Below are positions 1 to 64,000 of a stretch of DNA of 64,000 nucleotides, piece after piece. How positions within the stretch are numbered: the stretch's first letter is position 1; each line of letters begins with the position of its first letter. Source of the stretch: Candidatus Binatia bacterium (lineage in GTDB: Bacteria; Desulfobacterota; Binatia; Bin18); the NCBI GenBank assembly GCA_963666315.2, contig CAXXHG010000008.1, positions 32,001-96,000 of the forward strand, written 5' to 3'. The translations under genes and the position numbers were made by a program. The notes under the pieces were generated by a model that worked only from the letters and a program-made list of their open reading frames with translations, was not told the DNA's origin and searched no databases.

Positions 1-4
1 CCAA

Positions 5-39
5 AACCATTGTCTATCTGCAGAACCATTGTATATCTG
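5..39. repeat. Imperfect direct repeat AACCATTGT(C/A)TATCTG x2, 19-nt period
   Basis: Copies at 5-20 and 24-39 differ at one base; the repeat abuts the window edge. Confidence 0.6.
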
Positions 40-112
40 AAAGGTTGACAGCCACGCAAGGAGAAAGTGGCCATGCTTTGCCTGGCTGTTCGGTGACCTT
101 GGTGTGAAAACC

Positions 113-141
113 TTGACTTCCTCACAGCGGCTGGGTATAGG
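113..141 (+). promoter_or_regulatory. Putative sigma70 promoter for the HNH gene
   Basis: TTGACT-17 nt-TATAGG upstream of ATG 197. Confidence 0.4.
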
Positions 142-196
142 GGGCGATAACTTAGTCTAATGGAAAACCTGCTGCTTGTGTAAGGGTTTGGAGTAC

Positions 197-802
197 ATGA
201 GCGTTCTCAACAGCAAAGTGCTCGTTCTTAATCGGTCTTACTTTCCGGTGCATGTGACATCCGTTCGCAGAGCATTTTCCTTGTTATATCAGGGTATTGT
301 AAAGGTCGTTGATCAACACTACCGCACCTTTGACTATGAGAGTTGGAGCGCCCTGTCTGCATCAGTTCATGATGAGACCATCGGTCTTATTGATCGCGCG
401 ATCCGTGTACCTCGGGTGATCCTCCTAGTCTCTTATGACCGTGTACCACGCCGACGCGTGCGGTTCAGTCGCTTCAATGTCTTTGCCCGGGATAATAATA
501 CCTGCCAATACTGTGGAAAGCGCTTTGCGCGGCACGAGTTAAATCTCGACCATGTGATCCCGCGTTCTCAGAACGGACTCTCTACATGGGAAAACGTTGT
601 CTGTTCGTGCTTTCACTGTAATCGCGTAAAAGGCGGACGCCGACCGGAGGAAGCCGGGGTGAAGTTGATCAAGAAACCCGTCCAGCCCGAGTGGACGCCC
701 TTTATGCTGGAGACCTTCAGTTTTAAGCGCTATCGCGAATGGCTGCCTTTTCTCAACGAAGTCGACGCAGCCTACTGGAATACGGAATTGCTGGAACGCT
801 AG
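197..802 (+). CDS. HNH endonuclease (McrA-like, HNH_5 type)
   Basis: VLVLN start, RDNNTCQYCG, LNLDHVIPRS, WENVVCSCxxCNxxKG; GGAG before ATG 197. Confidence 0.88.
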   Translation: MSVLNSKVLVLNRSYFPVHVTSVRRAFSLLYQGIVKVVDQHYRTFDYESWSALSASVHDETIGLIDRAIRVPRVILLVSYDRVPRRRVRFSRFNVFARDNNTCQYCGKRFARHELNLDHVIPRSQNGLSTWENVVCSCFHCNRVKGGRRPEEAGVKLIKKPVQPEWTPFMLETFSFKRYREWLPFLNEVDAAYWNTELLER

Positions 803-923
803 CTTTCCGGGTGGATCTCTTTGGATCCACAAGATATAGTAGCCGCATGATCTCAGAGCCCCTTCCCCTTGGGTTGGTTGCCTCAGGAAGGGGGTGGGGA
901 GGATAGGAGGAGTTGTGGGGCAA

Positions 924-3900
924 ATGCGGATCAAACAGCTTGAGCTGCTCGGCTTCAAGTCCTTTAAAAATAAGACAACGCTGACTTTTCCTGCTGGGAT
1001 TACAGCGGTCGTTGGACCGAACGGGTGCGGTAAGTCGAACATCGTTGACGCATTGCGCTGGGTCTTAGGTGAGCAGAGCCCTAAGCAGCTGCGCGGCCAG
1101 GAGATGAGTGATGTTGTCTTCGCCGGAAGCGAGGGGAATGCACCGCTCGGCATGGCCGATGTGACCTTACTGTTGGAGAATACCGATGCCCCGGGTCACG
1201 TTACGAATGGTAAGGGCCATAATGGGGGCGCTCAGGACTGGACGGAAGTTATGATCTCGCGCCGGTATTTTCGTTCGGGTGAGTCGGAGTATCTGTTCAA
1301 CAAAGTCCCCTGTCGTCTGCGCGATATTGTCGAATTCTTTCTTGGGACCGGCGCGGGAACAAAAGCCTACTCTATCATTGAGCAAGGCCGTGTAGACGCC
1401 CTGGTCAGTGCAAAACCGCAAGATATTCGTATATTTGTTGAGGAAGCGGCCGGCACCAGTCTGTATCGGAGTCGTCGCCTGGCTGCCGAACGCAAGCTCG
1501 AGCGTACCCAAGATAATTTATCCCGAGTGGCTGATATTCTGCATGAGATGGATCGCCAGCTTGCCTCGCTGCGCCGTCAGGCGAAAAAAGCCGAGCGGTA
1601 TCGCAGCCTGCAAGACGAGCTGAAGACGGTTGATCTCACCTTGCTGTGTCATGCCTATCAGACCCTGGCTGAAGAGTTGAGTATCTTGAGTGATCGCCTG
1701 AAGGCCCAGGGGCAAGAAGAAGGGCAGCTGAGCCAACAAGCCGAGTCGATGCAGGCTGAACGGTCAGCGACTAGTGCGCGCATAGAATCAGAAGAGGCGA
1801 CGCTGCGAGAACTAGAGGAGCGTTTGCATGCGTTAGAGAACCGGTGCGACCAGGGAGAGCAGAAACACGAGTTTTTGCTTCAGCAAGAAGAGCAGACGCG
1901 GACGAGAACACGCAATGCTGAAGACGAGCGTCGTCTGATGGCCGAGAAGAAAGACGACGTACGACGGGAGCTGATCGAGCTGTCGGGTACGGCTAGAGAT
2001 ATGCTCCAACAGGCTGATGACGATAAAGCCGCCCTGCAGACGCAAGAGCAGGAGCTTGCGACGTTGCAGGACGCTGGCGTGCAGCGAGAGACGCAGGCGG
2101 AAGAACTGAAGACCGAGATCGTTGATTTGCTGACCCAAGAGGCTCAGATCCAAAACACGCTCAGCTACTCGAGAAAACGGACGAGTGAGGTCACCCAGCG
2201 CCTTGATGTCCTGACCAAGGACGCGCAGCAGGTTGAACAGCTGCGCCAAGAGACTGAACAAGCGCTCAGTGCACTGCAGGAAAAATCTATTTGGCTGAGC
2301 CGACGCGTACAACACGGGCAGCAGCAGCGAGAGGAAAAGAGTGGCGGGCTACGTGAGACCCGTAGTGCGGGAGAGCAGCTCGATACGACGCTCTCTGGGG
2401 CCTGGACCAAACAAGCCGAACTCCGCGCGCGCCTGACAACGTTGAAAGAGCTGGAACACGAATATGATCGCTACGCTCAAGGCGTGCAGTCCGTCATGAC
2501 TGATGGTGATTTTCCGGCGTCTGTGCTTGGCGTCGTGGCCCAAATGATTGAGGTGCCCCAAGCGTATGAGCGCGCTGTTGCAGCGGTGCTGCGCGATAAA
2601 CTCGAATATATGGTCGTTGCTGATACGGCGACTGGGGTGGTTGCCGTAGATTATTTGAATCAGGCGCAGTCCGGACATGGGAATTTCGTACCTATACGTC
2701 TGAGGGAAGGGGCGCAAGTTTCTTATCAGCCTGACTCTAATGGACCGGTTTTGGCTACGGTGGGGGAAGGTGTCTCGCCGCTCATGAGCTGTGTTGCCAT
2801 TTCGTCAGAGTATCGGCAGATGATCGAAGCGCTCCTGGGTGATGCTGTTCTGGTCCCAAGTCTGCAAGTCGGTTTGGACCTCTGGAACGGAAATATGAAT
2901 CCCCACACCTATGTCACTCCGCAGGGAGAAATGATCTCAGCCCTGGGTGTGGTCAGCGGTGGCAGTGGTGGAGTAGCCGAAGCGGCTTTACTAGAGCGGC
3001 GGCGAGAAATACGGGGGCTGACACAAACGATAGCTCGGCAAGAAGAAACGGTGGCCGATCTCGTCCAACGGCGTCAGACGGTGAAGCAGCGTCAACACGA
3101 GCTGGAGGGAGAGTTAGCCCGGTTTGAAGCTGAGGCGCGGACCCTGGGCCAAGAGAACGAAGCCCTGCAGCGAGAAGTCGGCAAGTTGGAGGGAGAGCTA
3201 CGGCGTTTGTTGGATAGAGGCGAGGGGATTGGGTACGAACGCAACGTTTTGGAACAAGAGTACCGAACTTTGCGGGCCGAAATGTTGAACGCGCAGATCC
3301 AAGAACAGGAGATTTCCACACAGCGTCAGGAGCGACAGAGCGTGCTTTCCTCTCAGCAGGCTGAAGTCGCCCAAGCCAAAGTAAATCTTGATCGTCAACG
3401 CGCCGCTATCGACGATCTGCGCGTCCGAGTTGCCGAACAGAGAGAGCGCCATGAGGGACTTCAGACCCAGGTGACCCGACTAACGAGTCAGATCCGTGAA
3501 CTGGAAGAGCGTTTGCGGGCCAGCCAGGCTGTGATCACAGCGGGAACGGAAGAGCTGCAGCAGCTGCAGACTGAAAAGGCGGCGTTACGCTCTCACATCG
3601 AGCAGACCCAGGTTGGTCTGGATGCGGCAAAAGAAGAACAAGCCCGGCGACAAAGCGCATGCGCTGCACTCCGTGTTACATACCAGACCTGCGAAGAGCG
3701 CGTCGACGAAATCCGACAGGCAACAACGCAACTGCAGGAAGAAAAAACTCGCATTGAGGTCAGGAGTGCGGAAAAGCGTGTCAGCAGCGCACATCTCGAG
3801 TCCACGGTGCGAGAACGCTATGACTTAGCCTTGACTAGCGTACTCGGGCAGTATGCGACTGAAGAGCTGAATCAAGCTGAGGGCGAAACGCAACGCCAGG

Positions 3901-4517
3901 AATTACGTGAGAAATTGACACGACTCGGTGAGGTGAATCCGAGTGCGGCAACGGAGCTCGCCGAGGTCGAGGAACGTTTCATATTCGTCGAATCCCAAAA
4001 GGGCGACCTGCTCCACTCCATTGAGGATTTACAGAACACCATTCATAAGCTTAATCGCGAGTCTCATGCGCGCTTCCGCGAAACATTTCACCTTGTAGAT
4101 GAGAAGTTTTGTGAGGTCTATGCGCGCTTGGTTGAGGGCGGAAGGGCACAAATATCGCTCACGAATGAAGCCGACTTGTCTGAAAGTGGAGTCGAAATTT
4201 CTGTACAGCCGCCGAACAAACGACTGCGTTCTATGCAACTTCTCTCGGGTGGAGAGAAAGCACTGGTTGCGCTGAGCTTTACCTTTGCACTGTTTTTGAT
4301 ACGCCCCAGTCCGTTCTGCATTCTGGATGAGGTCGACGCTCCGCTGGACGATGCGAATGTTGGCCGATTTAACCAATTACTCCGAGAAATGAGCGAGACC
4401 ACACAGATCGTGCTGATTACGCATAATAAACGCACTATGGAGGCAGCAGATACGCTCTATGGCGTCACGATGCAGGAGCCCGGCGTATCGACCATGGTGT
4501 CGGTTCGTGTGTCCTAA
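924..4517 (+). CDS. smc: Chromosome segregation protein SMC
   Basis: GFKSF, Walker A GPNGCGKSN, long coiled coils with hinge, LSGGEK signature, Walker B ILDEVDAPLD. An in-frame GTG at 915 is an alternative start. Confidence 0.97.
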   Translation: MRIKQLELLGFKSFKNKTTLTFPAGITAVVGPNGCGKSNIVDALRWVLGEQSPKQLRGQEMSDVVFAGSEGNAPLGMADVTLLLENTDAPGHVTNGKGHNGGAQDWTEVMISRRYFRSGESEYLFNKVPCRLRDIVEFFLGTGAGTKAYSIIEQGRVDALVSAKPQDIRIFVEEAAGTSLYRSRRLAAERKLERTQDNLSRVADILHEMDRQLASLRRQAKKAERYRSLQDELKTVDLTLLCHAYQTLAEELSILSDRLKAQGQEEGQLSQQAESMQAERSATSARIESEEATLRELEERLHALENRCDQGEQKHEFLLQQEEQTRTRTRNAEDERRLMAEKKDDVRRELIELSGTARDMLQQADDDKAALQTQEQELATLQDAGVQRETQAEELKTEIVDLLTQEAQIQNTLSYSRKRTSEVTQRLDVLTKDAQQVEQLRQETEQALSALQEKSIWLSRRVQHGQQQREEKSGGLRETRSAGEQLDTTLSGAWTKQAELRARLTTLKELEHEYDRYAQGVQSVMTDGDFPASVLGVVAQMIEVPQAYERAVAAVLRDKLEYMVVADTATGVVAVDYLNQAQSGHGNFVPIRLREGAQVSYQPDSNGPVLATVGEGVSPLMSCVAISSEYRQMIEALLGDAVLVPSLQVGLDLWNGNMNPHTYVTPQGEMISALGVVSGGSGGVAEAALLERRREIRGLTQTIARQEETVADLVQRRQTVKQRQHELEGELARFEAEARTLGQENEALQREVGKLEGELRRLLDRGEGIGYERNVLEQEYRTLRAEMLNAQIQEQEISTQRQERQSVLSSQQAEVAQAKVNLDRQRAAIDDLRVRVAEQRERHEGLQTQVTRLTSQIRELEERLRASQAVITAGTEELQQLQTEKAALRSHIEQTQVGLDAAKEEQARRQSACAALRVTYQTCEERVDEIRQATTQLQEEKTRIEVRSAEKRVSSAHLESTVRERYDLALTSVLGQYATEELNQAEGETQRQELREKLTRLGEVNPSAATELAEVEERFIFVESQKGDLLHSIEDLQNTIHKLNRESHARFRETFHLVDEKFCEVYARLVEGGRAQISLTNEADLSESGVEISVQPPNKRLRSMQLLSGGEKALVALSFTFALFLIRPSPFCILDEVDAPLDDANVGRFNQLLREMSETTQIVLITHNKRTMEAADTLYGVTMQEPGVSTMVSVRVS

Positions 4518-5563
4518 TGGCTGTCCTGTTTTGGCGTCGAAAAAAGAAGCCTCCGACCAGTCCTGCATCGTCTCAGACACCTGCCAGTGGCCATACTGAA
4601 CCCTCGCTTTCAACACCCGTTTCCAAAGAAGCCCGCTGGCGTCGTGGCTTGTTTCGGTTGCGGAGCGCCTTGGGGCGTCCTTTTGAACATATTGGATATG
4701 CGGGTGAGACCCTCTTCTCCGAATTAGAGGAAGTGTTAATCGGGGCGGATGTTGGCGTACAGACTGCATCACAACTTATCGATCAGCTGCGTGACCGCTC
4801 TCGCCGCGAACAACGGGCTGACAGTGCTGCGTTACGGTCGTATCTACAGGAAGAAATGTGCTCTGTGCTCCAGAAAATTTCGTATATCCCCCCCCAGACT
4901 CTGCCTCGTCCCTGGGTCATCTTGGTTGTTGGCGTAAACGGAGTCGGAAAAACGACCTGTATAGCCAAACTGGCTGCTCGGCTGAAAGGAGAAGATAAAA
5001 AGGTATTGCTGGTTGCGGCTGATACCTTTCGCGCGGCGGCGATCGAACAACTGAGTGTCTGGGCGGAGCGACTCGGTGTGGACATCGTTAAACATCAGCA
5101 TGGCGCATCGCCATCAGCCGTTGCCTATGACGGCGTACGAGCTGCCGTCGCACGCCAGGCCCATGTGGTTCTCATTGATACGGCGGGGCGTCTGCATACC
5201 AAAGCTCCGCTCATGGAAGAACTCAAAAAAATGATCCGGGTTATTGACCGGGGAATTCCCGGTGCGCCCCATGACGTTTTTCTGGTCCTGGATGCGGCGA
5301 CCGGTCAGAACGCACTGAGCCAGGCACGGACCTTTCAGACTGCCCTGCCGCTGACTGGGGTGATCCTTGCCAAGATGGATGGATCGGCAAAAGGCGGAAT
5401 AACTCTGGCGGTGAGCGGCCAGCTGGGCGTTCCTATTCGGTATATCGGGTTGGGAGAGCAGGTAGAAGACTTAGAGGAGTTCATTCCTGAGGATTTTATT
5501 GCCGCCCTCTTTAATGAGAATACACAGGAAATTTCCCTTGACGACATGCCTGAGAGGCAATAG
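4517..5563 (+). CDS. ftsY: Signal recognition particle receptor FtsY
   Basis: GVNGVGKTT, DTFRAAA, DTAGR, DGSAKGG; start overlaps the smc stop. Confidence 0.96.
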   Translation: MAVLFWRRKKKPPTSPASSQTPASGHTEPSLSTPVSKEARWRRGLFRLRSALGRPFEHIGYAGETLFSELEEVLIGADVGVQTASQLIDQLRDRSRREQRADSAALRSYLQEEMCSVLQKISYIPPQTLPRPWVILVVGVNGVGKTTCIAKLAARLKGEDKKVLLVAADTFRAAAIEQLSVWAERLGVDIVKHQHGASPSAVAYDGVRAAVARQAHVVLIDTAGRLHTKAPLMEELKKMIRVIDRGIPGAPHDVFLVLDAATGQNALSQARTFQTALPLTGVILAKMDGSAKGGITLAVSGQLGVPIRYIGLGEQVEDLEEFIPEDFIAALFNENTQEISLDDMPERQ

Positions 5564-5566
5564 AGT
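5538..5566 (+). promoter_or_regulatory. Putative sigma70 promoter for zapB-zapA, inside the ftsY 3' end
   Basis: TTGACG-17 nt-TAGAGT about 30 nt upstream of ATG 5599. Confidence 0.5.
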
Positions 5567-5598
5567 GAAGGTGAACTTTTACTTTATTCTAGGGTGGT

Positions 5599-5841
5599 AT
5601 GGCGCTGGAAAGCCTAAAACTTCTTGAAGCAAAATTGAGTGGATTCTTAGAACGCCACGAACAGGTCCGAAGTGAGAACGCAGTGCTCACTTCGCGACTA
5701 GATGAGCAAGAGCGGGAAGTGTCGCTCTTGCTCGAACGTGTCCAGGAATATGAGACTGAACGGGATGAGGTTCGTGACCGTTTAGAGAAAATCCTTACTC
5801 AATTCGGTAATTTAGGTCTTGCTTTGGAAAATGGGGGCTAG
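5599..5841 (+). CDS. zapB: ZapB-like coiled-coil cell division protein
   Basis: 80-aa heptad-rich protein (LKLLEAKL...ENAVL...ERDEVRDRLEKIL) directly upstream of zapA. Confidence 0.7.
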   Translation: MALESLKLLEAKLSGFLERHEQVRSENAVLTSRLDEQEREVSLLLERVQEYETERDEVRDRLEKILTQFGNLGLALENGG

Positions 5842-5844
5842 CAT

Positions 5845-6267
5845 ATGAAACGCTTGATAGAAGTGGAGATCTTTGGACAAACCTTCACCGTTAACAGTGA
5901 AGATGACGAGAAATATGTCCGGAAACTTGCTTCTTTCGTTGACCAGCGCATGCGTGAGATTACGGGAAGTGCGAAAGTCACCGTGCCCCTTCGGGTCGCA
6001 ATTATGGCAGGCCTGAGCATTGCAGACGAGTTGTTTAAGATCAGTCAGCAAGAAACAGACCTCAGGCAAGAAACAGAGCTGATTTCTAGTGGCTTGCTCC
6101 ATAGTCTAGAGCAAGCGCAAGCCCTCGAAAATAGGGCAGCGACGGCGGCAACGGCCGTTGCGACGACGGCGGCAATGGTTGCTGATGGACCGGACTCACA
6201 ATTAGCTCCTCACTCGCCCGTGACCCTTGACGGACAAGAGAAAAAAGCGACTCCCCTTGCCTCCTGA
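5845..6267 (+). CDS. zapA: Cell division protein ZapA
   Basis: VEIFGQTFTV...YVRKLASFVDQRMREI...AIMAGLSIADELF; Ala/Thr-rich C-terminal tail. Confidence 0.88.
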   Translation: MKRLIEVEIFGQTFTVNSEDDEKYVRKLASFVDQRMREITGSAKVTVPLRVAIMAGLSIADELFKISQQETDLRQETELISSGLLHSLEQAQALENRAATAATAVATTAAMVADGPDSQLAPHSPVTLDGQEKKATPLAS

Positions 6268-6269
6268 CA

Positions 6270-6470
6270 GGGAGCTGCTCCGTACGCACAGCCCCCCTCT
6301 TGCGCTCCTTCCCACCCATGAAGAAGATGGGAGGAGATCGCCTGTATAGGCGAAATGCTGGTTTCATATGCATATCAGATGGAGATCCCGGTTTCGGGTG
6401 GTCTCTGGAGAGGTATATAAATGGCACAAGGCGACGAATACGCACGAAGAGGATGAGTATGGGGAAGTAG
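6270..6470 (+). ncRNA. Candidate structured RNA at the usual 6S RNA (ssrS) position
   Basis: About 250-nt zapA-rny gap containing several hairpins (CCCAT/ATGGG, TCGCCT/AGGCGA, GAGATC...GGTCTC); ssrS commonly follows zapA. No diagnostic 6S sequence recognised. Confidence 0.3.
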
Positions 6471-6520
6471 ATACCGGGGCGAGGTTTTTAGACTTTGCTG
6501 TGGTAGGGAGGTCAAGGGTC

Positions 6521-8074
6521 ATGATGGAACTTGTTATTGGACTGCTCATGGGTGCAGCAGCTGCTGGAGGACTCGTCTTCCTGCGCCAGAAATGGAATCA
6601 AGAAACCGTACAAAGCGCAGCGGAGGCTGCGCAACAGATTATTGAAGAAGCGAAAAAAGAAGGCTCGGTCGTCAAGCGTGAAGCCCAGGTGCAGGCAAAG
6701 GATATCATTCTTCAGTCAAAATCAGAAGTTGAGAAGGAGATTAAGGAGCGCCGAAAAGAAACTCAACAGACCGAGCGACGCATCCAGGGACGTGAAGAGA
6801 CTCTAGAGAAACGTGCTGGGGCGCTGGAAGGACGCGAAGATGGGCTGGCTCGGCGAGAGCAAAGCCTCAAAAGTAAGGAAGACAATACGCACAAGAAGGA
6901 GCAGCACTACGACAGCTTGATTGACGAGACGCGCCAGCAGCTGGAACAAACGGCCGGGCTTAGTCGTGACGAGGCCAAGCAATTGCTCATGGACCAAATG
7001 GTTGACGGTGCCAGGCAAGACGCTTCTCGACGTATTATGACTATAGAGGAAGAAGCGCGGGAAGAAGCCACGCGGCGCGCGCGGAAAATTATTAGTGTTG
7101 CGATTGAGCGCTTGGCTGGAGAATTTATTTCAGAACGCACGGCCGCCGTCATTCGCCTGCCGAGCGACGATATGAAAGGGCGTATCATCGGCCGTGAGGG
7201 GCGGAATATCCGGGCGTTTGAAGCTGCGACCGGGGTGGACCTCGTCATTGACGATACCCCGGGAGCGGTTCTCATTTCGAGCCATAGTCCGATCCGGCGT
7301 GAAATTACCCGTGTGGCGTTAGAACGCCTGATTGCAGATGGTCGTATTAACCCGGGCCGCATAGAAGAAGTGGTCAAGAAAGCGGAAAGTGAAGTTGAAG
7401 AGTCCGTCCGTGAAGCAGGACAACGCGCTGTGCTCGAACTCGGTATTAACGGCGTGCATCCTGAAATCATCAAGCTCATCGGGATGCTCAAGTATCGATA
7501 TAGCTACGGCCAGAATGTCCTCATGCACTCGATAGAAACAGCCTATATATGCGGTATTATGGCTGCCGAATTAGGGCTGAATGAGAAGCAGGCGAAACGG
7601 TCCGGATTATTGCATGATATCGGAAAAGCCGTCTCGCATGAGATTGAAGGATCACATGCCATCATCGGTGGAGAAGTGGCCCGAAAGTATGGCGAGTCGG
7701 CAAAAATTGTCAACGCGATTGCCGCCCACCATGAAGAAGTTCGGGCGGAAACCGTTCTTGCGCCGCTTGTTGATGCCGCCGACGCCCTGTCCGGAGCTCG
7801 GCCCGGGGCGCGGCGAGATGTGCTGGAAAGTTATGTGCGGCGACTCGAAGACCTGGAACGGATCAGTGGATCGTTCAATGGGGTCGAAAAGTCGTTTGCT
7901 GTGCAAGCCGGACGTGAGATACGGATTATGGTCAAACCAGGCTCAGTAACGGACGGGGAGGCCTCAAGTTTAGCGAGAGAAGTCGCCAAGAAGATCGAGA
8001 GTGAGATGACTTATCCCGGCCAGATTAAGGTCATCGTCATTCGTGAGTCTCGGTCAACGGAATACGCTCGGTAA
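6521..8074 (+). CDS. rny: Ribonuclease Y
   Basis: N-terminal TM helix, coiled coil, KH motif MKGRIIGREGRNIR, HD motif LLHDIGK; GGAGG RBS before ATG 6521. Confidence 0.96.
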   Translation: MMELVIGLLMGAAAAGGLVFLRQKWNQETVQSAAEAAQQIIEEAKKEGSVVKREAQVQAKDIILQSKSEVEKEIKERRKETQQTERRIQGREETLEKRAGALEGREDGLARREQSLKSKEDNTHKKEQHYDSLIDETRQQLEQTAGLSRDEAKQLLMDQMVDGARQDASRRIMTIEEEAREEATRRARKIISVAIERLAGEFISERTAAVIRLPSDDMKGRIIGREGRNIRAFEAATGVDLVIDDTPGAVLISSHSPIRREITRVALERLIADGRINPGRIEEVVKKAESEVEESVREAGQRAVLELGINGVHPEIIKLIGMLKYRYSYGQNVLMHSIETAYICGIMAAELGLNEKQAKRSGLLHDIGKAVSHEIEGSHAIIGGEVARKYGESAKIVNAIAAHHEEVRAETVLAPLVDAADALSGARPGARRDVLESYVRRLEDLERISGSFNGVEKSFAVQAGREIRIMVKPGSVTDGEASSLAREVAKKIESEMTYPGQIKVIVIRESRSTEYAR

Positions 8075-8077
8075 GGG

Positions 8078-9298
8078 GTGCGTATGTCCCCGTCAGTGGC
8101 AGAACAGCTTAAAGAAATCGAACGTGGAACGGTTGATATCGCTCCGCTGGAGGAATTGAAACAGAAATTCAGGCGTGGAAAGCCTCTGCGCGTTAAGTGG
8201 GGGGCGGACCCGTCCGCCCCGGACCTGCATCTCGGTCATACGGTAGTGCTGAATAAACTGCGCCAGTTCCAAGAACTGGGGCATACGGTTATTTTCTTGA
8301 TTGGCGATTTTACGGCCATGATAGGCGATCCTACCGGCCGATCCGAAACGCGTAAGCCGCTCACCCGGGAGCAAGTCAAGCGCAACGCGGAAACCTACAC
8401 CGCACAGGTTTTTAAGATCCTTGATCCGGACCGCACGGAGGTGCGCTATAACTCGGAGTGGCTCGACGCGCTCTCCTCTGCCGATATGGTGCGGCTGTGC
8501 GGCCACTATACGGTTGCCCGCTTGCTTGAGCGGGATGATTTTGCCAAGCGCTTTAAGACCGGCGTGCCCATACACGTGCATGAATTTCTGTATTCGCTGT
8601 TTCAAGGCTATGATTCTGTCGCCCTGCGTGCCGATGTTGAGCTTGGGGGAACCGATCAGCGCTTTAATCTGCTTGTCGGACGAGAGTTGCAGCGCGCGTT
8701 TGATCAAGAACCGCAAATCGTCGTCACAACGCCGATTCTCGAAGGCACTGATGGGGTGCAGAAGATGAGTAAGTCGCTCGGCAATGCCATCGGTATTACC
8801 GATCCGCCGACTGAGATGTACGGCAAGCTCATGTCCATCTCTGATGAACTGATGCTGCGCTATTATCAACTCCTGAGTGCACTGGATGCGGCCCATGTCC
8901 AGGCTATCACGGACGGCCGTATTCACCCTATGGAAGCTAAGAAGCAGCTTGCGACTGAACTCGTCGCCCGCTTTCATGACGCAGGCGCGGCTGAGGGCGC
9001 GGCTGTGGACTTTGCCCTGCGTTTTCAGCGCCGTGAGCTGCCGAGCGAGATTGCAACCTTTGTCTGGTCAGCTCCGGAACCAAAAGTGTGGATTTGTCAC
9101 CTGCTGCGCACGACCGGATTAACACGTTCGGCGAGTGAGGCCCGTCGTCTCATCCAGCAGGGCGGCGTCCGCGTCGATAGTGAACGGGTGGTAGACTCGG
9201 ACTTGAAAATTCAGGCTCAAGGAGAAACCGTTGTCCAAGTTGGCAAACGTCGCGTCCTCAAGATCGTCTTTGGGGCCGCCGAGATTCCGGCGTCCTGA
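8078..9298 (+). CDS. tyrS: Tyrosine--tRNA ligase
   Basis: [27 protein letters not shown]-terminal S4 domain ([14 protein letters not shown]...VGKRR). Confidence 0.97.
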
Positions 9299-9306
9299 TT
9301 GTCCCC

Positions 9307-10227
9307 ATGCTGTCCCAGTCTGACGCACAGCACCCAGAGTATCGGTGTGGTTTTATCGCCCTGGTCGGGCGACCCAATGTCGGCAAATCAACCTTGCTCA
9401 ACGCCTTAGTGGGTGCTCGGGTCGCCATAGTCTCGCCGAAACCTCAGACAACGCGTACCCGTCTAACTGGGGTAAAAACGGAATCTGACACGCAGCTCAT
9501 TTTTGTTGATACGCCCGGAATTCATGCCCACGCCGGCTCATTGCTGAATCAGCGCATGGTCGATGGTGCGTTCAGAGCACTGCAAGAAACCGATGTCGCC
9601 CTTTTCCTGATCGATGCGGCGCGTGGCATTACCCCCGCCGACGAGCAGATAGCTCGGCGGGTCACGCAACTGAAGACACACGTCCTTATTGTTCTGAATA
9701 AGATAGACCTCATTCCGAAGGTCGGCCTCATTCCCCTACTGAGCCAGTTGGGGACAGTACTGCCGGAACGTGAGGTGATCCCTGTAAGCGCCCTGAAGGA
9801 AGAAAACATCGACGAGTTGCTGTCCGCTGTGAGTCGGGTCCTGCCTATAGGCCCGGCGCTCTATCCGAGCGACGAATTGACCGACCAGAGTGAGCGTGTC
9901 TTAGCCCAAGAGATGGTTCGGGAACAGCTTTTTTTTCAGACTCAGCAAGAAATTCCGTATGAGACGGCCGTCTTGGTTGAACACTTTGAGGAGCACCCGG
10001 ATAAACCGTTGCTGCGCATTCATGCCACGATCTATGTTGAACGGCCGTCACAAAAGGCCATTGTGATTGGACGAAGAGGTATCCGCCTTAAGAAGATCGG
10101 ACAGTCTGCCCGCCAGCGCATGGAAGCGTTTTTTGGCTGCGTAGTGTATCTGGAACTTTTTGTCAAGGTATCAAAAGGGTGGATGAATAGGCTGGCGATG
10201 CTGCGAGAACTCGGCCTGTCGCGTTAG
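9307..10227 (+). CDS. era: GTPase Era
   Basis: GRPNVGKSTL, PQTTR, DTPG, NKID, KH motif IVIGRRG. Confidence 0.96.
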   Translation: MLSQSDAQHPEYRCGFIALVGRPNVGKSTLLNALVGARVAIVSPKPQTTRTRLTGVKTESDTQLIFVDTPGIHAHAGSLLNQRMVDGAFRALQETDVALFLIDAARGITPADEQIARRVTQLKTHVLIVLNKIDLIPKVGLIPLLSQLGTVLPEREVIPVSALKEENIDELLSAVSRVLPIGPALYPSDELTDQSERVLAQEMVREQLFFQTQQEIPYETAVLVEHFEEHPDKPLLRIHATIYVERPSQKAIVIGRRGIRLKKIGQSARQRMEAFFGCVVYLELFVKVSKGWMNRLAMLRELGLSR

Positions 10228-10302
10228 GGAGACCACGATCTTCCGTTCCAATGAGGAGGCCGGCCGGGTGACACACGAGCGGCACGAGAACGGAGTACCA
10301 TA

Positions 10303-11673
10303 ATGGGCTGGCTCGCCCGCTGGGGAATGATCTTGACGCGCTGGACCGAGCGCTGGGTACCCGATTCTTGGGTGATTGCGGTGATGCTGACGCTTTTTGT
10401 GGCCCTGCTGGCGCTGACCATAGGCGGGGCATCCCCGAGCGCAGCATTGATGGCCTGGGGAGACGGATTGTGGGCGTTACTGAGTCTGACCATGCAATTT
10501 ACGGTCATGATGGTGGTCGCCTATGCCTGTGCCGTATCTCCGCCTCTTAAGCGGGCGCTTATCTGGATCGCCTCTCGTCCAGATCCAGATAAGCCGCGCC
10601 AAGCCATTATGTTGATGGCCTTGTTTTCTATCCTGACGGCATGGCTGAACTGGGCCCTGAGCCTGGTCATCTCCGCTGCTTTTCTGCCTTTTATCGTACG
10701 CTCTAACCCGCGCGTTGACTTCCGCTTGGTGGTGACTTGTGCCTATTTGGGCGTGGGAACAGTTTGGCATGCCGGCCTATCCGGATCTGCGCCGCTCATC
10801 ATTGCGACGCCGGATAATTTTCTGATCGAGGCCGGCGTTTTAACCGAAACCATTCCGACCACCGAGACCATGTTTGCCGCGTTTAATCTGTGGTACGCCT
10901 TCCTGGCCGGGCTCAGCGGCATTCTCATTGCCGCTGTTCTTGTGCCACCGACTTCAGATGCAGTGACGGCGTCGCCTGAGCAAGCCGACCGCCTGGAATC
11001 TATGCATGAACCCATAGTGAAACCAGAAGCCATGCGGCCTGCGGAGAAAATGGAATGGTGGCCCGGCTGGTCCCTCATGGCGAGTGGTGCAATGTTCCTG
11101 TATTTCGTCCTGCAGGTTCGAGAAAAAGGTTTTGGACAGACCTGGACGATTGATAATTACAATCTGCTGTTTCTCGCTCTTGGCCTGCTGCTGCACTGGC
11201 ATCCAAAATCATTCCTATATGCGTGCGAGCAGGGGATTAAGAATACCTGGGGCATTGTGATCCAGTACCCCTTGTATGCGGGTATTTTTGGTCTGATGTC
11301 GTACACCGCACTCGGTGAGGTTTTGGCTGAGTTTTTTGTCAGCGTAAGTTCGCCGCGCGCTTTTCCCTCTATTGTCTATCTGTACTCCGGTGTGCTGAAT
11401 TACTTTGTGCCGTCAGGCGGCTCAAAGTGGATTGTCGAGGCGTCTTATCTCATTCCTGCGGGCCAGGCGCTGGGGCTGTCTATTCCTACTGTTACGCTCA
11501 GCTACGCGTACGGTGACATGACAACCAATCTGCTTCAGCCGTTTTGGGCTATTCCGATTCTGACCGTGGCTGGCCTAAGGTTTGGCGACATCATGGGCTA
11601 CTGCTTTCTTTTTGCCGGTTTTATGCTTATCTTTAACATCCTGGCGTTATTGCTGATTCCGCTTCAGCTCTAG
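10303..11673 (+). CDS. atoE: Short-chain fatty acid transporter (AtoE/TIGR00366 family)
   Basis: ERWVPD, WGDGLW, WHAGLSGSAPL, QYPLYAGI, FVPSGGSKW, YGDxxTNLLQPFWA; multi-TM. Confidence 0.88.
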   Translation: MGWLARWGMILTRWTERWVPDSWVIAVMLTLFVALLALTIGGASPSAALMAWGDGLWALLSLTMQFTVMMVVAYACAVSPPLKRALIWIASRPDPDKPRQAIMLMALFSILTAWLNWALSLVISAAFLPFIVRSNPRVDFRLVVTCAYLGVGTVWHAGLSGSAPLIIATPDNFLIEAGVLTETIPTTETMFAAFNLWYAFLAGLSGILIAAVLVPPTSDAVTASPEQADRLESMHEPIVKPEAMRPAEKMEWWPGWSLMASGAMFLYFVLQVREKGFGQTWTIDNYNLLFLALGLLLHWHPKSFLYACEQGIKNTWGIVIQYPLYAGIFGLMSYTALGEVLAEFFVSVSSPRAFPSIVYLYSGVLNYFVPSGGSKWIVEASYLIPAGQALGLSIPTVTLSYAYGDMTTNLLQPFWAIPILTVAGLRFGDIMGYCFLFAGFMLIFNILALLLIPLQL

Positions 11674-11724
11674 TCCTGAGTGCGCTGAGAGCGCTCTCTG
11701 TTTGGGACGAGAAGACCGGGCGGG

Positions 11725-12081
11725 TTAGGAATCAGTTTTCGCCGGTGTATAGATGGGGGTCGGGAACTGGGTGACCTTGCCGTCGGACTTGGAAGCCGGA
11801 TGAATCTTGCTGGAGCCGCGCTGTTCCACTTCATCGATACGGACGACCGAGTGGAGCGGAATATAGGTCCGTTCAACAGCGGAGAATTCGCGCTGCAGGC
11901 TCTCTTCTGCTGGATCGATCACCAGGCTGGATTTTTCGCCAAACAAAAGACCCTCGACTTCGACAAAGCCGAACATTCCGCCCTGCCCGACGCTTTTGGC
12001 GTAGATTTCGTATACCTTGCCTTCATTGACGAAAATGACTTTGTAAACCCTTTTTTTCCGAGATGTTCGTGTCGTTGTCAT
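11725..12081 (-). CDS. DUF1820 family protein
   Basis: YKVIFVNEGKVYEIYAK...FGFVEVE...IPLHSVVRIDEV. Confidence 0.82.
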   Translation of the reverse strand: MTTTRTSRKKRVYKVIFVNEGKVYEIYAKSVGQGGMFGFVEVEGLLFGEKSSLVIDPAEESLQREFSAVERTYIPLHSVVRIDEVEQRGSSKIHPASKSDGKVTQFPTPIYTPAKTDS

Positions 12082-12156
12082 AGCGTTTGATTCTACCTTT
12101 AGGCACAAAGATTGGTCCTCGGTACGTGATTGTCAACCCGTCAGCGAGTCAAATTG

Positions 12157-13695
12157 TTAGCGGCTTCGTATCCACAGGGTGATCAGCGCGCGCTCAAACC
12201 TCTTCGCTCGTTCTGTCCACGCGCGCGCTCGTGGTGGGGTGCGGGTATCCCCAATATCTAACGCCACATCAAAAGCTGAGCGTTTAGCAAAGTTTGTGAC
12301 CAGGATAGCAAATCCCAGCCGGTGTCCGGTATGTGTGGTGAGTGTCCCGGCAAGGCCATCGGCATAGCTCATAGTTCCCGACTTTGCTTTGACTTTTGTT
12401 CGGAGTCGAGTCTTATCATCACCCCAAGCCGGATGCGGCAAGAGGTCGAGGAAGGTGCTACCGTTGTCTTGCCCCACCGGGAGCGTTGCGCCGTGGCGTA
12501 TGGCTGCGGCAAGCTGGCGCGGCGAGTGGCGTGAAGCACTACTCAAGCCCGAGTGGTTTATGCTCACAAACCGAGTCCAATCCGTCTCCGGCAGGCGACG
12601 ACGATACCAATCCGTGAGCAGGGCGCTCGAATCGGCAAGCGATAACGGCAGGTCTCGTAATGCGCGGGCCGTGACTTGGCCAATTAATTCAGCGGATAAG
12701 TTACTACTATAGCGGAGAACGTCGGCGATAATTTTTGGCAGTGGCTTGCTGTAGTGGGTATACAGCAAGCGGGCGTGAGGCGGTGCTTGAGCCGCTTGGG
12801 GAGTCGGCAGCTGAATACCACGGGTGCGACAATAGGTCCGAAACAGGGAGGCCGCCAGCCGTCCTGGTGCGTGCTTCACCGGCAGTTCCTTCACCCCCCG
12901 AGCCGGTAACTGGCGCGACAGGAGCCAGCGATCCATCTGGCTGCCATCCAGGAGGAAGGACGTCTTCGCAGCATGTCCTGCGGGCAGCAGGCCGATGCTG
13001 ATCCCAGACACAGGTAGGAAAACGCCATCGGCGGGGGAACGCAGTCGCGTCCGAAAATTCTTGGTCCCCGGCTTGCCTTTCCAACGTAACTCAACACGAT
13101 TGTAATTGAGCGAGAGGGCACTGACTCCTGGGTTGTACACGGCTGCGACCGGCTGGGTGACGTCGATCTGATCTGTCGCCGCGGTGAAGCTTTCATCAAA
13201 CAGGAAAAGTCCGCTCAGCTGTGTAATCCCGGCGGCTCTGAGTGCATCGACAAAGCCCCCCAGGTCGGTGGTGGATAACGTTGGATCACCACCCCCAACG
13301 ATATACAGGTCTCCGTCCAAGGTTGTCTGGTGGACTTCTCCGGTTGCCAACAGCAACGTCCCAAAGCGGTAGTCCGACCCCAGAATTTCTAGCGCGGCAA
13401 GCGCGGTAACGAGTTTTGTTGTGGACGCTGGGATACGAGGGGTATCCGGATCATGGGCTGAGACAACGCGGCCGGTGGCGAGATGAAACAAGATGTAGCT
13501 GACATCTGTGGCTTGGAGTGTATGCCGTTTCAGAAGACGGTTCAAAGACGGCAGGTGGGGCGTGGCTGCAGGCGCGACAGGCGCGACAGGCGGGAAGGCC
13601 CAGGCGACACCCAGCAGACCTATCAGCACGAGAGAGACACTGACTGCTGATAGCCCGCGCGTACGGAATCTCAAGGAGAGTGCGCAGAGGCGCAT
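12157..13695 (-). CDS. dacB: D-Ala-D-Ala carboxypeptidase/endopeptidase (PBP4, S13 family)
   Basis: PASTTK (SxxK), GGGDPTL, SSN (SxN), SGLS, KSGT; N-terminal signal segment. Confidence 0.9.
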   Translation of the reverse strand: MRLCALSLRFRTRGLSAVSVSLVLIGLLGVAWAFPPVAPVAPAATPHLPSLNRLLKRHTLQATDVSYILFHLATGRVVSAHDPDTPRIPASTTKLVTALAALEILGSDYRFGTLLLATGEVHQTTLDGDLYIVGGGDPTLSTTDLGGFVDALRAAGITQLSGLFLFDESFTAATDQIDVTQPVAAVYNPGVSALSLNYNRVELRWKGKPGTKNFRTRLRSPADGVFLPVSGISIGLLPAGHAAKTSFLLDGSQMDRWLLSRQLPARGVKELPVKHAPGRLAASLFRTYCRTRGIQLPTPQAAQAPPHARLLYTHYSKPLPKIIADVLRYSSNLSAELIGQVTARALRDLPLSLADSSALLTDWYRRRLPETDWTRFVSINHSGLSSASRHSPRQLAAAIRHGATLPVGQDNGSTFLDLLPHPAWGDDKTRLRTKVKAKSGTMSYADGLAGTLTTHTGHRLGFAILVTNFAKRSAFDVALDIGDTRTPPRARAWTERAKRFERALITLWIRSR

Positions 13696-13721
13696 CCGAT
13701 TTCCGATTGTCTATCCCTCCT

Positions 13722-14885
13722 TTAGCGTAACAATGCCCGCGCTATGACCATGCGGTGGACCTCGGACGGTCCCTCGCCAATACGGCGCACACGCGCCTCA
13801 CGATACCAGCGTTCAAGCGGGAACTCTTTTGAGACGCCGTATCCGCCATGGATTTGCACCGCATTATCGATCACTCGACTGAGCATTTCGCTTGAGTATA
13901 GCTTGGCGATAGAGGCTTCGACCCGGGCGTCTTCCCCCCGGTCGGCTTTCCATGCCCCGTCCCAGATGAGCCAGCGGGTGGCGCGTAGTTCTACTTCCGC
14001 ATCGGCGAGCATCCATTGAATGGCCTGGCGTTGGCTGAGTAACTCACCGAATGTCTCACGTTGTTTTGAGTATGCAATCGCCATCCGATGCGCGGCTACT
14101 GCCACGCCAAGGTTAGCCGCAGAATAGGGAAAACGGGCTTTGGTCAATAAATCGAAGCATAAATACAACCCTTGGCCTTCTTCGCCGATCAGGTTCTCCG
14201 CTGGGACACGGCAGTCCTCAAAGGAGACTTCATTCGGAAGAGAGACGGTGCGAATTGTCTGGAACGGCCGGGCAGTAAATCCAGGCGTGTCTTTGTCAAT
14301 AATAAAGCAGCTGATGCCTTTGCGCCCTTTGTCAGGATCGGTTCGGACAAAGACAACGCCCCAGTCAGCTTCATGGGCGTGGGAGATAAAAGTTTTTGTA
14401 CCATTAATCACCCACGAATCCCCATCTCGTACCGCCCGGGTGAGAATCGCTCCGGCTGGGTCTGAGCCGCCACTCGGTTCGGTGATCGCAAAAAAAGTAT
14501 ACCGCCCGTTCTGGAGTGTGGGCACGGCATATTTTTGGATTTGCTCGGGAGTGCCGGCGTAAATGGGACTCGGCGGGTAACGCCCGAACGTGCCGCAGCC
14601 GGGATTGTACAGACCCATGCGATGTTGTGCCATCTCTTCCAGCACAATGGACATACTAAAGGTATTCATCCCGCCGCCGCCATACTCTTTGGGCGCGCCA
14701 AGACACCACCAGTCTGCGGCCTTCGTCTTCGCAGCCAAGCGTTGATACACGTCGGCCGGCAAATCCGCCGCGTCCGGGTCTATGGCTTGCTCGGCTGGAA
14801 TAACTTCTTCTCGAACAAAACGCCGTATTTGATCTTTGAGCAGCTGTAGTTCTTGAGGCAGGGTATAACCCGGGAAATCACTCAT
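13722..14885 (-). CDS. Acyl-CoA dehydrogenase
   Basis: FAITEPSGGSD, WVINGTKTFIS, RETFG, QIHGGYG, RIGEGPSEVHR. Confidence 0.93.
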   Translation of the reverse strand: MSDFPGYTLPQELQLLKDQIRRFVREEVIPAEQAIDPDAADLPADVYQRLAAKTKAADWWCLGAPKEYGGGGMNTFSMSIVLEEMAQHRMGLYNPGCGTFGRYPPSPIYAGTPEQIQKYAVPTLQNGRYTFFAITEPSGGSDPAGAILTRAVRDGDSWVINGTKTFISHAHEADWGVVFVRTDPDKGRKGISCFIIDKDTPGFTARPFQTIRTVSLPNEVSFEDCRVPAENLIGEEGQGLYLCFDLLTKARFPYSAANLGVAVAAHRMAIAYSKQRETFGELLSQRQAIQWMLADAEVELRATRWLIWDGAWKADRGEDARVEASIAKLYSSEMLSRVIDNAVQIHGGYGVSKEFPLERWYREARVRRIGEGPSEVHRMVIARALLR

Positions 14886-14905
14886 AGGCAGTCCTTGCGG
14901 TTAAG

Positions 14906-14976
14906 GTAGGGGCGAAGCATTCTCTCTCTCACTACAGGAAACGTCTCGGCCGCACAGGAGAATGCTTCGCCCCTAC
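14906..14976. repeat. GTAG-type REP inverted pair (REPIN-like)
   Basis: GTAGGGGCGAAGCATTCTC (14906-14924) and its exact reverse complement (14958-14976), intergenic. Confidence 0.8.
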
Positions 14977-14985
14977 GATAGGTGG

Positions 14986-15408
14986 TTAACCAGCGCGTTT
15001 GAATTTTGGAAGGGTCACCTCTGGGGTGACATCGTCAAAGACGACCTCAACTGGGAGGTCAAGCTTCAGCTCCTCTGGTGCGACATCAGTCAGCCAACTC
15101 AGCATCCGCACGCCTTCTTCCATTTCAATAATCACCGGACTGTATGGAATCAGATCCGCAAACTGCGGCAACATAGGCTGCATAGCCGTCGTCCACGAGA
15201 ACAGCTTCCCTTTGCCGGATGACTGCGCCCATTCCCAATCAAATGAGCTACACTTGGCGCACATATCGCGTGGGACATGCCGCCAGGTTTGACAGCCCGT
15301 ACAGCGCTGAAAACGGAGTTCGTGCTTTTTGCAATAATTATAGAACTCGCCCGCGAAGCCGCGCATCTTTGGGAGCGGCCGTGTATATTCTTGTGTTTCT
15401 GTTGGCAT
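14986..15408 (-). CDS. DUF35 Zn-ribbon/OB-fold protein (ChsH2-like)
   Basis: QRCTGC...PRDMCAKC, SGKGKLFSWT, EMEEGVRM, PVEVVF. Confidence 0.9.
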   Translation of the reverse strand: MPTETQEYTRPLPKMRGFAGEFYNYCKKHELRFQRCTGCQTWRHVPRDMCAKCSSFDWEWAQSSGKGKLFSWTTAMQPMLPQFADLIPYSPVIIEMEEGVRMLSWLTDVAPEELKLDLPVEVVFDDVTPEVTLPKFKRAG

Positions 15409-15447
15409 GCTTGCATCCTCCGCAGTTCCTGTGTATCCGCTCCCTCT

Positions 15448-16632
15448 TTAACGGCGTAAGATCGCCAGACTCCCGTCACCAAAATCTCCCCAGCCCGTAA
15501 CCAGCCCGAGCTGGGCGTCTTTGACCTGGCGTTTGCCTGCCTCGTGACGTAACTGATGGGCGGCTTCCACGATGTGGTTCATACCCCATACATGGGCTTC
15601 TGAGTGCAGACCGCCATGCGTATTCAGCGGCAGCTCACCGTCGAGTTCAAATCGATTCCCCCGTGCAAAGTCGCCCACCTCACCACGTTTGCAAAATCCA
15701 ATGGCTTCCAGCTGAAGCAGGACGACATAGGTAAAGCAGTCATAGATTTCGGCAAAGTCGAGGTCTTTGAGGTCAACTTGCGCCATGTGGAGCGCTTTTG
15801 GGGTGGCGAAGCTGAGCCCAATCTTAAACGGGTCAGGACGGGCGGGAATGTCATCTGCCGGGTAGGGGTGGCCTTCGGCAATCCCGGAAATATACACCGG
15901 GTCATGCTTGAGATCGCGCGCGCGCTCAGGAGACGTAACGACCACTGCTGCAGCCCCATCGGTTTCTAAGCAGCAGTCAAAGAGGCGGAAGGGTTTGGAC
16001 ACCCAGCGCGCATTGAGGTAGTCCTCCATAGAGAGCGGACGGCCCTGCATATAGGCTTTGTCGTTCAGCTGGGCGTGTTTCCGCGAGGTGACGGCAATGG
16101 TACCCATGGCTTCGTCCGGGGTGCCGTACAGCGCTTTATGCCGAGTGGCCAGCCAGGCGTACCATTGGACCGGAACGTTCGCCCCGTAGGGGAGATAATA
16201 TTCTCCAATGGTGTTTGCCAGTGCCCCTGGAGCGCCGCCGCCGCCACCATTCGCCTTCTTTTTCCCACCCATATCGCGCACGCGCATAGTGGAATAGCCG
16301 TTCCAGCCGAGCGGGACTAAGACGTTCTTTGCCACGCCGCAGGCCACGGCCATGGTTGCGCTCTGGAGCGAGGTGATGGGACTCGCCCCACCCATATGGA
16401 CGGTGACGGCGTAGCGGAGGTCTTCTATGCCCAGGTTGGCGGCAAAATGTTCAGACGTTGCGGCCAGAGGCGGGGGGATGATGCCGGCGATATCATGCGG
16501 GCTCAGGCCTGCATCGGTTATCGCGTTTACCGATGCTTCGAGCATGAGTGCTAGGTCAGTCTTCCCCGAGCCGCGCGTATACGCGGTCTCCCCGACGCCT
16601 ACGATACAGGCTTGATCTTTCAGCGCGTACAT
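15448..16632 (-). CDS. Thiolase-fold protein, Ltp2/SCP2-thiolase-like
   Basis: IVGVGET, DCCLETDGAAA, YDCFT, NTHGGLHSEAH; AAGGAGG RBS before ATG 16632. Confidence 0.88.
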   Translation of the reverse strand: MYALKDQACIVGVGETAYTRGSGKTDLALMLEASVNAITDAGLSPHDIAGIIPPPLAATSEHFAANLGIEDLRYAVTVHMGGASPITSLQSATMAVACGVAKNVLVPLGWNGYSTMRVRDMGGKKKANGGGGGAPGALANTIGEYYLPYGANVPVQWYAWLATRHKALYGTPDEAMGTIAVTSRKHAQLNDKAYMQGRPLSMEDYLNARWVSKPFRLFDCCLETDGAAAVVVTSPERARDLKHDPVYISGIAEGHPYPADDIPARPDPFKIGLSFATPKALHMAQVDLKDLDFAEIYDCFTYVVLLQLEAIGFCKRGEVGDFARGNRFELDGELPLNTHGGLHSEAHVWGMNHIVEAAHQLRHEAGKRQVKDAQLGLVTGWGDFGDGSLAILRR

Positions 16633-16819
16633 AACTGCCTCCTTGTTTCTGTACTCACGGCGCAGATCGTATACTGGGGATGGGCGGATTGTAAAGCCGA
16701 AGTTGTAGGGTCGGCTTTGACTCGTATTGGTTGGGTTGGTAGGCTGCTTGTGTTGATGATACGTCACTAAAAGTTTTTCAATATGACTAATGTGATTTAG
16801 GCACAAGGTGAGAGACCGT

Positions 16820-17719
16820 ATGAAGATTCGTGACCTTTTTCGCTCCCAAGAGCAAACATTTTCCTTTGAATTTTTCCCGCCCAAGTCGCTTGAGGATGTG
16901 GACGCGCTCTTTGATCGCGCGTGGGAACTTCAGCAGCTTGGTGTAAGCTTTTGCTCTGTCACCTATGGTGCCGGCGGCTCAACTCGCAAAAATACGATAG
17001 ACCTGGTGTGTCGGTTGCAATCCGAACTCGACCTGGTCGCCATGGCCCACCTCACCTGCGTGGGTCACACTCAGGCTGAGCTGCGGGAGGTCCTGCACGA
17101 ACTCCAGGACCGGGGGGTGGAGAACCTGATGTGTCTGCGTGGCGATCCGCCCCAGGGCCAAACCGAGTTCATTCCCACCCCAGACGGATTTTCGTACGCA
17201 GCCGAATTGGTACAACTGGTCCGTACTGTTGGCGACTTTTGTATTGGGGTGGCAGGCTATCCAGAGACCCACCCTGAATGTCCGGGTAAGCAGCTGGATC
17301 TGGAGCATCTTCAGGCCAAAGTCGATTGCGGAGCCGATTTTGTTACGACCCAGCTCTTCTTTAACAGCCAGGATTATTTTGATTTTGTTGATTGGGCCAC
17401 ACGCGTCGGCATTCAGCAACGTATTATTCCCGGCATCATGCCGATCACGAACTATCGGCAAATTGTCCGTTTCACCGGTATGTGTGGCGCCGCCATTCCA
17501 CCTGAGTTGCATGCACGCTTAGGGCCGGTGGCGGATGACCCTGATGCGGTCTTAGAAATTGGGGTCGATTGGGCGTGGCGTCAGTGCGAGGCGTTGCTGG
17601 CCGGTGGTGCACCGGGCATTCACTTCTACACCATGAATCGCTCTCGGGCGACGCAGCTTATTTTTGAGCGTTTGCGCAACAGCAGCGTCAGCTCTCTGTT
17701 GCCCACGGCTGCGGCGTAG
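16820..17719 (+). CDS. metF: 5,10-methylenetetrahydrofolate reductase
   Basis: SFEFFPPK, SVTYGAGGS, AHLTC, LRGDPP, AGYPETHP, TQLFF, HFYTMN. Confidence 0.96.
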   Translation: MKIRDLFRSQEQTFSFEFFPPKSLEDVDALFDRAWELQQLGVSFCSVTYGAGGSTRKNTIDLVCRLQSELDLVAMAHLTCVGHTQAELREVLHELQDRGVENLMCLRGDPPQGQTEFIPTPDGFSYAAELVQLVRTVGDFCIGVAGYPETHPECPGKQLDLEHLQAKVDCGADFVTTQLFFNSQDYFDFVDWATRVGIQQRIIPGIMPITNYRQIVRFTGMCGAAIPPELHARLGPVADDPDAVLEIGVDWAWRQCEALLAGGAPGIHFYTMNRSRATQLIFERLRNSSVSSLLPTAAA

Positions 17720-17847
17720 GGATCCGTTTTTTTAGAGAAAAGACGAGCCTGCCGGATCGAGGAATAGGCTGCATCTCTACACTCATTTCTGCCACATTGA
17801 CGCTCGACTCTTGGGTAGGCTATGGTCCGGCCTAAGAGGGCTTCGTT

Positions 17848-18207
17848 ATGGCTAAACGACGAGCAATGCTCCTCCTGACCTATAAGCTGGGTGCGCACGT
17901 TGACCAGCAGGAATACGAACAATGGCTGCGTGAGGTGGATAATCCATTTTTCAATAGTGTACGTGGCGTGAAGCGCTACGCCAATTGGAAAGTGCTCGAC
18001 GAAAAGCTCGGTGCGGTCGCGTTTACCCATTACGACTTGCTTGAGCTCGACGATATCGACGCGTGGGAAAAGGTCTGGGGGAATCAAAAGCTACAGGAAT
18101 TTGCCCAGGGATGGACCCAGCGTTGGTCGGTTCACGGGACCGATCAGCAATACGCGGGCCTCAATTTCCAAGTCATCCTGTGCGAAGAAATCGCAGCTCC
18201 AAATTGA
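17848..18207 (+). CDS. Dimeric alpha/beta-barrel protein, REDY/HapK-like
   Basis: YKLGAHVDQQEYEQWLREVDNP pattern resembles HapK/EthD-type barrels; TTGACG-18 nt-TATGGT upstream. Confidence 0.55.
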   Translation: MAKRRAMLLLTYKLGAHVDQQEYEQWLREVDNPFFNSVRGVKRYANWKVLDEKLGAVAFTHYDLLELDDIDAWEKVWGNQKLQEFAQGWTQRWSVHGTDQQYAGLNFQVILCEEIAAPN

Positions 18208-18267
18208 GAAAAACTAAGCGAAATTGGGCAAAATAAAGTGCTGCAGAGTGGTGCGGAGTGAACACCC

Positions 18268-19329
18268 ATGACACAAACGGCTAAGCAATCCAACCAAGTC
18301 GAAACATGCCAAGTCGAAACATTTCTGGCCGGCCTGGCCCAATTCGACATCGGGCCGTTGTGGAAAGTGCTGGGCAAGCAACTCACCCCGACACCAGAAA
18401 CTCCAGTCAAACCACACTTGTGGCGCTGGAAGGACATTCGTCCGCAGCTTTTGCGCTCGGGTGAACTGGTGACAGCTACCGAAGCTGAGCGACGCGTGCT
18501 CATGCTGCTCAACCCCGGACTCAAAGGCCGAGTTGCCACAACACATACTTTATACGCGGGTATTCAACTCATTCTGCCGGGTGAGGTGGCTCGCTCCCAT
18601 CGACATACCCCGAATGCGCTCCGCTTTATCATGGAGGGGGCAGGTGGGTATACGGTTGTTGATGGGGAAAAGCTGCCTATGCTACCCGGCGACTTTGTCG
18701 TCACCCCAAACTGGATGTGGCATGAACACGGCAGCGAGGGCGAAGTGCCGGTGATATGGCTAGACGGTTTGGACTTACCCCTGGCCGGCATGCTGGCGGG
18801 GACGTTCTTTGAACCGTCTGAAACGGAGTCACAACCGTTGACCAAACCCACGGACAGCTCAACTGCGGGCTATCAACACGGGGGCTTGCTGCCTACGTGG
18901 CAGCGCCAAGAAAGCGGAGCGTCGCCTTTACTCAAATACGCCTGGAGTGAAGCCCGTCCGGCCTTGATGGATCTCGGCGCGGGCGACGAAAGTCCATTTG
19001 ACGGCACGATGTTGGAATACGTGAATCCCGTCACCGGCGGCCCGGCACTCACCACCATGGCTAGTTTTCTGCAACGCCTGCGACCCGGACAAAAAACCCA
19101 GGCGCATCGACATAGTACCAGTAGTGTTTATTTGGCTGTCGAAGGCCATGGGCGGACGGTGATCGATACACAGGTCTTTCCCTGGGGACCGGGCGACGTG
19201 TTTGCCCTCCCCACCTGGGCGGTGCACGCGCATGAAAATAGTTCCATCTCGGAAGATGCCATTCTCTTTTCTTTTTCAGATGCGCCGGTGATGAAAGCCT
19301 TCGGTTGGTATCGCGAGCAGGCGGTATAG
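18268..19329 (+). CDS. Bicupin ring-cleavage dioxygenase (gentisate 1,2-dioxygenase family)
   Basis: RRVLMLLNPGL, GIQLILPGEVARSHRH, TPNWMWHEH, WLDGLD, YVNPVTGG, second cupin AHRH. Confidence 0.88.
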   Translation: MTQTAKQSNQVETCQVETFLAGLAQFDIGPLWKVLGKQLTPTPETPVKPHLWRWKDIRPQLLRSGELVTATEAERRVLMLLNPGLKGRVATTHTLYAGIQLILPGEVARSHRHTPNALRFIMEGAGGYTVVDGEKLPMLPGDFVVTPNWMWHEHGSEGEVPVIWLDGLDLPLAGMLAGTFFEPSETESQPLTKPTDSSTAGYQHGGLLPTWQRQESGASPLLKYAWSEARPALMDLGAGDESPFDGTMLEYVNPVTGGPALTTMASFLQRLRPGQKTQAHRHSTSSVYLAVEGHGRTVIDTQVFPWGPGDVFALPTWAVHAHENSSISEDAILFSFSDAPVMKAFGWYREQAV

Positions 19330-19341
19330 GAGCAGCCCGTC

Positions 19342-19455
19342 ATGAGTGCGTTATATGACCTCTTCTCAAACAGCCCCATACTCGTTGGTGCGGTGATTGG
19401 TGTCATCATCGCCGGCCTCGTCATCGTCGTGACTGAGGGCAAGAAGGGGCTCTGA
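19342..19455 (+). CDS. 37-aa single-pass membrane peptide (not in ORF track)
   Basis: AGGAG RBS; MSALYDLFSNSPILVGAVIGVIIAGLVIVVTEGKKGL with a hydrophobic core and KK tail; fills the gap after the dioxygenase. Confidence 0.6.
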   Translation: MSALYDLFSNSPILVGAVIGVIIAGLVIVVTEGKKGL

Positions 19456-19467
19456 GGCTTACGATAT

Positions 19468-19699
19468 ATGGCCCATATTCTCAAAGAAGATTTTGTTGCC
19501 CGCTTAGTCCAAGGGCTGGATATGCCGGCCTCAGCTGCTGGATGCCATGACGGAGTCGTGCCAGTGTGGCTCGACGCAGTGTGAAGGCTGGAAAGTCACC
19601 CGTATGCCCGACCTGGATGAAATTAAAGAGTATGGACTGGAGCAACGCTTTGCCATGTCCGGCTGGCGCACATCGTTGGCCGCCATTATCGAAGAATAA
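19468..19699 (+). pseudogene. Small Cys-motif protein with apparent +1 frameshift (or a 50-aa ORF from ATG 19547)
   Basis: MAHILKEDFVARLVQGLDMP from 19468, continuing in the next frame as PQLLDAMTESCQCGSTQCEGWKV...AAIIEE* (TAA 19697-19699). Confidence 0.45.
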
Positions 19700-19732
19700 T
19701 TTGCCTGACCGGCAAGAGCAGATGCACACGCG

Positions 19733-20197
19733 ATGAGAGAACAGAGTGAACAAGATGATGCGCCTGAACGGCTAGCAGGCGCGCTCGATGTGGACGCGGG
19801 AGATCTCAAAGATGCGTATGAGCGTTTCATTTGGGAGCATCGCCCAAAGCTTGGAGCCTTAAGCTGGAGCGGTTTGTTGCGCTACGGCCGGGGTATCGTC
19901 CTGATAGATGCACGGAGCTGGAAGGACGAGGATACGGAGGAGGACAAAGCAGCCCAACTCCGCTATCTGCCCGAAGAGCGCATTGCTGGACTGTCACACA
20001 CTCCACAGAAAAAAGATGCGCTGACGATGCTGCGAACGTATAATCCCCGCGAAGAAATCATTGTCAATGTCCTGCGCGCAGATGGGAGCGGGAGTTTCTT
20101 TCAAATTGCACTCAAGGACTGCCCACCACCGGATGCGTATCGTACGTTCATGGCCGGTGCAGACTTCCAGCCCCCAGGGAAGGAAGCTGAAGAATAA
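19733..20197 (+). CDS. Hypothetical protein, possible distant CcmS-like fold
   Basis: Globular 154-aa ORF; LGALSW...GIVLID...YNPREEI...PPPDAY pattern. Confidence 0.6.
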   Translation: MREQSEQDDAPERLAGALDVDAGDLKDAYERFIWEHRPKLGALSWSGLLRYGRGIVLIDARSWKDEDTEEDKAAQLRYLPEERIAGLSHTPQKKDALTMLRTYNPREEIIVNVLRADGSGSFFQIALKDCPPPDAYRTFMAGADFQPPGKEAEE

Positions 20198-20227
20198 GGT
20201 TTCCGAGGGAAGCCCTTTCTTTTGCCT

Positions 20228-20518
20228 TTACCGTTCCCAGGCATGCTGCTGCAGTGCTTCTGCCACCTGCTCCATCACCCCAGCCCAATCATCCGTGCTC
20301 GTTTGACGAAACAGACGCATGCTGGGATACCACGGGGTCTCAGCGCCGTTGAGCAGCCCGCGCCAGTCTGAGATGTGGCTCAAGAGAGTCCAGACTGGTT
20401 TGCCGAGCGCACCGGCGAGGTGGACGACCGACGTATCGATGCTGATGAGCAGATCGAGCTGATCTGACAGGACTGCGGTATCGCTATAATCCTTTATCAG
20501 AGCGTCGAGATCGTGCAT
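20228..20518 (-). pseudogene. C-terminal fragment of a TPR/GT9-type glycosyltransferase
   Basis: DYSDTA...LDLLISIDTSVVHLAGALGKPVW...DWR...PWYPSMRLFRQ; the rest of the gene is absent. Confidence 0.8.
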
Positions 20519-20541
20519 TTGCAGTCTGTGCCCTGGCCGGG

Positions 20542-21739
20542 GTGACGGCCCTCCAGCGCGGCGCCCACCACCAGGCGACCAAGGGCCTCAAGCTGCTGGA
20601 GACCTTGCCTCCCAGTGCCACCCGACGCACGCACGAGCTGCAATTGCAGACGCTGCGGGCGCGGGAGCTGTGTACCCAGGCCGGGGACATGCCGCGCTTG
20701 CCTATTCTCCTCTTAGGATTGTTTCACCTGTATCACGGGCGGGGCACCATGGCGCCGGCCAAGGAGCACGCCGAAGCCCGTCTGGCCTTGGCCACGCAGC
20801 AACAGTATCCGCCCTTCTTCCTGGGTGCCCACTATGCCCTGGGCGTGAATGCGCTGTGCCGGGGGCAGCTCACCGAGGCGCAGACGCATTTGGACCAGGT
20901 GGGGGCGGGCTACGAGTCCGAGCAACATAAGTCATTGGTGCGGCTGTACGGGTTTAACCAGGTCGTCATTTGCCGGTTGTTTGGGGCGATTGCCCTGGTG
21001 TTGCGCGGCTATCCGGACCAGGCCGCGCGCCAGATCGAACAGACGCTCGGGCTGGAGCATGAGATGGCAAGTTCTTTTACGAATGTCTATGCGCAATGCG
21101 TGGCCCCACTCGGCTCGCAGTGCCTACGCGATGCGCAGGCGCCGGCAACCCAGGCCGATGCCGGCGTTACGCTGGGCACGCAGAAGGGATTCCCGGTCTG
21201 GATCGCGTTCGGAACCGTGTTGCGCGGCTGGGGGCAATTCGCCCAAGGTGTCGTGACGGCGGGCATTGCCAAGATGCACACCGGCCTGGCTGCTATGCAG
21301 GAGTTAGGCGCGAAGAGCCAATTGCCGCACTATCTGACGATGCTGGCCGAGGCTGTCGGGACAACGGGAGACTCTGCGCAGGCGTTGCAGCACGCCGACG
21401 AGGCGTTGGCCGAAGCCGGCCGGGGCGGCGAGCGATTTTATGAACCCGAGGCCTGGCGGGTGAAGGGGGAACTGATTCTCCAGTCGAAAGCCTGTCCTGA
21501 GCCAGGTCGAAGGGTTCAAAGGGGAAGACGAAGCGGAGGGATGTTTTCAGAAAGCGCTAGAGGTTGCCCGCCAGCAGGACGCCAAATTATTAGAGCTACG
21601 GACGGCGATGAGTCTGAGCCGGTTGTGGCAGCAGCAGGGGAAAACGGGAGAACTGCTCGCTCCGGCTTATGAGTGGTTCACAGAGGAGTTTGACACGCCG
21701 GATTTGTAAGACGCCAAGGCGTTGCTGGAGACGCTCTAA
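20542..21739 (+). pseudogene. C-terminal TPR-like fragment of an AAA-ATPase/adenylate-cyclase-type regulator
   Basis: RGYPDQA, EAWRVKGELIL; after a frameshift near 21520 it continues EAEGCFQKALEVARQQDAK..ELRTAMSLSRLWQQQG..WFTEEFDTPDL*DAKALL*, with an internal TAA at 21707. No N-terminal domains. Confidence 0.85.
21491..21514 (+). repeat. Short CCTGTCCTGAGC-N3-GTCGAAGG repeat element inside the pseudogene
   Basis: CCTGTCCTGAGCCAGGTCGAAGGG, translating as CPEPGRR; resembles a widespread small-repeat motif (from recall). Confidence 0.5.
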
Positions 21740-21783
21740 GTGTAGATCGGATAAGCGTAGCGTAATCCGATCTACACTTAGAG
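21734..21783. repeat. GTAG-REP within a perfect 19-bp palindrome
   Basis: CTCTAAGTGTAGATCGGAT-12 nt-ATCCGATCTACACTTAGAG. Confidence 0.85.
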
Positions 21784-21823
21784 GCTTGAGAGAATGTTGC
21801 GAGAAGCGATGAATAGAGACCGC

Positions 21824-21851
21824 TTGCCTGCCTACGCTAATAGCGTATAGT
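21824..21851 (+). promoter_or_regulatory. TA promoter with overlapping operator palindrome
   Basis: TTGCCT-16 nt-TATAGT; TACGCTA-A-TAGCGTA palindrome at 21833-21847. Confidence 0.65.
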
Positions 21852-21858
21852 TGAGGGA

Positions 21859-22202
21859 GTGGAATTTATCGAAGCCCCTGCCTTCTCCCGAAACTTGGAT
21901 TCGTATTTCGATGACGAAGGATATCGGTTTTTTCAGCAGTCTCTCGTCCAGAATCCGGGGCCGGTAGGGTCATTGTCGGAACAGGAGGATTGAGGAAGAT
22001 TCGCTGGAGAGATCCCCGACGGGGAAAGGGTAAGCGGGGAGGTCTGAGGATCATTTACTATTATCTTCAAGAAGCCTCCCACATCTGGCTTCTCACCGTA
22101 TACGATAAAGATGAGGCTGATGATCTGACGGCTGCTGAGAAACGTGCCTATCGGCAATTTATCCAACAGGTCAAAATGATGTGGGACCAGACACGAGGAT
22201 GA
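21859..22202 (+). pseudogene. higB: RelE/HigB-family toxin, frameshifted
   Basis: GTG start MEFIEAPAFSR...QNP, then a one-base shift near 21958 into AGRVIVGTGGLRKIRW...GKGKRGGLRIIYY...LLTVYDKDE. Confidence 0.82.
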
Positions 22203-22236
22203 GAATCTGACCCAGCGTTTGGAAGGAGACATGACA

Positions 22237-22566
22237 ATGGCGGCTAAGAAAAAAAGGAATATTGGAGAGGAGATCTTGGAAGGACTGAATGCTATCCAGG
22301 ACCACTATGAAGGAAAAACGACGCTGCGTACGTTCAAGGTCGATCTCCCTCCACTGCCGGAGGTTGATGCGCAGCTCATTCGGGATACCCGTGAGCAGCT
22401 AAACGTGTCGCGTCGTGTATTTGCTCGCCGGTTGCGGGTGAATGAACGCACGCTGGGGAAATGGGAACAAGGCCGCGCCAAACCGAACAAACAGGCCGCC
22501 GCCCTTATTCTGCTAACCCGGAAATTCCCCGACACCCTCGACCGCTTAGCCCGGCTCGCCGCGTGA
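22237..22566 (+). CDS. higA: HigA/NadS-like XRE HTH antitoxin
   Basis: IRDTREQLNVSRRVFARRLRVNERTLGKWEQGRAKP; AAGGAG RBS; follows the toxin. Confidence 0.85.
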   Translation: MAAKKKRNIGEEILEGLNAIQDHYEGKTTLRTFKVDLPPLPEVDAQLIRDTREQLNVSRRVFARRLRVNERTLGKWEQGRAKPNKQAAALILLTRKFPDTLDRLARLAA

Positions 22567-22610
22567 GCAGCGGCCCGCGCCGACTGTGCTCCTAACGCCC
22601 TAGCACAAGA

Positions 22611-22641
22611 TGTCGGATTACGCTGCGCTAATCTGCCCTAC
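22611..22641 (-). repeat. GTAG-REP, inverted relative to the copy at 21742
   Basis: Minus strand reads GTAGGGCAGATTAGCGCAGCGTAATCCGACA. Confidence 0.7.
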
Positions 22642-22642
22642 C

Positions 22643-22753
22643 GGGTTCAAGGAAAACAAGTGAGTGGCAATGCGTTATGACAAGCTGGATTCAACCTTCC
22701 TTGCCTTCATCGCTATGGCTGCTATCAAAATATTGCTCAACCTCACACTTTAA
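22643..22753 (+). mobile_element. IS5-family transposase 3' remnant
   Basis: FKENK*VAMRYDKLDSTFLAFIAMAAIKILL matches the IS5 C-terminal pattern R(Y/F)DK....FLAF; internal stop. Confidence 0.7.
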
Positions 22754-22776
22754 TAACGAAAGATATAGATGATCGT

Positions 22777-22875
22777 GTAGCCTGGAGGTAGCGAAGCGGA
22801 GTCCAGGAATGCCCTAGGTGTCGAGGGAAGCGTGCGCTCGGATTCCCCGGATTCCACTCCGTTCCATCCAGGCCA
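22777..22875. repeat. Degenerate REPIN (GTAGCCTGGA family)
   Basis: GTAGCCTGGAGGTAGCGAAGCGGAGTCCAGG ... CCGGATTCCACTCCGTTCCATCCAGGC inverted pair. Confidence 0.65.
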
Positions 22876-23203
22876 GATAGTCGAATTTCAACACCTCCTG
22901 TCTATTGTCCGTTAACGCGAGGAGTACATGAGACAGATCCTGCCGCCGTACCCGTCCCCTCACCACGCCATCTCATCAGCTTGACAGCCGCTGTGCCAAT
23001 CTACTACATTACGCAACATACTCACACTTGGTCCCGATACCGCCGAGGTCACATGCACCGCCGGCCGTTGTCCTACTCCGCCCGTCCTCAGCGCCTGGCA
23101 GCACCAGCTCCGCTAGGCGCACAAGAGTCCGTGGCTACTCCAGCAGTTGCTGGCACACAGTGGGGAGCTGTTGCCGCGCTTTGCGCACTACTCCCAAAGA
23201 AAG

Positions 23204-23390
23204 GTAGGTCAGGTTAGCATACGTAACCTGACACCCCACCTTCGGTACGCAGGGCGCACCCTACGGGGCTCCGTTACTGAGTGTCGATAATGGGGGAGAT
23301 GTTTGTAGCAGCTTCAGGGGCCTCTGAGGTAAGGTGGGTCTTTCAGACCCACCAGCATTCGGTGGGTTAGCGGAGCGTAACCCACCCTAC
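23204..23390. repeat. Cluster of four different GTAG-type REP hairpins
   Basis: GTAGGTCAGGTTA..TAACCTGAC (23204-23232); GGTACGC..GCGCACCCTAC (23244-23264); GTAAGGTGGGTC..GACCCACC (23329-23353); GGTGGGTTA..TAACCCACCCTAC (23361-23390). Confidence 0.72.
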
Positions 23391-23479
23391 GATACTAAAA
23401 GGCGGAGCCCGTCGGGGCTCGGTAGATCGAGCCTGACCGTAAACGGCCAGGCCGTTGTGGTACTAGCCGTCCGCAGAAA

Positions 23480-24031
23480 TTAGTCAATCCCAAGCTTCTC
23501 TTTGCCTTCAGGAGAAATCATGGCTGGGGTCCAGGGCGGGTCCCAGACAACTTCGACGTTGACTTCTTCTACACCTGGGATGCCTTCAATCCGTGTTTGG
23601 GCATCCATAGCAATGGCAGGTCCCATGCCACAGCCCTGTGCCGTCAGCGTCATTTTTACATCCACGTTAGCTCCGCCTTCCGGCAGGTCGCTCAGCGCAA
23701 GGTCGTACACTAAACCGAGATCGACGATGTTGACCGGGATTTCCGGGTCATACACATTTTTGAGCTGAGTCCAGACCTGATCCTCAGAGACCTTGCCGCC
23801 CGTACTCGGAGCTGCTTCCGAAGCAGGCCCTTTGCTTTCTTTTCCAATCGCATCTGCGTCACTATCGGAGACTCGATATAAGCCCCCCAAAGTAGGCAGT
23901 TGGAGGGTATAGGTATCGCCTAAGGATTGAGTGATCACACCAGCGGTACCTTTGGGAATCGTGATCTTGATGCCTTGTGGAATTTGGACGGCATCACAAT
24001 GACGAGTGAATTCGATTTCTTCGTAGCTCAT
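23480..24031 (-). CDS. sufT: Fe-S cluster assembly protein SufT (long DUF59 form)
   Basis: ITQSLGDTYT, DADAIG, VYDPEIPVNIVDLGLVY, MTLTAQGCGMG, VWDPPW. Confidence 0.9.
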   Translation of the reverse strand: MSYEEIEFTRHCDAVQIPQGIKITIPKGTAGVITQSLGDTYTLQLPTLGGLYRVSDSDADAIGKESKGPASEAAPSTGGKVSEDQVWTQLKNVYDPEIPVNIVDLGLVYDLALSDLPEGGANVDVKMTLTAQGCGMGPAIAMDAQTRIEGIPGVEEVNVEVVWDPPWTPAMISPEGKEKLGID

Positions 24032-24084
24032 GTCTGACTCCTTCTCTCCTACCTAGCACTAGAGCTTTTAATTCGCCTCCAAAT

Positions 24085-24110
24085 TAGACTGCTAAGGTCT
24101 ATCTTGTCAA
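24085..24110 (-). promoter_or_regulatory. sufT promoter -35 with a TAGAC-N7-GTCTA palindrome
   Basis: TTGACA on the minus strand at 24105-24110; inverted repeat at 24085-24101. Confidence 0.4.
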
Positions 24111-24144
24111 TTAGCTTTTGAGTTCTGCTGAGTGCTGGTCAACC

Positions 24145-25074
24145 TTAGCGTTGGTCGATCCAGTCTTTGAGTTTTTGCCGAACATCTTCCGGACGGTCTT
24201 CAAGGATATAGTGTCCGCTGCGTGTAACGACTTGTAAATCTGAGGTTGAAATCGCCACATCCAGCTCGCGTGCGACATCCATGGGGGTGAATGGATCTTG
24301 GCCCCCCCACAGGAGAAGGGTGGGCATACTGAGTTTGTCGAGATGAGGCAAGAGCTCGGTTTCCACCGCTTGGCGCAGGCCGAATTCGCGTAAAAACTTA
24401 GGTAGAGCCTGGCGGGCTCCAGGATCATCGTGAAAGGGTTGCAAATACTCTTGGAGCTTCGCCTCACTTCGCTCATCTTCATTATGAATGCCCTCTTTGA
24501 GGATGCGCTGTAAGAACCAGTCGCCCGTAAGCATATTCCCGATGACGCGCGTACCAAGCAGACGGAAATTGATAGGAAGAGGGATAGCCGAGGAGATGGG
24601 GGCACTCATGAGCGCGAGTTTATAGACTTTGTTTGGATTGTGTATGGCGTAAGCAGCAGCAATGACAGCACCAACATCATGGCCAACAAGGACGATGTTC
24701 TCGAGATGAAAGTTTTCAATATAGGTGCTGAGCTGGGAGACGTAGGTGTCCATATCATACGTGCGATCTTGGGGTTTCTCTGACAGGCCGAATCCCATCA
24801 GATCGATCTCATACACGGTGTTGCCATACGTCAGCCCTGGTGTGACATGTCGCCACATACGGGAGTCCTCAAGCAAACCGTGCAGAAAAATAAGCGGACG
24901 ACCTAAACCTATTTGTCGATAATGGAGATTGACGCCGTCGATCTCGGTATAGGTCTCGTCAGCGTATTTTTCCTGAAGTTCAGTCCCGGTCAAACTGGGC
25001 GGCGGACCGCCGCATCCCGCGAGGAGAAAAACGACCGCCAGCACCACACCACTTCCCATTTCCCAATGCTTCAT
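24145..25074 (-). CDS. Lipoprotein alpha/beta hydrolase (epoxide hydrolase/dehalogenase-like, Asp nucleophile)
   Basis: Lipobox LAGC, FLHG, DLMGFGLS, GHDVGA elbow, WGGQD, SGH. Confidence 0.85.
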   Translation of the reverse strand: MKHWEMGSGVVLAVVFLLAGCGGPPPSLTGTELQEKYADETYTEIDGVNLHYRQIGLGRPLIFLHGLLEDSRMWRHVTPGLTYGNTVYEIDLMGFGLSEKPQDRTYDMDTYVSQLSTYIENFHLENIVLVGHDVGAVIAAAYAIHNPNKVYKLALMSAPISSAIPLPINFRLLGTRVIGNMLTGDWFLQRILKEGIHNEDERSEAKLQEYLQPFHDDPGARQALPKFLREFGLRQAVETELLPHLDKLSMPTLLLWGGQDPFTPMDVARELDVAISTSDLQVVTRSGHYILEDRPEDVRQKLKDWIDQR

Positions 25075-25287
25075 CTGTTATTGACTCCTTTTCTCATCGG
25101 ATCTGCTCTCATCAAGATCTGATGGACAACGGTATCTCATTTGACACATAACAGGGTGGCGCGCACTATGATCCGGCACACGATACGCTGCCCTATCCCC
25201 CCCGTGTTGGATTATGTAATTCTGGCACGTCACCCTAGCGTTGCTGTGCGACTCCGACAAGAGTGCAGGGCAGAAAAGGAGGTTCTT

Positions 25288-25959
25288 ATGGCAGAAGCTG
25301 AGCTCTTTGGCATTATGTTCTCAACCCGGAGCATGCGGCGACTCAAAACCGATCCTGTACCGGATGACGTCATCTATAAAATTCTGGACGCGGGGATACG
25401 CGCCCCGAGTGGCGGAAACACCCAACACTGGCGTTTTATGGTGGTGAAAGACGTTGAGGTCAAGTGTAAAGTTCAGCAGGTTTACCAAAAGGGTTGGGAA
25501 GAGGCGCGGACTATATACCAAGGGCGGTCTGGGCCATCCCATATGGCGGAGGGCAAGTTTCAACGCCTCTTGGATGCCGCGAGTTATCTGGCCGATAACC
25601 TGGCTGAAGTGCCGGTCCTGATTTTTGCTTGTCTGAAGGCGCGGCCTATGCCGCCGGGCGATGCCGGTGCCCAGTTGGCTACCAAGCTGGCACGTCTGTC
25701 TGGGTCGAGTATTTATCCTGCCGTCCAAAATATGTTGTTGACCTGCCGTGCTCTCGGACTCGGAGCCACACTGACAACCGTGTGTTCACTGTACGAAGAC
25801 GAACTCCGGCCCATTCTTAACCTCCCGGACGATATGAGTACGTATGCACTGATACCCGTTGGCTATCCGATGGGGAAATTCGGACCGGTTCGTCGTGAGG
25901 CGGTGGAAGAGGTCACGTGTGTTGATCAATGGGGGAGGCCGCTGAGACGGCCGGCGTAG
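25288..25959 (+). CDS. Nitroreductase family protein
   Basis: TRSMRR, APSGGNTQHWRF, SIYPAVQNMLL..RALGLG, IPVGYP; AAGGAGG RBS. Confidence 0.9.
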   Translation: MAEAELFGIMFSTRSMRRLKTDPVPDDVIYKILDAGIRAPSGGNTQHWRFMVVKDVEVKCKVQQVYQKGWEEARTIYQGRSGPSHMAEGKFQRLLDAASYLADNLAEVPVLIFACLKARPMPPGDAGAQLATKLARLSGSSIYPAVQNMLLTCRALGLGATLTTVCSLYEDELRPILNLPDDMSTYALIPVGYPMGKFGPVRREAVEEVTCVDQWGRPLRRPA

Positions 25960-25961
25960 TG

Positions 25962-25990
25962 GGTAGGGGCGAGGTCACCTCGCCCCTACC
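25962..25990. repeat. GTAG-REP palindrome between convergent genes
   Basis: GGTAGGGGCGAGGT-C-ACCTCGCCCCTACC; supplies the TAG stop of the minus-strand gene. Confidence 0.8.
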
Positions 25991-26345
25991 TCAAGATCTC
26001 GCTATACACGTCGGGATGGAAACCCACGACGAACGTCTTCCCCTTCCGGAGCGCCGGTGCGCGTAGATTCCCCGAGGGGCCGAGAATTGCTGAAAAAAGA
26101 TCGTCTGTGATCGCTGAATCCTTTTCAGTCGAGAAACGCAGGACTTTTTTCCCTTTGACGGCAATAACGTGTGAGACGGTTTGGATGAGCTGCAGGGCAG
26201 CGTCACGATCAAACTGCTCTTTGCGTGCGTTGACTACGGTGTTGACCGGGCAATCTATTTGCGCAAGAAACTCTTGCGCTTTTTTACATGTCACTCAGCT
26301 CGGTCGGTGATAATACCAGTCTACTGCCGTTGTCCCTTTTGCCAT
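25986..26345 (-). CDS. ArsC/Spx-like thioredoxin-fold selenoprotein (UxxC), 119 aa
   Basis: AGGAG RBS, ATG 26345, MAKGTTAVDWYYHRPS-TGA(26295-26297)-VTCKKAQEFL...LGPSGNLRAPALRKGKTFVVGF; hairpin downstream of the UGA. Confidence 0.85.
26261..26279 (-). promoter_or_regulatory. Candidate bacterial SECIS element
   Basis: Minus strand GCGCAAGA-GTT-TCTTGCGC, a perfect 8-bp stem with G in the loop about 24 nt after the UGA. Confidence 0.7.
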
Positions 26346-26353
26346 TGCCGCTC

Positions 26354-26851
26354 CTATCTGTGTGCGTGTGTGTGGTAAAATTTTGTAATCACCCATTCAT
26401 ACCCGTCAATGAGGGCCAGCCAGGCTGATTCTAATAGATCGCGCGACTGACGCATGGTACTCCACTGCCGCTGACCATCGCTAAATTTCATAATAGACAC
26501 GACCTCAGCCGCAGTCCCCGTTCCCCCGCGATGGGTATACAGTTCGACGAGTTCCACCCCCTCAACAAAAGGGAAGTGTTTCACCAGCACTTGCCGCAAG
26601 GCTAAGTCGAGGGCATTCACCCCGCCGACACCTTGAGCGGCGCCGAAGTCGGTTTGACCGTTGATCTCGACCAGAACGACTGCGTCGATGGCGCTTTGTC
26701 CATTCCACACTTCATCGATGACGCGCCAGCGGACAATCCCAAAAGGGGGAATATGCTGAGGATCTTTGCGCCACTTTTCGACTTCTCGTGAGGCCTGCGG
26801 AATGGTTGCCTCTTCGAAAAACTCTGTATCGTGTTCCGGTTGCTGCGACAT
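26354..26851 (-). CDS. Stand-alone LeuA/CimA C-terminal allosteric (regulatory) domain
   Basis: GVGGVNALDLALRQVL..FP...VELV, GTGTAAEV, DGQRQWST...DLLESAWLALIDG; no catalytic TIM barrel. Confidence 0.75.
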   Translation of the reverse strand: MSQQPEHDTEFFEEATIPQASREVEKWRKDPQHIPPFGIVRWRVIDEVWNGQSAIDAVVLVEINGQTDFGAAQGVGGVNALDLALRQVLVKHFPFVEGVELVELYTHRGGTGTAAEVVSIMKFSDGQRQWSTMRQSRDLLESAWLALIDGYEWVITKFYHTHAHR

Positions 26852-27026
26852 AGTTGCTCCGCTACCGCCTCATATCTGCACTACCCGCCGGGCGGGCCTG
26901 TCCTGTATGCGTCTTATTCTCCATGGCCCACTATATAGAAAAGGAATATCTATGCTGTTCTACTCACAGGAAACAGGGGGGGCAGGAACTGAAGATAGAA
27001 CTGGGGATGTATACGAGAAGAAATAT

Positions 27027-27239
27027 TCATGTTTTTGCTACTGTTCCCCAGTGCACGTCCCAGAAGTCCGGGAGCGGCGCTGCCAGCTCAAAATGTCCCC
27101 CAAAACACTGGAAACTGGGCTGGTGTGAGAGCCGTTCTTTGAGGTAATGTAAATGGTCTTCGAGGTTCCCGTTCTCTGGCGTGCCGATGTCCACGAGCTT
27201 GCGCTGCCCACATTTCTTACAACTCACATCAACGTGCAT
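27027..27239 (-). CDS. Small hypothetical protein with CxxC and CxxxH (possible metal binding)
   Basis: MHVDVSCKKCGQRK...FQCFGGHF, 70 aa; divergent from the ferredoxin gene. Confidence 0.6.
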   Translation of the reverse strand: MHVDVSCKKCGQRKLVDIGTPENGNLEDHLHYLKERLSHQPSFQCFGGHFELAAPLPDFWDVHWGTVAKT

Positions 27240-27313
27240 ACCTACCCCTGGATTTGTGTGGCCGGACCGGATAAATATCTGCCTAGCATGAAGGCGAAGG
27301 AGGCTGCAAGCGC

Positions 27314-27700
27314 ATGCCGTTAGTGACATTCATTAAGCAAGATTTGACAATAGAGGTCCCAAAAGGTGCAAACCTGCGTGAGATCGCACTCGAAAATAAA
27401 ATTGAACTGTATCCGCTCTTTGGTCCTGACCCTTTCACGGGCATGCCGTTCCCTGCAAAGCTGCTCAACTGCCGGGGAAATGGCTTCTGCGGGACGTGTC
27501 GGATTAAAGTGAACGATCATCGCGCGCTCTCTCCTCCCACGCGTAAAGAGGAGAAAAAGGTCGCCTGGGAGGGGAAAGTCTACCGTTTGGCATGCCAGAC
27601 TCAGGTTCTTGATGATGTGGAGGTTGAGACCAATCCGCGTAGGCTCTCCTCGGGCTGGATGAACCACGCGACGTATGAAGGCATGAAAGAGATTTCCTAG
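27314..27700 (+). CDS. 2Fe-2S ferredoxin
   Basis: GANLR, NCRGNGFCGTC, RLACQ; AAGGAGG RBS. Confidence 0.9.
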   Translation: MPLVTFIKQDLTIEVPKGANLREIALENKIELYPLFGPDPFTGMPFPAKLLNCRGNGFCGTCRIKVNDHRALSPPTRKEEKKVAWEGKVYRLACQTQVLDDVEVETNPRRLSSGWMNHATYEGMKEIS

Positions 27701-27858
27701 ATGTCGCCTGGTCCTCGTTACGTTCACCTTGTTTTTAGACGATGCTGAGACGGCGCAGCCTGGAAATGGAGTCGATCGATAGACTGCATGAAGAATGCCG
27801 TACCCACAATATATTGTGTTCCGCAACACGGCTTGCCAAAGGGATAGCGGTTTGATAG

Positions 27859-29436
<1,578 letters not shown>

Positions 29437-29463
29437 AGGTGTTGCACCTCTGCAGGCAACACT

Positions 29464-30993
29464 ATGATTCTCATTCTTGATTTCGGCAGTCAGTACACCC
29501 AACTCATCGCCAGGCGCATTCGTGAAGCACACGTCTACAGCGAAATCCATCCGTATAATATCCCGCTTGAGCGCATTCAGGAGATAAACCCTGAGGGTAT
29601 CATTTTGTCCGGTGGACCGGCCAGCGTGTATGATGCGGGAGCGCCCGTTGTCGATGCTCCAGTGCTCGACGTACCTGTCCCGTTTCTCGGCATCTGTTAT
29701 GGGATGAATGTCCTGCATCAGCTTGCCGGTGGACATATCGCTCAAGCGGACCGGCGTGAGTTTGGTCCGGCCCAGCTTATTGTCGACGACACTGCCGACT
29801 TGTTCGCTGGTTTCTCGCCTGACTCGTCGAGCCAGGTCTGGATGAGCCACGGCGATAAAATGGAATCACTGCCGAGCGGTTGGAAAACGCTGGCGCATTC
29901 GGATAACTCACCTATCGCTGCCTGTCGAGATGATTCCGGCCGCTTCTTTGGCGTCCAGTTCCATCCTGAGGTCGTGCATACCGAATGTGGCAAAGAGGTC
30001 TTACAAAATTTTCTTTTTCAGATTTGCGACTGCGCTCCTGATTGGACCATGGCCGGGTTTGTCGAACGTGAAATACAACGCATCCGAGACCGCGTCGGAG
30101 ATCGGCGGGTGGTGTGTGGACTGAGTGGCGGGATAGACTCTGCGGTTGTTGCGATGCTGGTTCACAAGGCCATAGCGGATCGGCTCACCTGTATCTTTGT
30201 CGATAACGGCCTGCTACGCCGGGGTGAGGCTGAGGATGTCGTGCGCGTCTTTTCCCAGCTTGGGCTGAACCTGCGTCCGGTGAATGCGGCACAGCGCTTT
30301 CTGGCTCGACTGGAAGGGATAGACGACCCAGAGCAGAAGCGTCGCATTATTGGCCATACGTTTATCGAGGTGTTTGAAGAAGAGGCGCGAACGCTGCCAA
30401 ATGTAGAATATCTTGCCCAAGGCACCCTCTATCCTGATGTGATAGAATCGGCATCTTTCAAAGGACCGGCGGCAACGATTAAGAGCCATCACAACGTCGG
30501 CGGCCTACCGGAACAGATGCGCCTAGCCTTGATCGAACCGCTCCGAGAACTCTTTAAAGATGAAGTTCGCGTTTTAGGCCGTCTGCTTGGCCTGACTAAC
30601 GAAATTGTCGGTCGTCAGCCGTTCCCGGGCCCTGGGCTGGCGATACGCATTATTGGCCCTGTTCAGGCTGAGTTACTTGGTTTGCTGCGTGCGTCAGATG
30701 CCATTGTAGACGAAGAAATTCGTGCTGCAGGCTATTATGATCGTGTGTGGCAGGCTTTTGCCGTTTTACTACCCATAAAAACTGTGGGTGTCATGGGCGA
30801 TGCCCGGACGTATGAATACGTCATTGCCATCCGGGCCGTAGAGAGCGTAGACGGCATGACTGCAGACTGGGCGCGCCTGCCCGGAGATCTCTTAGGCCGA
30901 ATCTCGAATCGGATTATTAACGAAGTGCGCGGTATTAACCGCGTTGTATACGACATCTCTTCAAAACCACCGGCAACTATTGAATGGGAATAA
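29464..30993 (+). CDS. guaA: GMP synthase (glutamine-hydrolysing)
   Basis: [42 protein letters not shown]. Confidence 0.97.
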
Positions 30994-31025
30994 TTCGCGA
31001 ATGGGAATGAGGGGAGGCTGAGACG

Positions 31026-34000
31026 ATGGGGTTTGCACATCTCCACCTGCATACGCAATACAGCCTGCTTGACGGGGCGAATAAGGTGTCTAACCTCATG
31101 CCGCGTATTGCAGAATACGGCATGTCGGCGGTGGCTATGACCGACCACGGCAATATGTTTGGGACGATTGATTTTTACCGTACGGCTGCCAGCCATGGGG
31201 TGAAACCGATCATCGGCTGCGAGGTGTATGTTGCGCCGAAGAGCCGCTTCGATAAGCAACCTCGGGGCGCAGACGACCTTGAGCACGGCGGGAATTTTCA
31301 TCTCATTCTATTAGCCATGAATCTGGCTGGCTATCGGAATCTGTGTCGTCTGGTTACTGCTGGATTTACCGAAGGATTCTACCGTAAACCGCGTGTTGAT
31401 CGAGAGCTGCTGCGTGAGCTGAACGGCGGTATTATTGCCCTATCGGGCTGCCTGAGCGGGGAATTGGCCAAAGCCATGCTGCGCGATGACGGCAAGCGTG
31501 CGCGTGCGGCCGCTCAAGAGTACGCCTCCATCTTTAACGAACGCTTTTATATCGAGATCCAAGCCAACCATTTACCCGAACAAGAAAAAATTAACCCGGC
31601 GCTTATTGAACTCGCTCGCGAACTGTCGCTGCCCTTAGTGGCCACAAATGACTGTCACTACTTAAAAGCCGAAGATTCCGAGGCGCATGAGGTTTTGCTG
31701 TGTGTCCAAAGCGCTAAGGTCATGTCGGATGAAAACCGCTGGCGCTTTGGTACCGATCAGCTGTACGTTAAAACACCCGAGGAAATGGAAGCGGAGTTCT
31801 CCCACTGCCCGGACGCTGTGGCGAATACGCTCGACGTGGCGAATCGGTGCAATCTGGAGTTGTCCTTCGGGAACTTCCATTTCCCTGTTTTTGTTACCCC
31901 GCAAGGCGAAACGCTTGAAGAGTGCTTAGAGAAAAATGCGCGCGAGGGGCTTGAAGAACGCCTCAAACCGCTGCGTGCCAACGAGAAAGATTGGGACGCA
32001 GCCAAAGAGCAGCAGTATCAAGATCGACTCGCCTATGAACTCAATATTATCGGCGAAATGGGCTTTCCCAGCTATTTCCTGATCGTGGCCGATTTTATTG
32101 GCTACGCCAAGTCTCAGGGCATTCCGGTCGGCCCCGGCCGCGGCTCAGCGGCAGGCAGTTTGGTTGCGTATGCACTCCGGATAACCGACGTTGACCCCAT
32201 CTGTTACGAACTCCTCTTTGAACGATTTCTCAACCCTGGCCGTAAGAGCATGCCTGATATTGATGTGGACTTTTGCTACGTACGCCGGGATGAAGTTATT
32301 CGGTATATCAAAGATAAATATGGCGAGGATAAAGTTGCCCAGATCATTACGTTTGGTACGCTGAAGGGCAAGCAGGCCATTAGAGACGTGGGCCGCGCAC
32401 TCGAATTCTCGTATGCAGAGACTGACCGGATTGCCAAACTCTATCCCGCGCCAAAACAAGGCAAAGATCACCCCCTGGAAACGGCCTTGGGCATGGAACC
32501 ACGCTTGCGTGAGGTCCGCGAACGGGGTGAGCGAGAACAGAAGCTGTTTGAGCATTCAATCAAGCTGGAAGGACTGCTGCGCCACGCCTCAAAGCATGCG
32601 GCCGGCATAGTAATTTCTCCTTCCCCGCTCGTCGAGCACTTACCGCTGTATGTCGATAAAGAAAAGAATGTGCTGACCCAGTTCGCCGGTCCGGATGTGG
32701 ATTCCATCGGTCTGATTAAGTTTGACTTCTTGGGTTTAAAGACATTGACCCTGGTGCATGATGTGGTCAAACGTATTAATGAAAGTCGGGACATTGACGT
32801 TGACCTGAGTACGCTGCCGCTTGATGATCGGGCTACCTATCAATCACTGACGAAGGGCGATACGGTCGGTGTCTTCCAAATGGAGGGCAGCGGCATTCGC
32901 AAGCTGATCACGCAGCTTAAACCGGGTTGTTTTGAAGACGTTTTTGCCGTCATCGCTCTCTTTCGACCGGGGCCGCTGGATAGCGGTGCAGCCGAACAGT
33001 TTATCAAGCGTAAAAACGGCAAAGAGCCGGTCTCGTATCCCCATCCATCGCTTGAGCCGGTGCTCAAAGAAACCTACGGCGTCACCATTTATCAAGAGCA
33101 GGTCATGCAGATTGCCCAGATACTGGCTGGATACTCTTTGAGCGATGCGGATAATCTGCGCCGCGCCATGGGCAAAAAGAAAAAAGAGGTGATGCAACAG
33201 GAACGGGCGAAGTTTCTTAAGGGTGCTGCACAGAATAAGATTAAGGATAAGCTCGCCGGCGAAGTTTTTGATGCCATGGAAACGTTTGCCGCCTACGGGT
33301 TTAATAAATCCCATGCGGCGTCTTACGCCTTGATCTCGTACCAAACCGCCTATCTCAAAACGCACTATCCCCCGGAGTTCATGGCCGGGCTGACGAGTCT
33401 GGAGATGGGCGACACAAATAAGACTTATAAAAATATTGCTGAATGCCGGGTGCACAATATCCCGGTCCTGCCACCGGACGTGAATGAGAGCGGGGAGAGT
33501 TTTACGGTCCGAGGAAAAACTCTGCGCTTTGGGCTGGGTGCAATCAAAGGTGTGGGCTCAAAAGCGATTGATGTGATTCAGACTGCACGCCAGGATGGGC
33601 CGTTTACCGATCTGTATGATTTTTGCACCAGGGTACACAACTCTCAAGTCAATAAGCGGGTAGTAGAAAATTTAATCAAATGTGGAGCGTGTGATGCCTT
33701 TGGCATGCCGCGCGCCCGACTCCTGGCCGGGGTGGAAGAGACGATGCGCTGGTCGGCTCTCAAAGCCAGTGGCGCCGGCAATGGGAACCAGATGGGACTC
33801 TTTTCCAGCGCAAACGGATCAACTGACCCTACGCATCCTGAGCTGCCCCAGATTGAAGAGTGGTCGGATATCGACAAACTCAACCGTGAGCGTGAAACCC
33901 TCGGCTTTTTTATTACGGGTCATCCGCTCGACAAATACGTGGGCCGGCTGCACGGTGTGATCTCGTCTACCACAGAAAAACTGAAGGGTCACGGCCACCA

Positions 34001-34499
34001 AGAAAAAGTGCGCTTAGCCGGGGTGATTCAGTCCCTGAAGCTGAAGAATAATAAAAAGGGCGACCGCTACGCGACGTTTACCTTCGAAGACAAAGCCGGC
34101 GGGGTCGAGGTCATTGTCTGGCCAGAGGCCTATCGTCGGCATGAAGCAGATATTCATTCCGACCAACCCATGTATTTGTGCGGTTCCCTGGATGTTGATG
34201 ACGAGCGATGTCAAATTATCGCCAATGAGATAGTCCCGTTGGACTCCGTTGCGAAGGATGAAGTCGAGCAAGTGCATATCCAAGTACCAGCAGATATCGC
34301 AACAAAAGAAGATTTTGTCGCACTCCGTTCGGTCCTGACTGAGCATCAAGGCCAGTGTCATACGTTTCTCCATCTTTTGCGGCCTGATCAGACAGAAACG
34401 GTCATTGCACTTCCCGAGCAACTCAAGGTCGCGCCAACGGATGCCATGCTGGCGGCCGTTGAGCAGTTGTTCGGCAGCGGAGTTGCGTCGTTTCACTAG
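31026..34499 (+). CDS. dnaE: DNA polymerase III alpha subunit
   Basis: PHP domain [49 protein letters not shown] fold. Confidence 0.98.
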
Positions 34500-34528
34500 G
34501 CTGGCGTAGGAGAGGAGAAAGGACCCGA

Positions 34529-35905
34529 TTGCCTGTGTCTGGACGTCGCCGTCGGAATAATCACGAACAGACACCAACGCCGGAGCAGGCTTTTCTCGTC
34601 GGTGTTGAGTGGCCTCAGAATCAGAGGCGTCAGGATGGCAATGCAGGCGCACCGCATTTTACGGCTGTTGAATCCATTGCTGAGCTAGCGCGCTTAAGTG
34701 AGACTGCCGGACTGACCGTCTCAGGTCACGCGATTCAACTCTTACGCAAGGGCGTGCATCCCGCATCGTTTATCGGCGCCGGGAAGGTTGCTGAAGTCAA
34801 GCGTCTCAGCCAGGAAGTCGAAGCCGGGGTTGTTATCTTCGACGATAGTCTGTCGCCGGCTCAGCAGAGAAATTTGGAGCGTGATCTGTGTTGTAAGGTC
34901 ATAGACCGCAGCCAACTCATCCTCGATATTTTTGCACAACGGGCCCAAAGTCGGGCGGGCAAGCTGCAGGTCGAACTCGCTCAGCTCGAATACCTGCGTC
35001 CCCGCTTAACCCGCCAGTGGACCCATTTATCTCGACTTGGTGGTGGGGTGGGAACACGCGGTCCAGGAGAATCCCAGCTTGAGGTCGACCGTCGGCGTAT
35101 CCGAGAGCGCATTGCCACCCTGCGGCGCAAACTGCGAGAAGTAGAACGAACACGGTCGCTGCATCGGCACGAGCGGGAGCGGGTACCCTTTCCCTGCGTC
35201 GCGTTGGTCGGTTATACCAATGCCGGGAAGTCCACCCTGATGAATCGACTGACCCAAGCTGGTGTTTTTGTCGAAGATACGCTCTTTGCCACGCTTGATC
35301 CGACCAGTCGTCGCTTTGCGCTGCCGGACGGACAGCCCGCGATTGTTATTGATACCGTCGGGTTTATTAATAAACTGCCGCATCAACTGGTGGACTCTTT
35401 TAAAAGTACCCTTGAAGAAGTCCGGACGGCTGACCTGCTCTTGCACGTTATTGATGCGACCCATCCACGCTGGCTTGAGCAGCAGATGGTTGTTGAGCAC
35501 GTGTTGGACGAGATCGGGGCCGGGCAGCAGCCGACGATTACCGTCTTGAATAAAATCGACAGCCTGCCTCACGGGGGTGATGCCGAGGTGCGAGACGACG
35601 GAAAGTTCGCCCCTTCTCTACAAGTGAATAGCCAGGAGCTGAACTCTGGCGGGATGTATCGTGTGTCCGCGAAGAAGGGCACGGGTGTCCCTCCGTTATT
35701 GGAGGAAATCGCGCGCCGGCTCACCGCTGATCAGAATCTCATCCAGCTGGAATTGCCGCTTGGAAGCGGCGAGCTCCTAGCCTGGTTGCGGCGCAGTGGC
35801 ACAGTGCTAGAAGAAACGTATACGGATACCTGTGTGCAGGTGGCCGCTCGTGTATCAGCTAAAGTGGCGGGACAACTGCAGAAGCGACTGGTGCTGGACG
35901 GCTGA
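34529..35905 (+). CDS. hflX: GTPase HflX
   Basis: [45 protein letters not shown]; start codon uncertain. Confidence 0.95.
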
Positions 35906-35926
35906 GACGATAGTGAAAGGGATCTG

Positions 35927-36499
35927 TTGCAACCGGTGTTTTCTGTGCTGAATCTTCCGAACTTTATCACCTTTTTGCGCATCGGGGCCATTCCGATCTT
36001 TCTTATTCTCTTGACGGACGAGCGATATACCGAGGCGCTCGTTGTCTTTATTTTTGCTGGTATCACTGATTCGCTTGATGGTCTGGTCGCCCGTTTGATG
36101 GACTCGCGCACGACGCTGGGTGCTTTCATTGACCCACTGGCTGACAAACTCCTGCTGATCAGCTCTTTTGTCATTCTCGCCTTCTTAGGGTTCATTCCGC
36201 GTTGGTTGACCGTGCTGGTCATCAGTCGCGATGTTATTATTTTGAGCGGCTTTATCGTCCTGTTCTTTGTCACGGGTCACTCGATTGAAGTCCGTCCCAG
36301 TTTCGTGGGGAAAGCCTGTACATTTTTTCAATTACTGACCGTAATTTTAACCCTGGTGGCGCTTCACAACGCGAACTGGACGTACCCGCTGGTGTGGCAT
36401 CTTACCCTGACTCTGGCCGGTGCCGCGACGGTCATATCGGGCTTGCAATATTTGTCTCGCGCCCTGGTGTGGTTCAACCAGCAAGAGGATGTTCCCTAA
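35927..36499 (+). CDS. CDP-alcohol phosphatidyltransferase (PgsA/cardiolipin synthase-like)
   Basis: NLPNFIT..R, DSLDGLVAR......LGAFIDPLADK. Confidence 0.9.
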   Translation: MQPVFSVLNLPNFITFLRIGAIPIFLILLTDERYTEALVVFIFAGITDSLDGLVARLMDSRTTLGAFIDPLADKLLLISSFVILAFLGFIPRWLTVLVISRDVIILSGFIVLFFVTGHSIEVRPSFVGKACTFFQLLTVILTLVALHNANWTYPLVWHLTLTLAGAATVISGLQYLSRALVWFNQQEDVP

Positions 36500-36588
36500 C
36501 GCAGGGACGGGGACCGTTGGTTGAGTAGGCTGCGGGGGGTTGCTAAGCTGCCCGTCTGCTGCATACAACGAATGGCCCGGAGGAGGGG

Positions 36589-37362
36589 GTGAGGATTGTG
36601 ATCCAGGTATTTCCCCGTATCGACAATACCAAATTAATGGACCTGTTTCGGAAGGGAGTCGCCGGCCAGTGGTCGGCAACCGAAATTGACTGGACCCGCC
36701 CACCGACCCTCGACCGCCATGAGAAGCGGGCTTTTGCGATGGTATTGACCCCGATTTACTTAGGTGAGCAAATGGCCATGATCGGGGCCAGCACGGCCAT
36801 TCCGCAGTGCTTTGCCGCGCATGAGACTGAGGCGCAGTTGTATTTGTCGACTTTCCTCCTTGATGAGGCCCGCCATTTTGAGACACTGACCCGCTTCTAC
36901 AACACGCTCAATGAACGCCCGCTTGAAGTCCGTGAATTACGAGACATGTTCCGCTATCAAGCACGTTTGTTCAAGTCGCGCGACCGGGTCGAGTGGTTGT
37001 GGGGCATTCTGCTGAGCGATATTCTTGCCCGTCATTTTTACAGCATACTCGCAAAAGCCCATCCGGACTCTCTGTTTGCGCAAATTGCCGGGCGCATTTT
37101 ACGGGACGAAGCCCGCCATCTCGCCTTTGCCGAGCTGTATTTGCGAGCGGCATTAGAACGTGAGCCGGAGCGTGGACCCGGTTTTCTCCGGACGCGGGAT
37201 GAACTCTTACGCTTAATGGAATCAATCTATGCTGCCCTCAAATCTGAGGCTGTCCTCATAGGCATAGACGGACAGACACTGTTCAATGCCATAAATCGTG
37301 ATATCGAGAACAAAGTCAAACGGTTGCGCCTGCGCGAGGAAGAGGATTCGGCAGCGATATGA
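36589..37362 (+). CDS. Ferritin-like diiron-carboxylate protein (R2lox/AurF/desaturase superfamily)
   Basis: QWSATEIDW, GEQ, two DEARH motifs; stop overlaps the next ATG (ATGA). Confidence 0.82.
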   Translation: MRIVIQVFPRIDNTKLMDLFRKGVAGQWSATEIDWTRPPTLDRHEKRAFAMVLTPIYLGEQMAMIGASTAIPQCFAAHETEAQLYLSTFLLDEARHFETLTRFYNTLNERPLEVRELRDMFRYQARLFKSRDRVEWLWGILLSDILARHFYSILAKAHPDSLFAQIAGRILRDEARHLAFAELYLRAALEREPERGPGFLRTRDELLRLMESIYAALKSEAVLIGIDGQTLFNAINRDIENKVKRLRLREEEDSAAI

Positions 37363-38687
37363 AGGTCGCCGCTCAGCCGGCGGACGCTGTTCCTCCGGCG
37401 GACGCCCCTCGGCCGCGTATGTCGCGCTGGCCACGCGGGAATAAACCTGAGTGGATTGCCGAACGTCAAGAAGTGCTGCGCGCTTTACCGCACTGGGATG
37501 CTGAACATCAGCACGTCTTGGATGGACCGCTCTCCGCGCTCACTCCGTTTCAGGAATGTCTCACCGGCCAGATGACGCTGCCCGTCGGGGTGGTCGGCCC
37601 TGTGGTGCTCAATTGCGGTCAATACCAGTGTGATCCGAAAGGCAAACTCCGCGAGCTAGGGCGGGAAGACCGCCAGGTCTATGTCCCCTTGGCACATACC
37701 GAGGGCGGCCTGTCGGCATCGATACAGCGTGGCGTGAAGGCCGTCGCGCTTGCCGGTGGGGTGCGAACGCAGGTGCTGGCGGATCGTATCACGCGCGGGT
37801 CTTGTTTTGTATTTTCGTCAACGCACGAAGCCGTCGTCCTGGCTGAGTGGGTGAGTGAGCATATGGAAGAAATGATTTCCTGGCTTACAGATCCGGATAA
37901 TCCGCTGCTCTCCCAACAGGTGAATAAAACCGCCGTACTGAGCCGGCATGCGGTGCTGCATGAAGTCGAGACCCACGTCATCGGACCGATGTGCCACGTC
38001 CTGTATCGGTTCACCACTGGGGACGCCTGTGGACCGAATATGATGACGCGCAACGCGTACGCGCTCAATCACGCCTATATCCTGGAGCGCTTCCCGATCG
38101 ACTCCGGCATCACGCCGCTCCGGATTTTTTTGGAAGCCAATATGGGCGGGGATAAAAAACCGAGCCATGCCTTTTTTCAGTTCTCCGGCCACGGCAAGGT
38201 TGTGCATGCTGAGGTCACCGTGCCTGATACGGTGCTGCGACGGGTGTTACGTGTGGCCGGGGTGGATATTCTGGCCTTGGAACACGCCGGACTGCACGGG
38301 GCGCATGCGAGTGGTATGCAGTCGTTCGCCTTTACCCCGGCCTCGGCTATTGCCGCCATTTTTGCTGCAACCGGACAAGATCTGGGGATGGTCGGGACGA
38401 GTAGTATGGCCCAGGTGACAGCAACCGCCGTGACGAGGGGATTGCATCTGTCCATTCGATTTGCCGGACTCGAAGTCGGCACCCTGGGCGGTGGAACCAG
38501 CCTGCCGCATGCGCGCTCGTATCTCCAACTGCTGGACTGCTGGGGTGAGGGCAAAGTCTACCGGTTTGCCCAGATCATTGCCGCGACGGCCCTGTGTCTT
38601 GAACTGTCGGCCTCGGCGAGTATGGCCACGGATGGCAGTCGTAATTTTCTGCAGGCCCATTCTGCGCGGGGCGGGTTGCGGGAATAA
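37359..38687 (+). CDS. Class I HMG-CoA reductase-fold oxidoreductase (divergent)
   Basis: PLAHTEGG, TGDACGPNM, GDKKPS, ATGQDLG, VGTLGGGT, ELS...QAH. Confidence 0.85.
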   Translation: MKVAAQPADAVPPADAPRPRMSRWPRGNKPEWIAERQEVLRALPHWDAEHQHVLDGPLSALTPFQECLTGQMTLPVGVVGPVVLNCGQYQCDPKGKLRELGREDRQVYVPLAHTEGGLSASIQRGVKAVALAGGVRTQVLADRITRGSCFVFSSTHEAVVLAEWVSEHMEEMISWLTDPDNPLLSQQVNKTAVLSRHAVLHEVETHVIGPMCHVLYRFTTGDACGPNMMTRNAYALNHAYILERFPIDSGITPLRIFLEANMGGDKKPSHAFFQFSGHGKVVHAEVTVPDTVLRRVLRVAGVDILALEHAGLHGAHASGMQSFAFTPASAIAAIFAATGQDLGMVGTSSMAQVTATAVTRGLHLSIRFAGLEVGTLGGGTSLPHARSYLQLLDCWGEGKVYRFAQIIAATALCLELSASASMATDGSRNFLQAHSARGGLRE

Positions 38688-38697
38688 CCAGACTTTT

Positions 38698-38723
38698 GTA
38701 AGGGTGGTTCACGAACCCCCTAT
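38698..38723. repeat. Degenerate GTAG-REP hairpin
   Basis: GTAAGGGTGGTTC-AC-GAACCCCCTA, similar to the REP at 46755. Confidence 0.55.
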
Positions 38724-38740
38724 CAGGGGAATATTCTTAT

Positions 38741-39634
38741 ATGGCTACCCCTCTCATGCGTCTCATCGTGAATCCGACCGCCGGCGGCGGGAAAGGCGTT
38801 GCCATTGCACACCAAGTCAGCCGAGAGCTCAAGCAGCGCCAGCTGAAACACGAAGTCTTGTATAGTCGCGCACCGACTGAGCCCAGGCTGTTGGCGGGTC
38901 GGGCTGTAGAAGCAGGCTGCTCCCTGGTGGTCGGCATTGGGGGTGATGGCTTATTGAGTGCGGTAGCAAACGTCTTAGTTGGCACGGACACCGCCCTAGG
39001 GATTATTCCTGCCGGACGGGGCAACGACATTGCGCGCGGCCTTGGTCTTCCGCTCGGTATCCCTGCGGCGTGTCAGGTATTGGCGCAACAACAGATGCAA
39101 CGGATTGATGTCGGCCAGGCGCATGATACCTATTTCTTCTCGGTCGCCCTGATGGGTGTAGCGGCCGACATTAATCGTCGCGCGAATCGGCTGGGACGGT
39201 TCCGGATCAATGCCATCTACTCCCTGCTGACTGTTGTTTCGGTTTTTTTATCTTCTCCTCGGGCCTTTACCATCAGTTGTGATGGACGTGAGCAACGCTG
39301 CTATAGCTGGCTTATTGCCGTCGGTAACACCTGGAGTTCTGGCCGGGGGATGAAACTCGTTCCTGGGGCGAGGGTGGATGACGGTGTCTTAGATACCTGT
39401 CTGGCGCATGGCATGGGGCGGCTGGAGCTTTTGCTGCGGGTCTTTCCGCGTGTGTTCCGCGGGACGCACGTCTACCTGACCGGTATTGAGAGTTTGCGAG
39501 GCAGGGAAATGGTGATCAGTGCGGATAGCCCGTGTGATATCTATGCGGATGGTGAACGGATCGGCCCGTTACCTGTCACACTCCGAGCGATTCCGCAGGC
39601 CCTGAAGGTCATTCTCCCCGCAGACTATCATTAA
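38741..39634 (+). CDS. Diacylglycerol/sphingosine kinase family lipid kinase (YegS/DgkB-like)
   Basis: IVNPTAGGG, GGDG, IPAGRGND, IDVG, DDG, YADGE. Confidence 0.9.
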   Translation: MATPLMRLIVNPTAGGGKGVAIAHQVSRELKQRQLKHEVLYSRAPTEPRLLAGRAVEAGCSLVVGIGGDGLLSAVANVLVGTDTALGIIPAGRGNDIARGLGLPLGIPAACQVLAQQQMQRIDVGQAHDTYFFSVALMGVAADINRRANRLGRFRINAIYSLLTVVSVFLSSPRAFTISCDGREQRCYSWLIAVGNTWSSGRGMKLVPGARVDDGVLDTCLAHGMGRLELLLRVFPRVFRGTHVYLTGIESLRGREMVISADSPCDIYADGERIGPLPVTLRAIPQALKVILPADYH

Positions 39635-39712
39635 GTATGAAAGTCGTGGGGGATATGGTACACGAGCGGCATATACACTGGTAACCGCACAAGCAGAAAA
39701 AGGGGAGATAGC

Positions 39713-40493
39713 ATGGCCTGTAAGGAAGAATTCCTTGACGTACGCGGAAAGAAAATTCAAATGCTCTCCGGCGGCTCTGGGGACCCGTTGCTCTACTTAC
39801 ACAGCGCTGGGGGGGGAAGTTGTCTGGCTGCCTTTTTTCGAACAGCTTTCCCAGCACTACACCGTCTATGTTCCGGGCCACCCGGGATTCAGCCAGTCTG
39901 AAGGGCTGGATCAAATCGATAGCATAGAAGATTTGGTCTTCCACTATACAGACCTGATGGATCAAATCGGCCTCGACCAGCCCTATGTGGTAGGTTTGTC
40001 GTTGGGCGGTTGGTTGGCGGCTGAATTGGCAACGCGATATGCGAATCGCATAAAAAAATTAGCCTTGGTCAATCCCGTGGGATTGCGCGTACCCGGGTCC
40101 CCCATGGCGGATATTTTTGCGGCAAACCCACAGGAAACCCGTCAGCTGGTTTTTCATGATCCGGACTCTGAGCTAGCCAAGACGTTTATCCCGGACGAAC
40201 CGTCTCAGGAAGTACTCGAAAATGCTCTGCGGGCGCGAGAGGCGACTGCCCGGGTAGGCTGGAATCCCTATCTATCCAATCCTAAGCTGCGGGGTCGATT
40301 GTATCGCATTACGGTTCCGACTGTGATTGTGTGGGGAGAGTCGGATCGTCTGGTCCCGGTCGAGCATAGCCGAGCGTATCATGAGGGTATTGCCGGCTCA
40401 CAGCTCATCATGCTGCCCGAGTGTGGCCATACCCCACCGTTTGAAAAGCCGCGAGAGACGGCGCAACATTTGGCAGAATTTTTTCAGGCCTGA
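39713..40493 (+). pseudogene. Alpha/beta hydrolase interrupted by one extra base in a G8 run
   Basis: MACKEEF...PLLYLHSAGG continues as EVVWLPFF...HPGF...GLSLGG...WGESD...CGH if the G run at 39809-39816 were G7. Confidence 0.82.
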
Positions 40494-40582
40494 CGAAACG
40501 GGCATACAACGGACTCCGCCATGCCCCGTGGCATACTCATGTCTCGCTCTTCTTAAAATACACAGGCGTACAGCTGAACAAT

Positions 40583-41236
40583 ATGGACAAGCTGAATCAG
40601 CCTTTTACCCGCGAGATGTTTGATCGTTTGGACGAAAACGACGATGGGCTCTTCTATACCGCCCCGCGCAAGCTGGTGCATATTGACGCAGGAGCCATTT
40701 CCGCAGCTGGCCAATGTATGGCTAAAACCTTTGCCCCAAACGGCCTCTTGCTCGACTTGATGAGTAGCTGGCGGTCACATCTGCCTGAGGGGTTTGTGAA
40801 GCAAAAATTGCTTGGACTCGGACTGAACGCTGAGGAGATGGCAGACAATCCGGACTTGGACGAGTATATTGTTCACAATCTGAATGCCTACTCCCAGCTC
40901 CCGTTTCCTGACGCCTATTTCGATGGCGTGGTCGTGACGGTTTCGATCCAATACATCATCAAACCGGTTGCAGTCTTTGCTGAGGTCAATCGGGTCTTAA
41001 AGATCGGTCGCCCTTTCCTGGTTCTGTACTCCAATCGCATGTTTCCAACCAAGGCTGTGCGCGTATGGCAAATGCTCCGCGATACAGGCCGGGCCGAGCT
41101 CATCCAGGCGTATTTCCACCAGGCTGGTGGATATGCTGAAGCCGTCTTCGAGGACTGGAGCCCCAACCCTGGAGCGTCTGACCCGCTGTTCGCTGTATCC
41201 GCGTGCAGGCGGGAGGAATCAGGCCCGACGGCTTAA
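40583..41236 (+). CDS. Class I SAM-dependent methyltransferase (type 11)
   Basis: DDGLFYTAPR..HID, LDLMSSWRSHLP, GLGLN, LPFPD..FD, SNRMFPTKA. Confidence 0.87.
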   Translation: MDKLNQPFTREMFDRLDENDDGLFYTAPRKLVHIDAGAISAAGQCMAKTFAPNGLLLDLMSSWRSHLPEGFVKQKLLGLGLNAEEMADNPDLDEYIVHNLNAYSQLPFPDAYFDGVVVTVSIQYIIKPVAVFAEVNRVLKIGRPFLVLYSNRMFPTKAVRVWQMLRDTGRAELIQAYFHQAGGYAEAVFEDWSPNPGASDPLFAVSACRREESGPTA

Positions 41237-41263
41237 TACTAAAGAAGACGCGAGGCTTCCCGC

Positions 41264-41911
41264 CTGATCTATCCGAAAATTATTGTCGAGCAAGAGCTGT
41301 GGCAACACGGGCTACTCGTTGTGGCCGGAGTCGATGAGGTCGGGATGGGGCCGCTCGCCGGTCCGGTGGTTGCTGCGGCTGCCGTTTTCCCCCCCACTAT
41401 TATGGAAGACACGGAGGACAGGCAAGATACGAAAGATGGTCTGCCTGAGGCGTTCCCCCAAGGTGTGCGTGATTCCAAGACCCTGACTCCCAAGGCACGC
41501 GCACGTCTTGAGATAGAAATTCGTCGGATCGCGACCGGCCTGGGTATTGGTATAGTGGATGAAAAGGAGATTGATCGCATCAATATTTATCAGGCCGGGC
41601 TTAAGGCCATGCGTTTAGCGCTGGAGCAACTGCCGGTTGTTCCTGAACATGTTCTGATTGACTGGCGCGTCCTCAAAGATAGTCCCTGGCCGCAGTCCTC
41701 CTTTAAGAAGGGCGACCGTGATGTCTATTCCATTGCCGCAGCTTCTATCATTGCCAAGACCTATCGTGATCGTCTCATGACTGATCTTGATCGCAAATAT
41801 CCGGAGTACGGCTTTGCCCATCACATGGGCTACGGCACGGTTGCTCACCGTATAGCGTTACGCGAGCATGGGCCGTGTCCCGCCCATCGGCGCTCATTTC
41901 GTTTGCTTTAG
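41264..41911 (+). CDS. rnhB: Ribonuclease HII
   Basis: AGVDEVGxGPLAGPVV, DSK, EIDRINI, KGD, SIAAASIIAK..RD, GYGT, HRRSF. The frame is open upstream of GTG 41321; CTG 41264 is proposed as the start. Confidence 0.9.
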   Translation: MIYPKIIVEQELWQHGLLVVAGVDEVGMGPLAGPVVAAAAVFPPTIMEDTEDRQDTKDGLPEAFPQGVRDSKTLTPKARARLEIEIRRIATGLGIGIVDEKEIDRINIYQAGLKAMRLALEQLPVVPEHVLIDWRVLKDSPWPQSSFKKGDRDVYSIAAASIIAKTYRDRLMTDLDRKYPEYGFAHHMGYGTVAHRIALREHGPCPAHRRSFRLL

Positions 41912-41983
41912 CCGTTTGCTCTAGATGCCTTTTCAGCGTAACCTCAAGGCAGATATACTGATCCAAAGACGAGGAGGGATGGT

Positions 41984-43273
41984 ATGGCGATTGAAGTCTT
42001 CATGCCCCGCATGAGCGACACCATGGAGGAAGGCAAGATCCTCAAATGGCTCAAAAAGGTTGGGGATCAGGTAGAGCTGGGCGATATTATCGCCGAGGTA
42101 GAAACCGATAAGGCGGATATGGAAATGGAAGCGCTTGACGCTGGGGTCTTGACTGAAATCAGAGCCCAAGAAGGGGAGTCTGTCCCGGTTGGGGATATCA
42201 TTGCGTTGTTAGGAGACGCAGCTGAGGTTGGGAAGGTTGAGGCAGCGCCACCGGCAGCGGTGAAAAAGACGATACGCCCGTCTGATTCCCCCCCAGAAAA
42301 GAAAGTTCGAAAACTTCGCGACACGACACCCAAACGAAAATTGACGGCTCGTAAAAAGGGGCAACGACTCTTAGCCTCTCCCCTTGTGAGGAAGATCGCT
42401 GCCGAGCGCGGCATTGATCTGACGACCGTCCCAGGTAGCGGCCCAGGCGGGCGGATAGTGAAACACGATCTGGAGATTCCCGAGACGGCTCCTGCCGCGG
42501 TGTCGGCCGAACCACACGGGACCGAGAGTGCACAGCAGACAACGGCTGCAGCAGCTTCGGGTGTACCAGCTTCTTCAAGAGACCGAGTTGAGTCTAGAGT
42601 TGAGCCGTTTTCACGCATGCGCGCGACTATTGCTAAACGGATGGCTGATAGCATGCGCGAGGCGCCCCATTTTTATGTCACTATCGAAATCGATATGTCA
42701 GAATCGGTTCGGCTACGTACCTCACTCAAACTGAGTGACCGGGTAGAAGCCGAGGTGACCTATACACATCTGCTGGTCAAAGCAACAGCGGTGGCGCTGG
42801 AGCGACACCCGAGCATGAATGCTGCTTTTGCCGGCGATGGGCGGGAGCTCAAGAGCGAGATCAATATCGGGATTGCGGTTGCGCTTGAGGATGGGCTGAT
42901 TGTCCCGGTGCTGCACGGCTGTCAGAAAATGTCGTTGCTCGACGTTGCGGCTCAGGCCCATGCGCTTGTTGAGCGCGCACGTATGGGCAAACCGACCTCA
43001 AAAGATTTATCTGGTGGGACCTTTACGATTTCTAATCTTGGCATGTATTCTGTAGAGCACTTTACGGCGGTGATTAATCCGCCCCAGGCGGCTATTCTTG
43101 CGACCAGCGCGATTAAAGAGCGGCCTGTGGTACGAGACGGGCAGGTCGTTATCTCCCGGACCATGATGGTGACCCTGTCGTGTGACCATCGGGTTCTGGA
43201 CGGTGCAACCGGAGCCCGGTTTCTGGAAGAGCTGAAGAGTTTATTGGAGAATCCTGTCGGCTTAATGGTGTAA
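41984..43273 (+). CDS. 2-oxoacid dehydrogenase E2 (PDH-type dihydrolipoamide acyltransferase)
   Basis: Lipoyl domain ETDKA, E3-binding ASPLVRK..GSGPGGRI, TFTISNLG, DHRVLDG. Confidence 0.93.
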   Translation: MAIEVFMPRMSDTMEEGKILKWLKKVGDQVELGDIIAEVETDKADMEMEALDAGVLTEIRAQEGESVPVGDIIALLGDAAEVGKVEAAPPAAVKKTIRPSDSPPEKKVRKLRDTTPKRKLTARKKGQRLLASPLVRKIAAERGIDLTTVPGSGPGGRIVKHDLEIPETAPAAVSAEPHGTESAQQTTAAAASGVPASSRDRVESRVEPFSRMRATIAKRMADSMREAPHFYVTIEIDMSESVRLRTSLKLSDRVEAEVTYTHLLVKATAVALERHPSMNAAFAGDGRELKSEINIGIAVALEDGLIVPVLHGCQKMSLLDVAAQAHALVERARMGKPTSKDLSGGTFTISNLGMYSVEHFTAVINPPQAAILATSAIKERPVVRDGQVVISRTMMVTLSCDHRVLDGATGARFLEELKSLLENPVGLMV

Positions 43274-43303
43274 CGGAACCCTACAACGGTGTAGAGGAAA
43301 TGA

Positions 43304-44713
43304 ATGGAACGATATGATTTGGTGGTGATAGGAGCGGGTCCTGGCGGGTATGTGGCGGCCATACGCGCCACTCAGCTTGGTCTCAAAACTGCGGTAGTGG
43401 AAAAAGACCGCCCCGGCGGAGTATGTCTCAACTGGGGCTGTATTCCGTCAAAAGCGATTCTCACTTCAGCCGAAATGTATGAAGACTTCAAGCACGGTGA
43501 CCAGTACGGTATCAAGGTCAGCGGATTGTCTTTCGACTACGCCCAGGTCATCAAGCGCTCGCGTGATGTCGCCGGGCGGTTGGCCAAAGGTGTTGAATAC
43601 CTGCTCAAAAAGAACAAGGTTCCGTTACTCAGGGGAGCCGGTCGCATTGAGAATACGAATCGGGTGATTATTGAGCCGAGCAGGCAAAATGCGCAAAATG
43701 CGCAAGATACGCAGCGGGTCGAAGCCGACCGGATCTTAATCGCAACGGGATCGCGCGAACGGACCCTGCCCGGACTCGAGATCGATGGCAGGCAAGTCCT
43801 GACGAGTTATGAAGCCCTGACAGAACAGGAAATACCGGAGGCGATTGTCATTATTGGCGGTGGTGCGATTGGGGTTGAGTTCGCCTATATCTACAGCACG
43901 TTTGGCAGTCGGGTGACTGTTGTTGAGATGGAAAAACAGCTGCTGCCCGGCGTTGATAGCGAGGTGGCGCGAGAGCTTGAACGGTCGTTTAAGAAAAAGG
44001 GTATCGAGATCCTGACCAACACCAAATTCCACAGTCTGAAAAAATATCCGGGCCGGGTTGAAGTGCTCTTGGATAACGAGACCGATCAGAAGAAACGCAC
44101 GGCCAATAAAGTCCTGGTTGCCGTGGGTCGGGCCCCACTGAGTGCCGATCTGGGTCTTGAAGACGCCGGGGTTGCCTTAGATCGAGGTTTTATCAAGGTC
44201 AACGAACAATTGCAGACGACCAATCCTGCGATTTATGCCATAGGCGACGTGAATGGCCCACCCCTGCTGGCCCACGCCGCTACGGAAGAAGGTCTAGCCG
44301 CGGTCGAATTCATGACAGGCGAGCGGGAGAAAGGTCTCGACCCGACCCGCATCCCAGCGTGTATTTATTGTCAGCCTCAAGTGGCAGTCCTTGGGCTGAG
44401 CGAAGAGCAAGCCCAAGCACAAGGACATGAAGTCAAAATCGGCAAATTCCCGTTTCGCGCGTTGGGCAAGGCGCTAGCCTCCGGTCATGACGAAGGCATG
44501 GTCAAATTAGTTGTTGATAAAGAGTATGGCGAGATTCTTGGGTGTCACATTATTGGTCGGGGAGCGACCGATCTCATTGCCGAGATTGGGCTGGCACGGA
44601 CGCTTGAAGCGACAACTGCGGAGCTGCGTGAAACCGTTCATGCCCATCCGACGTTGTCTGAGGCCATTATGGAAGCTGCGCTGGATGCTGAAGGGCGAGG
44701 GATAAATTTCTAG
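43304..44713 (+). CDS. lpdA: Dihydrolipoamide dehydrogenase
   Basis: GAGPGG, GGVCLNWGCIPSK, GGGAIG, LAH, HAHPTLSE. Confidence 0.96.
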   Translation: MERYDLVVIGAGPGGYVAAIRATQLGLKTAVVEKDRPGGVCLNWGCIPSKAILTSAEMYEDFKHGDQYGIKVSGLSFDYAQVIKRSRDVAGRLAKGVEYLLKKNKVPLLRGAGRIENTNRVIIEPSRQNAQNAQDTQRVEADRILIATGSRERTLPGLEIDGRQVLTSYEALTEQEIPEAIVIIGGGAIGVEFAYIYSTFGSRVTVVEMEKQLLPGVDSEVARELERSFKKKGIEILTNTKFHSLKKYPGRVEVLLDNETDQKKRTANKVLVAVGRAPLSADLGLEDAGVALDRGFIKVNEQLQTTNPAIYAIGDVNGPPLLAHAATEEGLAAVEFMTGEREKGLDPTRIPACIYCQPQVAVLGLSEEQAQAQGHEVKIGKFPFRALGKALASGHDEGMVKLVVDKEYGEILGCHIIGRGATDLIAEIGLARTLEATTAELRETVHAHPTLSEAIMEAALDAEGRGINF

Positions 44714-44769
44714 CACTATTTGGGATAGTGCTGAGAGAGTGCTGAGATAGTGGAGTCTGCGAGCACTGT

Positions 44770-45465
44770 ATGAAACTGGCGTGTGCTGATCTTGGTGTCA
44801 TTGACTACTCCCTCGCATTGGGGTTGCAGCACACGCTGGTCGCCCAACGCTATGCAGACGAAATCCCCGATACGCTCCTACTGCTAGAACATCCACCCGT
44901 GTTTACCTTGGGTCGAGGCGGAGACGCAAAACACCTGCTTACCCCTGGTCAGGTCCCCGTCCAGAGAGTCAGCCGTGGCGGCGATGTTACTTTTCATGGG
45001 CCGGGGCAATTGGTTGGCTATCCTATTGTCGCCCTCAAGCAGCATGGTAAAGACGTACACGTCTATTTGCGACAACTAGAAGACGTGCTGATCTCGACCT
45101 TGGCAGAATGGGGTATTGGTGCCCACAGGCAAGACGGACTGACCGGGGTGTGGGTTGGATCGCATAAGATCGCGTCGATTGGTATAGGCGTACGCCGCTG
45201 GGTTACGTTTCACGGTTTCGCGCTCAACGTCAATACCGACCTGAGCTATTTCTCAGCCATCGTTCCGTGTGGGCTGTATGGCGTCCGCATCACGTCCGTG
45301 CAACAGCTGCTCGCAACAGCGGTCCCTCTCGGCGATATGAAGTCGGCTGTGGCACGCGGTTTTGCCCAAGTATTTGGTCACCAGGAGATAGTATGGAACA
45401 CGAACTTGCCGAAGTCAGCTCTAACGATGTCAGCTCTGAGCGAGCAACCGGCTCACGCCCTGTGA
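44770..45465 (+). CDS. lipB: Octanoyltransferase
   Basis: LLEHPPVFTLG, RGGDVTFHGPGQLVGYP, KIASIG, HGFALN, IVPCG. Confidence 0.95.
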   Translation: MKLACADLGVIDYSLALGLQHTLVAQRYADEIPDTLLLLEHPPVFTLGRGGDAKHLLTPGQVPVQRVSRGGDVTFHGPGQLVGYPIVALKQHGKDVHVYLRQLEDVLISTLAEWGIGAHRQDGLTGVWVGSHKIASIGIGVRRWVTFHGFALNVNTDLSYFSAIVPCGLYGVRITSVQQLLATAVPLGDMKSAVARGFAQVFGHQEIVWNTNLPKSALTMSALSEQPAHAL

Positions 45466-46310
45466 GGCGGCGCCATCCGGACTGGATTAAGGTCCGTATG
45501 CCGGGCGGTCCGGATTATAAACAGACCCATGCGATAGTTGCGGCGTTCAAGCTGCATACCGTCTGTCAGGAGGCGCAATGCCCCAATATAGGTGAATGCT
45601 GGGGGCATGGTACCGCAACGTTTATGCTGATGGGCGACGTCTGTACGCGCAATTGTCGTTTCTGTGCCGTGAGCCACGGCCGTATGGTTAAGCTGGATCC
45701 TGACGAACCACGTCGTGTAGCCGATGCAGCGCTCAAGATGGGGCTGTCTCATGTGGTGGTGACTTCAGTCAACCGAGATGATCTACCCGACGGTGGGGCG
45801 AGCCATTTTGCCGAAACCGTTCATGCGATTAAGCGGCTCCAACCAGACTGCACTATTGAAGTGTTGACACCGGATTTCCAGGGCAATGAAGACGCGGTGT
45901 CCGTCGTGGCGCAGTCGCCCATTGATGTTTTTAATCACAACACAGAGAGCGTACCGCGCTTGTATAAACGCGTCCGCCCTGGCGCAAAGTATGAGCGCTC
46001 CCTGCGCGTACTAGAAAAAGTCAAAGAAGTCCGGCCCAATTTAAAGACCAAGACGGGTCTCATGCTCGGCCTAGGGGAGACATATGCAGAGCTATTGAGT
46101 GTTTTTGGTGATCTGCGCGCAGTGGATTGCAACATCCTCACGCTTGGTCAATATCTCCAACCGTCTCAAGAGCAGTTGCCTGTTGAACGCTACGTCCATC
46201 CGGACGAATTCAAGATTTTACGTGAAGAAGCGCTCGGGCTCGGTTTCCGTCATGTCGAATCCGGCCCGCTTGTGCGCAGCTCGTATCATGCCTGGAAACA
46301 TGTGGGGTAA
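45393..46310 (+). CDS. lipA: Lipoyl synthase
   Basis: TVCQEAQCPNIGECW, CTRNCRFC, GQYLQP, GPLVRSSY; AGGAG RBS before ATG 45393. Confidence 0.96.
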   Translation: MEHELAEVSSNDVSSERATGSRPVRRRHPDWIKVRMPGGPDYKQTHAIVAAFKLHTVCQEAQCPNIGECWGHGTATFMLMGDVCTRNCRFCAVSHGRMVKLDPDEPRRVADAALKMGLSHVVVTSVNRDDLPDGGASHFAETVHAIKRLQPDCTIEVLTPDFQGNEDAVSVVAQSPIDVFNHNTESVPRLYKRVRPGAKYERSLRVLEKVKEVRPNLKTKTGLMLGLGETYAELLSVFGDLRAVDCNILTLGQYLQPSQEQLPVERYVHPDEFKILREEALGLGFRHVESGPLVRSSYHAWKHVG

Positions 46311-46326
46311 GAAAAAGGAGATCCCC

Positions 46327-46617
46327 ATGGCATTACCCAGCAAAGTCAAAATCGTTGCCCTGACAGCCAGAGACGGATTAGAGGGCATTAAGCATCTGGT
46401 TCCGGTGGATTTTCGTGTCGAGCTAGTCAATCGTCTGTCGGATGCGGGCTTGCCGTCCATTGAAGTCGGCGAGTTCGTCAGTCCCAAGATCATTCCGGCC
46501 ATGCAAGGGTCGGATCAGGTTGCTCAGCAGATCGAAGCAAAACCTGCCGTGGAATACAGCGCACTCGTGACCTCGACAAAGCCGTTGTCATTGGTAGATG
46601 GGCCACAGAGGGGATGA
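46327..46617 (+). pseudogene. 5' fragment of an HMG-CoA lyase-like enzyme
   Basis: AAGGAG RBS; MALPSKVKIV..RDGL...IEVGEFVSPKIIPAM...YSALV, then similarity ends at about residue 82. Confidence 0.75.
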
Positions 46618-46754
46618 ATCACCGCTTAGACTCTAAGATTGGTGAGGCTATGACCAAGCCCAACATGACCTATTTTGAGAAGGTCGATCACGGGGTGCGG
46701 CTCAGCGCGTAGTGCCGGGGTGGGTTCCTGCAACAGGCTATACCAATCAGTGGG

Positions 46755-46801
46755 GTAGGGCGGTTCGTGAACCTCCCGGGCAATTTATGAATTGCCCCTA
46801 C
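46755..46801. repeat. Fused pair of GTAG-REPs
   Basis: GTAGGGCGGTTC-GT-GAACCTCCC directly followed by GGGCAATT-TATG-AATTGCCCCTAC. Confidence 0.75.
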
Positions 46802-47168
46802 TTTTTGTCGGCGTTGTGCTTTGGGCACCATCCGTGCCTGAATGAGAAGAATCCTTCTCTGAAGCCGTTGTCTGACTGGACAAAACACCAATCACGACAA
46901 ACATGGTAACGATCAGCGAGAGGTAAAAGAGCCGCAGAGTTGTTGACCAAAAAGTTGCGCTCCAGGTTGGTTCGTCACTAACGAACCGCTGTGGGTTCAT
47001 CTCAAAGTCAACATCGTCCTCGCTTTTTTGCCGGACATTATCGTAGACAGCCCGAAACAGCCGTTCTTGCCACCGGTAGTAGGCATCCAAAATCCAAAAC
47101 ACGATCAACGGCACAAACGCAATCCAGATAAATGCGATCTTCTGGTCAGTCGCAACTGACAGCGCCAG
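46785..47168 (-). pseudogene. 3' fragment of a small multi-TM protein of the type often found beside TIR-domain genes
   Basis: IAFVPLIVFWILDAYYRWQERLFRAVYDNVR...DFEMN...W...FWSTTLRLFY; N-terminus missing. Family recalled, not searched. Confidence 0.6.
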
Positions 47169-47219
47169 TCTCGTCAGAAATTTTTCCTTCAGTATTGATT
47201 TTGCTTCTTGCTCCTGGGA

Positions 47220-47366
47220 TCAGAAGTTTGGATTTCTTACCCATTTGAATAGGCGATGAAAGGGATGCTCTGCCCATACCCTAAAGGCTTTCTTGGCGCC
47301 CGGTTTGAGGTCTTCCTCAAGCAACCGGTAAGCAGTCCAAAAAGAAGGCAGGGTAGCCGAGTTCAT
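47220..47366 (-). pseudogene. Truncated ParE/RelE-like toxin
   Basis: MNSATLPSFWTAYRLLEEDLKPGAKKAFRVWAEHPFH then diverges and stops; ATG overlaps the upstream TGA. Confidence 0.65.
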
Positions 47367-47590
47367 AGCTGTTCATAGTCGAGGCTTTGCCTGTCCTGCA
47401 GTGATTTCCTGTTTGGCGTGTCGGGCAGCTGTGATAAGCTGGGCTTAGGTTTTTTAAAGGTTGAGTCCCATTGTAACTCATCTCGGAGATCTTCGATGTA
47501 TTCTCGGAGATGGTCTGCAACGCGATCCTGCACGGGATCAGGCAACGACTCTATCATTTTGACTACAGTAGCAATGACAGCGGAGGACAT
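47363..47590 (-). pseudogene. Degenerate antitoxin-like protein
   Basis: GAGGAG RBS; MSSAVIATVVKMIESLPDPVQDRVADHLREYIEDLRDELQWD; a more natural tail (AQLITAARHAKQEITAGQAKP) lies in a shifted frame. Confidence 0.6.
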
Positions 47591-47775
47591 GGGCAAACTC
47601 TCCTCTCGAACTTGGGTGATAGCTTTGAATGCTTCTGTTTTCAAGCTCTCGTGACCCTGTAACAAAGCCCTATAGGGCATAATACAAGCACTTACTGCAA
47701 ACAGCCCCATTGCAATACTTCGGTGTTAATCAGAATCCCAACCCGGATTTAGCGCCAGTTTGAAGGACTCTTTTC

Positions 47776-48768
47776 CTAAAGAACCTTCACCAACTCGTCC
47801 GTCTCGCTGTAAGTAAACGGCACTACCTTGCCGTTCAACCGAGCCTGGATTCCTGGTTCTTGTGTCACGGTCCCAATGACCCGAGCGGGAATATTTTCTG
47901 ACTGAAGAACCTTTTCGAGACCGCGCCATTTATCCGCACGAATCGTTAACAACAGCGTCCCCGAGCTAATCAAGCCAAGCGGATTGATACCAAAATGTTC
48001 GCAAATGGCTGTAGTGGAGGGCAGGGTGGGGATTTTGTCGAGCTCGATCTGCATGCCCAGGCTGCTTGCAGCGGCGAGTTCGTATAGCCCCATGGCAACC
48101 CCGCCTTCGGTCGGATCATGCATAGCGGTTGCGCCGTGTTGAGCAGCTAACAGGGCTTCTTTGACTATGGATATGCCGAACGTTGTGCGGATTTGTTGAG
48201 CCTCGTGTTGAAGCTCTGCCGAAAGGACCGAGCCCAGCTCTCGTCGCTTTTCCGCAAAGAGAATGCTCGTTCCTTCCAGCCCGGCGGTTTTGGTCACAAT
48301 AATCAGATCGCCGGCCTGTGTGCCTTCTGTTGTTATCAATTTGTCTTTGGCAACTAGGCCGGACATGTTGCCGACAACAACCGGCTGGCTGACAGACGCT
48401 GTGATTTCAGTATGCCCACCAGTCACGGCTATCCCTAAATCTCGACAAGTGGAATCGATCTGGGCAAACGTCTGTCGTACCGTTTCTTCTGGAGTATCTG
48501 GCGGAAACAGCAGACAGGTTTGAAACCAGGCTGGGCGAGCGCCCATCGTGGCGACGTCGTTGGCGTTGATATGTACAGCATACCACCCTACGTCATTTGC
48601 CGTGAACGTTACCGGGTCTGTCTTCACAATAAGATACTGCTCGCCAACATCAATGACCGCGCAGTCTTCACCAAAACGTGGACCGATGAGGACACGCGAG
48701 TCTTGTCTCCCTGTCTGTGAGATGCAGGTCTTGAGAAAATCGACTGGGAGTTTGCCCAGGGGTAGCAT
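47776..48768 (-). CDS. AIR synthase family protein (HypE/ThiL/PurM-like ATPase)
   Basis: GKLP, GEDCAV, TDP, NDVATMGARP, GGHTE, MHDPTEGG, LISSGTLL. Confidence 0.88.
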   Translation of the reverse strand: MLPLGKLPVDFLKTCISQTGRQDSRVLIGPRFGEDCAVIDVGEQYLIVKTDPVTFTANDVGWYAVHINANDVATMGARPAWFQTCLLFPPDTPEETVRQTFAQIDSTCRDLGIAVTGGHTEITASVSQPVVVGNMSGLVAKDKLITTEGTQAGDLIIVTKTAGLEGTSILFAEKRRELGSVLSAELQHEAQQIRTTFGISIVKEALLAAQHGATAMHDPTEGGVAMGLYELAAASSLGMQIELDKIPTLPSTTAICEHFGINPLGLISSGTLLLTIRADKWRGLEKVLQSENIPARVIGTVTQEPGIQARLNGKVVPFTYSETDELVKVL

Positions 48769-48798
48769 ACCGGCTCACTCCGCATTGGCTAACTGGGC

Positions 48799-50202
48799 CT
48801 ACTCAGGCGTCTTTGCCGCGGCACCGGATTGTTCTGGTGTTGACTGGCCGTTATCTCCACCGGCTGAGCTCTCCGCCGCCTGTGCGCTGGCGAGTCCCGC
48901 CTTTTCTAGATCGGCAACGACAACTTGGAGAAACTGATCTGGCTTGAGGTGATTCTTAGCCGCCGCCTTGACCTGCTCAAGCGTGACCGCCCCGATGATG
49001 CCTGCATAGCGATCCGTATAGTCCAAGCCCAGCTCGTAAAACTCTAGTACCGGCAGCATACCGGCGACATTACGGTTTGAGACCAGCCGTAGCGGAAAGC
49101 TATTAATGAAGTACGCCTTGGCTGCTTTGAGTTCCGCTTCGGTTGCGCCTTCTTCGATGAACTGCCGAATGACTGCCAAGGTTTCATCGATGGCTTGCAG
49201 CGCACTTTCGTTCTTGGTCTGGAGTGAAACGATGAACGGGCCAGGGTGCTTGTGCGCCGAGAAATGGCTACTGATGGAATATACATAGCCTTTCTCTTCG
49301 CGGATACGATCCATGAGGCGCGACCCGAATCCCCCGCCACCGAGAATATAATTCATGACTAAGACTGCATAGTAGTCCGGATGTGAACGGGGAATGCCGG
49401 GCTGGCCAATGAGAATATTGGCTTGGGTAACTTCTTTATTGAGCTGCAACTGTTCGGCCTGCACCGTCGGTGGATCAGGCCAGGAGACGGCTGGCAGGTC
49501 CGCCGGCTTCCACTGTGCAAAGTGTGTGACCAACAGCGTGGTTATCTGTTCCAGGGTGATTTCTCCAGCTACAGCAATGATGGCGTTATTCGGGCGGTAA
49601 TAGGTGGTATGAAACTGCTTGACGTCGTTTGTGCTGATCCGCGCCAGCGTTGCTGCTTGTCCGGAGACCAGCCGACCGTATGGGTGCTGAGGGTAGAGGT
49701 TCGCCTTGAAGGCTTTATTTGCCACCCAACCCGGATCTTCTTCGCGACTTTGAATGCCGCCTTCAATTTCTTTCCGAATGCGTTCAAATTCATCTTGCGG
49801 AAATGTCGGCGCTAGCAGCACTTCGGCCAACAGGGCGAAAGACTTATCAATATTCTTAGTCAACGTGGTCAGATTGATCGTGGTCGTATCGTGTCCCGCT
49901 CCTATGGATAATGAGGTGCCTAAGAAGTCGAGTTCCTCTGCCAGTGCTTGGGCTGAGTAGCTTTTTGTTCCGCGCGTGAGCAGTTCGGCGGTGAGGTTTG
50001 CAACTCCCTGTTTACCTTGGGGATCAACGGCGGCTCCTGTCTTGAGGATCATGGTCATAATCGCCATCGGCAGGCCCGGCCGTTCGGCAACAAGGAGGAT
50101 TGCTCCATTGTCGAGTACAGTCCGCGTCCCGAGCGGTGCAGCAGAAAGGGGTGCAACAAAAATAGCGATCAGGAGAAGACTGGTTATGAGCGATCGTTTC
50201 AT
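48799..50202 (-). CDS. M16 peptidase family, non-catalytic subunit (exported)
   Basis: Signal peptide, LDNG, no HxxEH, HPYG, ILGGGGFGSRL..IREEKGYVY. Confidence 0.88.
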   Translation of the reverse strand: MKRSLITSLLLIAIFVAPLSAAPLGTRTVLDNGAILLVAERPGLPMAIMTMILKTGAAVDPQGKQGVANLTAELLTRGTKSYSAQALAEELDFLGTSLSIGAGHDTTTINLTTLTKNIDKSFALLAEVLLAPTFPQDEFERIRKEIEGGIQSREEDPGWVANKAFKANLYPQHPYGRLVSGQAATLARISTNDVKQFHTTYYRPNNAIIAVAGEITLEQITTLLVTHFAQWKPADLPAVSWPDPPTVQAEQLQLNKEVTQANILIGQPGIPRSHPDYYAVLVMNYILGGGGFGSRLMDRIREEKGYVYSISSHFSAHKHPGPFIVSLQTKNESALQAIDETLAVIRQFIEEGATEAELKAAKAYFINSFPLRLVSNRNVAGMLPVLEFYELGLDYTDRYAGIIGAVTLEQVKAAAKNHLKPDQFLQVVVADLEKAGLASAQAAESSAGGDNGQSTPEQSGAAAKTPE

Positions 50203-50255
50203 ACCTTGGTTTCCTTATGACTTGAATAAGCCGATCAGAAGAATTTTACTCGGTG

Positions 50256-51653
50256 TTAGTGCGCACTCGTGCGGCTTGGGCCCCCACGCGGCGATTCTCG
50301 AATGGGAGTACCGTCTGGCTCTAAAATTCCAACTGTCCGATTATTCTCAGTCAAATACTTTTGAACAGCCAGCTGAACCTGTTCAGCTGCGACTGCCCGA
50401 AGACCTGGAATCACTTTGTGAATCAAGCGCCAATCGCCCAAAGAGGCATACTGACCAAGTTGCATCGCGCGATAGAAGAGTGAATCCTGCCCATAGATAA
50501 AACGTGACTCAACCAAGTTCTTTGCCCGCTCCAGATCGTTTGCTGTGACTGGCTGTGTCTGGAGTCGTTCGACTTCGGCATACAGGGCTTTTTCGGCCTC
50601 CTGCCAGGTTTTCCCGGGCGCGATACGCATGGAGAGGGTGAAGAGTGGCGGATCCTTTGATGTTCGGTTATAGCCCGCGTTGGTACTCAGGACGAGCTGT
50701 TTGTCTTCGACCAGAGATCGTTGCAGACGTGCACTCCGACCTCCGCCAAGTATCACCGCTGCAAGTGACAGAGCAAAACTCTCGTCCTGTTCAAGATTCG
50801 GGACGTGATAGCCTGCGATATAAATGGGCAAAGACGCTGGCCGTCTGAGGAAGACGCGCCGTTCGCCACGCTGCGGAGGCTCAACCGAGGTTACGGCCGG
50901 AATCGTTGGCCCAGCCGGAACGGTGCCGAACGTGTCTTGTATTTTGGGCAGCAGGGTGGCTGACGTGACGTCGCCGGCAATCACGAGAGTGGCATTCCCA
51001 GGCGCATAATATGCCTGACGATAGGCTTTGACGTCTTCGAGGGCGATAGACTCGAGATCGTGCATCCAACCAACAATAGGCCAGCCATACGGGTGAGCGG
51101 TAAACGCAGCGGCACTGACTTGTTCCCATATATCAGAGCCGGGCTCATCGGCAGTACGGAGCCGCCGCTCTTCCATGACGATTTTTTGTTCCGCAGCAAA
51201 TCCCTCGTCATCAAGAATAAGATGCGCCATGCGGTCTGCTTCGAGTTCTAGGAAGAGATCCAAATGCTGAACCGCGGCGCTTTCAAAATACACGGTATGG
51301 TCTGTGGACGTGAACGCATTATGCCGCCCGCCGCGCTCTTGGACTAAGCGGGAAAACTCGCCTTTGCCGTATGTCGGCGTGCCTCTGAACATGAGGTGTT
51401 CAAGCAGATGAGAAATACCGGTAATGCCCGGACGTTCGTTACGCGAACCAACCCGATACCACACCTGAAGAGTGACGACCGGCGCACGCTGGTCCTCTAA
51501 AATGAGGACGGTGAGTCCGTTGTCGAGGATATTCTGTGTGACTTTCCAGCCGCTTTTTTCGGTCGGCAGAGGCTGAGTGTACCCCAATTGTGACCAGCTC
51601 AGAAAGGCCAGCAAACAGATGAGCGTACGAAAGCGTTGCACATGTGTATTCAT
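50256..51653 (-). CDS. M16 zinc peptidase, catalytic subunit (exported)
   Basis: LDNGL, VGSRNE, GISHLLEHLMFRGT, NAFT, EERR, HPYG. Confidence 0.92.
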   Translation of the reverse strand: MNTHVQRFRTLICLLAFLSWSQLGYTQPLPTEKSGWKVTQNILDNGLTVLILEDQRAPVVTLQVWYRVGSRNERPGITGISHLLEHLMFRGTPTYGKGEFSRLVQERGGRHNAFTSTDHTVYFESAAVQHLDLFLELEADRMAHLILDDEGFAAEQKIVMEERRLRTADEPGSDIWEQVSAAAFTAHPYGWPIVGWMHDLESIALEDVKAYRQAYYAPGNATLVIAGDVTSATLLPKIQDTFGTVPAGPTIPAVTSVEPPQRGERRVFLRRPASLPIYIAGYHVPNLEQDESFALSLAAVILGGGRSARLQRSLVEDKQLVLSTNAGYNRTSKDPPLFTLSMRIAPGKTWQEAEKALYAEVERLQTQPVTANDLERAKNLVESRFIYGQDSLFYRAMQLGQYASLGDWRLIHKVIPGLRAVAAEQVQLAVQKYLTENNRTVGILEPDGTPIRESPRGGPSRTSAH

Positions 51654-51763
51654 TATGACCATGTTCGCGAACGTCTGCCCTGTTTGCAAGGGGAGAGTGC
51701 ATGCGCGGAGAAGAAACGTGAAGAATAGAAAGCAGGGAGGGGTTTTTCTTCCACTAGAAACGG

Positions 51764-52276
51764 CTAATAGACCCATTTCCCTTTTGTGAAACGGAAGATT
51801 TCGGAGACCTGACTCGTTCCGGCCTGTTCGAAGGGGCCTTTGAGGGCTGCTTCTTTGGTCTTTCCCGCGCAGCGCATCTTTTTCTTGTAATACCTGAGGA
51901 CCCCAATAAAAGGCGTTACTTTTGATTCTGTAGGTTTTACATCGGTGTAGCGGTGGGGGAGGTAGCCGGTATATTCGGCGACAAACCCCTCTACCGCTTG
52001 TGTCATCCTCATCTTCTTCTTTTTCTGAAAATCTTCGGTTCTGATTAATTTTTTCATCCAGGCCCGAGTGAATGTATCAAAACCCTCACGCGCGGCATCC
52101 TCTGCTTTGTCCTGAGCAGAGCGCGCGGGGATTTGGTTCTGGGCAAGGCGATGCTGTGTCTCTCCTGTGACCGCTCCGTCATACACTGAAGAGGGCCCTG
52201 CTAAGGTAAGGCCGGGAAAGGCAAGCGCATTCAGCGAAAAAAAGGTACGATAAAAAATACGTCTGTAACAAACCAT
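51764..52276 (-). CDS. Hypothetical exported protein
   Basis: Signal-like N-terminus; globular C-terminus ending VSEIFRFTKGKWVY. Start placed at ATG 52276, downstream of the terminator hairpin. Confidence 0.65.
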   Translation of the reverse strand: MVCYRRIFYRTFFSLNALAFPGLTLAGPSSVYDGAVTGETQHRLAQNQIPARSAQDKAEDAAREGFDTFTRAWMKKLIRTEDFQKKKKMRMTQAVEGFVAEYTGYLPHRYTDVKPTESKVTPFIGVLRYYKKKMRCAGKTKEAALKGPFEQAGTSQVSEIFRFTKGKWVY

Positions 52277-52309
52277 GGGCCAATAATGGATTTGTGATGT
52301 GGGAATGTA

Positions 52310-52353
52310 AAAAGGGCGGGATTGGTTTTCTGTGACCAAGCTCCCGCCCTTTT
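52310..52353 (-). terminator. Intrinsic terminator after the OmpA-family gene
   Basis: AAAAGGGCGGGA...TCCCGCCCTTTT stem with an inner TTGGT/ACCAA stem and T tails; a second hairpin at 52366-52397. Confidence 0.65.
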
Positions 52354-52414
52354 GTGTTGCTGACGCCAGATGAGACGAGCAGCCTCATCTCATCTGGGAC
52401 GATGAAGGCTGAGC

Positions 52415-53086
52415 TTATTGGATAATAAGCTCAGCCCTTCGATTCATGGCACGCCCTTCCGGGTTGTCGGTGCCGTCCTCGTTGGTGTTGGGCGCGATAG
52501 GGTCGCTTTCCCCTCGACCAGCGATTTCGAGCCGGTCGGCATCAACGCCTTTGCCTACCAGGTAGACTTTCACTGCGCCGGCACGTCCCTCCGACAGGGC
52601 CTGGTTATAGGCTTCAGAGCCGATAGAATCCGTATGCCCTTCGACTAAGAGCTTCACCTCAGAGTTTTCCTGCAGAATGCGAGCGGCCTCGTCCAGAACA
52701 GGTTCGAATTCGAGCTTCACGTCCGACTTGTCAAAGTCGAAAGTAATACCACGTAGGATGATTTCCTCAGGTATTTCTACTGGCGGCGGTGGTGGTGGTG
52801 GTGGTGGTGGTGGTGGTGGTGGTGGTGGTGGTGGCGGTGCTTGAGCCCTCACTGAGTGGTAACCCAGCACAGCACCAACGAGCGCACCAATTCCCGCTCC
52901 AACACTGACAGCGAGGTATGTTTTGTCATTATCATCCCCCAGCCCTGTCCCAGCCACTGCTCCGATGCTACCACCAATTAGAGCGCCGTACACCGCCCGT
53001 TTTCCTCTAGGCGTTGAACAGCTAGCGACTAGAAAGAGGAGAACGATTATCCAGGTCAGATGAAGTCCTCTACCTCCTCGTATCAT
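52415..53086 (-). CDS. OmpA-family lipoprotein (glycine zipper, polyproline linker, peptidoglycan-binding domain)
   Basis: Lipobox VASC, GALIGGSIGA, FDFDKS, EGHTDSIG, NQALSEGRA, NRR. Confidence 0.92.
   Translation of the reverse strand: MIRGGRGLHLTWIIVLLFLVASCSTPRGKRAVYGALIGGSIGAVAGTGLGDDNDKTYLAVSVGAGIGALVGAVLGYHSVRAQAPPPPPPPPPPPPPPPPPPPVEIPEEIILRGITFDFDKSDVKLEFEPVLDEAARILQENSEVKLLVEGHTDSIGSEAYNQALSEGRAGAVKVYLVGKGVDADRLEIAGRGESDPIAPNTNEDGTDNPEGRAMNRRAELIIQ
52781..52837 (-). repeat. (CCA)15 microsatellite within a 19-proline run
   Basis: TGG x15 at 52790-52834, flanked by CGG/TGG triplets. Confidence 0.9.
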
Positions 53087-53252
53087 CTCCTAATCTCCTT
53101 TCCTTCCCTCCCCCTCCGTCTAGCTAAACGGATAGGGGCAAAATAAGCGACAATAACTCCAACCGAAAGTATACCCCAAGATCGTCTAACAGAAAAATCC
53201 TATGCGGACAAGGGTAAGTAACGATGCCAAAGGCTTCCCTACATTCTCCCGC

Positions 53253-54455
53253 CTATGCGGCGCGTAGCGCCGCAAGACCTGGCAAATCTCCCGATTCGAG
53301 AAACTGGAGCGTAGCTCCGCCTCCGGTTGAAATATGGCTGATCTGGTCAGCAAGATGAGTCTGGGTGAGTGCGGCGACCGTGTCTCCTCCGCCGGCTACG
53401 CTGTAGCACGCTGGGACAGCCGCCACTGCTTCAGCGACGGATCGAGTGCCCTGGTCGAATGGCGGCTGTTCAAAGATGCCCATAGGTCCGTTCCACAGCA
53501 CGGTGCGTGCGGATTGGATAACCGTGCGAAACGCGCGGGCAGTCTGCGGTCCGATGTCGACACCCAGACTATCCCTCGGTACGTCTACCCCGGAGGTGAT
53601 TGAAGATGGGACGTTTGTCTTCAGTCCAGTCACTATAACGTGGTCTTGTGGCAGATGAATGGCGACGCCTCGGTTTGCTGCTAGGGCAAGCATGGCCTTG
53701 GCTTCTTCGACTTTCTCTTGCTCGACGAGCGATCGACCGATTTGTATGCCCTGGGCCTGCAGAAGAGTGTACGCCATAGCCCCGCCGATGATGATATGAT
53801 CAGCGCGTGCGAGCAGGCTCCGGATGAGTCCGATTTTGTCCGAGACTTTTGCGCCACCCAGGATTGCGACAAAGGGATGTTCGGGGGAGGACAACAGAGA
53901 CGACAGGGCGTGGATTTCTTTGCGCATCAGAAAACCAACAGCCTGCTCTTCGAAATATTGGACGACGCCGACCACAGAGGCATGCGATCGGTGTGACGAT
54001 CCAAAAGCGTCATTGATATACACATCGGCCAATGCCGATAGGTCCTGGCTAAAGGTGGGATCGTTGGCCTCCTCTTCCGCATGAAAACGGAGATTCTCGA
54101 GGATGAGCACGGCTCCAGCGGCAAGCTGCCGGACGTGCTGTTGAACTCCGGTGCCTACGCAATCGGCGGCACGTGTAACAGCTGAGCCCAGCAGCTCTTG
54201 GAGCCGCTCTGCTGCCGGCTTCAGGCTGAGTTTCGGTTTGACCTTCCCTTTGGGGCGTCCGAGATGAGAAGCCAGAATGACTTTTGCTCCCTGCCGAATG
54301 GCATGCTGGATAGTTGGCAGTGCTGCACGGATCCGCGTATCGTCACTGATTTGCTGCCCGGACGTGAGGGGGACATTAAAATCGACTCGAATCAGGACCC
54401 GTTTTTGCGCCAGCGATAATCGATCAATGGCTGGGAGTTGTGCGTGGAGTTGCAT
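53253..54455 (-). CDS. pgk: Phosphoglycerate kinase
   Basis: RVDFNVP, SHLGRP, LENLRF, GGAKVSDK, WNGPMG, GGGDT, HISTGGGA. Confidence 0.97.
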   Translation of the reverse strand: MQLHAQLPAIDRLSLAQKRVLIRVDFNVPLTSGQQISDDTRIRAALPTIQHAIRQGAKVILASHLGRPKGKVKPKLSLKPAAERLQELLGSAVTRAADCVGTGVQQHVRQLAAGAVLILENLRFHAEEEANDPTFSQDLSALADVYINDAFGSSHRSHASVVGVVQYFEEQAVGFLMRKEIHALSSLLSSPEHPFVAILGGAKVSDKIGLIRSLLARADHIIIGGAMAYTLLQAQGIQIGRSLVEQEKVEEAKAMLALAANRGVAIHLPQDHVIVTGLKTNVPSSITSGVDVPRDSLGVDIGPQTARAFRTVIQSARTVLWNGPMGIFEQPPFDQGTRSVAEAVAAVPACYSVAGGGDTVAALTQTHLADQISHISTGGGATLQFLESGDLPGLAALRAA

Positions 54456-54621
54456 TGGTCTTGAAATTATATGGGGCGCGATAGTTTGGAAAGAAGGGCC
54501 AGATGACCAGGATGAGCAGGATGCACAGGGTCAAGGAAGAAAAGGAGAACAATACCACGGCAGGGAGAAGGGCGTCTCGACTGCCGCTCTCGGACCTCTC
54601 CTTTTCGTGCTTTTTGCGGGC

Positions 54622-57057
54622 CTACGAGGGTGGTACTTCTTGCCGAAATTCGGTCTTGGATGGAGCGACGGGGACAGGGGCCGCTTCTAATGCAATATCA
54701 AGTACCTCGCCGATGACGTCGACAAAACGAAATTTCATTTCCTTGCGAACGTTGAGCGGGATATCCTCGAGATCTTTTTCATTGTGCTGTGGTAAAATGA
54801 CGGTGGTCACACCGGCACGCCGAGCGGCCAACACTTTTTCTTTGACACCACCTATCGGCATCACCTTGCCTCGCAAAGTAATTTCACCCGTCATGGCAAC
54901 ATCCTGACGGACCTTACGGCCGGTTAATAGAGAAGCAAGCGTCGTGACCATAGTCACCCCGGCGGAAGGCCCGTCTTTGGGAATAGCTCCCGCAGGAACG
55001 TGAATATGGAGATCACATTTTTCGTAGAAATCAGGGGGGATGTTCAAGCGATCGGCTTGGGATCGGACGTAGGAGAGGGCGGTTTGGGCTGACTCTTTCA
55101 TGACCTCACCCAGATGGCCGGTCAGTGTCAAGCTCTTTTTTCCCGCCATACGAGTGGCCTCGATAAATAAGATGTCTCCACCATTTGGTGTCCATGCGAG
55201 TCCGATCGCGACCCCGGGTTCTTGGGTACGCTCGGCAACCTCGGGGAGGAACTTAATAGGTCCGAGCAGGTCTGTCACTTTCTCCTCGGTAATCGTTGTT
55301 TTTTCCGTTTGCCCTTCTGTGACTGCCCGAGCGACTTTCCGACACACTGCGCCAATTTCTCGTTCAAGATTCCGCACGCCTGCTTCGTGCGTATACCCGC
55401 TGGTAATGCGCGACACGGCTTCATCGGTAAATGCGATCAACTCATTTGTTAAGCCGTTTTCGATAATTTGCTTAGGCAGGATGTGACGTTTCGCAATTTC
55501 GAGCTTTTCTTCCTCCGTATATCCGGCGAGTTCAATTACCTCCATCCGGTCTCTGAGTGCCGGCGGAACTGGTTCCAGGTAATTGGCAGTGGTGATGAAC
55601 ATGACCTTAGAGAGGTCAAAAGGAACGTCGAGATAGTGGTCGGAGAACGAAAAATTCTGTTCAGGGTCCAACACTTCAAGCAGTGCCGAAGATGGATCGC
55701 CCCGGAAATCCGTTCCCAGCTTGTCGATCTCATCCAGCATGAAGAGCGGGTTATTGGAACCGGCTTTGCGCAAGGACTGAATAATGCGGCCAGGCAGAGA
55801 GCCGATATAGGTCCGCCGGTGTCCGCGAATCTCGGCTTCATCTCTCACTCCGCCCAGCGAGAGGCGCACAAATTTGCGCCCTATGGCGCGCGCGATAGAG
55901 CGTCCGAGGGAGGTCTTACCCACACCTGGGGGACCGACAAAACAGAGAATGGGCCCCTTGGAGTCTTGTTTCAGTTTGCGCACGGCTAAATACTCGAGAA
56001 TGCGATCCTTGATCTTTTCCAGATCGTAATGGTCTTCGTCGAGGACCTGACGGGCATGCGGAATATCGAGATTGTCGTCCGTTGAGGTCGACCAGGGGAG
56101 ATGGACGAGCCATTCGAGATAGGTGCGAACCATAGAATGCTCGGCGGACTCAGGCGGAATGATCTTCAGACGCTCAAATTCATTATCGGCGGTTTTGAGT
56201 GCCTCTTCCGGCATGTTGGCTTCGTCTATCTTCTTACGCAGATCATCCAGATCGCTCGAATGCGAGTCGCTTTCTCCGAGTTCCTTTTGGATTGCTCGCA
56301 TCTGCTGGCGTAAATAGAATTCCTTCTGGTTTTTATTGAGTTCGGTTTGCACCTGCGACTGAATTTTGTGGCCCAGCTCAACCAGTTCGACCTCTCGGCT
56401 TAAGATGACAGACAGTTTTTCCAAACGGGCCCGGACACTGAGGGTATTGAGCAGGTCTTGTTTTTCATCGACCGAGACATTCAGGTTCGAGGCGATGAGA
56501 TCGGTGACCTTAGCCGGGTCTTTGATATTCACGACCACCCCTTGGAGTTCGTCCGGCAGATACGGCACCATCGAGATAAATTTGGCGAACTGGCTGACCA
56601 TATGAGCCTGAAGGGCGTCTAAGTCGCGGGATTTCTCAGCGTCGCTCTGGAGTCGGACAACCTGGGCACGGTAGTATGGTTCAACTTGCAGATACTCCCG
56701 AATATCGATGCGGTGCAGCCCTTGGACCAAGATGCGCATGCTCCCGTCAGGGTATTTGAGCATTTTTAAAATGCGGCCGGCGCTGCCGCGTGAGTAGAGG
56801 GCTGGTGGAGCCGGGGCTTCGTCTTCTGGATTTTTTTGGGCTGCGAGTCCGAGCATGTTGTCATTACTGCGACAGTCTTCAACGAGCTTGAGGGACGCCT
56901 CGCGTGAAATAAGGAGCGGGACTATGGCGGCAGGAAAAATGACAACGCCACGCAAAGGCAAAATCGGCAGCTCCGCAGGAATGATGACGTCACTCAGGTC
57001 TTCTTCAAAACCGACTACGCCGTGTTCCGTCGTCACACCGACTTTGATTTCTGCCAT
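54622..57057 (-). CDS. lon: ATP-dependent protease La
   Basis: LPILPLR, GPPGVGKT, GHRRTYIG, PKDGPSAG, GGVKEK. Confidence 0.97.
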   Translation of the reverse strand: MAEIKVGVTTEHGVVGFEEDLSDVIIPAELPILPLRGVVIFPAAIVPLLISREASLKLVEDCRSNDNMLGLAAQKNPEDEAPAPPALYSRGSAGRILKMLKYPDGSMRILVQGLHRIDIREYLQVEPYYRAQVVRLQSDAEKSRDLDALQAHMVSQFAKFISMVPYLPDELQGVVVNIKDPAKVTDLIASNLNVSVDEKQDLLNTLSVRARLEKLSVILSREVELVELGHKIQSQVQTELNKNQKEFYLRQQMRAIQKELGESDSHSSDLDDLRKKIDEANMPEEALKTADNEFERLKIIPPESAEHSMVRTYLEWLVHLPWSTSTDDNLDIPHARQVLDEDHYDLEKIKDRILEYLAVRKLKQDSKGPILCFVGPPGVGKTSLGRSIARAIGRKFVRLSLGGVRDEAEIRGHRRTYIGSLPGRIIQSLRKAGSNNPLFMLDEIDKLGTDFRGDPSSALLEVLDPEQNFSFSDHYLDVPFDLSKVMFITTANYLEPVPPALRDRMEVIELAGYTEEEKLEIAKRHILPKQIIENGLTNELIAFTDEAVSRITSGYTHEAGVRNLEREIGAVCRKVARAVTEGQTEKTTITEEKVTDLLGPIKFLPEVAERTQEPGVAIGLAWTPNGGDILFIEATRMAGKKSLTLTGHLGEVMKESAQTALSYVRSQADRLNIPPDFYEKCDLHIHVPAGAIPKDGPSAGVTMVTTLASLLTGRKVRQDVAMTGEITLRGKVMPIGGVKEKVLAARRAGVTTVILPQHNEKDLEDIPLNVRKEMKFRFVDVIGEVLDIALEAAPVPVAPSKTEFRQEVPPS

Positions 57058-57195
57058 ATAGATCTCTCCTTCACTTCTCTCCCAGCTAACTCGTCTTCTC
57101 TATAAAAAACATATTACATGGTCTCTGCTTGCACAAGTGGGAAACTCTCGTTACAACCTTCGGCACCCTCTGGGCGGAAGTTAAGAAGTTAAATA

Positions 57196-57612
57196 GTGGA
57201 CGAAGAAAAGCGTTTCAGTCTTGAGCAAGCCGACGACTTGATCCCACACATGGAATTAGCCGTTGAAAAAATGCAACGTATCGGGATGCGCGTACGCGCG
57301 GAGATGGGTACACTGTCCGCAGAGCAATGCCCCTCAGGGCAGTCTCAACACGTCCTCCACTTAAGACCTGCACTGCGACCCTTATTCGAGGACATGGCGC
57401 AGGTCGTTCAGCAGATTGAACAGCTGGGGGGGCGGTTCAAAGGACTAGAGCTGGGCCTGGTTGACTTCCCTGCTTGTGTTGATGGGGAGGAGGTCTATCT
57501 GTGCTGGCAATATGGCGAAAAAGAGATTGCTTTTTATCACAAACGGGATGAGGGCTTTGCCGACCGTCGGACGATTGGGGCCCGTACGCGTAAGCCGCAA
57601 TACGAGCAGTGA
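57196..57612 (+). CDS. DUF2203 family protein
   Basis: FSLEQA..LIP, KGLELGLVDFP, EVYLCWQYGE, EGFADR. Confidence 0.85.
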   Translation: MDEEKRFSLEQADDLIPHMELAVEKMQRIGMRVRAEMGTLSAEQCPSGQSQHVLHLRPALRPLFEDMAQVVQQIEQLGGRFKGLELGLVDFPACVDGEEVYLCWQYGEKEIAFYHKRDEGFADRRTIGARTRKPQYEQ

Positions 57613-57618
57613 AGGACT

Positions 57619-58374
57619 GTGGTGAAACGCTACGACGCGGTGCTGTTCGATTTGTTCGGAACGGTGGCTCTCTTCAATCAAGAGAAATTGCCGGTTTTTG
57701 AATGGAAGGGACGCACCACGCGCTCGACCATGGGACGCTTGCGGGACGTGGTTACGGGAACTGTGCCCGCATTATCTTTCGAAGACTTTTACCAGGCCCT
57801 GACTGAGGTGAATCAAGAGCTCGCCGACATCCGCACCAAGGAGATGCGCGAGATTGTGTCTGCCCGACGTTTTACTCTGACTCTGGTCCGTGCCGGCTTG
57901 GATGACACTGCGGCCACCGCTGCACTGGGCGAAACCTTGTCTTTGGCTCATATGCAGCTGCTCGCTGCCGCGACAGGAATTCCTGCGACGCATGTGCAGC
58001 TGATAGCACGAACGCGCGCGCACTATCGGACCGCCCTTGTCTCAAACTTCGATCATGGTCCCACTGCACGCCAAGTACTCCAAAACGGACAGGTAACCGA
58101 GTACTTTGAACACATTGTCATTTCAGCCGAGCACGGTTGGCGGAAGCCGCACCGTAAAATTTTTCTCGATACGCTCTCTCGGCTCAATATAACCCCAGCG
58201 CATGCCCTCTTTGTGGGAGACTCGCCGCAAGACGATATTGTCGGCGCTGGACAAGTCGGGATGGACATCGCCTGGGTCAATAGGTCAGGTGCAGAGCCTC
58301 CTGAGGGATGCCCCCGTCCACGCTATACCGTGCGGGCTATCCCTGAGTTGCAGTCGGTGTTGTTCCCTTGGTGA
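57619..58374 (+). CDS. HAD-family hydrolase
   Basis: FDLFGT, VSN, RKP, FVGDS..DD.VGA...GM. Confidence 0.88.
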   Translation: MVKRYDAVLFDLFGTVALFNQEKLPVFEWKGRTTRSTMGRLRDVVTGTVPALSFEDFYQALTEVNQELADIRTKEMREIVSARRFTLTLVRAGLDDTAATAALGETLSLAHMQLLAAATGIPATHVQLIARTRAHYRTALVSNFDHGPTARQVLQNGQVTEYFEHIVISAEHGWRKPHRKIFLDTLSRLNITPAHALFVGDSPQDDIVGAGQVGMDIAWVNRSGAEPPEGCPRPRYTVRAIPELQSVLFPW

Positions 58375-58428
58375 ACTCCTTATAGTCAACTCCTGCACGG
58401 ATCCGCCTCGGAGCTTGCTCAGCATCCC

Positions 58429-58896
58429 ATGCCACGTAAACCTCAAATCGCTGTTATCGGTGGCAGCAATCCGTCCGCTGAAGTGGAGGGCTGGGCGGAA
58501 GAGGTTGGGAGTCTCATTGCGCAGCACGACGCTGTCGTTATATGCGGCGGACTCGGTGGTGTTATGGCGGCGGCTGTGCGAGGTGCAGCACGGAACAACG
58601 GGCTGAGTGTTGGCATCCTCCCCTCGTATGACGTACACACTGCTGCGCCCGGAATTTCTATCACCATCCCGACCGGGCTTGGACACGCGCGCAATATGCT
58701 TGTTGTTGCATCCGGAGATGCGGTGATTGCCCTGGCCGGCTCGTCCGGAACGCTGTCTGAGATCGCGCTGGCGCTGGCCCTCAACAAAACCGTGGCCGCT
58801 CTTCGTGCCTGGTCCCATATTGAAGGCGTCCGTGTTATCCAGACTCCGCAGGACGCCGTTCAACTCGCACTGCGAGCCGCCAGCCAGAACGCTTAA
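58429..58896 (+). CDS. TIGR00725 / LOG-family (SLOG) protein
   Basis: IAVIGG, CGGLGGVM, GILP, TGLGHARN, GTLSEIA. Confidence 0.87.
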   Translation: MPRKPQIAVIGGSNPSAEVEGWAEEVGSLIAQHDAVVICGGLGGVMAAAVRGAARNNGLSVGILPSYDVHTAAPGISITIPTGLGHARNMLVVASGDAVIALAGSSGTLSEIALALALNKTVAALRAWSHIEGVRVIQTPQDAVQLALRAASQNA

Positions 58897-59037
58897 AGTG
58901 CGGGAGCGCTTAGTGTGGTGAGTTGAGAATCTCCCCGATACCCATTATACAAGAGCCTGCAAGAGCCTGAGTGGGAAGCCGGTGCGAGGGGACAGTCTAA
59001 AAGTCCATATCTTCTGCGCGAAAAGGAAGGAAAACGA

Positions 59038-59340
59038 ATGGCAGCGAAAGATTCTCGATCTGATAATGATACTGCGGTGAGTATGAAACGTATTGAACGC
59101 TTTCTCAAATTACTGACGTGGCAGCTGTTTCTTTTGATTGCGCTGGCAGCCTTTATGGTGCTCGGACCAAGGCCCGGCCGCTACCAGATTGTGCCGCCCT
59201 TTACCGTGCCAGGAGGCCAAGTACTGATATTTGATACAGCAACAACCAGGGCTGACGTCATCTCCCTCCAAGAGAAAATCGAGGGGGCCAGAAGTGCTGC
59301 AGGAACCTCGCCCGCAGCGCCGCCCCAGGCTGGCCAGTAA
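59038..59340 (+). CDS. Small single-TM hypothetical protein
   Basis: AAGGA RBS; hydrophobic helix followed by GRYQI...FDTAT. Confidence 0.6.
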   Translation: MAAKDSRSDNDTAVSMKRIERFLKLLTWQLFLLIALAAFMVLGPRPGRYQIVPPFTVPGGQVLIFDTATTRADVISLQEKIEGARSAAGTSPAAPPQAGQ

Positions 59341-59368
59341 AGGCCGGCGGCAAGAAGGAAAAGATGTG

Positions 59369-60328
59369 ATGCATCCGCTTGGAATAGTCCTCTCGACGGC
59401 AACTTCGGCGCCGCCAAAAGAATTTGTGGAACTCGGCCGGATCGCTGAAGATAAGGGATTTGCCGCCGTTTTAGTCAATGAGGGCAGGGGGGATGCCCTG
59501 GCCTGCGCAGAAGCGATTGCGCTGGGAACGTCTCATATCAAGGTGGGAACGAATATTGCCAATATCTATTTTCGGCATCCATTTTTGGCTGGGATGACGG
59601 CGACAACGATTTCAGAGTTATCGAATGGACGGCTGATCCTTGGTCTTGGGATGAGCCACCGTCCCCTACTAGAATCACTGGGCATCACCATGGATCAACC
59701 CCGTCAGTATATGCGGTCGTATGTCACCTCTTTGAATACGCTGTTTCGCGGTGAGTCACTGAGTTCCTTTCACCGTCCACAGAAGAGTACGTATAAAATT
59801 CCCGTGTATGTTGGTGCGGTGACGGTTGAAAGTGCAGAAGTGGGAGGAGAGCTGGCTGACGGAATTATGCCGTTTCTTCCAGCACTGACCTATTTAACGC
59901 AGCTGGTTGAGGCAGCTACAAGCGCTGCGCAGCGCGTAGGGAAAGATCCCGAGCAGATCGACTGTATTGTCAGCATTCCCACGTTTATCTGTGACGATAT
60001 CGAACAGGCCCGATCAGCAGCGCAGTATAACCTTGCTTTTTTCGCGAATTTGCCCTTCTACCGCAAACAATGGCGGCGGTGTGGCTTTGTGGATGAAGTC
60101 GATGCGCTCCAAGAAGCTTGGAGAAAGGGAAACCGCCGTGCTGCGGCTGAGTGTGTGTCGGATCGCATGGTCGATCAGGTGTGTGTATTCGGCCCGCCAA
60201 GTCAATGTAAGGAGCAACTTGCGGCGTTCCACGAAGCCGGAGCCGCCATGCCTGTCCTGGCAGTGAGTCCGGTGAATGAAGATCGGCTGGCCGCAACGCG
60301 CAACGCGCTGGATGTGCTTGCGCCGTAG
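59369..60328 (+). CDS. LLM-class (luciferase-like, Mer/F420-type) oxidoreductase
   Basis: AEDKGF, KVGTNIANIYFRHP, GRLILGLGMSH, GELADG, VFGPP. Confidence 0.88.
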   Translation: MHPLGIVLSTATSAPPKEFVELGRIAEDKGFAAVLVNEGRGDALACAEAIALGTSHIKVGTNIANIYFRHPFLAGMTATTISELSNGRLILGLGMSHRPLLESLGITMDQPRQYMRSYVTSLNTLFRGESLSSFHRPQKSTYKIPVYVGAVTVESAEVGGELADGIMPFLPALTYLTQLVEAATSAAQRVGKDPEQIDCIVSIPTFICDDIEQARSAAQYNLAFFANLPFYRKQWRRCGFVDEVDALQEAWRKGNRRAAAECVSDRMVDQVCVFGPPSQCKEQLAAFHEAGAAMPVLAVSPVNEDRLAATRNALDVLAP

Positions 60329-60535
60329 AGATCCAAAGAGCTGTCGTATCCCGTGCCAGCCGTCTTTACCCACACCAGCTTATAATCAGAGCTACTATAA
60401 ATTACACCAAAACTTCATGCGCCTTATATTGCTGAATGAACGCTCATATTTTATAATCGTGTGAAAAAATATGACAGGGTCTTTTCTCTACAACAGGAGT
60501 CTGAGGCAAGAGAAGGAGAAGGGAGGTTACTCTTG

Positions 60536-61942
60536 ATGAGGCGTATTATCTCGATTTTAGGGGTCATTTCCCTGTGGATGAGTGTGCAACCCAGCCTTGC
60601 TGCGCAAGAGTCCGGACAAAAAACTTGGAAAACCGTACAGGAGCTGTCCGAAGCCGAGCTGGCTGAGGTCGCACTAGAGTCAGACACCCAACGTCATGCT
60701 CAGATACCCTATCTTCCTGCAGAACCATACCCATTTGTGTCTCCCTACACAGCAGAAGAGATGGGCTACCGTGCCATGGAATTCACTCCGCGTACACGAT
60801 GGTCATCGGTGGTCGCAAATTCCTGGGCATCGATTGCCGCTCAAGGTGTATTACTCAATCCTGGTAGCTCGATTACATTTGTAAAATATGATCCGACAAC
60901 CATGGGCGTCGGAAAAGTCTTAGCTCTAGCGCCTGGCGAAGAGATCTACCGTTCTCTTAGTCAGGCCACTGCCCCGCCTGCTGCAGAGGGCGGACAGTGG
61001 TTGGCGATTCGCTACCGAACGGACAAGGAATCTATTACAAAAGAGGAGAGGTTCCGCTACTCGCCTTCTATCCGCCGGGTTCGTCATCAGGCACCACCCC
61101 GACGCCAAAGTAATTTCCCAAACATGGCCTTGACCCCTGACGATGCGATCGGGCGGGATGCCTGGGAATTTTCGTGGCGGCTCATTGGTACGGACGTACT
61201 CTACCAAACGGTTCGCTTTCCCAATACACGCCCGACCATCATTCTTCGCGATGGGGAATCCCGCCAGTTCCGTGAGGTTCAGACCGCGAGTATCAAACTG
61301 ATGGGCGACTCCTATTCTCGTTACACGGCGGACGGTGGCGTCGAGTGCTATGTGGTGGAGGCAGTGACGCGCAAGGAGTGGCTGCCCGACTACTATATGC
61401 CGCGTATCTTATACTGGCTGGAGAAATCTTCGTTTTTCCCCCTGCGCGGGGAGCAGTACGGCTCTGATGGGAATCTTGATCACATTGAGGTCCGTCTCGC
61501 CCAACTATTCAATCCCGGCCTGAGCGAACGCGGCTACGGTACTTTTATTATCTCCCACTGGGATATGCGGACCGATATTATGTCCTATCTGGTCAACGAT
61601 AGTCACAAGGTGATGGACTGGAAACCCGAAGAAGCATCAGTTTTCTTCAGTCCGGACTTCATGCGTCGTCAGTGGTATCTCGATACCTCTATCAAGACCC
61701 AGGCCATGGTGTCCTATCCGGAGGAATATTTTATGCGCCCGGCTGTTCAAGCCGAGAAATTCCCGGGTGAGCGTCCGATCCAACTTCCAGCTGAACTTGC
61801 CGCACTGATTAAAGCCCAAAATGCAGCCGGGCATCTCGTCTTTGAGGGCAAGGAAGCTCTGTCGAAGGACCAAGTACCCTCGGAGTCTGCAGCTGAGCTG
61901 GGAGATCGATCCGTCACGGCCTTGGCCCGCGAGATCCGTTAG
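60536..61942 (+). CDS. Exported DUF1329/LolA-like protein
   Basis: GGAGG RBS, signal peptide, YSPSIRRVR, WRLIG, CYVVEA, ILYWLEK, QYGSDGNL. Confidence 0.62.
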   Translation: MRRIISILGVISLWMSVQPSLAAQESGQKTWKTVQELSEAELAEVALESDTQRHAQIPYLPAEPYPFVSPYTAEEMGYRAMEFTPRTRWSSVVANSWASIAAQGVLLNPGSSITFVKYDPTTMGVGKVLALAPGEEIYRSLSQATAPPAAEGGQWLAIRYRTDKESITKEERFRYSPSIRRVRHQAPPRRQSNFPNMALTPDDAIGRDAWEFSWRLIGTDVLYQTVRFPNTRPTIILRDGESRQFREVQTASIKLMGDSYSRYTADGGVECYVVEAVTRKEWLPDYYMPRILYWLEKSSFFPLRGEQYGSDGNLDHIEVRLAQLFNPGLSERGYGTFIISHWDMRTDIMSYLVNDSHKVMDWKPEEASVFFSPDFMRRQWYLDTSIKTQAMVSYPEEYFMRPAVQAEKFPGERPIQLPAELAALIKAQNAAGHLVFEGKEALSKDQVPSESAAELGDRSVTALAREIR

Positions 61943-62035
61943 ACCCGCGAGATCCACTAGATCTGCTAGACCCGTTGCATCTTCTTGCTTCGTGTTTCCT
62001 TGCCCTGACCGCCGGCATGGGATAGGCAACGGCCT

Positions 62036-62626
62036 ATGCGCGTTCGCTACGGCATGGTGCATGGGCGATTCCAACCATTTCACCGTGGTCATCTACACTA
62101 CACGCTCGCCGCGTTTAAGCGCAGCGAGCATCTCATCGTGGGCATCACGAACCCCGATCCGTCAGTGATCTGTGAAGAGGGCGCCGATGCCGACCGACAT
62201 CGGCCCGAGGCAAATCCGTTCACCTTTTTTGAACGGCAATGGATGATACACGCGGCTTTAGCCGAGGCTAGTCTTGATCTGAAGCGCGTGTCTATCGTGC
62301 CTTTTCCCATTCATCATCCAGACCGTTGGATTCATTACTGTCCAAAAGAGACTCTCCAGTTTATCCGTGTGTTTTCCGAATGGGAGAACGAAAAAGTTTC
62401 TCGCTTCCAGCAGGCTGGATGGCCGGTTGAAATCCTCGACGCGGGAGCAACAAAAGGGGCCAGTGGGAGCCGGGTCCGTCGTTGTTTAGCGCAAGGATCA
62501 GGCTGGGAGGACCTGGTCCCACCCGGAGTCGCGAGCGTCCTGTTGGAAATTGGCGCATCAGCTCGACTCAAACGGCTCACACAGCTCGCAACAGACTCAG
62601 CACGAAAAGCGCAACGTTCTGGATGA
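62036..62626 (+). CDS. NadM/NMN adenylyltransferase-like cytidylyltransferase-family protein
   Basis: GRFQPFHRGH, VGITNPD, NPFTFFER, SGSRVR, WEDLVP. Confidence 0.85.
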   Translation: MRVRYGMVHGRFQPFHRGHLHYTLAAFKRSEHLIVGITNPDPSVICEEGADADRHRPEANPFTFFERQWMIHAALAEASLDLKRVSIVPFPIHHPDRWIHYCPKETLQFIRVFSEWENEKVSRFQQAGWPVEILDAGATKGASGSRVRRCLAQGSGWEDLVPPGVASVLLEIGASARLKRLTQLATDSARKAQRSG

Positions 62627-63981
62627 ACATCCTCTTCATAATTCTTGACGGTCTGGCTGATCGCCCGCAGCGCGCCTTAGGTGGAAAAACGCCACTGGAA
62701 GCCGCACGCGCGCCACATCTCGACCAGCTTGCCGCACTCGGCACCACGGGCTTGTTGACTCCGCTGGCACCTGGGGTACCGCTGGAGAGTGAGACCTCGC
62801 ATTTCATCCTTTTTGGTTACCCCTTGGAGCAATTCCCCGGACGGGCTGCTTTCGAAGCCATAGGTCGGGGTTTTGAGGTCCCTCCTCAGTCCGTCGTTTT
62901 GTTGGCGAGTTTTGCCCAAACAACGCGCATCGACGGGAAAATCCGCAGAGACGCTTTATTATGGGAAAAACGACAGGATGGAGATGAACAGGCATGTATT
63001 GTCCTGAGTGCCGACCTGGCTGCGTTTGAAACACAAGGGATTACGTTTTCCCTCACCGCATGCGGACGGTGCGAAGCGATTCTGACCCTGTCCGGCTATC
63101 CCAGCCGGGATATTACGGATGTTGATCCTTTTTATAACGATGCCTACGTTGCCCGCGCACAACCGTGGGCCGAATCGCCTCATCCACATAATGCACAACG
63201 CACCGCAATTGCGCTGAATGCCTATCTGGCGTGGGTGTACCAGCGTCTGCAAGCGCACCCGCTTAATCGAGACCGGCAAGCGTGTGGCCAGGCTCCCATA
63301 AATTTTTTGCTCACCAAGTGGGCGGCGGTGCGACCGGACGTAACACCGTTTCAGGAGCAAAACGGCCTGCGTGCGGCGAGTGTTGAAAACTATCCGCTCT
63401 ACGTGGGGATTGCCCGCGTGTGTGGCATGACTTCTGTCTCAACAGGTCACAATCCGGACGTGGCTGAAGATTTTCAGAACAAGTTGAAGACGGCGGACAA
63501 GCTGTTTGAGCAGGGCTACGAATTTGTGCATGTACATGCCAAAGGGCCAGATGTGGCCGCGCATAAAAAAGACCCTATTGGCAAAATGAAAGCCATCCAG
63601 ACGCTCGATTCAGTGCTCGGTCGGGTTGTTGAGCACGTCAAAAATAAATCCGACCTGCTCGTTGTTGTAACCGGTGATCATGCCACCCCGAGTAGCGGGA
63701 GGCTCATCCATTCGGGCGAAGCCCTTCCCATCCTGATTGTCGGAGGACCAAATGTCTTGTCTGATGATGTTTCCACGTTTCACGAACGCGCAGTCATGCA
63801 AGGCGGACTAGGACACATTCGCGGGACGGATGTTATGCCGCTGCTGCTCAATCTGACCGATCGGGTGCGTTTATACGGCGTGCGGCATCAGAAAGAGGCC
63901 CGACCATATTGGCAATGGCAGCCCGAGCCGTTCGTGGTTGAAGAGTCCCAATGCCAAGACGGCCAAGACGGTATTGTTTGA
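62623..63981 (+). CDS. apgM: ApgM-family (archaeal-type cofactor-independent phosphoglycerate mutase) metalloenzyme
   Basis: ILDGLAD, GKTPLEAA..P.LD, ESETSH..LFGY, HAKGPDVAAH, TGDHATP, HS; ATGA overlap with the upstream gene. Confidence 0.85.
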   Translation: MNILFIILDGLADRPQRALGGKTPLEAARAPHLDQLAALGTTGLLTPLAPGVPLESETSHFILFGYPLEQFPGRAAFEAIGRGFEVPPQSVVLLASFAQTTRIDGKIRRDALLWEKRQDGDEQACIVLSADLAAFETQGITFSLTACGRCEAILTLSGYPSRDITDVDPFYNDAYVARAQPWAESPHPHNAQRTAIALNAYLAWVYQRLQAHPLNRDRQACGQAPINFLLTKWAAVRPDVTPFQEQNGLRAASVENYPLYVGIARVCGMTSVSTGHNPDVAEDFQNKLKTADKLFEQGYEFVHVHAKGPDVAAHKKDPIGKMKAIQTLDSVLGRVVEHVKNKSDLLVVVTGDHATPSSGRLIHSGEALPILIVGGPNVLSDDVSTFHERAVMQGGLGHIRGTDVMPLLLNLTDRVRLYGVRHQKEARPYWQWQPEPFVVEESQCQDGQDGIV

Positions 63982-64000
63982 GGTTTTCATTACGCCTCTT

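Follow-up and report, generated by a model that had tools for sequence, protein, structure and literature searches.

Within the window, the 64,000-nt stretch of DNA analysed here, genes for a ferritin-like di-metal oxidase, an HMGR-fold reductase and a lipid kinase follow one another in that order at 36589-39634, all on the plus strand, and the coordinates of their open reading frames were confirmed (Table 1). The arrangement described in an earlier note on this DNA, with an ATGA overlap, a 53-nt gap and a CDP-alcohol phosphatidyltransferase gene upstream, was borne out by direct reading of the sequence together with Pfam assignments. The spacer ahead of the kinase gene contains a single weak hairpin plus a T-run, and a promoter and terminator scan of the region returned nothing exceeding shuffled sequences, terminator-like sites being no commoner than in the shuffles. 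Contigs from RNA-labelled libraries (n=4) map onto all three genes, and the ATGA junction is spanned by one identical 255-nt contig from such libraries, a weak hint that the three genes are expressed.

Table 1. Features of the oxidase-reductase-kinase locus and its neighbours (window coordinates).
Feature	Position	Strand	Basis or remark
CDP-alcohol phosphatidyltransferase, PgsA-like	35927..36499	+	PF01066 114 bits; context only
Ferritin-like di-metal oxidase, 257 aa	36589..37362	+	Uncurated family; sub-threshold R2/AurF/R2lox matches only
ATGA stop/start overlap of oxidase and reductase genes	37359..37362	+	Read directly from sequence
Predicted FcrA-type acyl-thioester reductase (class-I-HMGR-derived), 442 aa	37359..38687	+	PF00368 258 bits
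53-nt spacer ahead of kinase gene	38688..38740	+	Read directly from sequence
DAGK_cat/YegS-family lipid kinase, 297 aa	38741..39634	+	PF00781 97.6 bits, PF19279 124.5 bits
Alpha/beta hydrolase, neighbour	39735..40493	+	Pfam assignment
SAM methyltransferase, neighbour	40583..41236	+	Pfam assignment

The phosphatidyltransferase, which the earlier note had pointed out just upstream, is probably a housekeeping enzyme. It scores 106.7 bits on TIGR00560, against a cut-off of 109.1, and PgsA orthologues (160-229 bits) follow dnaE-hflX in 5/5 further genomes examined from the class. Because the dnaE-hflX-pgsA order is kept in 4/4 genomes belonging to different families of the class, where the oxidase, reductase and kinase genes are absent from the locus, pgsA is ancestral context that lies outside the module. 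In the window lineage, the block would have been inserted downstream of these housekeeping genes. Two downstream neighbours were also considered as module members and rejected: the alpha/beta hydrolase has homologues at E<=1e-30 in 129/201 genomes of the class, and the SAM methyltransferase has single-copy homologues in 75/201, in both cases including families that lack the trio.

The oxidase and reductase genes are found together well beyond this locus. Among 160 oxidase loci the reductase gene is adjacent in 122 and absent from 7 that are testable, with 31 untestable (122/129 testable loci), and the two genes occur in three layouts (co-directional, convergent and reversed). The kinase gene is present in 71 of the oxidase loci, all within clades A, C1 and C2, where it shows two arrangements and no testable absence; the Bacillota-type clades have 13 testable absences and no presence. 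By these counts the oxidase-reductase-kinase arrangement is far beyond chance. A Sulfoacidibacillus-type clade has the oxidase without the reductase (3 testable absences), and here one genome (G002) contains a class-II-like HMGR only. Another genome (G335) has the reductase and kinase without the oxidase, so the parts of the module are separable. Searched by tblastn with a C1-clade oxidase, 72,556 plasmid records gave no match.

Within the class, the distributions of the three genes follow a common phyletic pattern. The oxidase occurs in 25/201 genomes, all in the window's own family (24/24 plus the window genome), the reductase in all 25 of these plus a sister family, and a kinase orthologue (324 bits or more) in 23/24 family genomes, the window genome and the sister family; in the one family genome without the orthologue, the gap lies at a contig end. 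The grouping of the three families made in the earlier note therefore stands for three clades and for this phyletic pattern, and breaks down for the kinase in the Bacillota-type loci, where it is unlinked.

The sequence of the window reductase marks it as something other than an HMG-CoA reductase. The catalytic E115, K266, D341 and H434 (= Glu559, Lys691, Asp767 and His866) are intact, as they are in 70/70 oxidase-linked reductases, and K280 aligns with human Lys704. At the HMG pocket, it has E259 at the Ser684 site, A310 at the Lys735 site and F430 at the Leu862 site, the Glu and the Phe being found in 70/70 oxidase-linked copies and the Lys735 site being occupied in these by A (37), T (24), V (6), S (1), L (1) or M (1) and never by Lys. 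In a protein with the canonical signature (P0472), the three positions are S, K and L. On the class I HMGR equivalog model TIGR00533 the window reductase reaches 178.7 bits, against a cut-off of 441.8, and its subfamily is set apart by a gap in scores (340-538 bits inside, at most 191 bits outside); PF00368 had no match in the Thermus thermophilus control genome.

These replacements are the marks of FcrA, an HMGR-derived fatty acyl-CoA reductase (Grossi et al., ISME J 2025; PMC11948995), which, as described in the main text of that article, keeps the catalytic tetrad while Ser684 is replaced by Glu, Lys735 (printed there as ‘Lys795’ and taken here as Lys735 from the N. pharaonis numbering) by a small residue and Leu862 by a bulky one, namely Trp in N. 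pharaonis FcrA. According to the same account, FcrA converts acyl-CoA of at least C14 to the alcohol, does not reduce HMG-CoA and is statin-insensitive; the purified enzyme is inactive on free C16:1 aldehyde and has the alcohol as its product; and a role in wax-ester synthesis is described and one in ether lipids proposed (PMC11948995). The window reductase resembles FcrA in its HMGR fold and catalytic Glu559, Lys691, Asp767 and His866, in the replacement of all three pocket residues (Ser684 by Glu, Lys735 by a small side chain, Leu862 by a bulky aromatic one), and in that the hosts are bacteria without the mevalonate pathway. The reduction of a thioester to an alcohol, which the earlier note had proposed for the HMGR-fold enzyme, is thus supported through the FcrA signatures that the enzyme carries, and on their account acyl thioester to alcohol is the role predicted here.

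A quick maximum-likelihood tree, rooted on two class II sequences and including none of the FcrA paper's own sequences among its rows, places the oxidase-linked reductases in a clade of 23 rows (SH-aLRT 100) nested in a 64-row clade (95) with FcrA-like proteins. The canonical-signature protein, the sole clearly canonical class I sequence in this quick tree, falls outside the 64-row clade. Unlike FcrA, the oxidase-linked reductases form a separate, long-branched clade (stem length 1.14) without a Lad or ACP domain, and nearly always adjoin a ferritin-like oxidase, often with a DAGK kinase too. They also have Thr for His752 and Ser for Asn755 in 70/70 copies, whereas FcrA-like proteins keep Asn755 in 108/111; Phe at the Leu862 site, as in the window reductase, is found in 104/111 FcrA-like representatives.

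An APH/EcKL-type kinase region is fused to the reductase in 74/111 of the nearest FcrA-like representatives, which suggests that reduction followed by phosphorylation is a recurring design. Two proteins (P0453, P0467) have the architecture FAAL-ACP-reductase-kinase, and a 916-aa FcrA-like/kinase fusion (P0396) appears as ‘phosphotransferase’ in Spirochaetota records. The kinase-fused proteins have the Glu684 and Phe862 marks in the reductase core, as the window reductase does, but their kinase fold is unrelated to DAGK and is fused instead of separately encoded; a ferritin-like domain was found in none of 12 such proteins scanned. Genome G272 provides a further case, in which another FcrA-like gene and a DAGK gene overlap.

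The earlier note's statement that no described pathway contains this trio is consequently only partly true, since the reductase family is already known as FcrA (PMC11948995); here, a distinct branch of FcrA is coupled to a di-metal oxidase family that is itself new, with a lipid kinase joining them in several lineages. The main text of the FcrA paper has no mention of ‘ferritin’, ‘iron’ or ‘kinase’ (PMC11948995). Literature searches found ‘FcrA’ with ‘fatty acyl-CoA reductase’ only in that original paper, and no paper joining HMG-CoA reductase, ferritin-like and gene cluster, R2-like ligand-binding oxidase with HMG-CoA, or Binatota with mevalonate.

The isoprenoid background of the genome was likewise considered. 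The earlier note had found the window to be without HMG-CoA synthase and GHMP kinases, and neither occurs among the 14 window ORFs scanned. Across the whole window genome (4.99 Mb, 92% complete), IspH, IspG and DXR were found, HMG_CoA_synt_C had no match and no mevalonate kinase exceeded the cut-off, so that of the two routes it is the MEP genes that are found and the mevalonate pathway that is not; the genome has one HMGR-fold gene. Its best match to archaeal-type HMGS reaches 130 bits, against a cut-off of 353, and is a protein fused to a DUF35 OB-fold and encoded elsewhere in the genome. All 6/6 oxidase-carrying genomes examined (the window genome and five others) are MEP-type without HMGS_C. 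Numerous proteins annotated as ‘HMG-CoA reductase (NADPH)’ in bacteria with the MEP pathway would, by this reckoning, be misnamed.

By profile matches and predicted fold, the oxidase represents a new ferritin-like family nearest to R2lox and aldehyde-deformylating oxygenase (ADO). Its predicted metal ligands E60, E93-x2-H96, D144 and E174-x2-H177 are invariant in 26/26 aligned members, and among solved structures R2lox comes first (TM about 0.7, E 2e-5) and ADO second in a comparison with its AF2 model (pLDDT 89). A profile search of the PDB with the family gave the same two (R2lox 7e-8, ADO 3.6e-7), the ADO match being limited to the C-terminal half of the family (profile positions 136-244). 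Pfam Ald_deCOase has no match in the window oxidase, the curated R2lox model NF006200 gives 33.9 bits against a cut-off of 194, and protein atlas look-ups returned generic ferritin-like clusters only. R2lox (4HR0, 3EE4, 6QRZ) and the oxidase have in common the ferritin-like helical bundle and a two-His/four-carboxylate metal site, but their sequences are 16-18% identical, the positions aligned with the Val72-Tyr162 cross-link pair of R2lox are Ala63 and Trp138, both family-invariant, and the third carboxylate, Asp144, sits beside the position aligned with Glu167. The suggestion in the earlier note that the ferritin-like protein is a lipid enzyme gains support from its nearest relatives, the lipid-binding R2lox and ADO. 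To our knowledge, the function of R2lox itself is still unknown, and the module would provide the first functional context for R2lox relatives. A complex prediction for the reductase and oxidase (score 0.00) bears on their binding neither way.

In the kinase, both the DAGK catalytic domain (PF00781) and the YegS C-terminal domain (PF19279) exceed their cut-offs, and the score on TIGR00147 is 109.5 bits against a cut-off of 118.65. It is the sole strong DAGK_cat gene of the window genome, in which the remaining DAGK_cat matches reach at most 35 bits. Since an orthologue is missing from 19 other families of the class that have no oxidase, the kinase is not a class-wide housekeeping gene. A quick, long-branched tree of the kinases failed to separate the linked ones from paralogues as a single clade.

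We propose with moderate confidence that the oxidase, reductase and kinase genes constitute a conserved lipid-alcohol module, in which the FcrA-type reductase, the DAGK-family kinase and the di-metal oxidase would together make an oxidised alcohol or diol phosphate, or a lipid derived from it; a lipid module rather than mevalonate synthesis, as the earlier note favoured, is what the evidence supports. By homology to a biochemically characterised family, the NADPH-dependent reductase would convert a fatty acyl-CoA or acyl-phosphopantetheine thioester to a primary alcohol, with four electrons, and would not act on HMG-CoA. The kinase would phosphorylate the alcohol, or an acylated derivative, leading to phospholipid-like head-group chemistry, and the oxidase would carry out an O2-dependent hydroxylation or desaturation of the acyl chain, most likely ahead of reduction, an order that would explain the Thr at the His752 site and the Ser at the Asn755 site, pocket changes peculiar to the linked reductases. 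One would expect an oxidised fatty alcohol or a long-chain diol phosphate as the product, or else a membrane lipid derived from one of these. Taken with the kinase fusions of the reductase's nearest FcrA-like relatives, the module would point to phosphorylated fatty alcohols or diols as bacterial lipid intermediates of a class so far unrecognised; FcrA, recognised only in 2025, has to date been tied to wax esters.

It is distinctly unlikely that the products are long-chain diol membrane lipids, with the oxidase hydroxylating a fatty acyl thioester near the head group, the reductase yielding a 1,2- or 1,3-alkanediol, acylation by the neighbouring PlsC-like enzymes following, and the kinase phosphorylating the resulting mimic of diacylglycerol to a phosphatidic-acid analogue. 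Genes would then be in hand for the diol lipids of Thermomicrobium, which contain no glycerol; a passage of the T. roseum genome paper describes the details of how diols are made as still to be clarified (PMC2615216), and a literature search found no paper on genes for lipids of this type.

The locus might instead serve an ordinary supply of fatty alcohol, the reductase feeding wax-ester or ether-lipid synthesis elsewhere, the kinase serving the cell as its general diacylglycerol kinase while the oxidase, an unrelated fatty-acid desaturase or hydroxylase, co-travels by chance, an explanation that we consider rather unlikely. It accords with the wax-ester role described for FcrA and the ether-lipid role proposed in the same text (PMC11948995), and with the kinase being the only strong DAGK_cat gene of its genome. 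The window genome also has a WS/DGAT gene, as do 12/26 of the family genomes sampled; being an ordinary fatty-alcohol sink, the gene in the window genome counts against the module reading. However, WS/DGAT was not found in the other 14/26, whereas oxidase and reductase are present in 24/24 family genomes, and a general kinase is at odds with the absence of its orthologue from the 19 oxidase-less families, with its linkage in three clades with differing gene orders, and with the frequency of kinase fusions in the sister FcrA-like group.

The cyanobacterial AAR/ADO pair offers a parallel, in that a thioester reductase is encoded beside a fatty-chain-binding ferritin-like di-iron enzyme, and an alkane-forming pair of this kind, with the HMGR-fold enzyme freeing a fatty aldehyde that the ferritin-like protein deformylates to a hydrocarbon, would draw on the C-terminal ADO profile match, on the ADO chains listed by Foldseek (TM 0.65-0.78 normalised to target) and on one oxidase-family member that bears the source name ‘long-chain fatty aldehyde decarbonylase’. 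Such a pair is nevertheless very unlikely. The cyanobacterial reductase has a different fold, and the window enzyme, which conserves all residues for the second reduction, would yield the alcohol rather than the free aldehyde, as does purified FcrA, which in the published description ignores free C16:1 aldehyde (PMC11948995). Moreover, ADO is no nearer to the window oxidase than R2lox, whose matches are the better ones, and the conserved kinase, part of the window module, would be left without a role. Hardly credible is the ‘non-canonical mevalonate-like branch’ of the earlier note, in which the reductase would make mevalonate from HMG-CoA supplied by leucine catabolism or the HMGS-like/DUF35 protein: the intact tetrad and that 130-bit protein are in its favour, but it is left unsupported by the replacement of the HMG-binding Ser684, Lys735 and Leu862 in 70/70 copies, and the TIGR00533 score, the missing mevalonate kinase and the MEP-type character of all six genomes tell against it as well.

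Returning to the lipid-alcohol module, its neighbours in high-GC loci include a PlsC-like acyltransferase, a membrane FA_desaturase, FAAL, ACP, FabF and GT28. In some Sulfobacillus loci (12/38), the neighbouring acyl-CoA synthetase resembles the short/branched-chain MbcS, so that the chain may not be long everywhere. The oxidase-reductase pair is carried by cultured Sulfobacillus strains and is thus testable.

The ATGA overlap between the genes for the ferritin-like protein (the oxidase) and the HMG-CoA-reductase-fold protein (the reductase), as well as the 53-nt spacer ahead of the DAGK_cat/YegS gene (the kinase), are both confirmed as the earlier note had given them. Contigs from four RNA-labelled libraries map to pgsA and to all three members of this trio, and a contig of 255 nt that matches the window exactly covers the ATGA junction; because DNA carry-over is possible, these contigs are a weak sign of expression. 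Promoter-like and terminator-like sites were no more frequent than in shuffles in a scan of the region.

Genes at the trio locus of the window.
Feature	Position	Strand	Basis
guaA, dnaE, hflX	5' of the pgsA-like gene, in that order	+	ORF/domain reading
PgsA-like CDP-alcohol phosphatidyltransferase	35927-36499	+	
Ferritin-like protein, 257 aa	36589-37362	+	
HMG-CoA-reductase-fold protein, 442 aa	37359-38687	+	
DAGK_cat/YegS kinase, 297 aa	38741-39634	+	
Alpha/beta hydrolase, then methyltransferase, then RNase HII	after the kinase gene	+	

The reductase matches PF00368 with 258 bits, scores 179 bits against a cut-off of 442 for the HMGR equivalog TIGR00533, and has archaeal (1.8e-35) and human (6e-27) class I HMGR as its closest solved structures. 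In a full-library search it belongs to a small subfamily scoring 340-538 bits, with the next matches at 191 bits or below. The text of PMC11948995 describes FcrA, an HMGR-derived fatty acyl-CoA reductase, as a purified class-I-HMGR homologue that converts acyl-CoA of at least C14 to fatty alcohol in an NADPH-dependent reaction, is inactive on HMG-CoA and on free C16:1 aldehyde, and is insensitive to simvastatin. As reported there, FcrA retains Glu559, Lys691, Asp767 and His866 (human HMGR numbering), and its pocket differs at three sites, with Glu replacing Ser684, a small residue at 'Lys795' and a bulky one at Leu862; by the N. pharaonis numbers of the same source, the printed 'Lys795' is Lys735. 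Aligned with the human enzyme, the window reductase carries E259, A310 and F430 at the Ser684, Lys735 and Leu862 sites, and its K280 aligns with human Lys704. Of 70 homologues encoded beside an oxidase gene (the linked reductases), all have Glu at 684, Phe at 862 and A, T, V, S, L or M, never Lys, at 735, with the catalytic tetrad intact (70/70).

In the same 70 linked copies, His752 and Asn755 are replaced by Thr and Ser, respectively. Asn755 is retained in 108 of the 111 next relatives, which are considered FcrA-like because 103 of them have Glu or Asp at 684 and 104 have Phe at 862. A quick maximum-likelihood tree with two class II sequences as its root recovers the linked reductases as a long-stemmed clade of 23 rows (SH-aLRT 100), nested in a 64-row clade (95) with FcrA-like proteins; P0472, the sole sequence with the canonical S/H/N/L signature, falls outside the larger clade. 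On the basis of these residue marks and its tree position, the window protein is filed as a divergent FcrA-type reductase, its membership of the FcrA clade being provisional.

Searches with the window oxidase and with a high-GC member as query gave 160 and 588 relatives, respectively, whose source names, where given, are 'ferritin-like domain-containing', 'diiron oxygenase' and 'AurF'; the window protein stays below the cut-off of every Pfam and NCBIfam model. Residues E60, E93xxH96, D144 and E174xxH177 are invariant in an alignment of 26 diverse members. The nearest folds to the AF2 model (pLDDT 89) are R2lox (TM about 0.7, E 2e-5) and then aldehyde-deformylating oxygenase, a ranking with which a profile-versus-PDB search of the family concurs. 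Ala63 and Trp138 occupy the sites of the R2lox Val-Tyr cross-link, and the oxidase is therefore no R2lox in the strict sense. Long-form oxidases (P0109-P0120, loci L096-L103) are 330-390 aa in length and have a C-terminal extension that closes with a conserved Cys-rich motif (C..C..LCR.R.VR); gene order at these loci is reversed, the reductase preceding the oxidase.

Linkage was assessed at 160 loci, half of them (80) in species genomes and half (80) on metagenome contigs, with near-duplicates kept; the metagenome query had been picked to favour distant oxidase members. The reductase gene is no more than 2.5 kb away from the oxidase gene in 122 of these loci, is absent with sufficient flank in 7 and is unjudgeable in 31. 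In the oxidase tree, the arrangement is pgsA-oxidase-reductase-kinase in a Binatia-type clade, convergent oxidase and reductase in a Sulfobacillus-type clade, reductase-oxidase in the long-form clade and oxidase alone in a small Sulfoacidibacillus-type clade, while of two high-GC clades one has oxidase-reductase-kinase and the other has the kinase divergent upstream. Among cultured strains, Sulfobacillus harzensis DSM 109850 (locus L065) has the oxidase-reductase pair and Sulfoacidibacillus thermotolerans Y002 (L051) the oxidase only. Conservation of the full trio, one of the checks that the earlier note had proposed, holds in three clades, the Binatia-type one and both high-GC ones; these account for all 71 loci with an adjoining kinase and contain 0 testable absences. 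It does not extend to the remaining clades, where the kinase is missing in 13 testable loci. Loci L007, L008, L026, L029, L030, L034, L037, L042 and L047, which show Binatia-type synteny and match the window protein at 63-93% identity, are titled 'uncultured Enterobacteriaceae' or 'Klebsiella pneumoniae', and these records look mislabelled.

Across 201 genomes sampled in a class-level survey, the oxidase is present in 24/24 genomes of the window's family and 0/176 others, the reductase in the same 24 and a single sister-family genome, and the kinase orthologue in 23 of the 24 and the sister-family genome, the missing case lying at a contig end. In four genomes belonging to other families of the class, dnaE-hflX-pgsA is retained and none of the three trio genes comes after pgsA, which indicates that the block was inserted beside a housekeeping pgsA. 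In G335, the sister-family genome (L211, G335:C46, 4513-7705), pgsA is followed by a 153-nt gap, reductase and kinase; the oxidase is absent at this locus and was not found elsewhere in the genome (95% complete). Homologues of the hydrolase and methyltransferase occur in 129 and 75 of the 201 genomes, respectively, including trio-free families (tallies that take in the unpublished genomes G334 and G238).

Coupling of a reductase of this type to a kinase is recurrent and involves two unrelated kinase folds, as illustrated by fusions and by a reductase-kinase gene overlap. A C-terminal APH/EcKL-type kinase region is found in 74 of the 111 nearest FcrA-like representatives (group drawn from P0391-P0515; examples P0453, P0467 and P0437), and in 8/8 long FcrA-like proteins by Pfam scan; the named fusions are from Spirochaetota and Bacteroidia. 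Two FcrA-like proteins have the order FAAL-ACP-reductase-kinase, the fatty acyl-AMP ligase and ACP being N-terminal, and one carries DUF3419, a BtaA-like domain. In G272, from another family of the class (L216, G272:C41, 4799-10679), a different FcrA-like gene overlaps a DAGK/YegS gene; the next genes are a 395-aa ORF and an 891-aa PPDK_N/PEP-utiliser protein, and a ferritin-like gene is absent there. The terms 'kinase', 'ferritin' and 'iron' are unmatched in the main text of PMC11948995, whose supplementary domain figures may already show some coupling.

Other neighbours include a PlsC-like acyltransferase in 11 high-GC loci, further high-GC genes for a membrane FA_desaturase-family protein, fatty acyl-AMP ligase, ACP, FabF, a GT28-type glycosyltransferase and a B12 radical-SAM protein, an MbcS-like acyl-CoA synthetase 5' of the oxidase in 12 of 38 Bacillota-type loci, and a thioesterase after the reductase in an actinobacterial locus.

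The likeliest reading, to which we would give about an even chance, is a module in which an acyl thioester would be reduced to an alcohol by the FcrA-type enzyme, as family biochemistry and the signature residues suggest, with an O2-dependent modification by the oxidase and a phosphorylation by the kinase, roles to which linkage, phyletic pattern and fusions point. The parts of this module are separable in nature, as seen in G335, the Sulfoacidibacillus-type clade and the Bacillota loci without a kinase. A rival reading is plain alcohol supply for wax esters, which is favoured by a WS/DGAT gene in the window's own genome (G000) and in 12 of 26 family genomes; another is an ADO-like alkane route. 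The boldest reading, of low probability, would be a diol-lipid pathway, diol lipids being made by Thermomicrobia and Thermus/Meiothermus among others.

A mevalonate branch, raised in the earlier note, is a further rival. In G000 (4.99 Mb, 92% complete), the comparison of mevalonate and MEP routes that the earlier note had proposed gave IspH, IspG, DXR and a single HMGR-fold gene; genome-wide, HMG_CoA_synt_C is unmatched and mevalonate kinase has no hit above cut-off. Five further oxidase-bearing genomes are MEP-type, with HMGS_C not found. The two IspH (LytB) matches in G000 (G000:C9:1063-1881 and G000:C8:11079-12119) sit in open frames that, at 595 and 493 aa, exceed a plain IspH in length and may therefore be fusions or extended ORFs. 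The same genome encodes a 476-aa HMGS-like/KAS-III-like protein fused to a DUF35 (ChsH2-type) OB-fold (G000:C20:61520-62539, locus L093:1090-3991; TIGR00748 130 bits versus a cut-off of 353), adjoining genes for an HpcH/HpaI-type lyase and a MaoC/mesaconyl-CoA hydratase. Sulfoacidibacillus / Sulfobacillus genomes (L087 in G002, L088 in G001) have a second HMGR (Pfam 366-386 bits), which is class-II-like since phmmer with the window protein gives no match to it; IspG is found and HMGS_C is not found in these two genomes. Within the window, 3' of RNase HII (41984-46310), lie consecutive genes for a 2-oxoacid dehydrogenase E2, dihydrolipoyl dehydrogenase, a lipoyl ligase (LplA/B-type) and lipoyl synthase.
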